This document shows positions 1-64,000 of a DNA stretch of 64,000 bases, piece by piece; within the stretch, counting starts at the first letter, position 1, and every line of letters begins with the position of its first letter. The notes under the pieces are model-generated. The model was not told where the DNA came from. It searched no databases and worked only from the letters and a program-made list of their open reading frames with translations. Source of the stretch: a virus; IMG/VR virus record IMGVR_UViG_3300026097_000010, positions 32,001 to 96,000 of that record. One strand, written 5' to 3'. A program made the position numbers and the translations under genes.

Positions 1-606
1 CGGATATTTGAATCTTTCACCTTCACAGTTTTCAACGAACAGTGCAGAAATATTTCTGGTTCTTGCTCCTGGTGTGGCATCATCCATAACAGTCTTGCTG
101 TGCTTAATGATTAGCCTGGTATCTTCTAGCTTTTGGAAACTCTGTGTTCTAGTTCCGTACATGTTACTTTCATTCATTATTCCTTCTCCGACGGGTGTTG
201 TAACTGAATCTGGTGTGGTTGGTTTAGGAGTTGCATACTGACTTAAAAATGCATAATCTCTTCTATCCAAATTATCTTTTGCGATGTCTCTAGTATCAAA
301 TGCTAACAGTCTACGTTTGGCAAATTGACGCAACTCTTTTAAAAACTTATACCAATTGTTTTTTTGACCATCATCCATACCTTCGGTAATGCCAGTAGAA
401 AAATAAACCTTCATCGAATTAGGTTCTGCAAGACTTACTGTGATATGTCCGATGGGATTTTCTCCTTCGGTATAGTTAAAATCAAAGAATCTTGCATCTT
501 CTGGATTAATGGTAATCTGGCTGGTTTCGTCGCCAAGTTTAAGACCAGAAAATCTACTTCTGATCTTGTAAAATAAATCTGTTGCTATATTATTGGTTGC
601 ATCCAT
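1..606 (-). CDS. hypothetical, probably virion-associated protein (partial, runs off the window start)
   Basis: Not in the ORF track. Read by hand from ATG at 606 (MDATNNIATDLFYKIRSRFSGLKLG...ERFKYP), open to position 1. Preceded by an ATAAATA late-type box. Confidence 0.8.
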   Translation of the reverse strand, partial: MDATNNIATDLFYKIRSRFSGLKLGDETSQITINPEDARFFDFNYTEGENPIGHITVSLAEPNSMKVYFSTGITEGMDDGQKNNWYKFLKELRQFAKRRLLAFDTRDIAKDNLDRRDYAFLSQYATPKPTTPDSVTTPVGEGIMNESNMYGTRTQSFQKLEDTRLIIKHSKTVMDDATPGARTRNISALFVENCEGERFKYP

Positions 607-619
607 AGTATTGTATTTA

Positions 620-2206
620 TCAGAGTATGCCGCTTACAAAGATAGGCATTGGCATCTCTTCTTCTGATACTTTTTCTGTCATCTTTTCGTAAATCTTGGG
701 ATCCCAGTCCGCTAACACATCTGCCATTCTGATCACAATTAACAGAGATGCAACCAAGTCGTCGTGTTCTCCACTCTTGGCACCGAAGCCAGTGCCTTGG
801 GCAACAAACGTTTTAAACTCTGATATCAAAGGCTTTGAATGCACGATCATTTTGCGAGTTTCTAATAGATTCTTAAGTTTTGAACAGGCTGTGATTTTTG
901 CCTTGTGTGTGGTATTAAATCCTTTGCGGTAACGTCTAACGTGACCTCTGCGAATCGGTTCGCTAATAAACAGTCCGTGAAAGTTTTCTTCACCGATGTC
1001 TGCAATAACTACCAATGCCGCTTCACCTAGTGTATTGTTTTCTACTGAGTAATAGATCTGTGGGGGACTGCCTTTTTCTTCACCTTGTTCGTGAATAAAT
1101 TTAAGGATTTCTCGCATTGTTTTTACCTGTTGCTGAACAGGAGTAGTGTTCGATCTCCACTCGCCGACTTGTTCCATACTAGGCATTTCGAATACCTGAA
1201 TAGCTCCGTAGTCGCCGCCGGTACCTAGACTAGGATCTAGTGCCACCATGTATGTTGCTTTGGGATTAATATCTTTGTACCAGCGAGTCTGTCCCATTGA
1301 TAAGATAGGATCTTTACCCTCTAGTTCAGCTAACTTAACAGCATTGATGAGTGTTTCGTCAAAGATCAAAAACTCACAGTCAAATTCTCGACGGAATCGT
1401 TCTTCACCAATTTTTGCTTTTTCTGTTGCGGCCCAGGATTCATTACGATCTGGATGTCTGTCCCAATGTGCAAAAAACGGATAAAACCCATTAGTGCCTA
1501 CTTCTTGATCATTACCAAACTCGTCAAACTTTTTATTAGCTTCAGTCCAAATCATAGCAAACTGATCTTCATCCGAGTTAGGTGTTGAAGTTACAATACA
1601 CTTACCACCTGTTGACAGCGTAGGTGAAAGTGCTGTCCAGAATTCTTTGGCTTTTTCAGGAGGTTGCACAAATGCAAACTCATCACAATAAATCAATGAT
1701 AGAGATTTACCACGTCCAGTATCTTCTGTTGTTGTAGTTGCTTGTACACGACTACCGTTGTCGAATTCAATTGTATTCCTGTTATACGAATATACACCTG
1801 CTCTAATAAAATCAGGCAACGACTCGTAACCGTATCTGAAACGATTCATAATATCCTGGGCACCTGTGTATTTGTGTGCGGCAATTAAAATCTGTGCTTC
1901 GGGTGTAAACATCGAATACCAAAGCAAATAACCTGCGGCACACGTAGTCTTACCCATCTGGCGAGGTAACATTGCTACAGTATAACGATAATCATGATAT
2001 GCTTTTAACATTTCTTCCTGATATTCGTAAGGAACAAATGGCATACTACCTTTAGTGGGGTGCTGAATTTGAAGAAATGTTTTACAAAAATATAAAGGAC
2101 CGTCGACGGGATCCATACATTTTTCTAAATGTTCAACTTCTTCTAGTGTGTATTTTTGTGGCGTATGAGCCTTTTTAATCTGAACGCCGTCAAGTGATTT
2201 ACTCAT
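620..2206 (-). CDS. terL: terminase large subunit (T4 gp17-like)
   Basis: PRQMGKTT Walker A, YCDEFAF Walker B, TSTPN coupling motif, RNase H-like nuclease domain (ALDPSLG...HDDLV). Start moved to MSKSLDG (2206) because the longer ORF overlaps a terminator and promoter. Confidence 0.96.
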   Translation of the reverse strand: MSKSLDGVQIKKAHTPQKYTLEEVEHLEKCMDPVDGPLYFCKTFLQIQHPTKGSMPFVPYEYQEEMLKAYHDYRYTVAMLPRQMGKTTCAAGYLLWYSMFTPEAQILIAAHKYTGAQDIMNRFRYGYESLPDFIRAGVYSYNRNTIEFDNGSRVQATTTTEDTGRGKSLSLIYCDEFAFVQPPEKAKEFWTALSPTLSTGGKCIVTSTPNSDEDQFAMIWTEANKKFDEFGNDQEVGTNGFYPFFAHWDRHPDRNESWAATEKAKIGEERFRREFDCEFLIFDETLINAVKLAELEGKDPILSMGQTRWYKDINPKATYMVALDPSLGTGGDYGAIQVFEMPSMEQVGEWRSNTTPVQQQVKTMREILKFIHEQGEEKGSPPQIYYSVENNTLGEAALVVIADIGEENFHGLFISEPIRRGHVRRYRKGFNTTHKAKITACSKLKNLLETRKMIVHSKPLISEFKTFVAQGTGFGAKSGEHDDLVASLLIVIRMADVLADWDPKIYEKMTEKVSEEEMPMPIFVSGIL

Positions 2207-2220
2207 ACTTTTACTTATCC

Positions 2221-2247
2221 AAAAAAATAGGGCCAAAAGGCCCTATT
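2221..2247 (-). terminator. intrinsic terminator
   Basis: AATAGGGCC-N4-GGCCCTATT hairpin followed by a T-run on the minus strand. Confidence 0.8.
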
Positions 2248-2261
2248 GATTTTATTAAAAT

Positions 2262-2720
2262 TTATGCTAGATTTAAACTAGTCTTTACTGTACAAGTTAC
2301 ACCTGTATAGTCAATTTGATTCGGCGTGCCGCCGCTCTGATCGCCTAGTGCAATAATTTCATCTTCGATTTGTTCTACTAGAGTTTCTGCACCGTTACCA
2401 TCCCAATCGAGACTCTGGTTGGTTGTTTCAACAGCAAAGGTCATTACCTGGCTCGTGCTATGCAAATCGCCGCGAATAACGATTGTGGCATATTCCTGTA
2501 CTTTTTCGATACAAACATTAATTGCTTCTTCTGGATTTAACTGGGCACTAACATCCGTACCAAAATCTAATTCAAAGAAGACCAATGGCTTATTACCGTT
2601 GTAAAGAGGTATTTCTAAATCCAAAGATGCAGGACCTGTTCCGCCAACGTGGTATTGTGGATTTCTTTTTACTAGTTCTGAGCTACCACCGCCAATTGTT
2701 GCAGTTGTTAAATCTGCCAT
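2262..2720 (-). CDS. hypothetical protein, possible virion/capsid decoration protein
   Basis: 152-aa ORF in a late operon. Function guessed from context only. Confidence 0.6.
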   Translation of the reverse strand: MADLTTATIGGGSSELVKRNPQYHVGGTGPASLDLEIPLYNGNKPLVFFELDFGTDVSAQLNPEEAINVCIEKVQEYATIVIRGDLHSTSQVMTFAVETTNQSLDWDGNGAETLVEQIEDEIIALGDQSGGTPNQIDYTGVTCTVKTSLNLA

Positions 2721-2722
2721 TC

Positions 2723-3553
2723 TTATTCCCCTTTGTACTGTGCTAGTCTCTGTGCTAGCTCTTCTTTAATTTGTGAGCGGAGATCCTTTTCTTCGCTCTC
2801 GTGATGTGCTACCTTTTGCATAGGATTGTCACCTTTAGAAACATTTGAATGTGTTCCTTTAGGACGGTTCATACCACCTGCTAGTGTGTTAAGAATATAA
2901 TCTACATCATCATATTCTTCGTTTGGTTCGTTTTCGTATGCTTCGTCTTGCTTGTTTAACTGAGCACGAATCTTACGGAACATTTCTTCTTCTCGACCTA
3001 TTTCCATACTGCTTCCGCCAAAATCAACTGCCATCTTATTCAATTCTGCATCACTGGCATTTTTGATTTGATCTAACATTTCTTTGCTAAACTTGCTGAG
3101 ATCGATGTCAGCCTCGTCTTGCTTGCCTTGCAGTGATGCATTTTCTTTTTTATGATCGTCCATATCGTGATCTAGATCACCGTCTTTGTCTAGAGTCTTA
3201 ACAATCATGTGATCTTTATCGTGTTTTGGAGGAAGATCATCGCCATCGTCATCACCTAGATCGGGAAGCATTTTTAAAGGAGCAATCATTGGCTTATCCA
3301 TTGGGCCGTCCATTTCAGGCTTTAAAGACATAGGCACAGTGTCTTTCTGATTGATCATATCAGGGTTGACCTTGGTCATTAATTTTAATACATCTTCAAT
3401 AGCATCACCTTCGGCACTAATGTTAACACTCATTCTCGCTTTATCTTCAGGTTGCGGAGCAGGCGGTGCCGGAGGCATATCACCAAAACCTTCTTCTACA
3501 GGCTGATTGTTAATAGCCTCTAACTTGTTAATTAAATCTTGTAAACCGTGCAT
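2723..3553 (-). CDS. acidic low-complexity hypothetical protein (possible prohead core/internal protein)
   Basis: 276 aa, D/E/P/M-rich, GGGAG SD upstream. Confidence 0.6.
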   Translation of the reverse strand: MHGLQDLINKLEAINNQPVEEGFGDMPPAPPAPQPEDKARMSVNISAEGDAIEDVLKLMTKVNPDMINQKDTVPMSLKPEMDGPMDKPMIAPLKMLPDLGDDDGDDLPPKHDKDHMIVKTLDKDGDLDHDMDDHKKENASLQGKQDEADIDLSKFSKEMLDQIKNASDAELNKMAVDFGGSSMEIGREEEMFRKIRAQLNKQDEAYENEPNEEYDDVDYILNTLAGGMNRPKGTHSNVSKGDNPMQKVAHHESEEKDLRSQIKEELAQRLAQYKGE

Positions 3554-3555
3554 TG

Positions 3556-4128
3556 TTAACTCCCGACAGGGCTGTCTTTCCCTGTCTTTCCTTCTTTTGC
3601 TGTTGTTTCTAAAACATCTAAGTCAGTGTTGTCCTGGCCTAGTTCTTTTTTACGTTCTTGTGCTGCCTTTGCTAGGTCTGCTAAAAATCCTTTGTTAAAT
3701 TCGTCACCAAAATAATCTTTGTGTTCTACATCCGGCGACTCTGCATAAGTTTCGTCTGTTAACAATGAACCTTCACGCTGATCGTCCATAAGTTCTTGAT
3801 CGATTTCGCTAGGCTCTAAGCTGCCTCTGACTTTGAATTTAGAAGGTGCAACACCCATTTCTAGAATTTCTTGATGAATTTCAGGGCTAGTAATAGGATA
3901 TTCACACACTAAATCAAACACTGTTACTTCAGCGTTTCTGGCTTCTGGAAAATCTAAAGGAGCTTCTTGAATAGGAGTTGTTTTGATTTTATCAAACGTT
4001 ACAATTCCACAACGATCAACGCGAGTTTTTAGATCTTCTTGAAAGTTTTCTGGGACTTCGCCAGCAACTTTGATCTTGAAACCATAAACTTTTGTGCTTT
4101 CTGTTAAGTATTCTTTAAAGGTTTTCAT
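3556..4128 (-). CDS. hypothetical protein with capsid-targeting-like N-terminus
   Basis: Starts MKTFKEYLTE, similar to the T4 internal protein capsid targeting sequence. Confidence 0.6.
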   Translation of the reverse strand: MKTFKEYLTESTKVYGFKIKVAGEVPENFQEDLKTRVDRCGIVTFDKIKTTPIQEAPLDFPEARNAEVTVFDLVCEYPITSPEIHQEILEMGVAPSKFKVRGSLEPSEIDQELMDDQREGSLLTDETYAESPDVEHKDYFGDEFNKGFLADLAKAAQERKKELGQDNTDLDVLETTAKEGKTGKDSPVGS

Positions 4129-4136
4129 ATGTGTAT

Positions 4137-4619
4137 TTATTCCTTTTTGCCCAATTTCTTCAATAACTCGTTGCGGTCAGAAATAATATATCCTGAACCG
4201 TTTACAACTTCGCCTTCTGCTTCGGGCATATCCTTGTCAATTTTATATTTTTTCATTTGTAAATCTACGGCCTTTAGCTTTTTATCAATTTTTGCTGTTT
4301 TAGCATCTATGGCATTTTTCATCATAGAGCTAGCAACTTCAAAAATTCTGCCGCTGTATCTTACTTCTACATTCATTCCGAGATCCATCAAATCGTCGTA
4401 GGCTTGTTCTGCTTTTGATGCTAGCGAGTCTAGTTCATTGTCAGATGCATCGTCTAGTTCGGGGATTTCTGGAAGAGATTTTGTGATATCTTTAACCGCT
4501 TCGAAGCTGTCATCAAGACTTTTAACCTGTTCGTGTGCGGGAACTTCAGGTTCAACCACTTCGGGCTCAACCTTGTTTTGTTCTTCTAAATTAAACAGTT
4601 CTTCTAGTTTTTTGGTCAT
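4137..4619 (-). CDS. probable terminase small subunit (gp16-like)
   Basis: Helical 160-aa protein. YDDLMDLG...GRIFEVASSMMKNAIDAK...DLQMKK resembles the PRAYEV...K...DLQKK segment of T4-like small terminases. Near terL. Confidence 0.55.
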   Translation of the reverse strand: MTKKLEELFNLEEQNKVEPEVVEPEVPAHEQVKSLDDSFEAVKDITKSLPEIPELDDASDNELDSLASKAEQAYDDLMDLGMNVEVRYSGRIFEVASSMMKNAIDAKTAKIDKKLKAVDLQMKKYKIDKDMPEAEGEVVNGSGYIISDRNELLKKLGKKE

Positions 4620-4627
4620 ACTATTAC

Positions 4628-5068
4628 TTATCTACGTTTTTTACCGTTATGGAAAATATCTTCTTCGGTTACAACTCTAAATTTAATTCGTTTTTGTTTA
4701 CACCAGGCAGTTGCTGCCTCCCATTTCGCAAGATTTTTCACATACTGTTCTTGATTATATCCGCTTTTGCCAACACGCTCTCTCAACGTGTGATTGGTAG
4801 GCTTTACTTCTATCAGTTCTGCGTTTTTCTTTCCGTTTTTGTCTTGATATACGATAAAAAAATCTGGTACATATATCGTGGATTTACCTGTTAACGGATC
4901 TCTATATGGTATCTGTATACTTTCACTGGCCCAAGATTCCACACCGGGATGCTCGTCTAGCATTTTCATAAACACAAACTCCCAACTGCTTCTAGCGTGT
5001 GGAGATTTTTTACCCACGTATTTACTGGGGTTTTTTGGTTCAAATCTTCCTTGGGCAAATCTTGGCAT
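4628..5068 (-). CDS. head completion protein (T4 gp4-like, TnsA-type PD-(D/E)xK fold)
   Basis: GRFEPKNPSKYVG, RSSWE, WASESIQIPY, YVPDF, LIEVKP, KWEAA, FRVVTE motifs. Confidence 0.9.
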   Translation of the reverse strand: MPRFAQGRFEPKNPSKYVGKKSPHARSSWEFVFMKMLDEHPGVESWASESIQIPYRDPLTGKSTIYVPDFFIVYQDKNGKKNAELIEVKPTNHTLRERVGKSGYNQEQYVKNLAKWEAATAWCKQKRIKFRVVTEEDIFHNGKKRR

Positions 5069-5433
5069 TAGGCTAAAATATTCCTTAACTTAGAAGTTTG
5101 AGGGACATCTACTTTAAATCCTAATGTCGATGTAGGCACTCTGTTATTATTTAAAATTTCACCGACTAGTGTACTAATCTGTAATGTTTGTAGATTTTTT
5201 AAGCCGTCGAGAACTTCAAAAATAGAAATTCCTTCTAATTTGGCTTGCTTTAGAAGAGTTATGGCGGTCACTTGACTTGCGTCTTCGTCAAACCCTGCTT
5301 TTTTGAAAAAGTTTACAGCAGCATTTACATCTGCAGCTGGAAACTGTAAAGGTTCTTTTCCGTAGCTGTCGAAAAATAATTTTGTTCCGGCGGCGCTGTC
5401 ATCTAGTTGTTTGGGTGGTAAATTTGTTGACAT
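5068..5433 (-). CDS. hypothetical protein
   Basis: 121-aa ORF translationally coupled to both neighbours. Confidence 0.7.
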   Translation of the reverse strand: MSTNLPPKQLDDSAAGTKLFFDSYGKEPLQFPAADVNAAVNFFKKAGFDEDASQVTAITLLKQAKLEGISIFEVLDGLKNLQTLQISTLVGEILNNNRVPTSTLGFKVDVPQTSKLRNILA

Positions 5434-6536
5434 TATGAAGATCCTTCTGTACTAGTTAGATTTTTCTGCGTAGCTATTGTTGCTTGATCTGAATTATCAT
5501 TTTTAGGAAATACAGCTCCAGCAATCCCCGCAATTGTTGATACTCCTGCTGGACTTGATATAATATTTACTGCTTCTTGTTTAATGTCATCGACAGAAAG
5601 ATCCTTAAAATTCTTATATGTGTTTGCGGCTCGAATTGCTGTGCCTAAAAAATTCTGCGGAGAATCAAATGCCTGGCCGCTACCGACTGCTCCGAATATT
5701 GATTCTAGGCCATCTAGTAATCCGCCTTCTCCTACAATCGATCCGACTCCTCCGCCGGCAACAGTTAAAGGACTAGGAGTAACATCGTAGTGTAGGTCTG
5801 CAAAGCCTTTAATACCTTCGCTTACTCTTCCGCCGCCATAAATTACCGCTTCGTATTCTACGTCCATAGAATTTTCAGCTGGATCGGCACTTTGTGAATA
5901 ATCCATTTCGCTGTGTTTCCAAGTGGTAATTTTAGGATTTACTAGTGTATAACTTAAAAATCGTTGTCTACTCATCGTGTAGATAGTAATACTTTTAAAT
6001 AAGTCAACGGATTTGTCGTTGTCTAGCCCATACCTAAAATCATCATATTTTGTACCTGCTTGACGATACTTTGTGTCTCCGTAAGCGGAAATGATACTAG
6101 ATCCGATATCTCGTACACTTGCTGTGTTTCTGTCTGCTATGTAATAACCATAATATATAGCCCACAATGCATTCACAACTCCGGCACTGTCGTCGTGAAA
6201 ACTAAACGATATAGGATCATAGTTGATCATTTTATATATTATTCGTTTACGATTATACTGATTCTTGGTTTCTGTGTCGAATTTAAAGCTAGGTAAATCT
6301 GTACGTTTAACCAACATACCGAACTCTTCGATTTCTTTGTTTCCAAATTTAGGTGCTTTAAATGCTGTTCTGTCAATTTCGAATCTAACAAAATAATTAA
6401 ACTTGGTTCTCGGAGCCAGTCTAAAAGTGTCATCGATAAACAGTCTCGAAGCGTGTCTATAGTCAGACGAAATGCCTTTAGGATTTGTTAAACCCGATGT
6501 AAATCCTGTAAGGAATCTTGTGAATTTATTTGCCAT
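5433..6536 (-). CDS. tail tube-fold protein (baseplate tail-tube initiator/cap, gp54/gp48-like)
   Basis: LVKRTDLPSF...YDPISFSFHDD...YTLVNPKITTW...MDVEYE tube-fold pattern, directly downstream of the tube gene. Confidence 0.6.
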   Translation of the reverse strand: MANKFTRFLTGFTSGLTNPKGISSDYRHASRLFIDDTFRLAPRTKFNYFVRFEIDRTAFKAPKFGNKEIEEFGMLVKRTDLPSFKFDTETKNQYNRKRIIYKMINYDPISFSFHDDSAGVVNALWAIYYGYYIADRNTASVRDIGSSIISAYGDTKYRQAGTKYDDFRYGLDNDKSVDLFKSITIYTMSRQRFLSYTLVNPKITTWKHSEMDYSQSADPAENSMDVEYEAVIYGGGRVSEGIKGFADLHYDVTPSPLTVAGGGVGSIVGEGGLLDGLESIFGAVGSGQAFDSPQNFLGTAIRAANTYKNFKDLSVDDIKQEAVNIISSPAGVSTIAGIAGAVFPKNDNSDQATIATQKNLTSTEGSS

Positions 6537-6552
6537 ACTATTATTTAGCCGT

Positions 6553-6584
6553 AAAAAAAGCCCAGTTTTTATACTGAGCTTTTT
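6553..6584 (-). terminator. intrinsic terminator (possibly bidirectional) after tail tube gene
   Basis: AAAAAAAGCCCAGT...ACTGAGCTTTTT inverted repeat with A- and T-runs on both sides. Confidence 0.75.
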
Positions 6585-6598
6585 GAGTAAGGTAGTTA

Positions 6599-7231
6599 TT
6601 AACCGCCTGTGGTTAAGTTACCTAGAGTTGAGTTAAAGGCTGCGCCGATATTCTGACCAATACCTTCAATAACTGTATCACTACCTGCTTTGAGCTGTGT
6701 CATATTATCAAATCTAATCGATAACGCAACAGTTGCCGCTTCGTTTGTGCCGTAGTTTAAATCGTTGTAGTTAACGTTCTGCAAGAAGCAACCCCATAGG
6801 TTAGTAGTTTCTAAAACTCCAACTTCTTGGGCACCATTACCACCGTCTAAAACTTCAATCCTAGTGGTAAACTTGTAATCAATACCACTTCTAGCACCAG
6901 CTTGTTCAACAAAGTCGTATTGCTTCTGAACCTGCTGTCCTACTAGACGCTGTACAAATCCACTTGCATCATCACGTAAATTAAGTGTAATGGCTTCAAA
7001 GCTGTGCTTACCAGCTAGGTATACTTTTGAGTTATACACGTCGAGTGTCATTTCTTCAAAAGTCACACTCGGACGAGCAACATCAATTACCTGCTTGGTT
7101 AGCTCAGTTGCTGCCTCAGCACCAAAACCGAGTAGTGTTACTCGGAAACGATACTTTAACTTAGGCATTAATAGTACTTGGTTGCCACCGTCTGTTGGTA
7201 CTCCAAAGTTGTTAAGTGAAGTAATTGGCAT
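6599..7231 (-). CDS. tail tube protein (gp19-like)
   Basis: PKLKYRFRV, RPSVTFEE, YLAGKHSFEAITLNLRDD, LWGCF...LNY...LSIRFDN. Directly follows the sheath gene. Confidence 0.85.
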   Translation of the reverse strand: MPITSLNNFGVPTDGGNQVLLMPKLKYRFRVTLLGFGAEAATELTKQVIDVARPSVTFEEMTLDVYNSKVYLAGKHSFEAITLNLRDDASGFVQRLVGQQVQKQYDFVEQAGARSGIDYKFTTRIEVLDGGNGAQEVGVLETTNLWGCFLQNVNYNDLNYGTNEAATVALSIRFDNMTQLKAGSDTVIEGIGQNIGAAFNSTLGNLTTGG

Positions 7232-7233
7232 AA

Positions 7234-10200
7234 TTAAATTTCTCCTGTGTTTCTAACACGCAACGGAATGTAAATGAATTCAACTGCTTTCACAGGTTCT
7301 ATCGCAACATCTACATAAAGTTCATTACGATCGATTCTTGCTGGCGTGTTATTTGTTTCATCGCATACTACAGCAAAATCGAAAATTGCTCTTAAACCTA
7401 CTAGTTCAAGTAATAGACTTTCTACTGCTTGCTTAATCTCGTCTCTTGTAATCTTATCATTTGGTTCAAAGATGTAAGGACGAGCAAGTTTGTCTAATTG
7501 ACTACGCAAATAAACAACTAATCGAGCAACGTTGATTCTGTCTAAAGCACTAGCATTTCTTGCACGAGTCTTTTGACCGTATGCTACTAGTCCAACACCA
7601 TTAAAGAATGGAATTGGATTGATCTTTAGATCATATAGTGTATCGCGCTGTCCTTCATTAAGTGCAACAGTTTGGAACTCTCCTGTTAAGCTGTCGATAT
7701 AACCAACCGCTGTAGCATTTGTGATTCCGCCTCTTCTTGTGCCTGCCGGTGCAAACCAAGGGAAGCTAACCTGATCACTTAATGCAATCGTTCTCATCAT
7801 CATATGAGAAGCCGGAACAACAGCACTTGCGCCGGTTAAATCGGTTGTGATACCGTTTGGATAGAATGTAGCCAAATACTCATCGAATGTAACAATGCCG
7901 TCGTCACCGTTATCAGTTACTAAATTAGCATTAGATCCCCAGTTAGACAAAGAAGTTGCGTCTGATTCTAATCTTAGCGGTGTGTCGCCAATTACAAACG
8001 CTGTTACGCCACGATCAATGTTTAGATTAACTAGATTGCTCATTAACTCAGGATATCCTGGACAAGCAATTAAGTTAAAGTTTCTACGCTCTTCGTCACG
8101 GATTTGATCGTTTGTATCTACGAAGCTCTTAAGTGCTGCTACAGTAACCGATCTTTGTGCTTTACGTCCGAAACTGCCTGAACCGTCTTCTTGATTAGGT
8201 GATGCTGTTACCCAACGATCTTCTGCATATCCGCTCATTGCTTCGCTGTTATTAAATCGAGGATTGTCAGCAGTTAAGTCAATATAATTATTTACATAAC
8301 GCTTAACATTGCCTCCGCTTCTGCGTAAATTCCATAACAGCATATTTTGCGGATATAATGCTGGATCTGGTGCATCTGGATCTAGATAATTATTTGTTAA
8401 CAAATCTTCAATATCTGCAGCAGGGTATAACTGTCCAGTTGTACCGCCTGATGTGCTCCAACGAGCGTCGGCAAATAATACACCTTCCTCTGTAACCTGG
8501 TCTGTCTTATCTATAAGAACCCATTCTACTAACAGATCGCTCCAACGGTACATTGTTGGGAAGTTTTCTAGATCAGCGGTAGAAATCCAAATATGATTAT
8601 TAATTTGTTTTTGGGCTGTGGTTAATTCAGGCTCGCTTGCAGAAACAATAATTTCTGCACTTGTATAATCTGGATGATTATTGAATCCAACCCAAGTAGT
8701 GCCGTTGTGAACCATTAAATCAACTTCTGAAAACTCTGGGTTATACCAAAGAGTGCCGTCTGCCGGCTCTTCAGTTGGATCATCATCACTAGCGTAAAAA
8801 TCATCTACTGCCAACGGTCTCCAGTTTGAAGCAAGATAGTTTTCGTCTGCTCCTGGAACTAAAGGCCCGCTTCCGTCTGTTGCTGAACCAACAGTTAAAT
8901 TATAGAAGTTTGCTGTTCCTGTTTCGTCGTCAATATTAAATGGGGTAAAGATTTTCGAAATAGGTGTACCGTCGCCGTCTGTTAATCTAAAGTCGCCGCC
9001 TCTTCTGTGTATAATTTGTACTCTATCATCATCTGTTACAGAAGCTTCTACATTATTAAGTCCAGCCGCATTAATCGCCGAAGCAATAGTTTCGGCATCA
9101 GTAACATCGCCAGATGCTGTGAAAGATACTGTCACTGGTGTAGCGACACCTGTAAAGTTTCCATTATTGTCTAGTGTATCACTTAGCACTTCTGATCCTA
9201 ATAATGATTCGGAAACAGTAAATGAATGTTCTACTCCAGTCGTAAACTGATCAGAAATAACATTAGAAGTTATGATAGTATTACCAATCGCAACACGTTT
9301 CCAAGCTCGGAATTTTGCAACCATTGGGTCGGTATCGTAACCGGTATGCTCTTCTGCGTTTGATTGAACAAATAATGTTTCAACTGGGATTAGTGAACCA
9401 CCGTTTGCACGGTCTAAATTAAAAAGTGCAGATTGCGGTGTTGCATAAATCGGTGCACTAACTTCAACCCACGATGTAGTAGCTTCGTTCCACTGTTTGA
9501 TTCTCCAGCGGGCGCCATTTCCTGGTTCTGTAGTTTTAATCCAAACCGAACCTGTTGGACGATTGGTTTGTCCGGATCCACTTGACTTCCATTGAGGAAC
9601 CTGTGTATGCGGTGCCATTTGAACAATAGGACCGTAGTATGCTTCTCCAGCTTCGATACCTAAATCTGATAAGATATCTGATGCTTGTCCAGTTCCTTCT
9701 TCGATAATAATAGCATTTGAAAGTGTACTATCACCAACTTGATCATTTGCGGCATTTGTATATAGATATAGTCTGTTTCTTGAAGTAGTTGCAAATACTC
9801 CTCTTGAAGTATCCTGATCTACTACTGTTACGGTATTAATCGCAGAAACAATATCTGTTAGTGTATCAGCAGAATCTATACTTACACTATTTCCGTTTAT
9901 AATAATTGTACCGGTCCATCCAATAGCACCACTTACAGCATTTGATGTAACAGCTGGATGAGATAATGCCCACTCTTGACTGCCTACTAGCACCCAGTCG
10001 CCGGCGCTGTTACCGCCTACTGTTACACCAGTCTTGTACCACATGCTGATAAGTTCTTTTGATGCTGTAAAGCTTGTTCCGCCGTTTACTGTCTGAGCAA
10101 CAACAGCATAATCGCCAATTGCACCTACCGAACCTACAGGAGCGCCATTACTTACTTTTCCTGTGTCTGTATCAGTTAATACAATCGGAGTTTTAGTTGC

Positions 10201-10692
10201 AAATTTTTGACCGCCTGTTGTGCTTACATCAGCATTATTCCACTCTTGAATACCCCAAGTAGTTGCACGAGTGTCAACCCACCAAGTGCCGTCTGCCGGT
10301 GCCGCTCCCGGGGCTTCTGCTGATCCTGCTAATTCTGTTAGGTCTACGTTTGCTCTAGCAACAAATGCTGAGTTAGAAACTCCTAGCAAACTGTATGCTG
10401 ATAATAAACCATATTCGTTCAACTCCGAACCGTGAATTGGGGTTGAACTTGCTGTCTTCTCGAAGAAAGGTGATCCGAAAAGATCTACTAATTCTCTTTG
10501 ACTTGTTACCCTATATACATTTCCGACGTTAGCCGCAAGTGTACCTTGTGCTGTGCCAGTGCCAGCTCCATTTACTTTGTCTTGGCCAGTAGCTACTACA
10601 ATTAATGGAGTCGTACCCGGTTCTGCCGGAGTGTAAAAACTTTCATCAATTACTGTAACTTCTACGCCTGGTGATGTTAGTGCCATTCCCAT
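7234..10692 (-). CDS. tail sheath protein (gp18-like), enlarged
   Basis: N-terminal SPGVEVTVIDES. C-terminal PWFAPAGTRRG, LYDLKINPI, GQKT...SALDRINVARL, FEPND, CDETNN, PVKAVEFIYI. Confidence 0.96.
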   Translation of the reverse strand: MGMALTSPGVEVTVIDESFYTPAEPGTTPLIVVATGQDKVNGAGTGTAQGTLAANVGNVYRVTSQRELVDLFGSPFFEKTASSTPIHGSELNEYGLLSAYSLLGVSNSAFVARANVDLTELAGSAEAPGAAPADGTWWVDTRATTWGIQEWNNADVSTTGGQKFATKTPIVLTDTDTGKVSNGAPVGSVGAIGDYAVVAQTVNGGTSFTASKELISMWYKTGVTVGGNSAGDWVLVGSQEWALSHPAVTSNAVSGAIGWTGTIIINGNSVSIDSADTLTDIVSAINTVTVVDQDTSRGVFATTSRNRLYLYTNAANDQVGDSTLSNAIIIEEGTGQASDILSDLGIEAGEAYYGPIVQMAPHTQVPQWKSSGSGQTNRPTGSVWIKTTEPGNGARWRIKQWNEATTSWVEVSAPIYATPQSALFNLDRANGGSLIPVETLFVQSNAEEHTGYDTDPMVAKFRAWKRVAIGNTIITSNVISDQFTTGVEHSFTVSESLLGSEVLSDTLDNNGNFTGVATPVTVSFTASGDVTDAETIASAINAAGLNNVEASVTDDDRVQIIHRRGGDFRLTDGDGTPISKIFTPFNIDDETGTANFYNLTVGSATDGSGPLVPGADENYLASNWRPLAVDDFYASDDDPTEEPADGTLWYNPEFSEVDLMVHNGTTWVGFNNHPDYTSAEIIVSASEPELTTAQKQINNHIWISTADLENFPTMYRWSDLLVEWVLIDKTDQVTEEGVLFADARWSTSGGTTGQLYPAADIEDLLTNNYLDPDAPDPALYPQNMLLWNLRRSGGNVKRYVNNYIDLTADNPRFNNSEAMSGYAEDRWVTASPNQEDGSGSFGRKAQRSVTVAALKSFVDTNDQIRDEERRNFNLIACPGYPELMSNLVNLNIDRGVTAFVIGDTPLRLESDATSLSNWGSNANLVTDNGDDGIVTFDEYLATFYPNGITTDLTGASAVVPASHMMMRTIALSDQVSFPWFAPAGTRRGGITNATAVGYIDSLTGEFQTVALNEGQRDTLYDLKINPIPFFNGVGLVAYGQKTRARNASALDRINVARLVVYLRSQLDKLARPYIFEPNDKITRDEIKQAVESLLLELVGLRAIFDFAVVCDETNNTPARIDRNELYVDVAIEPVKAVEFIYIPLRVRNTGEI

Positions 10693-10793
10693 ATCTCCTG
10701 GTAATAGTAATTTGTAGTAGTATTTAGTGTACTCTGATAAAAAATACCGTTTAACACCGTGAAAAAAGGGGAAGGAAAGGTGTAAATATTGCT

Positions 10794-11129
10794 ATGAGAC
10801 CATTATGCAAGTGCGGTATACGCCCTAAAGCCGTAAATTACAAAAAGAACGGAAAGACCTACTACAGAAGTCTCTGTGAGGTGTGTATGAACAATGGTGT
10901 TTATCACGGTGTGCCTAGGTGGTATAGAGCAGGTTATCGAATCAAAGATCACTGTGACAAGTGCGGATATAAATCACAGTACAAAGATGTATATAGGGTG
11001 TATCACGTTGACGGGAATCTTGATAACTGTCGTCGCAGTAATCTCAAAACTGTGTGTGCAAATTGCAGAATTGTGCTTGCCAAAGAAGGAACTGCCTGGA
11101 AGCAAGGAGATTTAATCGCCGACTTCTAG
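10794..11129 (+). CDS. HNH-like zinc-binding protein/endonuclease
   Basis: CDKCG...VYHVDGNLDNCRRSNLKTVCANC plus N-terminal CKC and CEVC. Confidence 0.75.
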   Translation: MRPLCKCGIRPKAVNYKKNGKTYYRSLCEVCMNNGVYHGVPRWYRAGYRIKDHCDKCGYKSQYKDVYRVYHVDGNLDNCRRSNLKTVCANCRIVLAKEGTAWKQGDLIADF

Positions 11130-11735
11130 AATCTGCTCTACGCGGTTGTACAATTCGTCAATACTGCCATTGTTATATATTTCTAGATCAAAATCAGTAT
11201 TCAACCAAGCCCATTCTGAACTGTGAATGTTCAGTTCAGTCATAGCGTTAATTGCGTTCATATCACCGTGGTTTGCCAGTTTGGCTGTTTCGTACCAGCT
11301 CGGAAGCTCGCCTCGAACTACCCAGACTATTTTGCCGCCTGCGGCTTTGATCGATTCGACTTCATTGGGAAAGCGACAGTCTGATATTACCACACTGTCT
11401 CGACTCTGTCGAAGTTTGTTTTCTAAACTGGCGATCCAAATATCGCCGTGAAAACTTTTTCTTCCTACTTCAGTACCCCAATACTGTAATACCCATCTAG
11501 GAGTTAATGTGGGCATATTAAGACGTTGTGCCCACCATTCATCAACTTCTTCTCGCCATTCTCTAGCTTCTGCAGATTTACCTTCAAGCTGTTCTCTGTC
11601 CCAGCCAAACACAGCCGACACAGCATCTTTAAGTGTGCCAGCAAAACTTTCTCTGCGAAACTGGTGTTGATTTACAAGATAATCTGCCACGGTGTCTTTA
11701 CCGCTGCCAATGAAACCGCAAACGCCAATAATCAT
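11112..11735 (-). CDS. deoxynucleoside monophosphate kinase (T4 gp1-like)
   Basis: IIGVCGFIGSGKDT P-loop, TPRWVLQYWGTE, VISDCRFPNE, HSSE. Confidence 0.93.
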   Translation of the reverse strand: MIIGVCGFIGSGKDTVADYLVNQHQFRRESFAGTLKDAVSAVFGWDREQLEGKSAEAREWREEVDEWWAQRLNMPTLTPRWVLQYWGTEVGRKSFHGDIWIASLENKLRQSRDSVVISDCRFPNEVESIKAAGGKIVWVVRGELPSWYETAKLANHGDMNAINAMTELNIHSSEWAWLNTDFDLEIYNNGSIDELYNRVEQILEVGD

Positions 11736-11760
11736 TTATAACTCCTTTGGAAGAAGTTAT

Positions 11761-11789
11761 ATTATAACAAGTTATTGTGTGAGTGTCAA
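11761..11789 (-). promoter_or_regulatory. sigma70-type promoter for dNMP kinase
   Basis: Perfect TTGACA-N17-TATAAT on the minus strand, followed by a GGAG SD. Confidence 0.85.
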
Positions 11790-12088
11790 CGGAATTTGTT
11801 GAGTTGTCTAAGCATCTTAGACACGGGATTTAACTTTTTAGTACGCTTGGCTCTTCTGGCTTGCATAACTTTGGTTTTGGCACGAGTCTTTTTCATTCGC
11901 TGACTCTGTGCTACATTGAAATGTTTAAAACACTGGCTTGGATGAGAAACCAATCGGCTTTTTCTTGGGCCGTTTGGGGGACAACGAAATTTCATCTTTG
12001 GGGCTTTGCCGCCTTTGCTACGTCCAAATGCCGCTCCAAATTCGTATAGTTCGTCCGTTTCTTCGTTGTAAAACTCGTCTATCTTCAT
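11786..12088 (-). CDS. small highly basic hypothetical protein
   Basis: Likely start MKIDEF overlaps the gp13-like stop (ATGA). K/R-rich C-terminus, two Cys. Confidence 0.7.
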   Translation of the reverse strand: MKIDEFYNEETDELYEFGAAFGRSKGGKAPKMKFRCPPNGPRKSRLVSHPSQCFKHFNVAQSQRMKKTRAKTKVMQARRAKRTKKLNPVSKMLRQLNKFR

Positions 12089-12843
12089 CCTATAATCCAA
12101 CTGTAGCCTTGTCCACCCGGTACTAATGTAACCAGTTCAACAGTGAGTCTGTCTAGATCCGACTGTGCTTCTGCTTTCATTGCCGCACCGTTTAATGCTG
12201 TTCCGCCTGCAGGGCCAGCAATAGTAGCAAACTTTTCTCTGGCTTGGCCTAGCATATACTTACAGTTAGCAAGCGTGTAATCTTTAATCCACTGTCCTGC
12301 ATATGTGTCGCTGATTATCACACTGTCTGGCTTGGTGTTATAAACCCAAAGAAGAACCTGCTCGTCACCTCTTGGTCTTTGTTGTATAATTAGTTTACGG
12401 CTCTGTGGATGCCAGGTAAAGTTGATAAAAGATCCAAACATCTTGCCGACCAGCTCTTGATACTGTGCAAATAGTTCGTAAGTGGCTAGTCCGCCCATAT
12501 TAGTTGAGCTTAATAGATACGTATTTGTGTAAGCCAAATTAAAAGGCTCAAACACTGTTCCTCCGCCACCGCCGCCGGTGCGTGATCCAACACTGCGACG
12601 GAATATCTGTCTAACCTGTTGGATTTCTTGCGGAAGAATATATTCGTTTTGATCTTCGAGTAGATTCAAAGAACAGTAGCTTTCTTCGACAGCATTGTCT
12701 GATCTCTGTCTAAACACTGACAGTGATTTTTTCAATGCTGTTTCGTAATGAATAGGATCAAGTTCAACGTCTATCATTCCGTCGCCAAGCATTGTGCGAC
12801 AGTATTCGAATACTTCTTGTTTTTGTTCTTCAATCTGACTCAT
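12085..12843 (-). CDS. neck protein (gp13-like)
   Basis: LGDGMIDVELD...WIKDYTLANCKYMLGQAREKF...GGTALNG. Start moved to MSQIEEQ (12843). Confidence 0.85.
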   Translation of the reverse strand: MSQIEEQKQEVFEYCRTMLGDGMIDVELDPIHYETALKKSLSVFRQRSDNAVEESYCSLNLLEDQNEYILPQEIQQVRQIFRRSVGSRTGGGGGGTVFEPFNLAYTNTYLLSSTNMGGLATYELFAQYQELVGKMFGSFINFTWHPQSRKLIIQQRPRGDEQVLLWVYNTKPDSVIISDTYAGQWIKDYTLANCKYMLGQAREKFATIAGPAGGTALNGAAMKAEAQSDLDRLTVELVTLVPGGQGYSWIIG

Positions 12844-12848
12844 AGTTA

Positions 12849-12863
12849 TATTTATCATAAATA
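12849..12863. promoter_or_regulatory. back-to-back late promoter boxes (TATTTAT-C-ATAAATA)
   Basis: Palindromic pair of ATAAATA boxes in the 28-bp gap between the divergent gp13-like and gp14-like genes. Confidence 0.7.
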
Positions 12864-12871
12864 CTAGTACT

Positions 12872-14248
12872 ATGCCAAGACTCAGTTTATATCGCCCCGA
12901 AAAAGGCAATGATTACAAATTTTTTGACAAAACTATTTGGGAACAATTCCAAATAGGTGGTACCGATGTGCTGGTTCATAGATATCTAGGACCAGGTAGC
13001 TCTGGGGAAGAAACTGCGTCGACTCCTACATACGAAGGAGACAGCGTAAACAACATTCAAGATTTGCTGTTTTTAGAAAACAGAGACAGAAAATATGATC
13101 CTGATATCTATCAACTTAGATGCCATTACAGCATAACTGATATAGATTTTAATCTAAGCCAGTTTGGGTTGTTCTTACAGAACGACACACTGTTTATGAC
13201 ATTTCACATCAACGACACTGTTGAAAAATTAGGCAGAAAAATCATAGCGGGCGATGTTCTCGAGCTACCACATCTAAAAGATGAGTATGCCCTTAACGAT
13301 CTTCAATATGCACTCAAAAGATTTTATGTTGTAGAAGAAGTTAATCGAGCGGCTGAAGGATTTTCGCCGTTATGGTATCCTCATCTATACAGAGCTAAAT
13401 GTGTACCAATGGTAGACAGCCAAGAATTCAAAGAGATTTTAGACGATATTGCAAATACTGATGCTTATTCTGGTACATACAATCCCGATATTACATACTT
13501 CCCTGGTGAAATTGTGCTGGGCGAAGACGGTGTCAAATACGAAGTAGTCAGAGAAGTCTCAGGCATTGCTCCGCCGGATTTAACATACTATCAGGTAGCA
13601 GACACTCTCAGAGATATAGTGAGCACATATGAAAAAGAAATGCAGATTACGCAGGCTGTTCTTGATCAAGCCGAAGAGGACGCTCCACAGAGTGGATACG
13701 ATGTTACCAAGTTTTTCCATATCCAAAAAGACGACGAAGGAAAAGCATCACTAGTAAGAGCAGACAGCGACGAACTGTTAATTCCTAGCACCGACGAAGA
13801 CGGCAATACCATCTATGACGAGACAGGCGAGCCGGTATATATGGCTGTTACCGCTGATACTGTGTTACAGACTTCTGAATACAACAAGTATCCCGGGTAT
13901 CTTACAGGCGACGGTGTCCCCCAAAATGGTGCTCCGTTTACACAGGGCATAGCATTTCCTATTAATCCCGGCGAAGGACAATATGCACTCAGAACTGACT
14001 ATCTGCCTAATCGACTGTTCCGATATAACGGAGTAAGATGGCAACGAATCGAAGACGATGTGAGAACGACTATGAGCAATCTCGGTAACAGCGATACACA
14101 AACAGGTGCCGAGTTTGAAGGTAAAGATCAAAGACAAACACAACTAAGTGGGTTTGTAAACAACGACAATCAAACAACCGTTGATGGCAAGACTGTACAA
14201 GAAAAGCAAAGTCTGTCAAAGGCACTTAGACCAGAGGCAGACGAATAA
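12872..14248 (+). CDS. neck/head-closure protein (gp14-like)
   Basis: DLLFLENRDRKY, LSQFGLFLQND, GDVLELPH, PHLYRAKC. Position between gp13-like and gp15-like genes. Confidence 0.75.
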   Translation: MPRLSLYRPEKGNDYKFFDKTIWEQFQIGGTDVLVHRYLGPGSSGEETASTPTYEGDSVNNIQDLLFLENRDRKYDPDIYQLRCHYSITDIDFNLSQFGLFLQNDTLFMTFHINDTVEKLGRKIIAGDVLELPHLKDEYALNDLQYALKRFYVVEEVNRAAEGFSPLWYPHLYRAKCVPMVDSQEFKEILDDIANTDAYSGTYNPDITYFPGEIVLGEDGVKYEVVREVSGIAPPDLTYYQVADTLRDIVSTYEKEMQITQAVLDQAEEDAPQSGYDVTKFFHIQKDDEGKASLVRADSDELLIPSTDEDGNTIYDETGEPVYMAVTADTVLQTSEYNKYPGYLTGDGVPQNGAPFTQGIAFPINPGEGQYALRTDYLPNRLFRYNGVRWQRIEDDVRTTMSNLGNSDTQTGAEFEGKDQRQTQLSGFVNNDNQTTVDGKTVQEKQSLSKALRPEADE

Positions 14249-15693
14249 TGAGTGACTTCTTTTACGACGGACAGATAAGACGTTTCGTTACACAGTTTAT
14301 GCGAGCATTTATTGGATTCAAATACGAGTCCGGTGACGGTGAACAAAAGACTGTTCCGGTTATGTACGGCGATATGACCAGACAGGTTGCCAGCATTATC
14401 AAAGAAAATTCTGAAAACAAAATGCCAACTGTGCCTAGGATTGCCTGTTATATCACAGGTTTAGAAATGGATCAGGCAAGACTTGGAGATCCCAGCTTTG
14501 TTAGTAAAATAAATGTTCGTGAAAGACGTTACGAATACGACAGTTCAGGAGCAGGTAACGAGCCTGTATATACCGGAGAGCAGGGTGCCAACTATACTGT
14601 CGAGAGGTTAATGCCTGTACCGTATAAGCTAACAATGAAGGCGGATATTTGGAGTTCTAACACAGATCAAAAGCTTCAGTTACTAGAGCAGATACTGGTT
14701 TTATTCCGTCCCAGTTTGGAAATTCAAAGCACGGACAACTACATAGATTGGACCAGTCTATCCACAATGTATCTCAACAGTACCAGTTTTAGTAGCAGAA
14801 CCATTCCGGTAGGTACAGATTCAGATATTGATATTTGTAGTTTAGAATTCGAAATGCCTATATATATTTCGCCGCCAGCAAAGGTTAAAAAACTAGGAGT
14901 GATACAGAAAATTATCACAAATATTTTCACAGAAGAAGGCGAAGTACAGAGTTTAGAAAACCTAGTTTACAGTGAAAGAATTGGCAACTCGCAAGTAGTT
15001 ACATCTTATCTTTATAACGTGTTACTGTTTAAAGCAGAAAACGGAGAGCCTTATGATTATGAAGTCACCGTTGTAGATAAAAATCAAGCGGTGCAAAGTC
15101 TAGGCCTGGATGAAAAAGAATTTGCCAACAAGAACGTAGACTGGAATGCTGTGCTAAATGTGTACGGCGGTGCGTGGGCCGACAGCAGGATTTATTTCCT
15201 ACAGCCCAACGGATTTGAAATGTCAGGAACATTTGCGGTCAATCCTGTAAATCCAGAAGTGTTATTGGTTACATTTGATCAGGACACAATTCCCACAAAC
15301 ACATTGATTAGCGGCAAGGGCACTATAGATGCTATTGTTAATCCGTTAACTTTCAATCCTGTAGAACGTTGGAGTGGTGTTGCAAATATACCTACAGGTA
15401 CCAGGTATCTACTGTTAGAAACAATAGGCGATCCTGATAACACAGACGGTGCCGAAGGTTGGAAAGGCACCGACGGTAGCACACAAACATCGTACATCCT
15501 CAGACAAAACGATATCGTAGAGTGGAACGGAACACAGTGGGAAACTGTTTTTGCATCTTCTTCTGTAACTGATACTACATATGTTACCAACATAAGAACC
15601 GGAATCCAATATAAGTGGGACGGAGAGCAATGGCTCAAATCATTCGAAGGTGAATATTCTCCAGGTTACTGGCGGCTTGATATGAATCCTTGA
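14248..15693 (+). CDS. tail terminator / sheath stabilizer (gp15-like) with C-terminal extension
   Basis: FFYDGQIRRFVTQF, VPVMYG, MPVPYKL, QLLEQILVLFRP. Confidence 0.8.
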   Translation: MSDFFYDGQIRRFVTQFMRAFIGFKYESGDGEQKTVPVMYGDMTRQVASIIKENSENKMPTVPRIACYITGLEMDQARLGDPSFVSKINVRERRYEYDSSGAGNEPVYTGEQGANYTVERLMPVPYKLTMKADIWSSNTDQKLQLLEQILVLFRPSLEIQSTDNYIDWTSLSTMYLNSTSFSSRTIPVGTDSDIDICSLEFEMPIYISPPAKVKKLGVIQKIITNIFTEEGEVQSLENLVYSERIGNSQVVTSYLYNVLLFKAENGEPYDYEVTVVDKNQAVQSLGLDEKEFANKNVDWNAVLNVYGGAWADSRIYFLQPNGFEMSGTFAVNPVNPEVLLVTFDQDTIPTNTLISGKGTIDAIVNPLTFNPVERWSGVANIPTGTRYLLLETIGDPDNTDGAEGWKGTDGSTQTSYILRQNDIVEWNGTQWETVFASSSVTDTTYVTNIRTGIQYKWDGEQWLKSFEGEYSPGYWRLDMNP

Positions 15694-15704
15694 TACATAC
15701 TAGT

Positions 15705-16079
15705 ATGAATCAAAGAGCCGGATTACTCTTTTTAGCTAAAAACACAGGTCGTATACTTCTTATACTAGAAGAACAAAAATGGACCGTACCCACTTTTTCT
15801 AGAAAACAATCGTTACTAAACGATGCAGAATTTCTTATAAAAGAATATTCTCCTGGAAAAATTTTACCCATAGAATTGTATACATCTAAAGATAAAGGAT
15901 TTGAATTCGGTACCTATGTGTGTTTAGTAGAAGAAGAGTTTTTAACAACTGTGCCTAAAACACTATCCTGGTGCGATTTAAATTTTCTTCCTAACAATTT
16001 GCACTTAGGTATCAAAAGCACATTAAATAATGCAATAATTAAAACTAAAATCGAAACAGTACTGGAGTTGAATTTATAA
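15705..16079 (+). CDS. degenerate Nudix-fold protein
   Basis: AGLLFLAKNTGRILLIL...W, F-x-x-Y-V-C-L-V-EEEF, W...LP-x-x-LH-x-G pattern, but no intact Nudix box. Start moved to MNQRAG. Confidence 0.55.
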   Translation: MNQRAGLLFLAKNTGRILLILEEQKWTVPTFSRKQSLLNDAEFLIKEYSPGKILPIELYTSKDKGFEFGTYVCLVEEEFLTTVPKTLSWCDLNFLPNNLHLGIKSTLNNAIIKTKIETVLELNL

Positions 16080-16327
16080 TGAACTTAGAAAAAAGTCAAA
16101 GATTTCAAAAAGAATATCAAAAATATAAAGAAAAAATTGATATCATAGAAAATCCTAAAATAAAAAGTGAAGCTGAACTATTACTTAAATCACTAGTGGC
16201 TGAGGTAAAAAGAATAAACGATCATCACAGTAGATTGTTAACTAGTGGTTCTTTGTCCGATATGGTCCAAGATAGCAGACACAGAATCGTAGAAATTCGA
16301 AAGAAGATAGAAAAAATAATTAAATAG
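16079..16327 (+). CDS. hypothetical helical protein
   Basis: 82-aa ORF coupled to the upstream gene (TAATG). Confidence 0.65.
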   Translation: MNLEKSQRFQKEYQKYKEKIDIIENPKIKSEAELLLKSLVAEVKRINDHHSRLLTSGSLSDMVQDSRHRIVEIRKKIEKIIK

Positions 16328-17207
16328 CACTTATGCTTTTAATAGTAATAGCACCGACCATTGATGCATGAATAGAACATTGGTATCTAAAATTAGGCGG
16401 CGATGATAATCCGGTAGGAACTTTCCAGTATAGCGTTCCGCTATCTTTACCTTGTGCATTTACTCCGGTGCTGACTGTTCCGTTTGTTGCAACATGTACT
16501 AATCCTGTATCGTAATTACTTCCGGTGCCATCTTGGATTAAAAAAGGATGTCCTTGCGCGGTAAGTTTGAATGCGATGGTTGTTCCTGTTATTACATATA
16601 ATGCTGGATTATCTGTAGATCCGTATTGGTCAAATCTATAAGAACTTGCTCCGTTGTTTGATACAATTAATTTTGTAATAGCCGGCAAATATATTTCGTC
16701 AATAGTTAATCCAGTAGTCTGTGCATCAGTTAATTCTGTGAAACTAGATGCTCCGCCACCGCCGTCTTGTGTCCCAGTATATGATATAGTTACAACTCCG
16801 TCTGCAACAGAAGTACTAATGTCAGTACCTCCAGCAAACGTTATACTATCAGTTGGCGAAGATGCAACTTGCGATCCGGTGTCTCCCGCAATTGATGAAA
16901 ATAAATTTTGTTGTACACCTTCTCCGCCGCCTTCGTCAACTGTTGCTGACGAAATGGTAATCGAATCTGTATTCGGATTGGTTGTTATAGTTATATTTTC
17001 GCCGGCTATAAGTGTTAACACATCTTCTTTTTGATCGGCGACAATGTCTTCTTGATCCTGAACTGTTATAGTCTTAAAGGTATCAGGAATACTAGCAGGA
17101 CCAGCAGATGTTACTATATTCCATGCAAATCCGTTATACTCCCAAGTAGTTCCGTCTAAAATATATGTTTCAGATATTTCTGGATTTTCTGGAAAATTTA
17201 TTGCCAT
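16320..17207 (-). CDS. virion appendage protein with C-terminal cupredoxin-like domain
   Basis: MAINFP...W-x-Y-x-G-x-x-W N-terminus, repeated D-x-LT-x-x-AG-x-x-I-T fibre units, HPF...YQCSIHASMVG. Confidence 0.65.
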   Translation of the reverse strand: MAINFPENPEISETYILDGTTWEYNGFAWNIVTSAGPASIPDTFKTITVQDQEDIVADQKEDVLTLIAGENITITTNPNTDSITISSATVDEGGGEGVQQNLFSSIAGDTGSQVASSPTDSITFAGGTDISTSVADGVVTISYTGTQDGGGGASSFTELTDAQTTGLTIDEIYLPAITKLIVSNNGASSYRFDQYGSTDNPALYVITGTTIAFKLTAQGHPFLIQDGTGSNYDTGLVHVATNGTVSTGVNAQGKDSGTLYWKVPTGLSSPPNFRYQCSIHASMVGAITIKSISAI

Positions 17208-17216
17208 GTTATTTCC

Positions 17217-18755
17217 TTATGATGAATATGTTGTTATAGATCCTAACACTTCCCAAGTAGACCCTGTGTTAATTAGTGTAAAAGAAATTACATCTGTCGA
17301 CTCGTTATTAGGTGATGGCTCGATTCCGTCTTGCCATTGAATTGTCTGTGTGGCTCCATCAATTTGAACTTGATTTGGTAAGTAAGCAGTTGCTCCCTGA
17401 TTTAAAAGTAACACAATTGTAATAGCACTGTCAATGCTGCTAGGAACATTTGTAAAATTGACAGTAAAATCGGTTGTCATACCATATAAGAACCAAACTG
17501 ATCCCTGTTCAAAATCAATATTTGATGTAGCACTCGGGTCTGCTAAGGTAGCCATTTTTTCTACTGTTTGCTGTAAAATAGTTGTTCCCGAAATTGTAAT
17601 ATCACCCGAGACTGTGAGATTATTTACAGCATTTATCAGTCCTGGTTGCCACCGGCTATTTCCGTCGTTCCATACCAATGCTTGAGAATCGGATGCTGAA
17701 ACTTGTGATAACGTATGTGTGTTAATTAATCCTTGGTCGGCATCGACTAGTAATGTCGAATCTGTGGAGAATACCGATGATGAAATTGATTCTGGAACTT
17801 CAGTTAAAAACGCTCGATCATTGTCAAGCTCACTTACTTTTTCAGGTATAGATGGCGTGTTTAGTATATCTTCATAACTACCTGTTTCACTAACTTTTGA
17901 TAATACAGGAAGATCAGTTAAGTCGTTATAGCTACCACTAAATGTCGGAAATGCTGGCTGGATCCATTGTTCTGTGTCTCCGTCGTTTATATAAACATAA
18001 AGATAACCAGTAGTCATGTCAAGCCATAAATTACCATTTTCTGGGTCTTCTGGGTTTTCCTCGCTAACTGTTACTCTGCTTCCGCCTTCGCCGATTCCAG
18101 GATCTGCAACAGCAATAGAATTTCCCATGTTTTGATGATTACTACACCAATAATAAAGAATTGCAGGAGTCGAATTAGTAACTAGTATTCGAACTTGTCT
18201 AGAAGTAGCTGTATTAAAAGCTTCGCTGTTGTATACGGCTTGAGTAACTTCGTTCGAATCTAAGAAATATTTTACATTTGTAGTGTAGCTAGTGCCGCCA
18301 TCGAGCTCACCGTTGATGTTATCTGCAGAAAAATTCAACGGATGAGGATTAGGAGTAGTGTTATTCCCGTTTGGAAAATATACATTGGTTAAATCATCTT
18401 GAACAAATATATATGTATAACCTACCACAAAATTCGGTTCGGGGTTATAAATTGCATTTAGATTATATTTGTTTGATAATGTAGAATCGTCCGGATCTGG
18501 ACCTGTAACAGTTACATTATATACCACAGTTGATACATTAGATTCAACGATTTTATCTCTAAATGTATCAACTGCTATATTAGAAAAATCTGCTCTGGCT
18601 AAGCTTAAACCGCCTTTTACAGTTGAATCAAAAAGTCGTAGTGTGTCAAACTCTCGATCATAAAAAATTTCTCCTAGATTTCCAACACGACGATTAAGAA
18701 AATCTGATTCTCTAGGAATAATTCTTACAGCGGTAAATGTTTCAATTTTAGACAT
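17217..18755 (-). CDS. virion appendage/tail fibre protein with cupredoxin-like domain
   Basis: HPLNFS...YYWCSNHQNMG, SGSYNDLTDLP fibre repeat, beta-rich C-terminal domain. Confidence 0.65.
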   Translation of the reverse strand: MSKIETFTAVRIIPRESDFLNRRVGNLGEIFYDREFDTLRLFDSTVKGGLSLARADFSNIAVDTFRDKIVESNVSTVVYNVTVTGPDPDDSTLSNKYNLNAIYNPEPNFVVGYTYIFVQDDLTNVYFPNGNNTTPNPHPLNFSADNINGELDGGTSYTTNVKYFLDSNEVTQAVYNSEAFNTATSRQVRILVTNSTPAILYYWCSNHQNMGNSIAVADPGIGEGGSRVTVSEENPEDPENGNLWLDMTTGYLYVYINDGDTEQWIQPAFPTFSGSYNDLTDLPVLSKVSETGSYEDILNTPSIPEKVSELDNDRAFLTEVPESISSSVFSTDSTLLVDADQGLINTHTLSQVSASDSQALVWNDGNSRWQPGLINAVNNLTVSGDITISGTTILQQTVEKMATLADPSATSNIDFEQGSVWFLYGMTTDFTVNFTNVPSSIDSAITIVLLLNQGATAYLPNQVQIDGATQTIQWQDGIEPSPNNESTDVISFTLINTGSTWEVLGSITTYSS

Positions 18756-18816
18756 ACTGTATTTATTACTTTTTACAGTTATCGAACACCACTATTAAGA
18801 TACATTAGGATGCATC

Positions 18817-20601
18817 TTAATTTTTAACCGTAAACAACTTTTGATATTCTGGCAAATACAGATACTCAATTTCGCTTTCTTGCAAGGTCCAAAGCGCATC
18901 CTCTAAGGTTTCGACCAGAGGTTCTCCTCCTAAATTAAAACTGGTATTAAACACAATCGGAACTCCAGTTCTATCTTTAAAATCTTTAATTAGATCATAG
19001 TATAATGGGTTTTGCTCTTTATTGACTGTTTGTATTCTGCATGTACCATCTACATGAATAATACCTGGAATTTTTTCTTCAATTCCTTTATGGCAGTTTA
19101 CAGCATACATCATACTAGGTGATGAATCCATCCCTCTTAGATCAAACCACTCGTGAGCATCTTCTTCTAAAATAGATCCTGCAAACGGACGGAAATATTC
19201 TCTGCGTTTTACTGCATTCACATAATCTTTTGCATCGGTATAAGAGGGATCAAAAATTAAACTTCTATTACCAAGCGCACGTGGACCGTTTTCTGATCTT
19301 CCTTGGAACACAGCAACAATATTTTTACTGGTTAATAGATCTATAACATCACTGTTTGATGCTGATTCTAATGTTGCATTATATTTTTTAGATACTTTTT
19401 CAAAGGCATCGTCGGTAAAATCATAAGCAGGTCCTAAGTATAAATCTTCTTTCCTTCCTTGATTTTTAAACATTCCAGTATATCGATAATACTGTAACAT
19501 CGCAGCACCGATTGCTGTTCCTGCATCACTAGACACTGGCTCAACATAAAGATTAATTCCTTTATCTTTTAGTGCATCTAAATAATAATAGTTAGCAACA
19601 CAGTTTAATGCATAACCTCCGCTTAAAACTACATTTGTTTCTCCTGTAATTTCAACTGCACGTTCTATTAATTTTAAAACTTGTTCTTGTGTTTCTTTTT
19701 GACAAGCATATGCTAAATCTCTACGATTTTTAAGTTTTGATAAGTCTTCGTAATTTTCATCAGGATCAAATGCAAGTTCTTTAAAAATTTCAGAATTTAC
19801 TACAGCTGCGTTCGGATACGTCGGAATTATAATATTTCTATTTGCGAGAGGCATAACAGCACTGTCATCAAATAATTGGGGTATATTGTCATTGGATTCG
19901 CCATACGGAAAAAGTCCCATAGTTTTTCCTGCCTCGATTGGCGAAAATCCGCAATATTGAGTTACAGCTTCGTAAACTTTTACAATGCCAGCTCTATCTG
20001 TAACGATCGCTTCGTACACGTGATTGTCATCGTCGGTAGTTTCTGAAATTGAACCCCAATGCGGGCCTCTAGTTCCGATGTGTTTATACACTGTTTTAAA
20101 TTCATGCGGTGGAGAACATTGGAACACTGTTTCTGTTTCCCAGCCTACAGTTGTTTCGTCCATAACTTTTAATGGAATAAAAGTTCCGGCGCCGTCCACG
20201 ATTACAGCGGCAGCTGTTTCGAACCCAGACCTGTAAAAAGCACAAGCTGCATGAAGCTTATGATGTTGTGTGCTAAGATCGATAACCTGAGGATGATTGT
20301 GAATATCGCATTTTCTTTCAATCAGCCCTAGTTTTCTGGCTAGTCCGGTATATACATCGTCTCCTGTATAATCAACATGTCCAGCTGAATCTTTTAATGT
20401 CTGTGTATGAGCCACGACCAAATAGTCTAAACGATCAGTATACTCTAATATTTTCATCATAGAAGCATAAGGGCCTCCATCGTATTTTTGCCTTGAAAAT
20501 CTTTCTTCTTCAATACTAAACACAATTTCGTCATTTTTTAAAAGACAAACTCCTGCGTTGTGTCCTCTAGCAATGCCAGCAATCCATATATCTTTTTTCA
20601 T
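18817..20601 (-). CDS. carbamoyltransferase (NodU/CmcH/TobZ family)
   Basis: EEERFSRQK, HHKLHAACAF, VDGAG, GKTMGL, LSGGYALNC, DAGTAIGAA, GPRALGNRS, KRREYFRPFA, HVDGTCRIQTV, NTSFN. Confidence 0.95.
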   Translation of the reverse strand: MKKDIWIAGIARGHNAGVCLLKNDEIVFSIEEERFSRQKYDGGPYASMMKILEYTDRLDYLVVAHTQTLKDSAGHVDYTGDDVYTGLARKLGLIERKCDIHNHPQVIDLSTQHHKLHAACAFYRSGFETAAAVIVDGAGTFIPLKVMDETTVGWETETVFQCSPPHEFKTVYKHIGTRGPHWGSISETTDDDNHVYEAIVTDRAGIVKVYEAVTQYCGFSPIEAGKTMGLFPYGESNDNIPQLFDDSAVMPLANRNIIIPTYPNAAVVNSEIFKELAFDPDENYEDLSKLKNRRDLAYACQKETQEQVLKLIERAVEITGETNVVLSGGYALNCVANYYYLDALKDKGINLYVEPVSSDAGTAIGAAMLQYYRYTGMFKNQGRKEDLYLGPAYDFTDDAFEKVSKKYNATLESASNSDVIDLLTSKNIVAVFQGRSENGPRALGNRSLIFDPSYTDAKDYVNAVKRREYFRPFAGSILEEDAHEWFDLRGMDSSPSMMYAVNCHKGIEEKIPGIIHVDGTCRIQTVNKEQNPLYYDLIKDFKDRTGVPIVFNTSFNLGGEPLVETLEDALWTLQESEIEYLYLPEYQKLFTVKN

Positions 20602-20611
20602 ATTTTTCCTA

Positions 20612-21547
20612 TTAGCCCTTTTTACCGCTTACGTGGTCGACCACTAAATCTATAATTTCGTCAGTCATTGACATTATATTTTCATTTTTCCTATCTGTTG
20701 CTTCGTCGTGTGTTATACGGATAGGACTGTATTCACGATCATATTCTCCCATATCCAAAATTTCAACATTGTCTGTATTCGGATATGAAACATTTACAGG
20801 GTATGTTGAGCCTGTAACTACTATAGTTTCCTTTTCTAATGCATATGATATATGTTGACCTACACTATCACAACCTAAAAACTTATCAGCATATTTTATG
20901 ACGCCTGCCCAGTGTCTTAACGATATCTGCTCTGGCATTGCTACTTCGTCAACTAAATTAGCATCAGAAAAATCAACTTTAAATTCTGCCATAAGAATCA
21001 CAGCATATCCTTTCTTTTGTAGTCCTTTAATTATTTTTTTGATGTCTTTAAGTTCAAAGCTTCTACCAGTTTTATCAACCAATGTTTCGTCGATGTATTC
21101 TATACTTCGTCCGAACGGCTGAAATACTACTACTTTGTCTTTTTTTACTTGTTTTTTAACTTCGCTTATTACATGTCGCCCGGTAAGCATTTCATCTTTT
21201 GACAGAATTAATTTAGGTTTTGGTAGTTCGCGAACACCTTTTTCGTTTATTTGAATATCAAAAGCTTGAGAAAGGCTACATTCTTGATTATAGTATTCCC
21301 AAATTCTGTAAGGTTCGAGAGACACAATATCTCTATTTAATAGATGAGTTTTAAATAAATTTTTATGCCAAATGTCGTAAGTTTTTCCATCTAAATCAGG
21401 ATGCCCTTTGAACATATCGCTTCCGCCTTCGCTTACGATAATAAAATCTTCATCTCCTGATTCTTCAATGTATTTTTCAAATGCGGGGATTGAACAAATT
21501 ATTCTTCCGGCGCCGCCATTGATAAAAAATGCTTTAGATCTTTGCAT
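20612..21547 (-). CDS. putative glycosyltransferase (GT-B, GT9/heptosyltransferase-like)
   Basis: INGGAGRIICSIPA N-terminus, VVVFQPFG, LRHWAGVIKYADKFLGCDSVGQHISYAL (GT9-type DS-x-x-x-H motif). Confidence 0.65.
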   Translation of the reverse strand: MQRSKAFFINGGAGRIICSIPAFEKYIEESGDEDFIIVSEGGSDMFKGHPDLDGKTYDIWHKNLFKTHLLNRDIVSLEPYRIWEYYNQECSLSQAFDIQINEKGVRELPKPKLILSKDEMLTGRHVISEVKKQVKKDKVVVFQPFGRSIEYIDETLVDKTGRSFELKDIKKIIKGLQKKGYAVILMAEFKVDFSDANLVDEVAMPEQISLRHWAGVIKYADKFLGCDSVGQHISYALEKETIVVTGSTYPVNVSYPNTDNVEILDMGEYDREYSPIRITHDEATDRKNENIMSMTDEIIDLVVDHVSGKKG

Positions 21548-21620
21548 TAACCATTCCTTTTAGATATCTACATTATATATCGTTTTTAAGGTTAGTAATT
21601 ATATTTTCTGGTTGTGCAAT

Positions 21621-21648
21621 AAAAAAGCCGATACTTAATATCGGCTTT
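21621..21648 (-). terminator. intrinsic terminator after the Cys-rich operon
   Basis: AAAGCCGATA-N-TATCGGCTTT hairpin with a T-run on the minus strand. Confidence 0.8.
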
Positions 21649-21654
21649 GGTAGA

Positions 21655-22326
21655 TTAATCCTCGGGAGAGTCTGGAGGTGTAGGTGGGGTTTCTTCATCC
21701 ATGAAAGGATCATTGATAGGAAATGGAATTTTCCAATGATCTATTCCTTCATAATTTGTTTTTAGACTTTTAAGAGTTGTTATATAGTCTTTACACTCTT
21801 GAGATTCTGATTCTTCGTCCTCGTAAGATTTTATTAGATTTTCTAATCCATCCCAAAACTCTTCAGCGGTCATTCCATGATCTACAAACGGAGGATTTCT
21901 AAATGTTTCAGATGAAAAATCATAGACCATTTGATTAGGAACAAATACATCGTCAATTATTCCGTTTTCTGGATAATCATAAGTCCATGTAACTTCTCCG
22001 TTGTGTGTGAAAACGTAGTTTTCAATTTCATCAGGGACCCTATATCGATGGGTAATATATGCTGCAGGAAAAGGATTAACTTCAGCGTCAATTAAGATAA
22101 TTTTGCACTCGTCGCCTCGGTAAAACTTATTTAGGTTTATATTTTCCGATTTGCGATAGTATCCCACAGCACTTTCGCATCTGCCAGTGTACGGATCGAC
22201 TTCGATAACTACATATCTAGGACCTTGATAAACGCATGTAACTGTTTTTCCTAGATCGGTCGAATCTTTAAATGGTTCGTCCGGAATTGTAATTGTGAAT
22301 TCTTTTTCAAAATTTGTATCATTCAT
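21655..22326 (-). CDS. hypothetical acidic protein (possible fibre assembly chaperone)
   Basis: 223 aa, last gene of the Cys-rich operon. C-terminal Y-x-x-x-L-x-x-L...WKIPFP loosely resembles tail-fibre-assembly tails. Confidence 0.5.
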   Translation of the reverse strand: MNDTNFEKEFTITIPDEPFKDSTDLGKTVTCVYQGPRYVVIEVDPYTGRCESAVGYYRKSENINLNKFYRGDECKIILIDAEVNPFPAAYITHRYRVPDEIENYVFTHNGEVTWTYDYPENGIIDDVFVPNQMVYDFSSETFRNPPFVDHGMTAEEFWDGLENLIKSYEDEESESQECKDYITTLKSLKTNYEGIDHWKIPFPINDPFMDEETPPTPPDSPED

Positions 22327-23326
22327 CTCTTATAAACCTTATTCTAACGGCTCCGTGGCCGCCTCTCATACCGTGATCGCAAATACCGCTACACGGTAAT
22401 GCACCTAACCCAGGAACTCCAGCTCCCAAATACGGAGTACACCCAGTTGCTTGATAACAGCTGCACCATCTGCCGCCTGCATCATAGCATGCGGAATAGC
22501 TCATTCCAACTGTCGGGCTTTTGGTTGCAGCACCCAAAGCTAAGAAATAAGGCATAACATGTTGGGCGCCGCCACGAGCTGTATCGAAGTTTTCTCCGAT
22601 TTGTACGGTAAGTTCTACACCTTCTTCGGAAAACATGTTGTTTGATGTTACCGGGTAAGCTATCATACAGCATTGCTCACCAGAATCACAACTAAAAATT
22701 CCAATTCTTGAGATGCCGCCGTCAACATTAACGTCGCCGCCGTACGCTTTTGCTATCCAGTCAACTTCTGCACAATGATTGCAAACATACCCGCATCCGT
22801 CAATGGTTTCTGTAACACTAAATCCTTCATCTGAAAAACATGTTAACAAACTCGCACTTCCTGCATTACAGTATGATTGTCCGCCTCGGCCGCCCATTAC
22901 GCACATGCATACATCCGAAATGTCCGTGGCGTTTTCGATACAAAGTTCAGTTGGACAACTACATCCTCTAAAGTTAGTTGCATCTGCATTTCCGCAACTC
23001 ATACCAACTAATCCTGTAACTACAGTATCGCAATCTGCACGAAAAGTTCTTTTAGAGTATGCTGGTGGATTTCCCGGAGTTCCGAATCCGCAACACCGTA
23101 GAGCAGCTCCTGAACCAGCAGCACCCCAGGCTTCTATAATTACTGTACCAGTGGGCGGTTCTTCTCCAGGTTCGGCTCGAGGCGTGAACCAACAAATTCC
23201 TTGAAAGAACTCTGTCTGTTGTGTTCCAGGTGTATATGTCCAAATTTTTCCTTTTTCGATATTGATATCGTTAGCAATTGGATCAAACGCACTTTTTGTT
23301 TTTATTAATTGACTTAGATTTGCCAT
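22319..23326 (-). CDS. Cys-rich glycine-rich-domain protein, paralogue 4
   Basis: IEAWGAAGSG, CC, GNPPAYSK, AYGGDVN, GGHGAVRIRF. Confidence 0.8.
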   Translation of the reverse strand: MANLSQLIKTKSAFDPIANDINIEKGKIWTYTPGTQQTEFFQGICWFTPRAEPGEEPPTGTVIIEAWGAAGSGAALRCCGFGTPGNPPAYSKRTFRADCDTVVTGLVGMSCGNADATNFRGCSCPTELCIENATDISDVCMCVMGGRGGQSYCNAGSASLLTCFSDEGFSVTETIDGCGYVCNHCAEVDWIAKAYGGDVNVDGGISRIGIFSCDSGEQCCMIAYPVTSNNMFSEEGVELTVQIGENFDTARGGAQHVMPYFLALGAATKSPTVGMSYSACYDAGGRWCSCYQATGCTPYLGAGVPGLGALPCSGICDHGMRGGHGAVRIRFIRDE

Positions 23327-24330
23327 TAGTTCGTTCCTATAAATTTAATTCTGACAGCTCCGTGACCGCCTCGTGATGGATGATCTCTGATACTATGCCT
23401 TACTTGTGCTGGCATCCCGCCGATACCGTATGGTATAAAAGGCAAACAACCCATATCTTCGTAGCAACCACACAGTCTGTTTGCACCACTCCAGCATCCA
23501 TTTACGTATAATCCGCCACGCACTGGATTTTTTCCGGCGACAGCTAATCCGTGCATAAATGCAAACGTTTGATTACCTGAGTGATCGCCGTGGGCTACAC
23601 TTTGTTCACCTTGGAAGGTTATAGTTGCACCGTCTTCTGAAAAAATTCCTGGAGGTACAGCAACATGATATTGAGCACAGCAATAACAGTTAGGGTTAGT
23701 ATGCATAATAGATGTGCAGGAAACCCCGCCAAATTTATTAATGTCGCCACCGTATGCAAATCCTCTGCATGAAGGTGTAACTGTAGTAGCATCATATACC
23801 CAGTTGCAGATCAATCCGCAGTTACTGCCGTAAGATACATGTTCGTAGCCTCGTTGAACTAAACAGCAATAAGGTGCTGTGCTGGTAGAACACCTTGAAC
23901 AACCTCCCATGCCGCCTTCTGCACACATGCATCCATTTAGATCTCTTCCTACCCAGCATATGCATGTACTTTCGCTGCATCCCCTATAATCTCTGGCAGA
24001 GGCGTTTCCGCAACTCATGCCAACTGTGCCGCAGATATAAGAACCGGTTTGAACACAAAAAGTTTTTTTAGAATACGCTCCTGCATTTCCAGGTAACGAT
24101 CCGCCACCGCAACAACATTGTCTGCCGGTAGATCCGCCTGCTCCCCATATTTCTAGAACTACTTTACCCGTTCTCGGTGCTTGCCAACAAATTTGACCAT
24201 CTTCATAAAGGTCAGTAGCGTTAGTAGCAGGCGTAAAAACAAAGATTTGCCCTTGCTCGAGGCCTGTATCTCCTATATCGCCATCAGCGATGTCAACTCG
24301 TTTACCTAGTATTTCTGACAAATTTGCCAT
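23326..24330 (-). CDS. Cys-rich glycine-rich-domain protein, paralogue 3
   Basis: LEIWGAGGS, CCC, GNAGAYSKK, AYGGDIN, GGHGAVRIKF. Confidence 0.8.
   Translation of the reverse strand: MANLSEILGKRVDIADGDIGDTGLEQGQIFVFTPATNATDLYEDGQICWQAPRTGKVVLEIWGAGGSTGRQCCCGGGSLPGNAGAYSKKTFCVQTGSYICGTVGMSCGNASARDYRGCSESTCICWVGRDLNGCMCAEGGMGGCSRCSTSTAPYCCLVQRGYEHVSYGSNCGLICNWVYDATTVTPSCRGFAYGGDINKFGGVSCTSIMHTNPNCYCCAQYHVAVPPGIFSEDGATITFQGEQSVAHGDHSGNQTFAFMHGLAVAGKNPVRGGLYVNGCWSGANRLCGCYEDMGCLPFIPYGIGGMPAQVRHSIRDHPSRGGHGAVRIKFIGTN
23461..23553. repeat. 93-bp direct repeat, copy A
   Basis: 92/93 identical to 24465-24557 by manual alignment. Confidence 0.9.
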
Positions 24331-25334
24331 CAGTTTGTTCCTATAAACTTAATTCTCAATGCGCCGTGACCGCCTCGGCCGCCTTTATCTTGTACGTTAG
24401 GCATAGGCTGTTGACCTATACCTCCCATGCCAGTGGGCATCCAGTTTAGACAACCGTGATCGTTGTAGCAACCACACAGTCTGTTTGCACCACTCCAGCA
24501 TCCATTTACGTATAATCCGCCACGCACTGGATTTTTTCCGGCAACAGCTAATCCGTGTAAAACCGAATGTATACCGTTACCTGTATAACATCCGTGGGCT
24601 ACGTTACCTTCACCTTGATATGCAAGTACAGCACCTTCGTCTGCCATGATTCCAGGTGCAACAGCAACATGATATTGAGAACAACAATGACAGTTTGCGC
24701 GGCAATTCATAAAAGTCGCACAAGATATAGTTCCGCATCTGTTAACGTCGCCGCCGTATGCAAATCCTCGAGCATGACACTGTGTCCAATTGCAAATAAG
24801 TCCGCAACAATTATCGTAGCTTGTAAAACAATATCCTGCATTTAGATAACTGCCGTCGCATCTTCCTACAAAACAACAATAAGGCGATGTGCCGGTAGAA
24901 CACTGTGCGATACCGCCTACTCCGCCTTCTGCACACATGCATCCGTCTAGATTTTTCCCTACCCAGCATATGCAGGTACTCTCGCTACAACCTCTAAAAC
25001 AGCTTGTGCTAGCATTGTCGCAGCTTGCACCTACAGTTCCGCAAATATATGAACCTTGTTCTACTGTTATTCTTTTTCTAGAGTATGCTCCGGAATTACC
25101 CGGAATTCCCATTCCGCAGCATCGTCCTCGTGCGCCTGAGCCGCCTGCTCCCCATATTTCAATTGTTACTTCACCGTTTCCGGGAGCCTGCCAACAAATG
25201 TCGCCGTCGTAAAAACTTTCAATGCCGGCAGGCGTAAACACGTAAATTTGGCCTTGTTCTAATCCGCTATCACCTACAGCGCGATCTGCGGTGTCTGCAG
25301 TTCTAGCTCCTAGTAAGGTTGAAAGCAATGCCAT
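24330..25334 (-). CDS. Cys-rich glycine-rich-domain protein, paralogue 2
   Basis: IEIWGAGGSG, GNSGAYSRK, GGHGALRIKF. About 31 Cys in 334 aa by manual count. Confidence 0.8.
   Translation of the reverse strand: MALLSTLLGARTADTADRAVGDSGLEQGQIYVFTPAGIESFYDGDICWQAPGNGEVTIEIWGAGGSGARGRCCGMGIPGNSGAYSRKRITVEQGSYICGTVGASCDNASTSCFRGCSESTCICWVGKNLDGCMCAEGGVGGIAQCSTGTSPYCCFVGRCDGSYLNAGYCFTSYDNCCGLICNWTQCHARGFAYGGDVNRCGTISCATFMNCRANCHCCSQYHVAVAPGIMADEGAVLAYQGEGNVAHGCYTGNGIHSVLHGLAVAGKNPVRGGLYVNGCWSGANRLCGCYNDHGCLNWMPTGMGGIGQQPMPNVQDKGGRGGHGALRIKFIGTN
24465..24557. repeat. 93-bp direct repeat, copy B
   Basis: 92/93 identical to 23461-23553. Confidence 0.9.
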
Positions 25335-25335
25335 A

Positions 25336-26328
25336 TTAACTAGATCCTATAAACTTAATTCTAACGGCTCCGTGGCCTCCCATTGCCGCGTGATCTCTCA
25401 TGCCTGAACACGGCGAAGGAGGAGTTCCTGGTATACCGTACGGTACATATGGAGTTCTACCATGAAAATCATAACAGCCGCAGGCGCTTGTTACAGCCCA
25501 ACATGAATAAAAATGTGTTCCTTGGTTTGGACGACGGCTTATAGCATTTACAGCGTACTGTAATTGTGGTAAGAATCCGCCTGACCAATCATGCATTCCG
25601 TTATCCTGATCTGCTGAGAAAGAAACAACAGCGCCATCTAACGAATAAATTCCTGGCGATGTGGCAATATGCTGAGTGTATGCACAAGGTCTAGTACCAC
25701 ATTGGCAATAAAACGAAGTACAACTAAATCCGCCTTTGCAATTAATGTCGCCGCCGTATGCATATGCAATCCAATCTTCGCTTTCGTCATAATTGCATAT
25801 CAAACCGCATTTGCTATTATCGAATACAGTATGACTGTATCCGCACTCAACAAAACAACAGTAAGGCGAACTAGTGCCGTTATCAGTGGTACATAAAGAA
25901 AAGCCGCCACGGCCTCCCATAGCACATATACATCCGGTTTCAGTTGCAGAATAACAGATTTCGGTTGGTTGGCTGCATCCTCTAAAACAGAGATCTGCTT
26001 CACCGTTACCTAGATCACAACAACTTAATCCTATTGATCCGCAAACAAACGATCCTTCGGATACAGTTAATGTTTTTTTAGAATAAGCACCAGGGTTACC
26101 TGGTATTCCAGCGCCGCAACAACACATTCTAGCACCTGATCCAGAAGCTCCCCAAGCTTCTACAACAACAGTACCAGCGCCCGGAGCTTGCCAACAAAAC
26201 GCATCGTCCGATGCTAGGTTTTGATTTCCTGGAGTGAAAACAAAAATTTTCCCTTTTTCAATTCCAGTTCCGCGTTCGGCGACTAATTGTTGCCCTTTTG
26301 TTTTTAAAATATTTGATAAATTTGCCAT
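25336..26328 (-). CDS. Cys-rich glycine-rich-domain protein, paralogue 1
   Basis: VEAWGASGSG, CCC, GNPGAYSKK, AYGGDIN, GGHGAVRIKF. Confidence 0.8.
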   Translation of the reverse strand: MANLSNILKTKGQQLVAERGTGIEKGKIFVFTPGNQNLASDDAFCWQAPGAGTVVVEAWGASGSGARMCCCGAGIPGNPGAYSKKTLTVSEGSFVCGSIGLSCCDLGNGEADLCFRGCSQPTEICYSATETGCICAMGGRGGFSLCTTDNGTSSPYCCFVECGYSHTVFDNSKCGLICNYDESEDWIAYAYGGDINCKGGFSCTSFYCQCGTRPCAYTQHIATSPGIYSLDGAVVSFSADQDNGMHDWSGGFLPQLQYAVNAISRRPNQGTHFYSCWAVTSACGCYDFHGRTPYVPYGIPGTPPSPCSGMRDHAAMGGHGAVRIKFIGSS

Positions 26329-26349
26329 TTAGCAGCTCCGGTTAACACA

Positions 26350-26682
26350 TTAAGTTCCTGTAAATATCCAGCCATATGTAGTGCCAGTATATAGTAATGT
26401 AACAACTGCACCGTTAACGTCTAACACAACATCCTCAGCGTCTCCGAGGATTAAAGAGCCGTTTCTTGCTAGTGTTACGTTATTGGTTCCAAACGTAGAT
26501 GTTGCATCAATAACTTGCAATGTGTCATTTTCGATAAGAGTTGCGTTTGCAGGGAGAGTAATTTGAAATGAGCCGCCTGATGAATCTGCTAAAATTCTAT
26601 CATTAACTGTTGCATTAAAATTAGCATCCACCTCACGCAATACTGTCGAAGCTGTACCTGTTGTAGTGATATATCTTCCCAT
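26350..26682 (-). CDS. small virion protein resembling one N-terminal repeat of T4-like proximal long tail fibre (gp34)
   Basis: ADSSGGSFQITLPA...VIDA...NNVTLARNG-x-x-I-x-G...LLY...GW. Confidence 0.6.
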   Translation of the reverse strand: MGRYITTTGTASTVLREVDANFNATVNDRILADSSGGSFQITLPANATLIENDTLQVIDATSTFGTNNVTLARNGSLILGDAEDVVLDVNGAVVTLLYTGTTYGWIFTGT

Positions 26683-26696
26683 TTTTATTCCTTAGT

Positions 26697-27017
26697 TTAA
26701 CTTGTAGATGTTTCAATGCCGAAGGCAACGGCACTAACATTAGAATTACTTGCTCTAACGACTAGTTTTTGGCCGGCACCTACAATTATACCGGTCCTTT
26801 CTAAAACACCCTTGCCTAAAATTTCTGTATCGTATTCGATATATTCTGCATCGGTGGGTGTGTCGCTATCTGCTACAGCTAGTCTTACAGCAACAGCACT
26901 GTTGCCTCGATTGCAAAATGATACACTTGCAACACCAAATGTTGATGCCGGACAAGTGTAAATAGTTGTATTAGTAGCGGCTGTTAAGTCCCCTGTTCCT
27001 AATCTTCCTGTTGCCAT
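26697..27017 (-). CDS. small beta-rich virion protein (adaptor-like family)
   Basis: TTIYTCPA...FCN...LERTGIIVGAGQKLVV. Has its own late box and SD. Confidence 0.65.
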   Translation of the reverse strand: MATGRLGTGDLTAATNTTIYTCPASTFGVASVSFCNRGNSAVAVRLAVADSDTPTDAEYIEYDTEILGKGVLERTGIIVGAGQKLVVRASNSNVSAVAFGIETSTS

Positions 27018-27063
27018 GTAAATTATTCTCCTAATGTATTTATATCAAAAAACCAAAAAGCAA

Positions 27064-30000
27064 TTAATCTAAAAAGTAATTAACTGCTAACGGTATTCCA
27101 GTGACGCCGCCTCTAAATTCAAATGTGGCATTCATCTGTATAGCTACTCCAGTAACAGTTGTAATAGTATTTCCAGCAATATTAATAGATCCTGCTGTTA
27201 CACTGTTAACATTAAGTGATGCACCACCACCACCAATTTGCGATGCAATAAATGCCTTAACCGCTCGTTGAGTGGGGACTACGTTATCCGAATCTTCAGT
27301 AAAGAACGGATCTGTACTGAACTCTGTTACGGTTGCCGAACCACCACCTAGTGTTACTTCTCCTAGATTCAACTCCTGCAGACCTGCAATGTTGAATGCA
27401 TCTGCGTTCAATGTTGCAACACCTGTACTTTGTTCAATATTAAACAGATCACCAACTCGGAAATTACCATCCTGGTCAGTCGAAGTATAGAAGACCCTGC
27501 CGCCGTTGTTTTCAACTGTTTCGTTAGCAGGTATAGGATCCTGTGTAGGTTCTCCTGGATAGTTTGTTTCTACAAAATTACCTGTGCCGATATCTAAGAA
27601 GTCGTGTCCTGTAAGTCTAACCTGACTGTATAACGCTCTGGTAGTAACACCTGTTAAATGATCCGGTGCTTCTGCAACCGTAAGTGCAGGACTTACTTGT
27701 AAAAATGCTGTGTAAGTTCCATCAGTTTCACCTAAGAAGGTAATTACATTAACCAGTTTAAAGGTTCTGTTAGGCAAATGATCGAACACTACATTAGATC
27801 CGTCTGACGGTCTTTGTGTTAATCGTCTAATAGCCACAAACGATCCGCTTTGGAAGAAGTCGGCGAATCCGTCGCCAGTGTCAACTTCGGCTGAACCAGT
27901 TTGATATCCAGTTCCTCTATCAACAAATGATGGATTAGCCAATGCACCATTACTCAATCTTACACTAAACGGAGCTTCGAATATATTGTTCGGATCCGTA
28001 ATTGTCATTGTTGGTGGTGTGGTATACCCTGATCCTGGTTCTGTAATCAAAATCTGGAATATCTTGTTTTCAGCTACAGAAGCTCTTGCTCTAGGCTTAG
28101 CACCAGTTTTAACACGTACGGCATGAGTATTTGTTTCTTTGTTTAACGCTACCCAATAACCTACTTGAGAAGGATTTCCAAATGCAAGTGCAGAGAAACC
28201 AGTGGTTTGTGACGAATCTTCTTGATCGGTTACTCCTTCAAATGTCCAGTAGAGGCCGTTTTCTGACTTTGCAATGTTATGATAACCGCTCAACTCGGTA
28301 CTTGCCATTGTTGCAACAAACACTCCTTGGCCATAACGAACTTTTTCGTAACCTGCAGGATCAGTAGAATCGGGAGATCCCATAGTCATTGAAGTCCAGT
28401 CGGCTGTGCCAGACAAACTGTATGCTCCTGTATTGCTGTCAGTAGCAACAGCAATAAACATATTTAGACCATAAGTTATGCTATTCCAGTTAGACGAAGC
28501 TGGCATGTTAGCAGCTGTCCAAGTTCCTGTAGGATCAGTTGCATATGCAATTGCTCCTGTGTTTCCTGGTTTTACAGCTACCCACACTCCTTTTCCGTAA
28601 ACAACATCTACAAATCCAGTGCTAGGTAATGTTCCTGTTTGATCCCAATCAACCCCATCGCCTGATATAGCAACAGTTGTAGAATCAGTTGCTATCGCAA
28701 CAAACTTACTATCACCATATGCAACTGCATTCCAATCATCTGATGTTGGTAAAACTGAACCTAACCAGTTTATTCCGTCATCCGAATAAGCTGCTGTTGT
28801 ACTTCCGGTCGCAAGTGCGACAAATCTGCCTGATTTTCCGTAAGACGAACCATCATCTATCAATCCGTATCCAATTGCAGACCAAGTAGCTGTTGCCGGC
28901 AAGCTCATAGCAGACCAAGTTAATCCATCATTGCTATATGCGCCAGCATTTGATGATACAGAATTTACAGCAACAAATCTGCCGCCGGCGCCTGATCCTG
29001 CGGTATCAATATTTGTAATTGCACCGTTAGCATCAACCGCAGTAATTGTAATGGTAATGTCATTAGTACTATCTTCTCCTCCTAAATTTGAACCGTTAAT
29101 TGTTATGGTTTCAAGTCTAGAATAGTCTGTACCGCTGTTTTGAATCTCTATCAACGAATATTTGGTTCCGTTTCTGATCACTATGAATGATGCACCAGTG
29201 CCTTCACCGCTATACACATCCGGTGTTAGACTAACATAACTGGTCGCTGTATCACCGTACACAGCGTCTTTCCAAGATCCAGAAACAGGAAGGCTAGCAG
29301 TTTCTATTTCTGTTACCGGAGGAGTAAACGATAACGCAGGTTCTATAATATACGTAGTACTAGCATCAGGTGCTACTATAGTAGTTCCTGGAATAACGTG
29401 ATCCCACCCGGCTTGACCATCGCTTTCTCTTGTAACTGTAGCTACCTTGGTTCCGGAATTATAAGTGTTAATGATACCGACTTGTCCGACACCCGATCCG
29501 CCTGTTAATTGAATCCTCATACCTGGATAATCAGTACTGGTTTGTGGATCTGTGGCAGCAATTGTAATTTCGCTAAGAGTTCCTGCCTGCGCGGTATTAG
29601 AATTGGTAATATATCCGTCGCCGCCGAACTGTCCTGACGAGTCATCGCCAAAATCTAATAATCTAATATTATGAACAGCACCGTCGCGGAATTCATCTTG
29701 CTCAACAACCGCGCCAGCTCCGCCGCCCGTGATTGTATATGCCACTTCTGTGTAGTCTTGTCCTGCATTTTCAAATTCAAAATTAAATAATTCCGAACCA
29801 TCAGTGAAGATGTTTCCGATAGTTGCTTCAAATTGGAAAACATTATCAACAACAGCGGTATTAGGAACTTCTGTTTCGTCAAATCCTTCAGCAACTGATC
29901 CAAAATCTCCGTACGAGTTGTTACCATTAGTGCCTCGAATACGGCCACCATCTGTTGCAAGATAACCAATGTGTGCATAATAACTAAATACCGAAACAAG

Positions 30001-33000
30001 TTCTGCTCTACCGTTATTTGCTATCCAGGCACCGATGCCGTCGGAAATTACCTGTGTAAAATCATTGGATACTATTGAGTCGTTTCCACCGTTGTGCAAT
30101 GCACCGTCAATTTTTTGGCCAATTGCTCCACTTCCAAATGTTGATACTCCTTGAACGTATGGCGATCTAGTAATAATCCAGGTACGGAAGTCATCTGGAC
30201 CCCAACCTGGGTCTAGTGAACAATAAGCACCTGCACTAACGCGACTTGTACCATATTCATTTTCTGGGAGTAAGTCTCCTTGTAATCCATCTACAGAACA
30301 ATTACGTAATCCGGTTGCATCTCTAAGATAGAACATGTCTTCTTCATGGCTTCCTATAACAGCATTTGCATAATAGCGAGAAACATAACGAGATTCGTAA
30401 TTCGAAGTGTATCTTAAATCAAATTTTAGAGCATCAATATATGTATTAACATCTCTTAAACATAATTCTCTATTATAGGCCAACTCTAATCCCATAGATC
30501 CTGATGCAGTAGTTAAAGTTACTGGTGTATTCGAATTTCTGGCGGTAGCAATTGTAAAAGTAGTAGAACTAACAACATTTTGCACATAATATGTTGTATC
30601 TGCTTCGATGCCACCAAATGTTGTACCTGTAAATTTGATTGCGGCATTTCTAACTAAATTACTAGTATCGCCGATTGTAATAACATTTGTTGAAGCTGTA
30701 GTATTTGTTGCGGTATTACCGTATGTTTCTGTAATATAAGCTGACACTTCTGCAACGATAAAATCTCTGTTTTCTTCTAATTTTAGTATAGCATAATCTC
30801 TATTTCTAATATCAGTTTGACAAACTTCTCCTTCGTTCGAAGCACCGTAAATTATATTATCAATGATGCCTGCTAGATTATTAATTCTTGCAATAGCATC
30901 TGCATTGCCTCCTACATTAGCAACAGCGCCGTCATTGGTATTGGTTAATGCATATTCAATTGCTTCTCTTATAACCTGTTTTTGGTTAAGATTATAATCT
31001 GCTTTTCTTAGGTAAGCATAGGCTTCTTTATTAGTTTGATATGTTGAATTAAACATAAAATCAAAGCCAGCTGATTTTATTACCGATTCTACATCGTCTG
31101 CAAAGTCGCTACTATTGTATGTTAATGAAGGATAATTAGCATTTATCCAGCTAACGGTGTCAGAACTAATTGTTGAAGCTGCAGAGTTTAATGTACTATA
31201 TGCGTTAATTAAAGCTGTGGTACTATTCACTCCATCTGCAGGTGTAGGATCGGTTAAAGTAACCGACGTTCCGACAGCACTCGGGCCAGTATCAATTATT
31301 TCAATAATATCATCTAGATTATTTCCGACCAATGTAGCAGATGCTGCAGATCCTGCTGTATCTGTAAAATTAACAATTTCGTCGTTAAGAGGAGTGATAG
31401 AGTTTCCAAGAATTACATCGTTAACTCTTGTCTTTAAAAATCCAAGAGCGAGCAAGGTAAACGGTTTAATGCTTGCGCTAATGTTTAAACTGCCTCCGGT
31501 GCCTTCATAATAAGATAGACCGGTTTTCACAGATAACGCATTACCGTCATACGTTAAATCGTAAACCAATGCATCTATAATGTTGCTAATATTTTTCTTA
31601 AATTCTGTCTTGCCGTATTTCAAATTAGGGTAATTAGCTGTAAACCATGCAATAACTTCTTCTTGGAAAAATCTTTTATTTTCCTTAACTAGCTTTCTAG
31701 CATTACCGTATCCGATAAGATAACTGGCGTTATACCCAGTAGGATCTGGCAAATTATATGAGTTGGTAGTTTCAGTTTTAAGCTCAGACTGGAGCTTCAT
31801 TACCTGAATTAATTGCTCTACCACATCTTGTTCTACAGTATCGGCTACAGGAAATGATTGGTCTTGTGCTTCGTTATTTCCAGTTGTAGCTGATACCGTT
31901 GTTCCGGTAACAATTTTTCCGATAACATCTGTCAAATGATCAAATGTTTCTGTTGTATAGTAAGCATCTGAATAATCAATTGATGCAGGTTTTGGTTTAA
32001 ATCTTGTAGATCTTAATTCATCACCTAAAATTGCTGTGTATGCAGGTACCCTAATCGGTAGAGTTTCTAGGTGTTCGCCTGTCGAAGCTTTTACTAGGTA
32101 TTGAGGAACAGATCTGGCTGGTAATCTAGAAGTATCTTGATCTTCTAATGTATTAATTATAACTTGTAACAGCGATGCAAATCTTGTATCTGTGCCTGCT
32201 TCTGCTGTGTATTCTGTATCTATATACTGACTAGCAATTGCTGTAGAATCGTCCGATACATTTTGATAGATTGTATCAGGTGCTTCGTTATCTAAGATCG
32301 ATTGTGCCAAAGTTAACAAATAAGTATACGCCGCAACTCCTTCGTCAGCCTCAGCTGAAAGAGTTAAATAGGCTTTGTCTTCAGATTCGTCCGAAAATGG
32401 GCCTTCACCTAATGCATCAACAAAAGATTGAGCGGCGGCCCGTGTTTTTAAATTACCGCCGTGTCCTATATCCCATTGTATCTTATCAAGTACAATACCA
32501 ACATCTCTTTCGCATTTGTATTCATCGTAATCAAAAGAAGATGTAAACGGAGAAATATCATTGTCTATTTGATATCTTATCCATGCTGTGATTTCTTTTT
32601 GTATAAACGCTCTGTTTAATTCTAAAAGTCTCTGTGCATTTGGATTCAGTGCACCTTTTTCGATTTGCTCGCAAGCATATCGTGTTGTTTTAAAAGGCTG
32701 ATCCCATGTTTTTCCAAAAATAGGAGCAGGAGAATCTGTACCATGGGGAGCTACGTAATAGACATATTCTACAGCTCCTAAAGATCTCCATTCTGGATCT
32801 TGTTCGCCAGCTACTAGAACTTGTCCTTGATTGCCGACTGGCAATCTAGAAGGGCCAGCACCGCCGAAGTATATTAGATCTCCTCGTTCGACTAAAACAT
32901 CAGTTTCAGATCCAATTGCGAGAACGTTCCAATATGTACCTGTAGCATCCTGATCTGGACGACTGTCTGCATTACCGCCGCCTTCTGGATCTGCTCCGAT

Positions 33001-34101
33001 AGTTGATCCGTCATCGCCTTCTGAAATATGATTCTGTACACAAACATATACATTAGAAAGATATCTTACTACATCGCCGATTTTGTATTCGACGTCGTCG
33101 ATCCATAGTCCTCTCCAATTTAAACCGGTTGTAAGGGTGTTCCAATAAGAAATATTTGGAGGTTCGTTGCCTGTAGTAATTGCTGTACAAACATACGTGT
33201 TTCCGCCAAGCCTAACAACATCACCTGGCTTATATTCGGTGCCGCTGTCCCAAACTCCGACAAAGTTAAATCCTTCTGTAAACAAATCCCAGTTTGTTGT
33301 GCTGACAGACGGAACAAAATTTGTATGATTTGTTTTTGATATATATAGATTACCGCCATAAACGACTACATCGCCTGGTTGGTAAACTGCAGCATCACTC
33401 CAGTCGTTTTCAAACTCAAATCCTTTTACAAATTGATCCCAGTTGCCTTCTTCATCTGCAAAAGTTCCTGCTCCGGAGGTGTGCGGAGTTACACAAATCC
33501 AAAGTCCGGCACCGTATTTTACAACATCATTCTCTTTATATCGAGTGTCAATTGCCCATGTGCCTTTGTATTCAATGCCTTGATTAAACGAATCCCACTT
33601 GCTTGAATCTTCTTCAAGCCCTAAATTTTCAGTGTTGGCAGAAGTATGTCCTTCGTTACAAACATATGTGTAACCGCCATATTTTACAATATCATTTCTT
33701 TTATAGCGTGTTTCTAGATCCCAATCTCCTTTCCAGTCGAACCCTTCGGCATAAAGTGTCCAATTAGAGATATCATTTTCTAGTCCAAGAGCAACGGTTG
33801 CGGCTGATGTATGGCTAGTATTACAGATATAAAGTAGTCCGCCATATTTTACAACATCATTAATTTTGTAAGTTGTTCCGGTAGACCAATCGCCTTTCCA
33901 ATCTTGGCCGTCGGTCATTTGATTCCATTTTGTAGGATTAAAATTTAAATCTGTATCAAAATTTTCAGCAGAAGTATGCCCTACTTGACAAATATATGTT
34001 CTGCCGCCGTATCTAATAACATCATCTTTAAAATATGATGTTGAGGAAGACCAATCGCCTTTCCATACAAATTTAATTCTACCTAGTTTAAATTCTGCCA
34101 T
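27064..34101 (-). CDS. giant multi-domain virion fibre/spike protein (2345 aa)
   Basis: N-terminal W-x5-Y-x-x-x-DVV-x-YGG-x-x-Y-x-C-x3-HTS repeats (CBM5/12-like), helical repeats, beta-helix-like core (SNDFTQV...ELVSVF), W-x-x-V-x-YG-x-x-x-FVA propeller repeats. Confidence 0.8.
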   Translation of the reverse strand: MAEFKLGRIKFVWKGDWSSSTSYFKDDVIRYGGRTYICQVGHTSAENFDTDLNFNPTKWNQMTDGQDWKGDWSTGTTYKINDVVKYGGLLYICNTSHTSAATVALGLENDISNWTLYAEGFDWKGDWDLETRYKRNDIVKYGGYTYVCNEGHTSANTENLGLEEDSSKWDSFNQGIEYKGTWAIDTRYKENDVVKYGAGLWICVTPHTSGAGTFADEEGNWDQFVKGFEFENDWSDAAVYQPGDVVVYGGNLYISKTNHTNFVPSVSTTNWDLFTEGFNFVGVWDSGTEYKPGDVVRLGGNTYVCTAITTGNEPPNISYWNTLTTGLNWRGLWIDDVEYKIGDVVRYLSNVYVCVQNHISEGDDGSTIGADPEGGGNADSRPDQDATGTYWNVLAIGSETDVLVERGDLIYFGGAGPSRLPVGNQGQVLVAGEQDPEWRSLGAVEYVYYVAPHGTDSPAPIFGKTWDQPFKTTRYACEQIEKGALNPNAQRLLELNRAFIQKEITAWIRYQIDNDISPFTSSFDYDEYKCERDVGIVLDKIQWDIGHGGNLKTRAAAQSFVDALGEGPFSDESEDKAYLTLSAEADEGVAAYTYLLTLAQSILDNEAPDTIYQNVSDDSTAIASQYIDTEYTAEAGTDTRFASLLQVIINTLEDQDTSRLPARSVPQYLVKASTGEHLETLPIRVPAYTAILGDELRSTRFKPKPASIDYSDAYYTTETFDHLTDVIGKIVTGTTVSATTGNNEAQDQSFPVADTVEQDVVEQLIQVMKLQSELKTETTNSYNLPDPTGYNASYLIGYGNARKLVKENKRFFQEEVIAWFTANYPNLKYGKTEFKKNISNIIDALVYDLTYDGNALSVKTGLSYYEGTGGSLNISASIKPFTLLALGFLKTRVNDVILGNSITPLNDEIVNFTDTAGSAASATLVGNNLDDIIEIIDTGPSAVGTSVTLTDPTPADGVNSTTALINAYSTLNSAASTISSDTVSWINANYPSLTYNSSDFADDVESVIKSAGFDFMFNSTYQTNKEAYAYLRKADYNLNQKQVIREAIEYALTNTNDGAVANVGGNADAIARINNLAGIIDNIIYGASNEGEVCQTDIRNRDYAILKLEENRDFIVAEVSAYITETYGNTATNTTASTNVITIGDTSNLVRNAAIKFTGTTFGGIEADTTYYVQNVVSSTTFTIATARNSNTPVTLTTASGSMGLELAYNRELCLRDVNTYIDALKFDLRYTSNYESRYVSRYYANAVIGSHEEDMFYLRDATGLRNCSVDGLQGDLLPENEYGTSRVSAGAYCSLDPGWGPDDFRTWIITRSPYVQGVSTFGSGAIGQKIDGALHNGGNDSIVSNDFTQVISDGIGAWIANNGRAELVSVFSYYAHIGYLATDGGRIRGTNGNNSYGDFGSVAEGFDETEVPNTAVVDNVFQFEATIGNIFTDGSELFNFEFENAGQDYTEVAYTITGGGAGAVVEQDEFRDGAVHNIRLLDFGDDSSGQFGGDGYITNSNTAQAGTLSEITIAATDPQTSTDYPGMRIQLTGGSGVGQVGIINTYNSGTKVATVTRESDGQAGWDHVIPGTTIVAPDASTTYIIEPALSFTPPVTEIETASLPVSGSWKDAVYGDTATSYVSLTPDVYSGEGTGASFIVIRNGTKYSLIEIQNSGTDYSRLETITINGSNLGGEDSTNDITITITAVDANGAITNIDTAGSGAGGRFVAVNSVSSNAGAYSNDGLTWSAMSLPATATWSAIGYGLIDDGSSYGKSGRFVALATGSTTAAYSDDGINWLGSVLPTSDDWNAVAYGDSKFVAIATDSTTVAISGDGVDWDQTGTLPSTGFVDVVYGKGVWVAVKPGNTGAIAYATDPTGTWTAANMPASSNWNSITYGLNMFIAVATDSNTGAYSLSGTADWTSMTMGSPDSTDPAGYEKVRYGQGVFVATMASTELSGYHNIAKSENGLYWTFEGVTDQEDSSQTTGFSALAFGNPSQVGYWVALNKETNTHAVRVKTGAKPRARASVAENKIFQILITEPGSGYTTPPTMTITDPNNIFEAPFSVRLSNGALANPSFVDRGTGYQTGSAEVDTGDGFADFFQSGSFVAIRRLTQRPSDGSNVVFDHLPNRTFKLVNVITFLGETDGTYTAFLQVSPALTVAEAPDHLTGVTTRALYSQVRLTGHDFLDIGTGNFVETNYPGEPTQDPIPANETVENNGGRVFYTSTDQDGNFRVGDLFNIEQSTGVATLNADAFNIAGLQELNLGEVTLGGGSATVTEFSTDPFFTEDSDNVVPTQRAVKAFIASQIGGGGASLNVNSVTAGSINIAGNTITTVTGVAIQMNATFEFRGGVTGIPLAVNYFLD

Positions 34102-34143
34102 TTGTTGCTCCGTATAGTATATTTATTAGTTTGTTGTCCATAA

Positions 34144-37100
34144 TTAAAAAGACTTATAAAATATTGTTTGTGCTACCATTGTTCCACTTATTCCTGCTTC
34201 TGGTCCTATAAAATCAGCCCTTACAGGAATTAAATTTGAAAGATCAGCAACATTACTGATTTCTTGTGGACCTACTTTTACTGTGCCTGCAACAAAACTT
34301 GCGGTTGCAATTTCTGAGCCACCTAGAGTCAATCTAGATTCTAGATATCTTCTAATGGCTCGTTGTGTAGGAACAATGTTGTTAGAATCTTCCGTAAAGG
34401 TTGTGTCTGTAGAAAATTCTCTAATTACAGCGCCAGTTCCGCCTACCCGGATTCCCCCTAATCTAATCTCTGTTAATCCTCCAAGATCAAAAAAGTCAGC
34501 ACTAATTGTAACAATACCAGTAGATTGTTCTACAGCAAACAGCTCTCCTGTTCTAAAGTTTCCGTCTTGATCGGTACTTGCATAGAAAACTCTGCCTCCC
34601 AATCTTTCAAACACTTCGTTTTCTGGAGCTGTTAAAAACACTGTTCCTGAAACATACAAATCAGGATAGTTTGTTTCTGTAAAGTTTCCGGTGCCAATAT
34701 CTAAGAAATCGTGACCGGTAATACGACATTGAGAGTAACGCTCTCTAATTGACATTTGCGTATTATGGACAAACTGATCTCTTACTTTTAATTCGGGGCT
34801 TATACGAACTTCGGCAGTAAGACCTCCTTCTATAGAAGCAATTTCTGATAAAGTCACTAATGTATAAATTTCGTCAGAGCCGTCAAATGTTATTTGTGCT
34901 CCTGGCCCATATAACTTTGATAGATCGGTTACAGTGATAAATTTACCAGAAGGAATAATGTCGGCAAATCCATCACCTGAGATTGTTACATCTGTAGTCA
35001 ATGTTCTGTATCCTAATCCTCGATTTATCCAACTAGGCTGTGATAACACGCCGTCTGCTGTTCTACACAAGGCTTCAGCATCACTAGAACTACTAGGATC
35101 TGTAAAGGTAACTGTTGGTACAGTTGTATATCCCGAACCCGGATCCCATAATTTAATTTCTTGAATCTTTCCTGACAAGACAGAAACTCGACCTAGTGCT
35201 CTAGCTCCTGTTCTAATTAGATTTATTTTTCTAGAAGAATCTGCTAATGTAATCCACACCGGTGACGAAAGATCGTTAGGATTACTACCCGAAGGAGCCG
35301 ACGGTCTTCCGAACGCTACGTCGATCCAATTCTCTGAATCGATAAGTTCTCTGTTGGTCCATGTTACCCCATCAAAAGAAGTTACAGCATAATTAGAAGG
35401 TCCCGAACTAGGATCATCACCAACAACTCTACCGCCGGTGTCTCCTATTGCAAAAAATACACCTTGTGCATATCTAATTTTCTGCCAAAAGTGTGCTGTT
35501 GATCCATCTTGCGAAGGCATTGTTTCTGCTCGCCATATAAAGCCGTCGAAACTATATGCAATTTCTCCTGTTGAAGAAATTGCAACAAATCTATCATTTC
35601 CATAAGCTATCGATCTCCAATCTTTTTGCGTTGAATCATCAATAACATCCATGATATATGTTTCCCAAGTTATGGCCGAACCGGATCTAGTTCCTACCGC
35701 AACACTGTTATTACTGTTTGCAAGTGCAACAAATCTTTCTTTTCCGTATGCAATATCTATAAATTGATTAACTGTCGAATCAAATGCATCAGGAAGAGTG
35801 GTAGCGACCCAATTTATTCCGTCTCTTGATACAGCACCTTCATTTCCGTCATCTGAGACAGCTACGAATGCGCCATCTCCATACACAACTGACCTCCAAG
35901 GTCCGTTTGATGGTAAAGATGAACTAGTCCAATTTACACCATTATATGAATACGCAGCTTCGGGCGAACCGAGTTTCAATGCCACAAACACTTCTCTGCC
36001 GTTTGTTTCTTCTCTGCCTGTTGCTAAACAGCTCCATGTTCCGCCTGAAGGAAATGTTGTTGTTGACCAAGTTGTTCCGTTAGCCGATGTTAAACCAGTA
36101 TCGCTTCCGGTGGGAAGAACAACAAATCTTCCTGTAGCGCCTATTCCGCTAGATAGAAAACTAATAATAGCACCGTTATCTGTTGTGCTTAAAACTTTAA
36201 CACTAATATTATTATAAGGAGACTGTGCTCCTAATACAGACCCACTAATTGTATATGTTTCTCCAACTTGATAACCTGTTCCTGGTGATGCTAATGATAA
36301 GTTATAATCTCTTCCGTTTTTAATTATGTTGAATGTTGCTGCATCTTCGCCAGATTCTGCGCTGAGACTAATTCCGCTAAATTCCAGGTAAGTTTCACCG
36401 TACCCGATCGCTGTAAAATCTGTAGATCCTGGCATTGTTTCCGAAGTTACAGTAAACCCTGGATGAGAAAATGTAACTCTAGGTTCTATTCTATAAGTTG
36501 TTTGATTGCCTAATGTTTCTGATAAAGGAAAACCGGGTCTGACATGATCCCAACCTGGCTGGTCATCACTTTCTCTAGAAACAGTAACTACTTTGGTTAA
36601 TTGGTCATACGATGTTATATAACCGTATTGTCCCGTACCTGGGCCGCTTGTTAAAATTATGCGTTTACCTAAATAAGTTGCTTCTTGGGCTTCGTCATTC
36701 TGAGCAATTGTTATCTGAGTTGTATTACCATCTTGTGCATTATTCTGCACAACGCTATAGCCGCCTCCGCCGATTTCAGTTCCGATTGAATCTAGATCTT
36801 CTATTGTGTCTTCTAATCTTGCTTCAAATATTGCATTATCTCTAAAATCTTCAAATACTACTTCTGCATTAACCCCTGCACCTGTAAACTGTGCAGATGC
36901 TTGCGTGTAATTTTGTCCGGCGTGCTCCCATTCGAGTATTTGAATTTCGTCAACAAAATCTCCTGCAAATGTTTGTGCGATGGTTGCTTGCTGATTTCTA
37001 TTAAAGAGTCGTGCTGCTCTAGGTGTTTCGTCTGGGTCGACTCCGTCTGCTACTGCACCAAATCTCCCGTAAGAACAGTTTCCGTTTGTTGCTCTTATTA

Positions 37101-39642
37101 TTCCGCCGTTTTCTGCTAGGTATCCAATTTGGCAATAATATGTAAACACAGACACAAGTTCTGCTCTACCATTGTTCAAGACCTGGGCGCCGATGCCGTC
37201 CGATAGTACCTGTGTAAAATCGTTAGAAACCATCGATTTATTGCCGCCATTATGCAATGCTCCATCAATCTTTTGTCCGACACAGTTATCTCCTATAGTG
37301 GTCACACCTTGAATATACGGAGATCTAGTTAAAATCCATGTACGATCATCGGCCGGTCCCCAACCTGGATCTAGCGAGCAAAATGCTCCACCTGTAGGTC
37401 TTTGATAGAGATCGAAAACTTCGGGAGGATTTAAAATTCCGTCGAGTCCTTGGAGTGTACAATCTCTAACGCCGGTAGCATCTCTTAGATAGAACATATC
37501 GTCAAAATTTGCTCCGGTGATAGCATTACTGTAGTATCTTCCTTCCAGTATTGTTTTGTAGTTTCCTGTATAAATTATATCATATTTAAAAGCATCAATC
37601 GCTCTTCTTATATTTGTTTTATACAATTCAGAATCAAAGGTGTAATCTGGAAATGTTTCTTCGACATAGGCAACTGCTTCATGTGCAAAAAATTCTTTAT
37701 TTGCTTCTAAAATTAATACAGTGTTTGTGTATGCACTATCTGTAACAGCAGTATTTGTACCGGTTAGGGTCGGATTAGCGCCTTGCGATAAAACAAAAAA
37801 GTTAATATACGATATTAAATTATTAACCAATGCAGCTGTTGCAAGAGCAGAATCATTGCTTCCTGTTACAGGGGTTCCTTCTGATGAAAGAAAAACAGGA
37901 TCAACAGTATTTCCTGATGTTTTTCCTACAGTAAGCTCTTGTCCTTGGATAATGTCGCTTATAAACGGAAGAAGACGGTTTAATGCTGCTGTATAATAAG
38001 ATCCGTCATTGGCTAACTCTGCAATCGGTGTTTGTGCTTTGATTGTTGTGGATCTTAACTCTGATCCTTGGATCACAGTTCTCGCAGGAACAATTATTGG
38101 ACCAATTTCACGATGCTCTCCAGCAGAACATCGAATAGTTGTAAATCCTTCAAAATCATCATCTACTTGTTCTGCGGCAAATCGAATCGTTTTCCAAGGC
38201 TTGAAAGGACTGTATCCTCTCTGTGCATCTGTTGACGAATCAATACCTTGCGGATCGACATACACTACTCTGTTAATTTCACCGTATCTTCTGTAGACCA
38301 AAGAATCTTCATTGTCGATAGTTAGAACGGTGTCTGCGTCTCCAAGTTCTACATTTGTAGGTCCAAAGGAACTAGTATCACCTACTTCGTCTCGAGACAA
38401 ATCATAAGTTAAAAGATCTCCGCGTTGACTCAAACCTGTTTGTGTTTGTACTTCTACTACAATGTTCCAATAGTCAAAACCGCTACCGTTATCTCCTGGG
38501 AAGTTATCATTGTTTGATATATGTTGTACATTGCTTGCATAAACACTGCCTTGAAAATTAACAATGTCGTTTACTGAATATTCAACACCGGCAGACCATG
38601 CAGATCTCCAGTTTTGTCCAAATCCTATTTGTTCCCAATTCGAATCATCTAGATAATCAAGAGTACTAGCATCATCTGTAGTATCAGAAATTGCTACATA
38701 TAAATTTCCGCCACGTCTAACAACATCGCCTGTCTTGTAAGTAGATGTTGACGACCACAAACCTCTAAAGTTTACACCTTTAGATAAAAGTTCCCAATAA
38801 ATTTCTGTTGGTTGGTAAATTGAGTCGAACGGTGACTTGTTACTATTAGCTCGTACACAATAATATAAATATCCTCCATATTTTACAACACTTCCTATGC
38901 CGTAAAATAATTGAGAATCCCAATCAGTTTCAAACTCAGAACCGTCTAATTCTATTTGCCAATTATCTTCTTCATAGTTTGTAGCTGCATGACTTACTGT
39001 ACATCTCAGTAGTGATCCGTTATAAGTTACTAGGTCGTTTAATTTATATTGTGTATCTAATACAAAATCGCCTTTGTAATCAATGCCGCTGTAATATAGT
39101 TGCCATGTTTCTAAGGTACTGTCTTGAATATCATTGTTGTCGCCTACTTCGATACCATTTGATATGGTTGATGAAGTATGTCCTAAAACACAAACATAAA
39201 CATTTCCTCCATATCTTACAACATCGCCGATACCATATCTTGTCGAAGATGTCCAATCGCCTTTGAAACTAGGAGCATAAACGTATAACGACCAGTCTGA
39301 AATATTTGCATCAAACGTTCCTTGCGAAGTATGAGGAACTGTACAGACATAAAGGGCACCGCCATAGCGTACAATATCTCCTACAGTATAAACTGTAGTA
39401 GTTGTCCAGGTATGTCTGAATGCAAGTCCGTCTGCCATTTTATCCCATGCAGGAGAAAAATCAGTATCGTTTGGATTTGCTAAAAACTCTTGATCTGTTA
39501 AAAATGCAGATGCTGTATGTTGACGTATACAATAGTATACCGAACCGCTATACTGAACTACATCATCTTTATTATACGAAGTTGAAGAGGTCCACTCGCC
39601 ACGCCACGTATATCTAATTCTACTTATCTTAAACTCTGCCAT
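34144..39642 (-). CDS. giant multi-domain virion fibre/spike protein (1832 aa), paralogue of 27064-34101
   Basis: Same architecture, with shared blocks DMFYLRDATG, CSLDPGWGP, GQKIDGALHNGGN, GHDFLDIGTGNF, STDQDGNFR. Confidence 0.8.
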   Translation of the reverse strand: MAEFKISRIRYTWRGEWTSSTSYNKDDVVQYSGSVYYCIRQHTASAFLTDQEFLANPNDTDFSPAWDKMADGLAFRHTWTTTTVYTVGDIVRYGGALYVCTVPHTSQGTFDANISDWSLYVYAPSFKGDWTSSTRYGIGDVVRYGGNVYVCVLGHTSSTISNGIEVGDNNDIQDSTLETWQLYYSGIDYKGDFVLDTQYKLNDLVTYNGSLLRCTVSHAATNYEEDNWQIELDGSEFETDWDSQLFYGIGSVVKYGGYLYYCVRANSNKSPFDSIYQPTEIYWELLSKGVNFRGLWSSTSTYKTGDVVRRGGNLYVAISDTTDDASTLDYLDDSNWEQIGFGQNWRSAWSAGVEYSVNDIVNFQGSVYASNVQHISNNDNFPGDNGSGFDYWNIVVEVQTQTGLSQRGDLLTYDLSRDEVGDTSSFGPTNVELGDADTVLTIDNEDSLVYRRYGEINRVVYVDPQGIDSSTDAQRGYSPFKPWKTIRFAAEQVDDDFEGFTTIRCSAGEHREIGPIIVPARTVIQGSELRSTTIKAQTPIAELANDGSYYTAALNRLLPFISDIIQGQELTVGKTSGNTVDPVFLSSEGTPVTGSNDSALATAALVNNLISYINFFVLSQGANPTLTGTNTAVTDSAYTNTVLILEANKEFFAHEAVAYVEETFPDYTFDSELYKTNIRRAIDAFKYDIIYTGNYKTILEGRYYSNAITGANFDDMFYLRDATGVRDCTLQGLDGILNPPEVFDLYQRPTGGAFCSLDPGWGPADDRTWILTRSPYIQGVTTIGDNCVGQKIDGALHNGGNKSMVSNDFTQVLSDGIGAQVLNNGRAELVSVFTYYCQIGYLAENGGIIRATNGNCSYGRFGAVADGVDPDETPRAARLFNRNQQATIAQTFAGDFVDEIQILEWEHAGQNYTQASAQFTGAGVNAEVVFEDFRDNAIFEARLEDTIEDLDSIGTEIGGGGYSVVQNNAQDGNTTQITIAQNDEAQEATYLGKRIILTSGPGTGQYGYITSYDQLTKVVTVSRESDDQPGWDHVRPGFPLSETLGNQTTYRIEPRVTFSHPGFTVTSETMPGSTDFTAIGYGETYLEFSGISLSAESGEDAATFNIIKNGRDYNLSLASPGTGYQVGETYTISGSVLGAQSPYNNISVKVLSTTDNGAIISFLSSGIGATGRFVVLPTGSDTGLTSANGTTWSTTTFPSGGTWSCLATGREETNGREVFVALKLGSPEAAYSYNGVNWTSSSLPSNGPWRSVVYGDGAFVAVSDDGNEGAVSRDGINWVATTLPDAFDSTVNQFIDIAYGKERFVALANSNNSVAVGTRSGSAITWETYIMDVIDDSTQKDWRSIAYGNDRFVAISSTGEIAYSFDGFIWRAETMPSQDGSTAHFWQKIRYAQGVFFAIGDTGGRVVGDDPSSGPSNYAVTSFDGVTWTNRELIDSENWIDVAFGRPSAPSGSNPNDLSSPVWITLADSSRKINLIRTGARALGRVSVLSGKIQEIKLWDPGSGYTTVPTVTFTDPSSSSDAEALCRTADGVLSQPSWINRGLGYRTLTTDVTISGDGFADIIPSGKFITVTDLSKLYGPGAQITFDGSDEIYTLVTLSEIASIEGGLTAEVRISPELKVRDQFVHNTQMSIRERYSQCRITGHDFLDIGTGNFTETNYPDLYVSGTVFLTAPENEVFERLGGRVFYASTDQDGNFRTGELFAVEQSTGIVTISADFFDLGGLTEIRLGGIRVGGTGAVIREFSTDTTFTEDSNNIVPTQRAIRRYLESRLTLGGSEIATASFVAGTVKVGPQEISNVADLSNLIPVRADFIGPEAGISGTMVAQTIFYKSF

Positions 39643-39647
39643 ATTTT

Positions 39648-40019
39648 TTAACCGTCGCTTGAAATTCCTTCAGGATATACGTACCCTTGATTTATTCTCT
39701 GTACTAGTCTGCCTTCATCATCAATATAATAAAGAACATTCCTGTTATCCCATCTATATTGAGGGTATACTAAATTTTCGTACTCTACTTCGTGGTCTTC
39801 TGCAATGCCTTCAAAGTAATCAATACCTGGTTCAAAATCTTCAAAATTTTCAGATATAGGTCCTGGAATATTTAATTCTATAGAATCTTTATCTTTTAAT
39901 TGATCGCTTCTTAGCAAGAACAATTCTCCATCTGCATTTCTACGAATCATATATAGATATCTAGGACTGTCGCCTAATGCCTGTTGTGGGGTTGTTCCTA
40001 AATAATAATTATCTGACAT
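39648..40019 (-). CDS. hypothetical virion-associated protein
   Basis: 123-aa ORF within the fibre operon. Confidence 0.65.
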   Translation of the reverse strand: MSDNYYLGTTPQQALGDSPRYLYMIRRNADGELFLLRSDQLKDKDSIELNIPGPISENFEDFEPGIDYFEGIAEDHEVEYENLVYPQYRWDNRNVLYYIDDEGRLVQRINQGYVYPEGISSDG

Positions 40020-40028
40020 AGTCTATCC

Positions 40029-40361
40029 TTAAGATATCTCTACATAACTAATAGTAGAATCTACACTTGCATCTGTATCTGATACTAATCTTATTCCTGA
40101 AGTTTCTGGTAAGATTAATTTTTCACCTTGTGTTATTACTTTCACACTTGTATTAGGAGGTATAACAATTCCTTTTACATAATGTCCTTGTGTTGAGTTT
40201 TCATCAACAACAAACATATCAACATTTACTACATCAAACTCTGTAGTGTTTGCAAGATTACAACCTATCACAGTTGCTCTTACTCCTAACGGTATTTGTA
40301 AAACATCTACAGGTTCAGTTCCTATGTCAGTGTTTACCGCATGTTTAAAAACTGTTGGCAT
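40029..40361 (-). CDS. small beta-rich virion protein (adaptor-like family)
   Basis: MPTVFK...TVIGCNLAN...IPPNTS...GEKLIL. Confidence 0.65.
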   Translation of the reverse strand: MPTVFKHAVNTDIGTEPVDVLQIPLGVRATVIGCNLANTTEFDVVNVDMFVVDENSTQGHYVKGIVIPPNTSVKVITQGEKLILPETSGIRLVSDTDASVDSTISYVEIS

Positions 40362-40365
40362 ATCT

Positions 40366-41418
40366 TTATCCTAACATTAATGCAAACGCTGCCGAAATGT
40401 CGTTTGCTTGAATTTCTGACACTGCACCTGATGCACCGGCTGGACTAGCCCATGTTGCACCATTCCAAATTTCAAGTGCTCCTGCTTCTGTATTATATCG
40501 TGTCATGCCTATAACAGCATATGCTGTAGGTCTTTCAGCATTATTTCCTACCGGAGGTACAAAGCCATTAGTCGTGTCGATTTTAAAGTACCCAGCTCCG
40601 GTCTGTGCAAAAATTGATATAGCATCATCTACTACGTTAGTTATGGTATTACTAGCTATTCTAAAGTTTCCTAATCTAACGCCGCCGGCACCGCTACCGT
40701 CGATATAGATATCATTTCCTGCAGATGAAGATATTGTGCTGTCAGTTATATTAATATCGCCAATATCCATTGTAGGCACATCAATAAAATCTGCAAAGAA
40801 TTCATTAGCAAACACAGTTCTCCATTTTTTGTCTGCAGATCCTAAATCATATGTGTTGTTTGCATCTGGTACAATATCACTTTGTATACTAGCATTAATA
40901 GTAATTGTATCTGTTAATTCGTCGCCTATTGTGATATTACCGCCTATAGTAACGTCACCAACCGCACTAACATTTCCAGAAACTGACAAGTTACCAGTAA
41001 TGTTTGTGTTGTTAACTAATTCTATGGTGCCTGCACCATTAGGTCTAAGTTCAATTGAACTGTTTGATACAGTTGTAGATATTACATTTCCTGCAACTTC
41101 AAAGTCATCGACCTGAAGTTTTGCATGATAAATTGTTGGATCTGAGCCGCTAGGGGAAAAACTAATAGTATCTTGTGTGCTACTAATTGTGTTTCCGGTA
41201 ATTGTTAAATTACCAATGTCTTGTTGATTATCAACTACAAGAGTTGTAGTTCGTGTGGTTCCAGTAACGTCTAGATCAGTTGTAGGAGAACTGTTGTTAA
41301 CGCCTATTCTACGATTGTTTACATCTAAATATAAAAGGTCAGTCTCAAAGGCCAAATCATTGCCATCACGCAATAAGTTAGACTTCAAGAGCGGACCGGA
41401 AATACGACCAATAGCCAT
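40366..41418 (-). CDS. virion fibre/baseplate-associated protein
   Basis: MAIGRISGPLLK N-terminus, beta-rich I-x-GN-x-I repeats, P-x-G-x-x-x-x-RP...G-x-TRYNTE motif. Confidence 0.7.
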   Translation of the reverse strand: MAIGRISGPLLKSNLLRDGNDLAFETDLLYLDVNNRRIGVNNSSPTTDLDVTGTTRTTTLVVDNQQDIGNLTITGNTISSTQDTISFSPSGSDPTIYHAKLQVDDFEVAGNVISTTVSNSSIELRPNGAGTIELVNNTNITGNLSVSGNVSAVGDVTIGGNITIGDELTDTITINASIQSDIVPDANNTYDLGSADKKWRTVFANEFFADFIDVPTMDIGDINITDSTISSSAGNDIYIDGSGAGGVRLGNFRIASNTITNVVDDAISIFAQTGAGYFKIDTTNGFVPPVGNNAERPTAYAVIGMTRYNTEAGALEIWNGATWASPAGASGAVSEIQANDISAAFALMLG

Positions 41419-41525
41419 GCGCTCTCCTCAACCACCGTGTTTCACGGATAACCACCTTACATTGCGGGTTTACCACAGTTTGGTCATACAAAGAAAGGTC
41501 GTTCTTTGTAATCATTAGTATTTAT
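41419..41525 (-). promoter_or_regulatory. late promoter plus structured 5' leader (candidate cis-regulatory RNA)
   Basis: ATAAATA box (41519-41525), three hairpins, then GAGGAG SD. Confidence 0.5.
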
Positions 41526-41538
41526 GCGAGTTTGAGAT

Positions 41539-44343
41539 TTAACCTAGGATAAGACTATAAACGTTAGCAAAATCTTCTTGAATTTCTTCAGTGACTTCTT
41601 CACCAGCTCCTGTTGCAATTACATAGACATTGCCGTCAAAACATTCAAGATAGCCTTCTTCTGTGTTCCAGCGAGTATCACCTATTTCGGTCGTCGACGG
41701 ACGAGTCGAATTGTCTCCAGCAGGCAGAACAAATGCATTTGTGCCAGCAAATTGATAATATCCTCTATCTGTACCAGTAAACGATATAGGATCATTATTG
41801 TTTAAATTAGTAATGTAATCATTAGGAGCAAACGAATTAATAGTTAGTGTAACAAAATCTCTAGTAATTCTATCGTACATATAGATATTAGTATCAGTAA
41901 CAGCTATAATGTCAACTCGAGATTCATTTACAGATTCTCCATTTACAGCAAAATTTCCAATAGCCGACGGATCGGGACTAATATTCGATCTTCTGATATC
42001 ATAATCTCCTTGGAGAGAAGATCTGTAGATTTGTATGGTATCTGAAGGTGCTCCACTACTAGGCTGATAATATATTTCTCTAGGATTATTTGTATCCACA
42101 AACGTAGAAAATTTGTAAAAACTATAACCTATATAGTTTATGTTAGATGTAGTTGAACTAGCTGATGATAAATCGTGTCCAGTAGAAAGTGTAAATGTTT
42201 CAACATCGCCAAATGAACTATGAATAATAACTCTTGTGCCGTCAGCATTTACGTATATATTTCCAAACGAATTATTAATCGATGCATCGATAGTTGTAGA
42301 ACTTAGTAATGATGATGTTGTTAGATCATAAGGTGTTGTTAAATTATAGTTTTTAAGTATCTTATTATATGATGAATCTCTTAACATATAATAAAAATGA
42401 GTTCCATCTGGGCTAAATGTAAAAAATGATAGTCCTATGGTATACGGTGATGATTTATCTACTAAAATAGATTGAGATTGTACAACACTCGAAAAATCAT
42501 AGGGTGCATTTAAATCATATCTTCTTACAGTTTCGAAACTAGTTTGCCATCTAAAAAGAATTGTTCCTGTAGGGTCTATTTTCCATATATCGTCTGAATT
42601 AGCAGCAAATGCATTAACTTGGCTTACTATACCACCATTTATTAACGGAATATCGGGATAAAAATCTGTTCTAAATGAATAAATTGTACTACCAGATGCT
42701 GTGAATATTTTTTTACCGTCCGATGCTAATGCCATACAAGAGCCAATCACCGAACTAATACTATGAAACTCGTCAGTATGTTCAAGGCCGGCCCAATCTA
42801 TTGTTTTAACAATCTGGTTAAGACTGTCATCTAGTACTATAAGATCTTTTTCGTCAGGTGTAAGAAGTACACTATTAATATCGCTTGACCATCTTGAGGT
42901 GTTAAATCCGTCAATTATTGATAGTCCTGACGAAATATCCCAATTATTAGTTAAACCTATTTTCCACCAAGTTCCTCTTGAAGAAGTATTACTTCTAGCG
43001 TAGAAATACATAAATTTTCCATTTGGACTAAATCGCAGATCACTAAAATAACTTGCAGTTCGGGGAGATGTTCCTGTAGAATCTAGTGTTGCGGTTGTTA
43101 AATCAAATGGAGTAGTCATTGTATACTTGTATATAGATGCTGTATTCTCAATAATGAAAAGCATTGTGCCGTCTTCACTGAGAGTAACTCCACATCTAAA
43201 CATATTTGACACTTGTCCAGATACATCTAGAGAAATACCTGTTGTTGTAATTGTTGAAAAATCATAAGGAGTTGCAAGATCATATCTATAAATTATTTCA
43301 GTACCTGCTGCAACTATTAAAATTTTACCGTTGTTAAAAAAGTCAAAACTCGTAATACCGCCGCTAAACCCTAATGTGCTTATATTATAACTACCGTCGG
43401 TTTGTGCACCTGGAAGATAATAAGTTTCTCTTTGGGGTTCAAACATTATTTCTTCAATTCTGGTTGTTTGGGTAGCTGGAAGAATAGTTACATCGTCATT
43501 TGATTGAAGGGCAAAAATTTCGTTATCAACACCATTAATAAATATTTGGTCACTTATTCTAGCATTCACAGGTGTAATTGTATCAATCTCCGAAGTATCG
43601 GTAAAAAAGATATTCTGCCATTGCCCGAAAGACGAATCGGTTTGATTTCTACCAAGGTCGTATGCATTGTCTAATCCTGGTATTAAACTTTGCTGAAGTT
43701 CTACATTAAAATCAACTACATCGTTTTCTGGTTGAGACCCTTCATTGTCAATAACATCGTCACCTAGTATTAACGATCCTTGCTTAGTTAAATTTCCAGA
43801 AATATCAATATTTCCACTTACATATAGATCACCTGTAATATTTGTATTAGCAATTAACTCTATAGTTCCGGTAGCGTTAGGTCTTAACTCTATATTTTGA
43901 TCTGGTATTAATCCTGTTATATTGTTATCGTTAAACTCTAAAGAGTCTGTAATTAATCTGTCGTGTCTGATGTAAGGATTAGTTTGACTAGGAACAAGAT
44001 TAATAGGCCCCACAGATGTAGTAAAATATGAATTTGACTGAACAATAAGATTAGCTATATTAGCTTGACTATTGACTATATTATCTGTAGTAAATATGTC
44101 GTTATTAACATCTAGATCAAAAACTGGAACATCTACATTTATTCCTATTCCTGTACCTTGTAACGATGAAGGAAGAGAAGAATCGTAATTAGGATCGCCG
44201 TATTCGCCGTCTTCTATAAATGGTTCTATAACGGGAGAAACTTTGAGATATAACAGATCTGTATCAAATGCAAGATCGTTACCATCTCGTAAGAGATTGT
44301 CTTTGAGTAAAGGACCGCTGATGCGTCCTATATTTCCTGCCAT
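41539..44343 (-). CDS. virion fibre protein, paralogue of 40366-41418 with inserted beta-propeller-like module
   Basis: Shared IGRISGPLLK-x-NLLRDGNDLAF-x-TDLLYL start and shared C-terminus, with central Y-x-L-x-TP-(Y/F)-D repeats. Confidence 0.75.
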   Translation of the reverse strand: MAGNIGRISGPLLKDNLLRDGNDLAFDTDLLYLKVSPVIEPFIEDGEYGDPNYDSSLPSSLQGTGIGINVDVPVFDLDVNNDIFTTDNIVNSQANIANLIVQSNSYFTTSVGPINLVPSQTNPYIRHDRLITDSLEFNDNNITGLIPDQNIELRPNATGTIELIANTNITGDLYVSGNIDISGNLTKQGSLILGDDVIDNEGSQPENDVVDFNVELQQSLIPGLDNAYDLGRNQTDSSFGQWQNIFFTDTSEIDTITPVNARISDQIFINGVDNEIFALQSNDDVTILPATQTTRIEEIMFEPQRETYYLPGAQTDGSYNISTLGFSGGITSFDFFNNGKILIVAAGTEIIYRYDLATPYDFSTITTTGISLDVSGQVSNMFRCGVTLSEDGTMLFIIENTASIYKYTMTTPFDLTTATLDSTGTSPRTASYFSDLRFSPNGKFMYFYARSNTSSRGTWWKIGLTNNWDISSGLSIIDGFNTSRWSSDINSVLLTPDEKDLIVLDDSLNQIVKTIDWAGLEHTDEFHSISSVIGSCMALASDGKKIFTASGSTIYSFRTDFYPDIPLINGGIVSQVNAFAANSDDIWKIDPTGTILFRWQTSFETVRRYDLNAPYDFSSVVQSQSILVDKSSPYTIGLSFFTFSPDGTHFYYMLRDSSYNKILKNYNLTTPYDLTTSSLLSSTTIDASINNSFGNIYVNADGTRVIIHSSFGDVETFTLSTGHDLSSASSTTSNINYIGYSFYKFSTFVDTNNPREIYYQPSSGAPSDTIQIYRSSLQGDYDIRRSNISPDPSAIGNFAVNGESVNESRVDIIAVTDTNIYMYDRITRDFVTLTINSFAPNDYITNLNNNDPISFTGTDRGYYQFAGTNAFVLPAGDNSTRPSTTEIGDTRWNTEEGYLECFDGNVYVIATGAGEEVTEEIQEDFANVYSLILG

Positions 44344-44374
44344 TAGTTGCTCCTAATAGCAGTATTTACCGAGA

Positions 44375-44902
44375 TTAGTTGGCAAATCCGTAGTAGATAG
44401 TTACATACTTTCCTGAAGGTACAGGCGACGTAAATTTTAAATACCATCCATCGCTGTATGGAGAATTTGGGCCTGTTAAGCTTCCGCTTACACTTTGTTC
44501 TAGTGTAAAGTTTGTAGTGGAAATCTGCATAACATTTTCAACTAAAACAATAATATTATCAACCGCATCTGGTATAATACTTAACGAACCGAATACAGTT
44601 TCTGTATCATCTCCTGGACCTAACGTTTGTTTAGTAATAGTAGATGCACCCGGAGCTCGAACAATTTCCCAAGAGCCGCCGACATATGCTTCGATAGAAT
44701 TTGTATCTGTGTTATAACGAATATATCCTTCAGCATCTTCTGGCTGTCTAACACCTGTAATATCAGGACGTTGTGCTTCTGTTCCCTTTGGAAGCATAAC
44801 AGCTCCGGATATATCCATTACCGCTCGCCCGTAAGGATTTATCTGAAATGAATTATCACTAGGACTGTATTTTGATGTATTTTGTGATTTTAAAAACTTC
44901 AT
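44375..44902 (-). CDS. virion structural protein
   Basis: LPKGTEAQRP...GYIRYNTDTNSIEAY motif, then GD-x-x-T-x-F...IIVLVENVMQ Ig-like repeat. Confidence 0.65.
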   Translation of the reverse strand: MKFLKSQNTSKYSPSDNSFQINPYGRAVMDISGAVMLPKGTEAQRPDITGVRQPEDAEGYIRYNTDTNSIEAYVGGSWEIVRAPGASTITKQTLGPGDDTETVFGSLSIIPDAVDNIIVLVENVMQISTTNFTLEQSVSGSLTGPNSPYSDGWYLKFTSPVPSGKYVTIYYGFAN

Positions 44903-45261
44903 ACTTGTAAGAAACTCACTGTAACAGCAAGTAAACTTCCTGTATCTGTACCAACCTGGATAGTATCGCCTGCTCCTAAAATAATTTTTTCATCGCTAAA
45001 AAACACAGTTTCGCCTGCAGGAATTGTAAGATTACTAACTATTGTGTTTGCGGCTGTTCTTCCTGATGTAACCAAGAATACTTTACAGTCTACGGAATTT
45101 ACTGATTCATCTGTTAAATTCGGTGATCCTGTATTACAAAGAATCATAGTGGTGATAGCATTGCTAACCTGTGTGCTTGCCGATTCACCATCTGTAGTGC
45201 TGGTGAAAACTGTTTCCGGAGTATCAACATCTGTTGATGTAACTAGTGTACTTTTTATCAT
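44899..45261 (-). CDS. small beta-rich virion protein (adaptor-like family)
   Basis: AITTMILCN...IPAGET...EKIILGAGDTIQV. Confidence 0.65.
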   Translation of the reverse strand: MIKSTLVTSTDVDTPETVFTSTTDGESASTQVSNAITTMILCNTGSPNLTDESVNSVDCKVFLVTSGRTAANTIVSNLTIPAGETVFFSDEKIILGAGDTIQVGTDTGSLLAVTVSFLQV

Positions 45262-45270
45262 TTTGTTCTC

Positions 45271-46284
45271 TTAAAATATCATACTAAACAACAATGCTCT
45301 ATTTTTACTTATTAATTCTCCGCCTTCTACGTTAGAGTTTGAAAAATAAAGACCTGTAGCACCAACACTTGGATCTTGAGCATTGATTGTTACAGATCCT
45401 GCTACATAGTTTACACTGTTTGAAATTTTTTCTAGCTGTATCGCATAATTTGTTTTTATTTTGCCAGTGCCGCCTGTTCGGAGATATAGATTTGTTTCAC
45501 TGTTAGAATCGTCATAATCTTCGGTTCTAATTTCAATATTTTCTCCGTCGATTTCTATTCCCGTTCTACCAACTTCACCTATTAATACTCTATCTTGATA
45601 ATATTGCGAAACTAATACGCCGTCAACAAGAACTGATATTGCACTAGTTAGCGGAGCTGGATAACTTGTTAAAGTAGCAAAATCACTACCAGCATCTGTA
45701 ACATCTAAATCTGTAACAACTATTCTTGTGTCGTCATCAACAATCTGAAACGTAGGGTTATCTCGAATGGCAGCATCGACATATGCTTTATTCGGAATGT
45801 CATCTGGATCGGTAATTTGATCTTCATAGTTTGTAGTGCCTCTAACGGTTATTACGCCGGTGCCGTTTCCTACTAAAACTAAATCTTGATCACCAGAATC
45901 TGGAGTTAAAATTCTTTTTACTTTTATTGAACTTACTTCGCCGCCGCCGAGTTCATAACTATATGTTCCATCTGAACCGTAGGTAAAAAGAAATGCTTCT
46001 TCAGTGTCGTCGTATATAATATTTGCATTTGACACAGTACCCCTGTCTATTTCTATTCCAGAGTATCTTTTGGTAACGCCAGCACCTGTTTCACCTCTAT
46101 TTAAAAGGATAACATTATCGTCGACTTGTAACTCTTCAGCAGAAATAGTGAGGGTATCACCTTCAACAATTAAGTTTCCAGTGACCCTCACTTCGCCTAT
46201 ACTCGGACCGGTATCTAAGGTAATAATTCCTTCGGCACGAGTTTTAATAGTATAATCGCCATTAGTTTGTATAAACTGGCTCAT
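45271..46284 (-). CDS. virion fibre-like structural protein
   Basis: VTGNLIVEG...VDDNVILLN...SGIEIDRG, NKAYVD fibre motif. Confidence 0.7.
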   Translation of the reverse strand: MSQFIQTNGDYTIKTRAEGIITLDTGPSIGEVRVTGNLIVEGDTLTISAEELQVDDNVILLNRGETGAGVTKRYSGIEIDRGTVSNANIIYDDTEEAFLFTYGSDGTYSYELGGGEVSSIKVKRILTPDSGDQDLVLVGNGTGVITVRGTTNYEDQITDPDDIPNKAYVDAAIRDNPTFQIVDDDTRIVVTDLDVTDAGSDFATLTSYPAPLTSAISVLVDGVLVSQYYQDRVLIGEVGRTGIEIDGENIEIRTEDYDDSNSETNLYLRTGGTGKIKTNYAIQLEKISNSVNYVAGSVTINAQDPSVGATGLYFSNSNVEGGELISKNRALLFSMIF

Positions 46285-46292
46285 TGTTTACC

Positions 46293-46730
46293 TTACTTCT
46301 GTACGTCGATATTTGCTATAGTGAATCCGTCGCCTAAAATTGAATTATCTTTTCCTGGATTTTCCGATAACTGGTAAGTTAGATGAATCATATTGCTAGG
46401 GTCATCATCTGGCTGGCAACTAACCGTTCTGTTATGCAACTTAGTTACATAGTAAACAGCAGAGTCATTTAATGCTCCGTCTGCATCATCGTCAATTGTT
46501 ACAGCAATGCAAAATTCACCAACTCCCGGAGTTGCTTTTCCTACCAGTGAAAGTTTTTCACTGTTTTCACTATTTTTTACAATAAATTGAAGAGAGCTTC
46601 GTTGGCGATCAATGTAAAGAGGATCAGCAATGTCTCCTGATATTACTCCTCCGGTACTAAATCTTGCTGAAGTTACTTCGATTTTAGCCGTACCTTGACC
46701 AATTTTTCTTTCTTGAATAGGGCGTCCCAT
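46293..46730 (-). CDS. hypothetical virion protein
   Basis: 145 aa (MGRPI...), first gene after the capsid terminator, strong AAGGAG SD. Confidence 0.65.
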   Translation of the reverse strand: MGRPIQERKIGQGTAKIEVTSARFSTGGVISGDIADPLYIDRQRSSLQFIVKNSENSEKLSLVGKATPGVGEFCIAVTIDDDADGALNDSAVYYVTKLHNRTVSCQPDDDPSNMIHLTYQLSENPGKDNSILGDGFTIANIDVQK

Positions 46731-46744
46731 TTGTTTTCTCCTTT

Positions 46745-46835
46745 TTTAGAAGTCCGATGCAGGTTCTAGCTGCTACGCTGTGGGTACAGCATAAGTCCAC
46801 CTTTTAGGGGCACACTATCTGACAAAAGTATTTAT
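46745..46835 (-). promoter_or_regulatory. late promoter plus structured 5' leader (candidate cis-regulatory RNA)
   Basis: ATAAATA box (46829-46835) followed by a multi-stem junction just before the SD. Confidence 0.5.
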
Positions 46836-46859
46836 CATTATTTTAGATACTATAGTCAT

Positions 46860-46883
46860 AAAAAAAGGCCCCGTAGGGCCTTT
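46860..46883 (-). terminator. intrinsic terminator after major capsid gene
   Basis: AAAGGCCC-N-GGGCCTTT hairpin followed by a T-run on the minus strand. Confidence 0.85.
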
Positions 46884-46905
46884 CGATGTGCATAAAGTAT
46901 AAAAC

Positions 46906-48081
46906 TTATGCGAAGCGTAGGTTTGCAGCTGTAACCGCAACTTTGCCAAGATAATCAGCAGCATTACCAAGAGATGATGCTGTGTTAGTTAGTTCTACAT
47001 AACCATATCTGGTCATGAAGCTAACTACTGGCTCGAAAGTTGACGGATCAAGTACAACACCAGAACTCATTAGAGGAATGTATGGGCAATAGAACGCTGC
47101 CGCATCTGATTCCGAAGTACCTTTGTATCCTACGATAACGTCATCGCTAGTAGCGTAGCCGTTAACATAAACACGCATTGCTGAGTTTAGTGTACCAACA
47201 AACTTGGTGTTAGTTGGAGCTTCGAAAGTACCTTCTGTAGTACGAGCAAACGCACTAGTTGTAGCACTTTGTAGAAGTGTTAGTACTGTTGGTGAAACAA
47301 CAGCCCAGTTACCAGCACCACGACGTGTACGCTGAGCAATCAAGTTACTTACACGGTTGATTTGAACAGCTAATGCAGCATGCTCGTCACCAACGAAAGT
47401 AGCAGTACCTGAAACGGCAGCTTGATCATATGTCAAAGCGGCTGTGCCAGCTAGTGTGCCTAGTGAAGCAAGAATTTCTTGATCAATTTCAGCGGTAATT
47501 TCTTGAGCAAGAGCAGCCATAATTTCTGCTTCTACATCAATACCTTGCTGAGCTTGTGCATCCTGTGCTGATTCGAAAGTCCAACGTGCGCTGAGCTTAC
47601 GAGTTTTAGCTTCTACAGTTTGCTTCAAGATTTGAATTGACATTCTGTTTCCAGCTGTACCTTCTAAAGCTGCTGTACTAGCTGCCTTGTCAGTAGCTGC
47701 AGAACCTGAATATCCTTCTGCAATCTTGAATGGCGAAAGTGCTTCTTCACCTGCTGTTGTATCAGTTCCACTTGCGCTATTGAACGAATCTGAATAACGA
47801 ACACGTAGTGTGTGGATTTGACCAACTGGTCCTGTCATTGGCTGTACACCAACTAATTCATTTGCAATGACCGTAGGCATTACACGTCTGATCACAGGAA
47901 GGATCACACGATTTAGTGTTGCAACGTTACCGGCGGAAGTAGCACCAGCTGTAGCTGACTCTGCGAGATACTTGCGAGTGTTCTCAAGAGTCGTCTCCAT
48001 AACTGAACGCTTGTTACCTTGAAGGCCTTCTAGTAGTGCCCCTTTAGTCTCCGACCAGCGTGACTCGAGTAATTGTGACAT
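46906..48081 (-). CDS. major capsid protein (gp23-like)
   Basis: LPVIRRVMPTVIANELVGVQPMTGP, AKTRKLSARWTFE, AFYCPYIPL, FMTRYG. Start moved to MSQLLES, which follows an AGGAG SD. Confidence 0.97.
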   Translation of the reverse strand: MSQLLESRWSETKGALLEGLQGNKRSVMETTLENTRKYLAESATAGATSAGNVATLNRVILPVIRRVMPTVIANELVGVQPMTGPVGQIHTLRVRYSDSFNSASGTDTTAGEEALSPFKIAEGYSGSAATDKAASTAALEGTAGNRMSIQILKQTVEAKTRKLSARWTFESAQDAQAQQGIDVEAEIMAALAQEITAEIDQEILASLGTLAGTAALTYDQAAVSGTATFVGDEHAALAVQINRVSNLIAQRTRRGAGNWAVVSPTVLTLLQSATTSAFARTTEGTFEAPTNTKFVGTLNSAMRVYVNGYATSDDVIVGYKGTSESDAAAFYCPYIPLMSSGVVLDPSTFEPVVSFMTRYGYVELTNTASSLGNAADYLGKVAVTAANLRFA

Positions 48082-48094
48082 TATAGTTCTCCTA

Positions 48095-49183
48095 TTATAG
48101 TCCCGCAAGCCTGCGGATGTCAAAAATTTCTGCACCTTTCGATTCGGTGCTAGCTGTTTGTGCCTGTTCTTTATTGCCTGTTACTTCTTTCGCCTCGGTT
48201 AACGCTTTCTTAGTGGGTCTTCCTCCGTCCATAACGGCTGGAAGATACTTGTCAAAAGCTTTTTGTAGTTTGTCAGTTTGAACTGATTCAAGAAGTTCAT
48301 TCATTACTTCGCGCTTGTCTTTGCCAAGCGGTCCTAGTAACTCATTCATTACTTCAGCTCTCTGTTGAGATTCAGTAATTTTCTTGATTTCGCTCTCACG
48401 ACTTTCTACTTCTTGTTTAGCTTCAGCAACAATTTGCGCCGCTTCTTCGAGTTCTTGCTGTTTCTGCTGAACAACTTTTAGTAGTTTAGCAGTTTCGCTT
48501 TTCTCGTTGAGGTGACTTGTTGCATATTCGCTAGCAAAACTTTCAAAGATCCTACGACCAAAGTCATTTCTGCGTGCTGCTTCAATGTCTTCTTTCAGTT
48601 GAGTCATTTCAGTACGCAATCCTGTTGAGATTGTGTTTTCGATAACTTTAACTGAACGCTTGAGAAATTCTTTTTTAACTGATTCAAACTTGTCTCTGCT
48701 TTCTTTAACTAGGCGTACCTTAGTTTCTGCTAGGTCTTGTTTGTCAACGTGGAATTCTGCGATTTCTTTCGCTAGTGCATCCACAATAAAAGATTCTAAT
48801 TTAGCTACATTGTTTGCAACTGCCTTTCGATCTTCGTGTAGTTCAGCAAGCTCTTTCTTCAAATTTTGAAGAACAAATGATTCCATTGTTACAGAATCGT
48901 TTTTCATTTTTTGAATATATTTTGCTCTTGCTTCGATTAATCCCTGACGGTCTTCTGCAAATTCACCTAGCTCTGCCTGGAGGCGGTCTGCTAGCATGTC
49001 TTCAACAGCTTCAACCATTGCTGATTTATCGTGCTCGTATTTTTGAGCAAACTCTTCACGAAGTTCTTGAGTGACTAGTTCGCGGTTTTCTTGAATCTTG
49101 CTTTGCCAAGCTGACTCAATTTCCGATTTCATTTCTTCGGAAATCACATCATTTTCTAACAATTGTTGTACAAAATCTTGCAT
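48095..49183 (-). CDS. prohead core scaffolding protein (gp22-like)
   Basis: Coiled-coil, E/K-rich, located between protease and capsid genes. Confidence 0.8.
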   Translation of the reverse strand: MQDFVQQLLENDVISEEMKSEIESAWQSKIQENRELVTQELREEFAQKYEHDKSAMVEAVEDMLADRLQAELGEFAEDRQGLIEARAKYIQKMKNDSVTMESFVLQNLKKELAELHEDRKAVANNVAKLESFIVDALAKEIAEFHVDKQDLAETKVRLVKESRDKFESVKKEFLKRSVKVIENTISTGLRTEMTQLKEDIEAARRNDFGRRIFESFASEYATSHLNEKSETAKLLKVVQQKQQELEEAAQIVAEAKQEVESRESEIKKITESQQRAEVMNELLGPLGKDKREVMNELLESVQTDKLQKAFDKYLPAVMDGGRPTKKALTEAKEVTGNKEQAQTASTESKGAEIFDIRRLAGL

Positions 49184-49193
49184 GTGATTCTCC

Positions 49194-49823
49194 TTATTTG
49201 AGTCCTGAAATGATTGTTTTCAGGCTCTCTGCAATATATTGTTGTGCCTTTGGATCGCCTTGCACTTCTTTCGAAGTTAAAATTGCCTTGTATCCACCTG
49301 TTTGATTCATTAGGTGTTCGTAAACCGGTGTAGGATAAGCTCCCGGAGCAGAAGGTTGGGCAACAATGTCTACAGTAATAATTTCAAAACCTTGAACATT
49401 ACCGCTGCTGTCAACTTCTCCGCTTCCTCTTGAGCTTACGCCTAGTTTTACTCCCGACTCCAGCATGGTCTGTATTAGTTGTCCCATTGGAGTTGGAAGT
49501 ATTTTTAGTTTTCCGTAGCCATTTGGACCGTCCATCCACATTTTAGTAATCATGTGACTAACACGGTCCAAATTGATCTTTAAATCCTCAGGGTGATCAA
49601 CTTCGCCGCAGACTGAATAACCACCAGCGATCTGTTCATTGAGCGTTTCAACAGCCCTGCCGATTTCTTTAGAAGAATATACACGCTGGTTCTGATTTCG
49701 GATATCACCCTGAATACAGATGCCATTCATGTAAAGTGACTTTTGATCACCTTCTTCGGATCGCTCCAGTACAATCTTTGCCTGGTCGAAACTCAAATGT
49801 TCTGCGAGAACGTTTCTCACCAT
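49194..49823 (-). CDS. prohead protease (gp21-like)
   Basis: NQNQRVY, GEVDHP, VSHMI, LPTPMG, LGVSSRGSG, DIVAQPSAPGAY. Confidence 0.95.
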   Translation of the reverse strand: MVRNVLAEHLSFDQAKIVLERSEEGDQKSLYMNGICIQGDIRNQNQRVYSSKEIGRAVETLNEQIAGGYSVCGEVDHPEDLKINLDRVSHMITKMWMDGPNGYGKLKILPTPMGQLIQTMLESGVKLGVSSRGSGEVDSSGNVQGFEIITVDIVAQPSAPGAYPTPVYEHLMNQTGGYKAILTSKEVQGDPKAQQYIAESLKTIISGLK

Positions 49824-49830
49824 CTACTCC

Positions 49831-50709
49831 TTAAGATCTTTTGCCACGGAAAAGACTGCCGGTGTTATCGGCGCCGCTTTCGCTATTTGCCGCTCCACCT
49901 GATACTTTTGACATGCTCTTAGAAGCTTTGCCACCTGGCTTATTAACGTTGCCCATGTCATCTTCTTTTGGCTTGTCTGCTGTACGACCTTTTTCATCTG
50001 TCTTATCGCTTAAGATGTTTGCAGTAGTACCGCCCATGTCATTTTTCATATTGTCAACGACTGATTTAGTGTTTACGTTACTAACCGAAGTACCGTGGCT
50101 AGATCCAGCAACACCTTTACCTTCGTCGCCGCCTTTTGCGTTTTCGTAAGCACCAATTTTCTCAACATATTCACGAACAGTAGCAAGTTCAGCGTCGAAG
50201 TTATCTTTCATTTCTTCATCTTCGTCTCCCATGTCCATGTCGTCTTCGTCGCCCATGTCCATTTCTTCGCTGTCGTCTCCGCCTTTTAGTTCGTCAAACT
50301 TGGCTTGTAATTCATCGACAATGTCTTCTAGATCTTGGAAAAGTTCTTCTTCGTCAGCATCGCCCATATCTTCTTCGTCGTCCATGTCCATTTCGTCGTC
50401 AGACTCAATGTCACCAACTAAATCGTCAGTTTCGTCGCCGCCCATCATGTCTTCTTCGTCATCATCGGCTTCAATTACGTCATCGTCGAACAAGTCTTCT
50501 GAAACTTCTTCATCATCTTCGTCTTCTTCAGTAGACTCATCTACTTCTTCTTCATCTTCGTCTTCATCATCCATTTCTTCTTCAATGAGTGATTCGTAAA
50601 TTTCACGAGACTTAGCTACCACATACTCGTGGAATAGCTCTTCGGCTTTGTCTTGCTCATCGTTTACAAGATGCTCAAGCATTTGTTCTAGCGTTTCTTT
50701 TTGTGCCAT
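49831..50709 (-). CDS. very acidic prohead core-like protein
   Basis: Long D/E tracts, located between portal and protease where T4 has small acidic core proteins. Confidence 0.6.
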   Translation of the reverse strand: MAQKETLEQMLEHLVNDEQDKAEELFHEYVVAKSREIYESLIEEEMDDEDEDEEEVDESTEEDEDDEEVSEDLFDDDVIEADDDEEDMMGGDETDDLVGDIESDDEMDMDDEEDMGDADEEELFQDLEDIVDELQAKFDELKGGDDSEEMDMGDEDDMDMGDEDEEMKDNFDAELATVREYVEKIGAYENAKGGDEGKGVAGSSHGTSVSNVNTKSVVDNMKNDMGGTTANILSDKTDEKGRTADKPKEDDMGNVNKPGGKASKSMSKVSGGAANSESGADNTGSLFRGKRS

Positions 50710-50772
50710 GATATATTCTCCTATCGTGATAAGGCTGTCATTACTATTTACATTATAGTTACAAAACTATGG

Positions 50773-51429
50773 TTAAATGGTAGTTTTTTGAGTCATTTGG
50801 TTTGTATATATAGTGTCTCCAAAAGTTTTACCTAACTCTTCGTAGGTGATATGCTTTAAATTTTGAAGTTGTGGACCTAATTTATCAGGAATAAATGCAT
50901 TTGATTCGATAACCCTATAAAAATTAATTTTTTTGAATTCTTTTATGGTTCTCTCGGTTTGGTTTAGCCAATTACCAAAAAATGTTGCCGAATCTGCTGA
51001 TTTTTTATAGTTAAACGTGTCTGCATACACATTGTTAAACTTGCCATTATCTCCTTGAAAATCAAATCCAAAGAAATAAATTTCACGATGCCCGTTGCTG
51101 GATGCAAAATGTAGAGCAGTAGGTCCGCTACTCCATCCTTTGTGCGGAGAAAATAAGTTTATTCCGTTTTTTGTAGTTAAACCTTTGTTAGGATTGGTCC
51201 ATACTTGATTATTTTTGTGATAGCCGCTAGCAATAATTTCATTAACCATCTTTACATCAACAGCTACGAGATAATGCGGTTCAAATTCTCGGTACTGTGC
51301 ATTACACCCATAAACAGTTCCGAGATTTAAAAAAGAATCAAGCTTTACATTAAGCCTGCTTCTTCCATTTCCAAAAATAAATGCTATATCTTGATTTCTA
51401 TTCTTGTGGTGCTTCAACTGGGTTACCAT
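50773..51429 (-). CDS. putative Maf/MptE-like (sialyltransferase-type Rossmann) glycosyltransferase-related protein
   Basis: FIFGNGRSR, YGCN, YLVAVD, SSGPTAL, IYFFGFD. Confidence 0.55.
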   Translation of the reverse strand: MVTQLKHHKNRNQDIAFIFGNGRSRLNVKLDSFLNLGTVYGCNAQYREFEPHYLVAVDVKMVNEIIASGYHKNNQVWTNPNKGLTTKNGINLFSPHKGWSSGPTALHFASSNGHREIYFFGFDFQGDNGKFNNVYADTFNYKKSADSATFFGNWLNQTERTIKEFKKINFYRVIESNAFIPDKLGPQLQNLKHITYEELGKTFGDTIYTNQMTQKTTI

Positions 51430-51640
51430 ACATCTGTTTAATAAACTCCAGCTCAGATTCTTTTTCTGCTTCGTGTGCTTCAGATTGTAAACGCATCTGA
51501 TTGATTTGTTTAAGGGTTAGACGAATTTTTCTTGTGTCAGAACGCTTGAGAACCGAGCTGTCACGCTTGTTATCATATCTGCGATCGACCGCAAAGTCGT
51601 TTACGTCACTGTTAAAATATAAAAATTCGTTTAAAAGCAT
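51398..51640 (-). CDS. small hypothetical protein
   Basis: 80 aa (MLLNEF...RLTLKQINQMR...QMYG), preceded by a late box. Confidence 0.7.
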   Translation of the reverse strand: MLLNEFLYFNSDVNDFAVDRRYDNKRDSSVLKRSDTRKIRLTLKQINQMRLQSEAHEAEKESELEFIKQMYGNPVEAPQE

Positions 51641-51651
51641 AGTTGTATTTA

Positions 51652-53373
51652 TTACGCTGGAGGTTCTTCTGGTGGTGCGGCTTCGCCACCTTCTGCAGGT
51701 GCGGCTCCGCCTTCTTCTGCTGGCGGTGCTTCCATTCCTTCCGGAGCTTCTGCGTCAATTGCACCAGCTTCGTCTGCCATTCCTCCAGCTGTAATTCCTG
51801 CTGATCGCATTTCACCGGCAGCATCAGGTGCTGGAGTTAGATTGTTTCCGTTTTCTTCTTTCCACAATCTTTCATTTTCTGCAATTTCTTCTGGGGTTAG
51901 CCCTAAGAAACGCTTCATAGCAAAACGTTTGGAAAGATAAGGAACTTGAGATATCGCACCATAAAGGTTAGCACGAGTAGTATCAAGTTCAGCCTGTCGA
52001 TATGCCGCAAAGTTTTGCGGCGGATTAAACTTCAGTTCGAACAAACTAGGATCAATATTGTATCCGCTTGTGTGCAACCAAAGTTTAAACTCTTGATCCA
52101 ACGGTTCTATAAGCATACTCTGAAGTCTCTTACAGTATTCGTTGAATCTTAATTCTTGAATATATGCTGTGCCAACCTTGCCATCTGCTACTGTGTTAGG
52201 CTGTTCGTCAATTGCGGTTGGCAAATAACTTGCAGGAATACGCAGGGCACGGAATAATTTGTTTGTGAAATATCTTAGATCGGTAATTTCACCTAGGTTA
52301 GTACCACCTGGAAGTGTTTCTACTTTAGATCCTCTGCCTTCTGCTGTCTGCGGAAAGAAATAATCTTCATTTGTTGAAAGAGGATTGTAGCTAGCATCAA
52401 CAATTGAGTTGCCGCCACCAGTTGAACTTGGAATTCTACGCTGTTGAATCTCATTTTTTACCCTTTCAACAAAACTCATTGCCATATGTGCTGGCATATT
52501 ACCAACATCCACATAGAAAATACGTCTTTCTGGGGCTCTCTGAATACGATAAATGATAATTGCGTCTTCTAACAGTTCTTTTTGCTTGTAAACTTTAAAA
52601 ACTGATTCTAAAAGTGAATTTCCAAAAGGATAATTGTTGTCTAGACCTTCGGAAATTGAAATATGCAATACGTGTTCTGCGTCAACGGTGGTTTCATCTT
52701 GTTCAGTTTGAAATCTTGTACCTGGAGATCTTGCAGCATCACCCACATAGCCTCTGCCGAAGCCTCCACCGCTAGTATACGAACTAGTTCCACTAGGCTG
52801 TGTGTTCTGTGTACCGTGCGGAGTAGTTGCTAACAGATCTTTGAAGTTAAAATTAATATCTTTGACTACATACTGTTCAGGAATCTTGCCTTCTGATTCG
52901 TTGACAATAATTTTCGATACTTTGGCCGCATCAACAAACAGCAATTTTTTAGTTTCGGGGTCTCTTACAAAGAAAGTGTCTCCGTATTTGAATGCATTTC
53001 TAACAATACGAAAAATTCTGTTTTCTAATTGCTGTAATTTAACCCATTTTTGCAAAGCTTCTTTTAGAAGTTTGGTTTCGGTGTTAGTAGGCTGTCCTCT
53101 AAAAAAGAATTGAAACGGTGTTGCGTTTTCTGTGTCTTTTTGTGTGCAGAATTCAGCAAGAATATCAAGAGCCGCATTAACTTCCGAGTCCATATCCATT
53201 GTGTCATACTGAATATAGCGTTCTGTTCTGTTTGGAGCACCCGCATATACATCTGGTAGGTACGAACTGTAGTTTGATCTAGCCGGACCTGGTCTGCCGT
53301 TACCGCCCAATGGGCTGTAGGTTCCGTCTTGATTGTCAACGTTGACGGGAGTAAAATATTTTTTCCAAGACAT
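51652..53373 (-). CDS. portal protein (gp20-like)
   Basis: LLEDAIIIYRIQRAPERRIFYVDVGNMP, EDYFFP, GSKVETLPGG, YFTNKLFRALRIP, ELRF. Confidence 0.97.
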   Translation of the reverse strand: MSWKKYFTPVNVDNQDGTYSPLGGNGRPGPARSNYSSYLPDVYAGAPNRTERYIQYDTMDMDSEVNAALDILAEFCTQKDTENATPFQFFFRGQPTNTETKLLKEALQKWVKLQQLENRIFRIVRNAFKYGDTFFVRDPETKKLLFVDAAKVSKIIVNESEGKIPEQYVVKDINFNFKDLLATTPHGTQNTQPSGTSSYTSGGGFGRGYVGDAARSPGTRFQTEQDETTVDAEHVLHISISEGLDNNYPFGNSLLESVFKVYKQKELLEDAIIIYRIQRAPERRIFYVDVGNMPAHMAMSFVERVKNEIQQRRIPSSTGGGNSIVDASYNPLSTNEDYFFPQTAEGRGSKVETLPGGTNLGEITDLRYFTNKLFRALRIPASYLPTAIDEQPNTVADGKVGTAYIQELRFNEYCKRLQSMLIEPLDQEFKLWLHTSGYNIDPSLFELKFNPPQNFAAYRQAELDTTRANLYGAISQVPYLSKRFAMKRFLGLTPEEIAENERLWKEENGNNLTPAPDAAGEMRSAGITAGGMADEAGAIDAEAPEGMEAPPAEEGGAAPAEGGEAAPPEEPPA

Positions 53374-53385
53374 ATATTTCTCTGT

Positions 53386-56043
53386 TTACACTGACTGGAA
53401 TAAATCGCCAGTCATTCCTCTTACTGCTCTTAATTGATCTTCTTGTAGCCTATTATTAATTGCCATTAATCTTATCAGCTGATTAATGTTAGTATTTAAT
53501 TGATCTGATGCAGAACTTCCTCCAGACTGAGCAACTGTTTCTGCCGCTGTTTCGGCTGCCTGCTTAGTAGAATCCGCATCTGCCATTTCTTGTTCTTGAG
53601 TAATAGCACTGTCTCTTCCTGCGTCAACACTAGCAACACTTGATCTTTTATCTTTAATAGCTCCTTGTGGATTTAACGCCAGTTGCTTTTGCTCTTCGTC
53701 TGTTAATTTATCTTTAACGAAGCCACTGCCTTGTGCTGTAGCTTCGTCGAGTAGTGTCTGCAATGGATCTGAATAGTCTCGCTTGGTACCGGTCACAGCT
53801 TTGGCAATTTTTTCTTCTTCTCGCTGATTCATTTTAAGCCCAGCGAGTCTGTCTTCCATTGTTTTTGTAGTTTTGTGTTGTTGATGTATTCTTGCTTCGT
53901 CCTCAGCTTGTGCAACTTTGGCAGCAATTTTCTTTAACTGAATCTGTTCATCTTCGACAGCTTCTGTTTTGTTACGCATCCTTTCTTTCGTAGCTAAATC
54001 TCTTCGTCTAGCGGCTGCTTCTTCTTCGCTTAAACCTGCGGCACCGAATGTAATTGTGTTTATTGCCTCGCCTAGGTCAATCATTAGTCGTTCGTACCCA
54101 GTAGCTAGATAATTAAAGAAATCGTCAAATCCATCTTTTATACTGGCAATTAGATAATGAAATCCTTCTTTACTGATGTAGGTTCTTAGTGTATCCCAAG
54201 TTGTGCTAATTGCATCTCCTAGTCCTTTGAATACACCGCTTAAAAATTCTGAATTTGCAATAAAACCAGTGACCATATCTATAAGACCGATAAATCCACC
54301 GATGGCAAATTTAACAACTTCGCCTAAAAATTCAAATGCACCGCTAACATAGTCCCCTACTTCGAGTAATTTCCTGCCTAAAAAGTCTGCTCCGCCGAAC
54401 AAATCTAGTATTTTCAAATACAAAGACTGGAACGGCTCTATTAAACTTAAAGAAGTAGTGACTACACTTTCAAAAACGTTTCTTAGAGCAAGCACTGTTG
54501 CTTCTAGCATTGGCCAAATTGCACTGGCAAAGTTCATTATGCCGTCGCTAACACGCTGAAATGCCGGAACAAAAAGATCTCGGAACATCGGAACAATAAG
54601 AGTTTGAACTACTGTCGCCATCATTCCAAACATATCCATAAGATGTGGAATTAATCCACTGGTTGCTAGAACTTCTTTGAATCCGTTTGAAAATTCTGCT
54701 AGCTGTTGTTTAGCGGCATTAATTTGTTCATTAAATCCATCAGTGCCAGCTTTTGCAGCTCCTTGTGCATTAGCGGCATCTAACACAGCATCTCTCTGTA
54801 GCCTTGATGTGGCAGTTAATGAATTGACCACGCCTGCTAATTCTGGAACGGCAGCACCAGCAGTTTTAATCCTTTGTAGATTTCTTGCACCTTCCTGTTG
54901 CATTAGATTATTAAGAGCATTTCTTTCTTGATCTGAAATCTTTTCTCCTCTCTGCATTCTAGAGTGAAAATCTTGCAACATGGCTGCGGATTCTGGCATT
55001 TGAGCCATTAATTTTTGACTTTCTTCCGAAGTTGCTGTTCCTGTTGCTAAAATATCTTTTGCAAAATCACCTAACTCTTGTGTAGGCATTTGTCCTATCA
55101 AATTACCAAAACTTTTTCTAACATCTTCGTTAAGTCCGGCCATTGACGCTTGGAACTGTGCATCTTTAAGTAATCTTTCACGTTCTGCTTCTTTAGCCTT
55201 GCGTTCTTGTCCTGTAATTTTAGCAAGAGCATCCATTTCTTTTAGATAATCCTGTGTTCCTGACACAAGCTCATCATTATTTTTTGTGTTTTGCATACCT
55301 TGTAATCTAAGATTACGGGCATAATTTGCAAGGCCTTCATTGATTGATTCGGTTGAAAACCCTAGAGCATACAGACCGTCTGAACTGGTTCTTAAAGATC
55401 TAGACAGAGTAGCAAATCTTCTTGCACCTTCAGTGGTAGTGCTTCCTAGGGCAACCATTGCTTCACCGTTTTGTGCAATTAGTCCTGCAAACGCATCTAG
55501 AGTCATACCAGCGGCTGATGCACTTCGTGTCATCTCACTTACACTACCGCCAAAATCTGCACCACTAGCTGTTGCTTGTTGGAAATTCTGAGCCATTGCT
55601 TCAGCTTGTCCGGCTACCGCACCGAACACCGTAGCCAATACACCGCCTACTATAGGAATATGATTAAGTGTTTGAGCGGCAGATGTCAAACTATCACCTA
55701 CATTGGCAAATTCGTCGATAACTTTTGTTGATTCTTCTGCTAATCTAGTAAATCCGCCAACTACATATCCGGCACCGGCAGCAACTAAACCTAAACCTTT
55801 ACCTACCACTCCAACAGTGCCAGATAATCCGCTTAGTGCTTTAGATGCCGCGTTAGCCGTTCCTCCAGAACCGCCGATGGCACCAATACCTCCGCCGCCG
55901 CCAGCTCCGCCTCCGCCAGCTCCGCCGCCACCGGCTCCACTACCTTTCATTAGGGTTACTAGTTCTCTGAGAGTAGATTCAGATGCGGCATTATTTGCTT
56001 CAACTGCACCAACGCCTGGAATATCTACGGTTACTGTTGCCAT
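53386..56043 (-). CDS. probable tape measure protein
   Basis: 885 aa, Ala/Gly-rich amphipathic helical composition, adjacent to the gp26/gp51-like pair. Confidence 0.65.
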   Translation of the reverse strand: MATVTVDIPGVGAVEANNAASESTLRELVTLMKGSGAGGGGAGGGGAGGGGGIGAIGGSGGTANAASKALSGLSGTVGVVGKGLGLVAAGAGYVVGGFTRLAEESTKVIDEFANVGDSLTSAAQTLNHIPIVGGVLATVFGAVAGQAEAMAQNFQQATASGADFGGSVSEMTRSASAAGMTLDAFAGLIAQNGEAMVALGSTTTEGARRFATLSRSLRTSSDGLYALGFSTESINEGLANYARNLRLQGMQNTKNNDELVSGTQDYLKEMDALAKITGQERKAKEAERERLLKDAQFQASMAGLNEDVRKSFGNLIGQMPTQELGDFAKDILATGTATSEESQKLMAQMPESAAMLQDFHSRMQRGEKISDQERNALNNLMQQEGARNLQRIKTAGAAVPELAGVVNSLTATSRLQRDAVLDAANAQGAAKAGTDGFNEQINAAKQQLAEFSNGFKEVLATSGLIPHLMDMFGMMATVVQTLIVPMFRDLFVPAFQRVSDGIMNFASAIWPMLEATVLALRNVFESVVTTSLSLIEPFQSLYLKILDLFGGADFLGRKLLEVGDYVSGAFEFLGEVVKFAIGGFIGLIDMVTGFIANSEFLSGVFKGLGDAISTTWDTLRTYISKEGFHYLIASIKDGFDDFFNYLATGYERLMIDLGEAINTITFGAAGLSEEEAAARRRDLATKERMRNKTEAVEDEQIQLKKIAAKVAQAEDEARIHQQHKTTKTMEDRLAGLKMNQREEEKIAKAVTGTKRDYSDPLQTLLDEATAQGSGFVKDKLTDEEQKQLALNPQGAIKDKRSSVASVDAGRDSAITQEQEMADADSTKQAAETAAETVAQSGGSSASDQLNTNINQLIRLMAINNRLQEDQLRAVRGMTGDLFQSV

Positions 56044-56069
56044 TAATTAAAATCCTAGAAATATGCGTA

Positions 56070-56100
56070 TATAAATATACTGAGTTCGTAATGTATTTAT
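56070..56100. promoter_or_regulatory. face-to-face late promoters
   Basis: TATAAATA (+, 56070-56077) and ATAAATA (-, 56094-56100). Confidence 0.65.
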
Positions 56101-56111
56101 TGGAGAAAAAG

Positions 56112-56957
56112 ATGACTGATTTACAAAATCAAGGAAATTTGTTAAGTCAATACTATAGACAGCCTAAAATTTATATAAGATTGCCTTCTAATGGCGAATT
56201 TTACCCCGATGGAGCACTTGATAAAAGTGAAAACGGTGAGTATGCCGTATACGGCATGACAGCAAAGGACGAACTAATGTTTAAAACGCCCGATGCACTG
56301 TTAAGCGGCCAAAGCACCGTGGAAGTAATTAAAAGCTGTGTACCTGCTATTAAAGACCCTTGGCAAATGCCTACCTTAGATGTAGACACAGTGTTAGTTG
56401 CTATTAGAATTGCAACATTCGGCGATAAAATGGAAATGTCTTCTACTTGTACAGAATGCACAGAATCAAATGACTACGAACTAGACTTAACTAATCTTCT
56501 ATCTAGCTTAGGCAACATCGAATATAACTCAGTTATCGATGTTGATCCTTTAAAAATACATATACGTCCTTATACATACCGAGAAATGACAAAAACTGCT
56601 TTAAAGACTTTTGAACAACAAAGAATCTTTCAAATTATCAACGACGACTCGATGTCCGACGAACAAAAAGTCGATATGTTTGGTCAAAGTTTTGTAAAAA
56701 TTACAGAACTTTCGGTAGATATCATTGCAGGTTGTATCTATGCAATCGAAACACCTCAAGGCACTGTGCAAGATCAAGCACAAATTAAAGATTTTATCAA
56801 TAATACAACTAAAGAAATATTTGACACAATTAGCAATCATATTCAAGCAATGAAAAGTCGTAACGAAATCGAGCCTGTCGACGTTACCTGTACAGGTTGT
56901 GGACATGAATACAAACAACCGTTTACGATGGATCAAGCAAATTTTTTCGATCGATGA
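56112..56957 (+). CDS. baseplate hub / tail assembly chaperone (gp26-like)
   Basis: IRLPSNG, MTAKDEL, DVDTVLVAIRIAT, two CxxC pairs, ends NFF. Start moved to MTDLQNQ after a GGAG SD. Confidence 0.8.
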   Translation: MTDLQNQGNLLSQYYRQPKIYIRLPSNGEFYPDGALDKSENGEYAVYGMTAKDELMFKTPDALLSGQSTVEVIKSCVPAIKDPWQMPTLDVDTVLVAIRIATFGDKMEMSSTCTECTESNDYELDLTNLLSSLGNIEYNSVIDVDPLKIHIRPYTYREMTKTALKTFEQQRIFQIINDDSMSDEQKVDMFGQSFVKITELSVDIIAGCIYAIETPQGTVQDQAQIKDFINNTTKEIFDTISNHIQAMKSRNEIEPVDVTCTGCGHEYKQPFTMDQANFFDR

Positions 56958-57175
56958 TCCTTACGCAAACCGAGTCTGAAATTAGAGATTTTTCAGAGCG
57001 TTTGGATCAAGATGCCAAGGCAATTAAAAAAGAAGCATTAAAAATGTCTTGGTATATGAGAGGAATGGGCTACTCGGAAGCTATGAATTTATCCTACGAC
57101 GAACGAGAAATAGTATCAGACATTATCAAAGAAAACCTAGAAACAACTAAGAAGTCAGGACTACCGTTCTTTTAA
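56954..57175 (+). CDS. baseplate hub assembly protein (gp51-like); possible frameshift extension of the upstream ORF
   Basis: YSEAMNLSYDERE motif. Lies in the -1 frame relative to the upstream gene. Confidence 0.65.
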   Translation: MILTQTESEIRDFSERLDQDAKAIKKEALKMSWYMRGMGYSEAMNLSYDEREIVSDIIKENLETTKKSGLPFF

Positions 57176-58002
57176 GCGGTAGTCGCTGTTGCTGTCTTCG
57201 GTTTTGGAGTAATCTTAGGTTGTTTTTTACCAACCTGTGAAGTCATATTGGTAAATTTTTGGTTGTAGCCCATTTGCTGTCCTGCTTTTTGACCCGTTGT
57301 TGCTGTACTTGCTGTACTTGATGTAGCATCTTTTGCTGTATTTCCACCTTGAGCAGTTGTGTTCTGTGTTTGATCACCGCCTTGAACATTAATATTAATG
57401 TTGTTAGGCTGTGTTGGAGACTGTTGTTGCTGTTGTTGATCTTGTCCAGAACCTTTTTTAGCGTCTAACCCTGCAATTTCTTTTTCTAGCATTTTTCTAA
57501 TTTGTGCTCTTTGCTGTCCAGTTAATCCTGATAGCATATCCTGAGCTTGTTTGTAATTTGTAGCTCTGTTTGGATCCGGTTCTGGAGTTGGAGTTGGTCC
57601 AGGAGTTGGCGTTGGCGTTGGAGTCGGTCCGGGTGTTGGCGTTGGAGTCGGTCCGGGTGTTGGTGTTGGCTGTGGAGTAACTCCTTGAGTACCACCAGCT
57701 CCGCCACTTGTTCCATCAGCACCATCAGCACCATCAGCACCGTCTTTTCCAGAATCGCCATCACTTCCGCCGTCTAAGCTTGTAGTCTTGTAACCTGCTT
57801 TAACACCTTTAGTAAATGCTTTACCTAACCCTGCTAGACCTCCAATTGCGGCACCAGCACCTTTAGCAACTGTACCTGCGGCTGTGCCAGCACCTTTAAC
57901 TATCTTACCACCAATTTCTTTGGCTTTATCTAGCTTAGGACCTTCTGCCAGATATTCTAGTTCGTTAATTTCAGATTCTGTTAAAAAGTCATTGAATTTC
58001 AT
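57172..58002 (-). CDS. low-complexity hypothetical protein, probable internal head protein
   Basis: MKFNDFLTE start, G/A-rich helix, DGA and PT repeats, Q-rich tail. Confidence 0.6.
   Translation of the reverse strand: MKFNDFLTESEINELEYLAEGPKLDKAKEIGGKIVKGAGTAAGTVAKGAGAAIGGLAGLGKAFTKGVKAGYKTTSLDGGSDGDSGKDGADGADGADGTSGGAGGTQGVTPQPTPTPGPTPTPTPGPTPTPTPTPGPTPTPEPDPNRATNYKQAQDMLSGLTGQQRAQIRKMLEKEIAGLDAKKGSGQDQQQQQQSPTQPNNININVQGGDQTQNTTAQGGNTAKDATSSTASTATTGQKAGQQMGYNQKFTNMTSQVGKKQPKITPKPKTATATTA
57583..57740. repeat. coding tandem repeats (Pro-Thr linker and DGA triplets)
   Basis: Exact 24-bp tandem duplication GTTGGCGTTGGAGTCGGTCCGGGT (57611-57658) and CCATCAGCA x3. Confidence 0.85.
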
Positions 58003-59795
58003 GCTGTTGGTCCTGTTGTTTGATATCCACCTTGTTTAATTCCTGCTGGTTGGGTAGCTGGTTTCTTAGCAGGAGCTTTTGTCGTTGTAGAAGATGGTTG
58101 CGATCTACCTAGATATTTTAAAAGTCTACGCTTGTCTTTTGCTGTTAATTTGGCAATATGAGCTTTAACGTCGTTATACGAAAATCCTTGAGCGGCTTTC
58201 TTTCCACCAGCTCCGCCTGTTTGGCCAGTAGGAGATGTTTTTCCTCCAGTAGCACCACCTGTTTGGCTAGCACCACCGTCTTTTGCTTTTGTAGCATTAT
58301 CTTGTTTTGCGTTAGGATCAGTTTGCTTAGGTGCCGCAGGAACTTTCAATTTCATTTGCTTGTATACTGGAGTAATTACTTCGTCGTTAACTCCTTGCTG
58401 ACGTAAAAAGTTTGCCAATTCATTTGAATCTGTAGGCGATCCTGCTTTTTTCCACGCTTTGTTTAGTTTATCTGCGGTAATTTTTGTGGTTAGATTCTTG
58501 CCCATTCGTGAAAAGAAGCCAGGCTTCTTTTCTTTTTGTTCAGGCTCACCTTCGGGTGCTGGCTTAGCATCTTGCTCTGCTTCTGCTTCAGAAAGTATTT
58601 GGATTCTTTCCAGTGTGTTAAAGACCAAATAAACCTGTCCTTCACTGAGTTTAGACTTGTAAAACTCTGTGCTTTCTTTTTTAGATTCACCGTCTTGCAC
58701 AGGTTCACCTTCAACTTTAACATCTTTGCTGTCAAATTTACCTTGTATTGAACCTTGTGCTAGTGCCGCGACAGCATCGTTAACTTTAGTCATTCCTTGT
58801 AAAAACGCATCGTTCTGTTGAGCAACTTCTTTTGCTACAGCATTAATAGCATTTACATTGTCTAAGTATTCGTTAACATCGAACGAATCAGCAAACATTG
58901 ATATTTCTCTAAATGCATCTACATCACCTGCGGCTGCTTTTTCTACAAGAGCCTGTAGTTCAGGCACCATGTCTTCAGGAACGAATATACCAAGGATTGT
59001 GTCTTTAAATGAATAACCCGGCATTTCAAGTGTGTGGGTAAGATTTACATCTACCTTGGCTATTCCAGGTGCTTTATCGTACGGAATAACATCGGCTCTG
59101 ATACCTTCTAGCCAATCGCCAATTCCTTCCAGTGCCCAACCTGCCATAGCACCATATGCAGCAGTCTTTACTGACTTACCAACGGCTGTGGATAGTTTTT
59201 CACCTTTGAGCAATTCATTGGCCGATCTTAAAAAGAAACCAGCGGCAGCACCACCTGCTGGTCCAGCGGCAAACGCCGCGGCAGCGGTTAAAATACCAAC
59301 TGCTAGACTTGCTTTTCCTGGATTGGCTTTTGCCCAATCAGAAACTGACTTGATTCTTTTTGCTACTTCGGGATTATCTGTGGAAATCTTTTTCTTTAGT
59401 TCTTCGAACTTGGCATCTATATTTTTAATAGGACCAGCATTTTGAACCATTCTGCCTAGCTCATTGATTTTATCGTCAATGGCTGATACAACTTTACCTG
59501 GTAATTTAGCGGCATCTACGCCTTTTCCTACCATGGTTCTGTTACTGCCACTTGCTGTAGCACCTTGCTCTACATTGCCAAATATCTGTTGGATTTGATC
59601 AGCTGATAATGTTGCTTCCATTAATCGCAATTCAGCAATAAGAGGTTCAAACCCATTATAAAATTCATAAACAACTTTGCGTTGCTTGGTTGTAAGTCCA
59701 CTCATTGATTCGATAAGAATCTTACGAGATTCATACATCTGTGCTTCAACAAGAGACTGTCGTGATTCTACAATTGTAACTTCATTTAGTTTCAT
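57999..59795 (-). CDS. hypothetical protein, probable internal head/ejection protein
   Basis: MKLNEV start, several L-x-E sites, hydrophobic Ala/Gly hairpin LAVGILTAAAAFAAGPAGGAAAGFFL. Confidence 0.55.
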   Translation of the reverse strand: MKLNEVTIVESRQSLVEAQMYESRKILIESMSGLTTKQRKVVYEFYNGFEPLIAELRLMEATLSADQIQQIFGNVEQGATASGSNRTMVGKGVDAAKLPGKVVSAIDDKINELGRMVQNAGPIKNIDAKFEELKKKISTDNPEVAKRIKSVSDWAKANPGKASLAVGILTAAAAFAAGPAGGAAAGFFLRSANELLKGEKLSTAVGKSVKTAAYGAMAGWALEGIGDWLEGIRADVIPYDKAPGIAKVDVNLTHTLEMPGYSFKDTILGIFVPEDMVPELQALVEKAAAGDVDAFREISMFADSFDVNEYLDNVNAINAVAKEVAQQNDAFLQGMTKVNDAVAALAQGSIQGKFDSKDVKVEGEPVQDGESKKESTEFYKSKLSEGQVYLVFNTLERIQILSEAEAEQDAKPAPEGEPEQKEKKPGFFSRMGKNLTTKITADKLNKAWKKAGSPTDSNELANFLRQQGVNDEVITPVYKQMKLKVPAAPKQTDPNAKQDNATKAKDGGASQTGGATGGKTSPTGQTGGAGGKKAAQGFSYNDVKAHIAKLTAKDKRRLLKYLGRSQPSSTTTKAPAKKPATQPAGIKQGGYQTTGPTA

Positions 59796-59839
59796 TTTTT
59801 ATAATTCCGAAATATTATAATTTATTTATCGCATATTAA

Positions 59840-60328
59840 CTAGAGAACGATCTAAAGATCGTTTGCGTTATCGCTTACGCTCAACGCATTTTTTTTAATT
59901 ATTAACTGCGAAGCAGTTTTAGTATTATCTAGATTGTTCGGTCATAAAGAGCCCGTTGCGGGGCTCAATATTTTCTGCACATTATCTGAGTTGCACAGTC
60001 ATAACAGCATTAGGATTATATGTATTGCTACACTCGCAGGCGGTTGGCCGATACCTGCTCATCCCGTTCGAGTTTCTAGTTGTCCAACGGCAGCCATGTA
60101 TATAAAATGCTGTCTTTTATACATGACCTGGGTTTGTTCCCATCCTTAGCCTATAAAATTTTGTTCTAAACGCATCAAACTGGTTAATTAGGCATATCCA
60201 GTCATCATCATCTGGTAGTGATACGAGTCTCCGCCGTCAAACGAATATTCAATTCCCTGCGCAACTCTGGTGCCAGGTGTAAGTCCACTATAACTGCGCC
60301 AGTGGAGGCTTAATTGACGGTGTTTTGC
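59840..60328 (-). ncRNA. candidate large structured non-coding RNA
   Basis: ORF-free ~490 nt with more than 10 stems, two possible pseudoknots, a GCAA tetraloop and G-U pairs that work only on the minus strand. Confidence 0.65.
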
Positions 60329-60754
60329 CTATAATTTTTTAAGATGTTCTTTAAGAATGTTTGAACTGCCTACACGCACATTGATAATACCGTTATAGTA
60401 TTCATCCGTTTCTAGTACACGCCTGTCGAATTGCTCTTTAGCCTCTAGATAACTTAATACGCCTCTGCTAGGACAAAAATGAAGGATTTCTCTTGTGAAT
60501 TTGTCTGGGCCTAATGCCTTTACATCAGCATTTAGATGATCTGAAGATCCCCAATAGTCTCTCCAGTCACTTTCTACTGTGCTACGCCTTTTATTTTTTC
60601 TGCCTTTGAGTGGTGGTCTAGTTTTTTTGAATCGTGCTAGTTTTTTGCCTATGTATTTTTTATTGTTAGTAATATTTGTGATCAGATAGACAAAGCCTTC
60701 GCAATCTTTAGGAAGTTCTTGTACTATTTGACCGTTGTAAGTCCACTCTGACAT
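60329..60754 (-). CDS. small GIY-YIG family nuclease
   Basis: GFVYLITN-x4-KKYIGKK, YWGSS, FTREIL, E...YYN. Confidence 0.85.
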   Translation of the reverse strand: MSEWTYNGQIVQELPKDCEGFVYLITNITNNKKYIGKKLARFKKTRPPLKGRKNKRRSTVESDWRDYWGSSDHLNADVKALGPDKFTREILHFCPSRGVLSYLEAKEQFDRRVLETDEYYNGIINVRVGSSNILKEHLKKL

Positions 60755-60759
60755 CAGAC

Positions 60760-60987
60760 TTACTTAGTTTTCTTCGGTCTCCCTACCATGCCTTTTCTGG
60801 CGGCCTTTCGCGCTTCACGCTTTGCTTGTATTTCTTTGCGCCTCTCGGAAGCATGGTTTCTAATTTCACTCAGCCAAAAACGTGCTTTAATACCTGCTTC
60901 GTCAGAGCCTTTGTATTCAAAGTTTGTTTGCCATTTGAAGTATTCTTGGAATGCTTCAATCATTTTATCGTGACTGTCAGTGGCCAT
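60760..60987 (-). CDS. small basic hypothetical protein
   Basis: 75 aa, helical, K/R-rich tail, coupled to gp46. Confidence 0.7.
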   Translation of the reverse strand: MATDSHDKMIEAFQEYFKWQTNFEYKGSDEAGIKARFWLSEIRNHASERRKEIQAKREARKAARKGMVGRPKKTK

Positions 60988-62762
60988 TACACTATATCTA
61001 CATCCGTTGAGTAGGAAGTGAATCCGTTTTCCTTGATCACTTTCAGAACTTGGCTGACTCTATTAGTTAAGTCATCTCTGTGAGATATTAAAAACACATT
61101 TTTGTCACGCTCACGGGTCATCTTTTTCAGCACACTTATGCTGTTTTCAACACCGTTCGCATCTAATCCGTTGTCAATCAGTTCGTCAATGAACAACAGG
61201 TTGATCGAGTGATACAGATTTTCCCACACATCTCTAAACGCAAAACTTAAAGACAGGATTAATCTGTTGCGTTCACCTCTTGATAGATTGTCAAAATCTA
61301 AATCCTGACCTAACTGTGTGATAATCACGCTGAGGTCATTTTGAAACTCCACTAGATGTGGCAGACCTGTCTTGTTCAAATAGTATGTAAGACGTTGATT
61401 TAAAAATGCAAGATTCTGATCGATAATGCGTTTGCGAATATAACTGTCCTTGTTGGTAAGCAGTTTGTATAAAAACTCTTGATGCTCTTTGATCCGAGTA
61501 AGTTCATTGACAGTGTCCCAGTTAATTTCTTGCATTGCACTGTCTTTCAGTTCTGCAATTTGATCGTCGTAAGGATTGGTTTCTGTGTTTTTGTTCTCTA
61601 ATTCTTTTTCTAATCCGTCAATCGTTGCTCTATGATTAAGAGCTTCTTCTAACGTACTGTATTCTACACTGGGACAATCACCGAGTTCTCCAATCAAAGA
61701 CAGTGCTTCATTATAATCTCCAAGCTCACTAGACTGTGTATCCACACGCTTTTGATAGTCAGCAACCTGCTCTGCTTTTTTCTCAACCATCGATTCGTGC
61801 TGATCGTCGTGAACTTCTTGACCGCAAGCGTGGCACTTGTGATCTGCCAGTTTTTCCAATTCGATTTGCAATTTGTCTAAATGACGTTGATCATTTTCTA
61901 CCTGTGTAACCAATCTTGCGACTGTTTTTTCAAGCTGATCTTTTTCTCTCTTGTGTTCACGCCATTGCTGTAGTGCTTTTTGTTTTTCAATTTCTACATC
62001 AATATCAATATGATCCAAGACAGAAATACTCTGTGCAATGTCTTTGAGAGACTGTGCTTTGTTATCATCCCACATACGCTTCTTGCGTTCAAGGCTTTCG
62101 ATGCTTTGTTGTATACGTTCGTTTGATGCTTTAATTGCTTCAATTTTGGTAGTTTCTGTCTGTATTTCGTCTTTGGTAAATTTAATCTGTTCTTTGAGAT
62201 TTTCTGCTTTTTCTGAAAGCATAGTAATACCCAGTAACTGTTCAATGATAGCTCGTTGGTCATTACTTCGCATACTCAAAAACGGTTCAGTATATGTGTT
62301 CAATGCCACAAGATGCTTGAACATATCGTGACTCATTCCGAACAGTTCTTCGATAGACTTTTGTGTTTCTCGGCTATCGCCTTGACTTTCGTCAGCATCT
62401 TCGGGTGTGTGTTCGTGACCGTTTACACTTAATTTTAGAAAATTGGGTTTGCGTCCACGTTCAATATGATATTCAACGCCGTCCTTTTCAAAGGAACATG
62501 TAACCAGCATATTCTTGCCATTGATTTTGTTAATAAGATTGTCTTTTTTAATATTAGTCAATGCAGAACCGTAAATGGCATAAGAAAGCCCGTTCACAAT
62601 GGTAGTTTTACCTGTTCCGTTTCTAGCACCACCATCATCGCCTCCTAGATCTAAGTTCTCACCTAACACCAAAGTAAGATGACCTTTATCAAAATCAATA
62701 GCCTGCGTTTGATTGCCCACACTCATAAAATTTTGTACTGTTAGTGTCTTGATTTTAATCAT
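60987..62762 (-). CDS. recombination endonuclease ATPase subunit (gp46/Rad50/SbcC-like)
   Basis: NFMSVGN, NGTGKTT, CHACGQ zinc hook, LSRGE signature, LLFIDE, ISH. Confidence 0.96.
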   Translation of the reverse strand: MIKIKTLTVQNFMSVGNQTQAIDFDKGHLTLVLGENLDLGGDDGGARNGTGKTTIVNGLSYAIYGSALTNIKKDNLINKINGKNMLVTCSFEKDGVEYHIERGRKPNFLKLSVNGHEHTPEDADESQGDSRETQKSIEELFGMSHDMFKHLVALNTYTEPFLSMRSNDQRAIIEQLLGITMLSEKAENLKEQIKFTKDEIQTETTKIEAIKASNERIQQSIESLERKKRMWDDNKAQSLKDIAQSISVLDHIDIDVEIEKQKALQQWREHKREKDQLEKTVARLVTQVENDQRHLDKLQIELEKLADHKCHACGQEVHDDQHESMVEKKAEQVADYQKRVDTQSSELGDYNEALSLIGELGDCPSVEYSTLEEALNHRATIDGLEKELENKNTETNPYDDQIAELKDSAMQEINWDTVNELTRIKEHQEFLYKLLTNKDSYIRKRIIDQNLAFLNQRLTYYLNKTGLPHLVEFQNDLSVIITQLGQDLDFDNLSRGERNRLILSLSFAFRDVWENLYHSINLLFIDELIDNGLDANGVENSISVLKKMTRERDKNVFLISHRDDLTNRVSQVLKVIKENGFTSYSTDVDIV

Positions 62763-63769
62763 AAGTTTTGATAGATATCCAGTAATATTTTTTGATCGTA
62801 ATTTTCACTTTCGATTTGATTGAGCTGATTCATCACAATAGTATCAACACTTTCAAAGTTTAAATCAATAGGCTCTGATTGTGAATCCAGTTCTACTTTT
62901 TCTGGAATCATCATTAGTTCGCGAAGCCCGTATCTAGGAATAAGTTCTTCTTTAATAAAGTTTGCTTCTTCAAACGAAATTTCAACATCGATCGTTGCTC
63001 GAACATGCATTTTTTCTCGGAGAACAGAATCTGTGTCTTCTAGTAATTCACTGAGTTTCATGGTTCTGTAAACAGGCTGTTCAGGCCACGCTTCGTACTC
63101 AGGTACGCCTCCCCATTCTAAGGTCATCATTCCTCGATCATCGTCCCACGCATCTGCATAATTGTGCGGAAATGCATTGCCCATATACACAATATTGCCT
63201 TTTTGCTGACGTTTGTGAAAATGACCTGAAAACACATATTCTGCATTTTGAAAGTGACTAGAACGGAGAGTTCCGTGATCTGGCATTTGTACCATTGCAT
63301 TCATATAGAAACTAGGCAGTTCAAAATGTCCAAACATATATCTTGAAGTGTCTTTTTCAATCAGCTTCCATTCGTCACCCACTAACCAGGGAAATATAGT
63401 TACTTCGCCTTCTGTGAATGGTTCTCTGATAGGAACAACATTAGGAAACAGTCGCATAAACTCCACTGAGTTAATCTCACGCTTGTCTTTGTAAAACAGA
63501 TCGTGATTTCCTAGAATAAAATATACTTTTTCAAAGTTTTTGCTCAGTGTTTCTAGATTGCTCAGAGTATAGTTCATTGTGGATACATCTGTAGAACTAC
63601 GATTGTGATGCCAGTCGCCTAAAAAGATACAGGTTTCTGCACCTTTTTCTTGTGCTCTTTTACAGAACCAATCCACAAACTGTTCACAGTCGATATTGTG
63701 AACTCTGCTACCGCTTTTCATACCAAAATGAATATCGGTAAAGCAGGCCGCTTTTTTAAATAAAGACAT
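62759..63769 (-). CDS. recombination endonuclease nuclease subunit (gp47/Mre11/SbcD-like)
   Basis: TDIHFG, LGDW, GNHD, GHFE, SGHFH metallophosphoesterase motifs. Confidence 0.96.
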   Translation of the reverse strand: MSLFKKAACFTDIHFGMKSGSRVHNIDCEQFVDWFCKRAQEKGAETCIFLGDWHHNRSSTDVSTMNYTLSNLETLSKNFEKVYFILGNHDLFYKDKREINSVEFMRLFPNVVPIREPFTEGEVTIFPWLVGDEWKLIEKDTSRYMFGHFELPSFYMNAMVQMPDHGTLRSSHFQNAEYVFSGHFHKRQQKGNIVYMGNAFPHNYADAWDDDRGMMTLEWGGVPEYEAWPEQPVYRTMKLSELLEDTDSVLREKMHVRATIDVEISFEEANFIKEELIPRYGLRELMMIPEKVELDSQSEPIDLNFESVDTIVMNQLNQIESENYDQKILLDIYQNL

Positions 63770-63786
63770 TATCTACCTCCATTAAG

Positions 63787-63815
63787 AGTATAGTTTAAAT
63801 TTAAATAAAAGTCAA
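63787..63815 (-). promoter_or_regulatory. sigma70-type promoter for the gp47-gp46 operon
   Basis: TTGACT-N17-TATACT on the minus strand, then GGAGGT SD. Confidence 0.8.
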
Positions 63816-64000
63816 TCATTCGTCCCCGCTTGTGCCTCTTTCTTGGGTAAGTCCATTATCTCTACCTTCGTTCTGTCTGGTCCAACTAGGATTCATACCA
63901 TTCATTTCTAAAATATCGTCACGAATGTTTTGATTGCGTTTTTCAATGTTAATGATCCTTACAAATGAATTTGTAACAGCCGCAGTGTAGTATGCAAAAG
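63816..64000 (-). CDS. late transcription sigma factor (gp55-like), C-terminal fragment
   Basis: Manual translation FAYYTAAVTNSFVRIINIEKRNQNIRDDILE...GDE* matches the gp55 (NP)FAY-x-T motif. Sits upstream of gp47 as in T4-like genomes. Confidence 0.8.
   Translation of the reverse strand, partial: FAYYTAAVTNSFVRIINIEKRNQNIRDDILEMNGMNPSWTRQNEGRDNGLTQERGTSGDE

Follow-up and report, generated by a model that had tools for sequence, protein, structure and literature searches.

What occupies the long stretch without open reading frames that lies directly behind a small nuclease gene in this viral DNA, and is the nuclease its partner or only its neighbour? The window (the whole stretch of 64,000 nucleotides analysed here) is part of a 152-kb contig, and a first-pass annotation had placed in the gap a large, ornate RNA on the minus strand, which might act alone or form an RNA-guided or RNA-regulated ribonucleoprotein with the nuclease. 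The gap is as described, running for about 530 nt from the end of the nuclease ORF to 59795, and ranks among the two largest ORF-free gaps in the contig. It holds a real conserved element, made up of a pseudoknotted RNA of about 400 nt, twin boxes and a tail of DNA-type mini-hairpins, at 60320-59846 on the minus strand.

Upstream there is an operon on the minus strand (60760..63769), with genes for SbcD/gp47, SbcC/gp46 and a basic 75-aa protein, and beyond the 75-aa ORF a gp55-like gene lies just past the end of the window. The order of this upstream operon is the same in cultured relatives, and the element is at the end of what can be written as a gp55-gp47-gp46-resolvase operon. On the other side, the slot between the element and gp51 is variable. 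In the window (57172-59795, minus strand) it is occupied by two unannotated low-complexity ORFs of 598 and 276 aa, starting MK(L/F)N(E/D) and with a late core ahead of them at 59828-59823, and similar N-termini are found in this slot in relatives. The gp26-like and gp51-like ORFs (55983-57175, plus strand) overlap where they join. Elsewhere in the window (46728-46812, minus strand) there is a freshwater-2 RNA (RF02980, 73.9 bits) that ends at a ribosome-binding site.

RNA-first searches gave several hundred loci, and for covariation we used 63 dereplicated homologs with a mean identity of 62%, and 73 named pairs. In this set 87.9% of cells are paired and 58 of the 73 pairs show two-sided (compensatory) change, a result reached by none of 500 shuffles; slid controls are 33-42% paired. 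Counted on the tree there are about 280 joint compensatory changes (a total that includes 2 from the mis-specified PK2, P8, P11 and T2) against 12.7 +/- 3.9 for a null of matched random columns. Compensatory change is present in the previously drawn helices P2, P3, P5, P7, P8, the long P9, P11, P12 and P13, so that the large conserved RNA is borne out by covariation. The minus strand gives a better fold than its shuffles do (z -3.2, against -1.2 for the plus strand), and in the body G-U pairs are far above A-C (101:0 in P7, 73:6 in P9), which fixes the RNA strand as minus, the polarity given at the outset. The GNRA loops of the body are as expected of RNA.

The structured body (59924..60320, minus strand) has at least four pseudoknots, with box 2 at its end. 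Its 5' domain (60168..60310) is Polynucleobacter-1, RF01718 of Rfam, matched over the full model (1-141) at 95.7 bits where the gathering score is 37; the 5' third is thus already in Rfam, but the remainder of the element is outside the model. The outer 7-bp helix proposed earlier is a real pairing but not a simple enclosing helix, as it forms a pseudoknot with the loop of the hairpin 60245-60230 (mean 4.65 bp, against 3.2-3.4 with shuffled partners). In PK1 (60234..60320) the 5' strand 60320-60314 pairs with a hairpin loop at 60240-60234, and in many relatives this 5' strand overlaps the final codons of the GIY-YIG gene. In the core (60005..60127) the loop of stem P9 (60127-60093) pairs with 60009-60005 to give PK3, further parts being PK4 (60064-60062/60015-60013), P11 (60058-60036) and a variable P12, and hairpin P13 (59949..59966) lies between the boxes; all are on the minus strand. 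Pairs have changed on both sides at nine of nine positions in P9, four of five in PK3 and three of three in PK4. PK0, PK1, PK3 and PK4 covary, and PK2 is conserved but not above null.

Not every pairing drawn by eye survives. The complementarity of the 60193/60150 pseudoknot is conserved but its covariation is not above null, pairing of the P2 loop with the inner part of P3 scores 2.86 against a null of 2.88, and the 60090/60064 helix shows no compensatory change, 60064 serving another pseudoknot. The earlier fold lacked two pseudoknots (60112-60108/60009-60005 and 60064-60062/60015-60013) as well as twin boxes and tail. Part of the invariance of the central motif is imposed by the search patterns used. 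In other phages two further 5' architectures (classes A and B) are found behind the same gene, leading into the same 3' part.

The twin boxes are two copies of AGATAAT on the minus strand: box 1 at 59981..59987 with ACTC before it, and box 2 at 59924..59930 with ATCT before it. They are identical to each other in 187 of 189 loci (a set for which the tail motif was required in the search pattern) where 14% would be expected, with more than 14 variants, and in all 71 loci of another set. On the tree the boxes change together 22 times, with one solitary change. The three bases preceding the two boxes differ, and the search patterns account for part of the invariance of the four bases ahead of each box. 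There is no consensus pairing around the boxes, and looking across the genome for the box complement or for additional boxes gave no meaningful sites. It is the identity of the boxes, rather than complementarity, that is conserved, as would follow from a single reader binding both, or from pairing of one copy with the other's template strand. The bases at +7 and +8 are compatible with box-1 RNA on the box-2 template in 97% and 88% and with the reverse in 29% and 68%, a weak hint that would favour the former, although the asymmetry could come from local RNA pairing instead. Reading the boxes as a K-turn or C/D box was rejected, there being no consensus pairing and the would-be G-A position being variable, and the GIY-YIG protein was rejected as box reader as no residue of it changes with the box variants.

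Beyond box 2 there are hairpins of DNA type. T1 (59904..59918, plus strand) is a C(GAA)G mini-hairpin on the template strand, and T2 and T3 (59846..59888, minus strand) are on the RNA-sense strand, T2 having a central GC(GNNA)GC mini-hairpin with an A-tract ahead of it and T3 a C(GNA)G or C(TTTA)G loop. These hairpins are strand-symmetric, with G-U:A-C ratios of 4:2 for T3, 9:11 for T1 and 20:34 for T2. In 191 loci, for which the tail motif was not required in the search, mini-hairpins with stems of at least 4 bp are present on the sense strand in 84% and on the antisense strand in 48%, against 4% and 2% in shuffled controls and 0-10% in the RNA body. Long hairpins of the tail loop type number only two per genome in each of two genomes, and in one genome (G008) the commonest loop is C(UUCG)G, unlike those of the tail. 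Extra-stable DNA mini-hairpins of this type are found at the priming sites of G4 and RSF1010 and at N4 promoters (PMC13037366).

The A-tract precedes T2 in 95 of the 191 loci, as for a plus-strand terminator, and T1 and P13 score as plus-strand terminators. Together with the multi-pseudoknot core and its invariant bases this would suit a ribozyme or intron remnant, or an RNA that one endoribonuclease cleaves at both boxes, the tail acting only as a two-way terminator. We regard this as very unlikely, as neither Rfam nor ARAGORN gave a match for any of the three RNA classes, even at E 10, to a ribozyme, group I or II intron, RNase P or tmRNA, or indeed to GOLLD or ROOL; there is no interrupted gene, two complete genomes have no reverse transcriptase, and the tail loops are not those of the C(UUCG)G hairpins in G008. 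A resemblance to RNase P was likewise dropped, having no Rfam support at E 10, as was template jumping of telomerase-like or DRT-like type, there being no reverse transcriptase in the two complete genomes.

With regard to the nuclease, the linkage is close. In 157 of 168 loci (about 93%), and in 64 of 77 in another set, the RNA follows directly on the GIY-YIG gene, and adjacency of the flanks is looser (78/146 and 38/136). Of 37 loci scored, about half have the stop codon at the first RNA hairpin or within it, and in one rearranged locus (L206) the RNA precedes the gene and the two are still together. Adjacency, the L206 arrangement, a probable shared promoter and the basic insert of the protein (in the model a beta-hairpin of residues 41-61, in agreement with the earlier observation of a basic insert) are the points in favour of a GIY-YIG ribonucleoprotein. 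However tight linkage of gene and RNA is explicable by the overlap of PK1 with the ORF end and the shared promoter, and each of the two is found alone. The intact element occurs with a RusA-like nuclease instead, never with both, and 10 of 10 chromosomal copies examined in Polynucleobacter are without such a nuclease, as is a copy at L326:6700-7300, which has neither nuclease nor sbcC within 7 kb upstream. Conversely phage Melnitz has a GIY-YIG protein with the same basic insert, 81% identical, and no RNA anywhere, and in P-SSM2, ACP17 and phiM12 there is no gap behind the GIY-YIG gene. An unrelated ORF is inserted between gene and RNA in 11 of 168 loci, the GIY-YIG tree shows about 17 switches of RNA class, and the protein has no residue that tracks the box variants. 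No guide-like segment was seen, both RNA ends being structured and conserved. We thus give a ribonucleoprotein, whether RNA-guided or RNA-regulated, hardly any probability; the element is not a new RNA-guided nuclease, and of the first-pass proposals it is the RNA acting alone that gains support. Some coupling of the element to the nuclease gene remains. At one locus (L114:1837-2478) an inserted second GIY-YIG ORF, homing-endonuclease-like, separates the conserved GIY-YIG gene from the RNA.

The nuclease gene (60329..60754, minus strand) encodes a stand-alone GIY-YIG protein of 141 aa, of SegE type by profile matches (PF19835 and phrog_447, which carries the mislabel 'NAD synthetase'). The model (pLDDT 93.9) is closest to the catalytic domain of I-TevI (Z 8.4, rmsd 2.7, 82 aligned), and Y23, Y34, E104 and N121 are invariant in 50 sequences, the fold and the catalytic Tyr, Glu and Asn being those of the superfamily. 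By our own reading the position of I-TevI Arg27 is not Arg here, and K37/K38 are invariant. The protein is 42% identical to PSSM2_218. In several phages PF24608/phrog_244 (a RusA-like/PD-(D/E)XK resolvase) replaces GIY-YIG in its slot, and the two are never found together: two complete genomes with GIY-YIG gave no match to the phrog_244 family, RusA, RuvC or Endo VII (the Endo VII search having no positive control), and a 192-kb fragment with PF24608/phrog_244 gave none to GIY-YIG. The distribution is thus complementary, in few complete genomes, and the slot is shared with known resolvases. Uri/GIY-YIG proteins have been proposed as jumbo-phage resolvases by Iyer et al. (PMC7824862), and from distribution and gene order this one is most likely the Holliday-junction or branch resolvase of RaK2/PA5oct-like jumbo phages and merely a neighbour of the RNA. 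For phrog_447, a widespread phage gene, candidate junction resolvase is a better reading than 'NAD synthetase'.

A late-promoter-like hexamer, TAAGTA (60761..60766, minus strand; a consensus match), is 6 nt before the GIY-YIG start codon. Such hexamers lie 4-6 nt ahead of the start in 36 of 137 GIY-YIG genes as against 0 of 77 sbcC genes, and exact late cores in this genome have their peak spacing at 4-5 nt. The hexamer is a putative start for a leaderless late transcript that would span the GIY-YIG gene and the RNA. The gene downstream of the RNA is co-directional in 72 loci and convergent in 69, so the RNA is not an mRNA leader. The word AGGCA, at 60326-60331 (minus strand) in the window and in many relatives, recurs 10-30 nt ahead of the RNA, often in several copies, and also precedes some GIY-YIG starts; it is possibly a processing or promoter signal.

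Where tested, the uncultured RaK2/PA5oct-like jumbo phages, which are aquatic, carry the element once per genome: G008, G009, G010 and G011 have one copy each and G004 one strong match. No DNA match was found in cultured phages or plasmids, and 14 matches to the twin-box pattern in bacterial genome contigs were set aside as mis-binned phage contigs plus one chance match. The closest cultured phages are Phosso, PA5oct, Atu_ph07 and RaK2 by SbcC, and CBB by gp26. Five cultured relatives keep the order gp55-gp47-gp46 ... gp26, with a RusA-like enzyme or Endo VII in the sbcC-gp26 slot. Beside the resolvase PA5oct (L349:5660-7190), Phosso (L351:5250-6290) and CBB (L353:5340-6140) have long GC-richer non-coding tracts, followed in Phosso by RNase HI and containing in PA5oct a word like the class B loop module. 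Homology to the element is not detectable in the non-coding tracts of PA5oct, Phosso, CBB and RaK2, and the tracts beside the resolvase are possibly analogous to it. The four published ncRNAs of PA5oct lie elsewhere (PMC7318152). In Atu_ph07 (L350:2819-3202) there is a homolog of the phrog_244-like resolvase where the record annotates only short hypothetical ORFs.

The copies in Polynucleobacter are of particular value, as a complete element in the chromosome of a cultured bacterium makes it testable without an uncultured phage. RF01718 is present in 13 of 121 Polynucleobacter genomes, and each of the 10 chromosomal copies examined is complete, having PK1, PK3, boxes and tail. The boxes are identical to each other in seven of the ten, with four new variants. 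One match, at 2130772, falls on the copy that the 2010 paper gives for strain QLW-P1DMWA-1, and the flank of that copy in the 2010 Stockholm file has twin boxes of a new type. Neither GIY-YIG nor PD-(D/E)XK was matched in any of the ten, within 15-16 kb around each. The copies lie in conserved islands (L488:7141-12399 and L489-L497) with a shared cassette of 5-7 kb comprising a divergent DUF6641 gene, the RNA, variable cargo, a 188-aa tyrosine recombinase and two unassigned proteins. DUF6641 and the recombinase are in 10 of 10 islands, and nine have a T4-type clamp-loader ATPase (phrog_168, E 2e-22) that is 27-30% identical to a gene of jumbo phage G008. All ten have a late core of T4 type, TAAATA, 31-65 nt upstream of the motif (a consensus match). 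The cassette is at different chromosomal sites, with two copies in two genomes, and some islands are flanked by short palindromic repeats or carry a second integrase. The island yielded no identifiable Rep, primase or helicase, its 293-aa all-helical protein gave no fold match, and neither viral contigs nor plasmids showed a free form. Small, sporadic, integrated, with a recombinase and no recognised capsid gene, the islands have the traits of phage satellites, and with moderate confidence we suggest that they are helper-dependent satellites of T4-like phages.

Phage and capsid-less island both need replication and packaging in cis, and these are thus candidate functions for the element. We tentatively prefer replication, at somewhat less than an even chance, and suggest that the element may be a cis-acting, transcript-activated, RNA-primed origin. 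A single-copy, promoter-driven RNA with self-matching boxes followed by priming-type hairpins fits a transcript-activated origin, the promoter and the priming signals being consensus matches. A late-type promoter would drive the RNA, which would fold; box 1 of the RNA would then re-pair with the template strand at box 2, or alternatively both boxes would bind one initiator, in either case giving a persistent RNA-DNA hybrid. The RNA 3' end of the hybrid would prime the leading strand, and the displaced strand and template would expose the mini-hairpins as loading sites for primase or helicase. A satellite would borrow both the origin and the replisome of its helper. In T4, origins work through R-loops formed by transcripts and lie close to strand switches, and one of them, oriC, may depend on a late promoter (PMC3016281). 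Skew in G000 and G008 tracks the coding strand and shows no replication switch at the element, and GC skew is uninformative on an origin here. Against an origin, the pseudoknotted 5' domain with its three interchangeable architectures is beyond the known needs of primer RNAs, and cultured relatives replicate without a detectable copy of the element.

The late promoter fits packaging as well as replication. The element could be a packaging-initiation or concatemer-processing site coupled to late transcription, at which the RNA opens or marks the site, terminase or resolvase reads boxes and hairpins, and the satellite is thereby packaged by its helper. T4 late transcription needs the clamp loader, which counts in its favour, as do the late-type promoter in phages and in 10 of 10 islands, the fixed position beside the resolvase slot (where cultured relatives likewise have a long non-coding tract), and the need for a packaging signal in islands without a recognisable capsid gene. 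We nevertheless think it quite improbable, given that the element is inside contigs, that the terminal repeats of PA5oct lie elsewhere (PMC7318152), and that mini-hairpins are documented at priming and promoter sites and not at pac sites (PMC13037366).

The other possibility is that the RNA acts in trans, as a late-expressed scaffold or decoy that would hold two copies of a phage or host protein on its twin boxes, the islands carrying it as a mimic with which to interfere with the helper or exploit it. The elaborate tertiary fold with GNRA loops in the body would be in keeping with this, identical boxes would suit a homodimeric reader, the L326 copy stands alone away from sbcC, and the RNA is no mRNA leader by the 72 co-directional and 69 convergent loci. 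However it leaves unexplained the strand-symmetric DNA-type tail in all classes and in the islands, and no reader has been found, GIY-YIG being excluded; we take it to be unlikely. Returning to the RNA-primed origin, a wider and still more tentative proposal is that a large family of aquatic jumbo phages may start replication (or packaging) at a pseudoknotted RNA of 400 nt, locked by its twin boxes onto its own template next to the DNA mini-hairpins, and that a new class of Polynucleobacter satellites may have stolen the signal together with late promoter and clamp loader. Were the origin reading true, a phage would have a structured primer RNA, this group of jumbo phages would gain its first defined origin, and the islands would be a new type of satellite.

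With regard to earlier descriptions, RF01718 has been catalogued without a function since 2010 and is now the 5' third of a larger element with defined anatomy. In the account of the motif by Weinberg et al. (PMC2864571) most copies are downstream of GOS11034/PSSM2_218-like genes, the 3' half was not always detected and no purified phage had the motif; the accompanying Stockholm alignment already holds unaligned pieces of the downstream 3' part, and the account does not seem to describe the island context in Polynucleobacter. Our element shares with Polynucleobacter-1 the 5' 143 nt (95.7 bits) and the association with a PSSM2_218-like (GIY-YIG) gene. The Rfam model covers one third of it, without PK1, PK3, PK4, twin boxes or tail, and classes A and B, which share the 3' part, are not in Rfam. 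It is the anatomy as a whole, with its DNA-type tail quantified and a cassette resembling a satellite, that opens this long-unexplained motif to direct tests in a cultured host.

Among RNAs with a nuclease neighbour, the HEARO/omega RNA of IscB and the reRNA of TnpB are likewise structured and abut or overlap the end of a small nuclease gene. Our element differs in having no guide segment or transposon ends and in its fixed sbcC-gp26 locus, and the obligate RNA-nuclease pairing of HEARO/omega is not seen, the nuclease being replaceable, dispensable, and GIY-YIG rather than RuvC/HNH. GOLLD and ROOL are also large, pseudoknotted and phage-borne, but there is no covariance-model match to them, and the element is not beside tRNAs and has twin boxes and a DNA-type tail.

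ColE1 RNA II is the primer-transcript model for an RNA-primed origin. We propose a likeness to it and to T4 oriF/oriG, in that a promoter-driven transcript ends at an AT-richer tract near a strand switch with priming signals downstream, although there is no sequence similarity and no plasmid match, and no analogue of antisense RNA I was seen. A further difference is that R-loop origins of T4 span some 100 bp and have no requirement for a particular RNA sequence (PMC3016281). The complementary-strand origin of G4 and ssiA/ssiB of RSF1010 resemble the tail in having GCG-N(N)-AGC and C(GNA)G mini-hairpins on opposite strands (PMC13037366); in our case these follow a large structured RNA, and no cognate primase has been identified.

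Phage satellites of PICI and PLE type and the Polynucleobacter island are alike in being small and sporadic, in their several integration sites, in having a recombinase, a late promoter of helper type and a clamp loader, and in showing no recognised capsid gene. The island differs from them in having no recognised Rep or primase.
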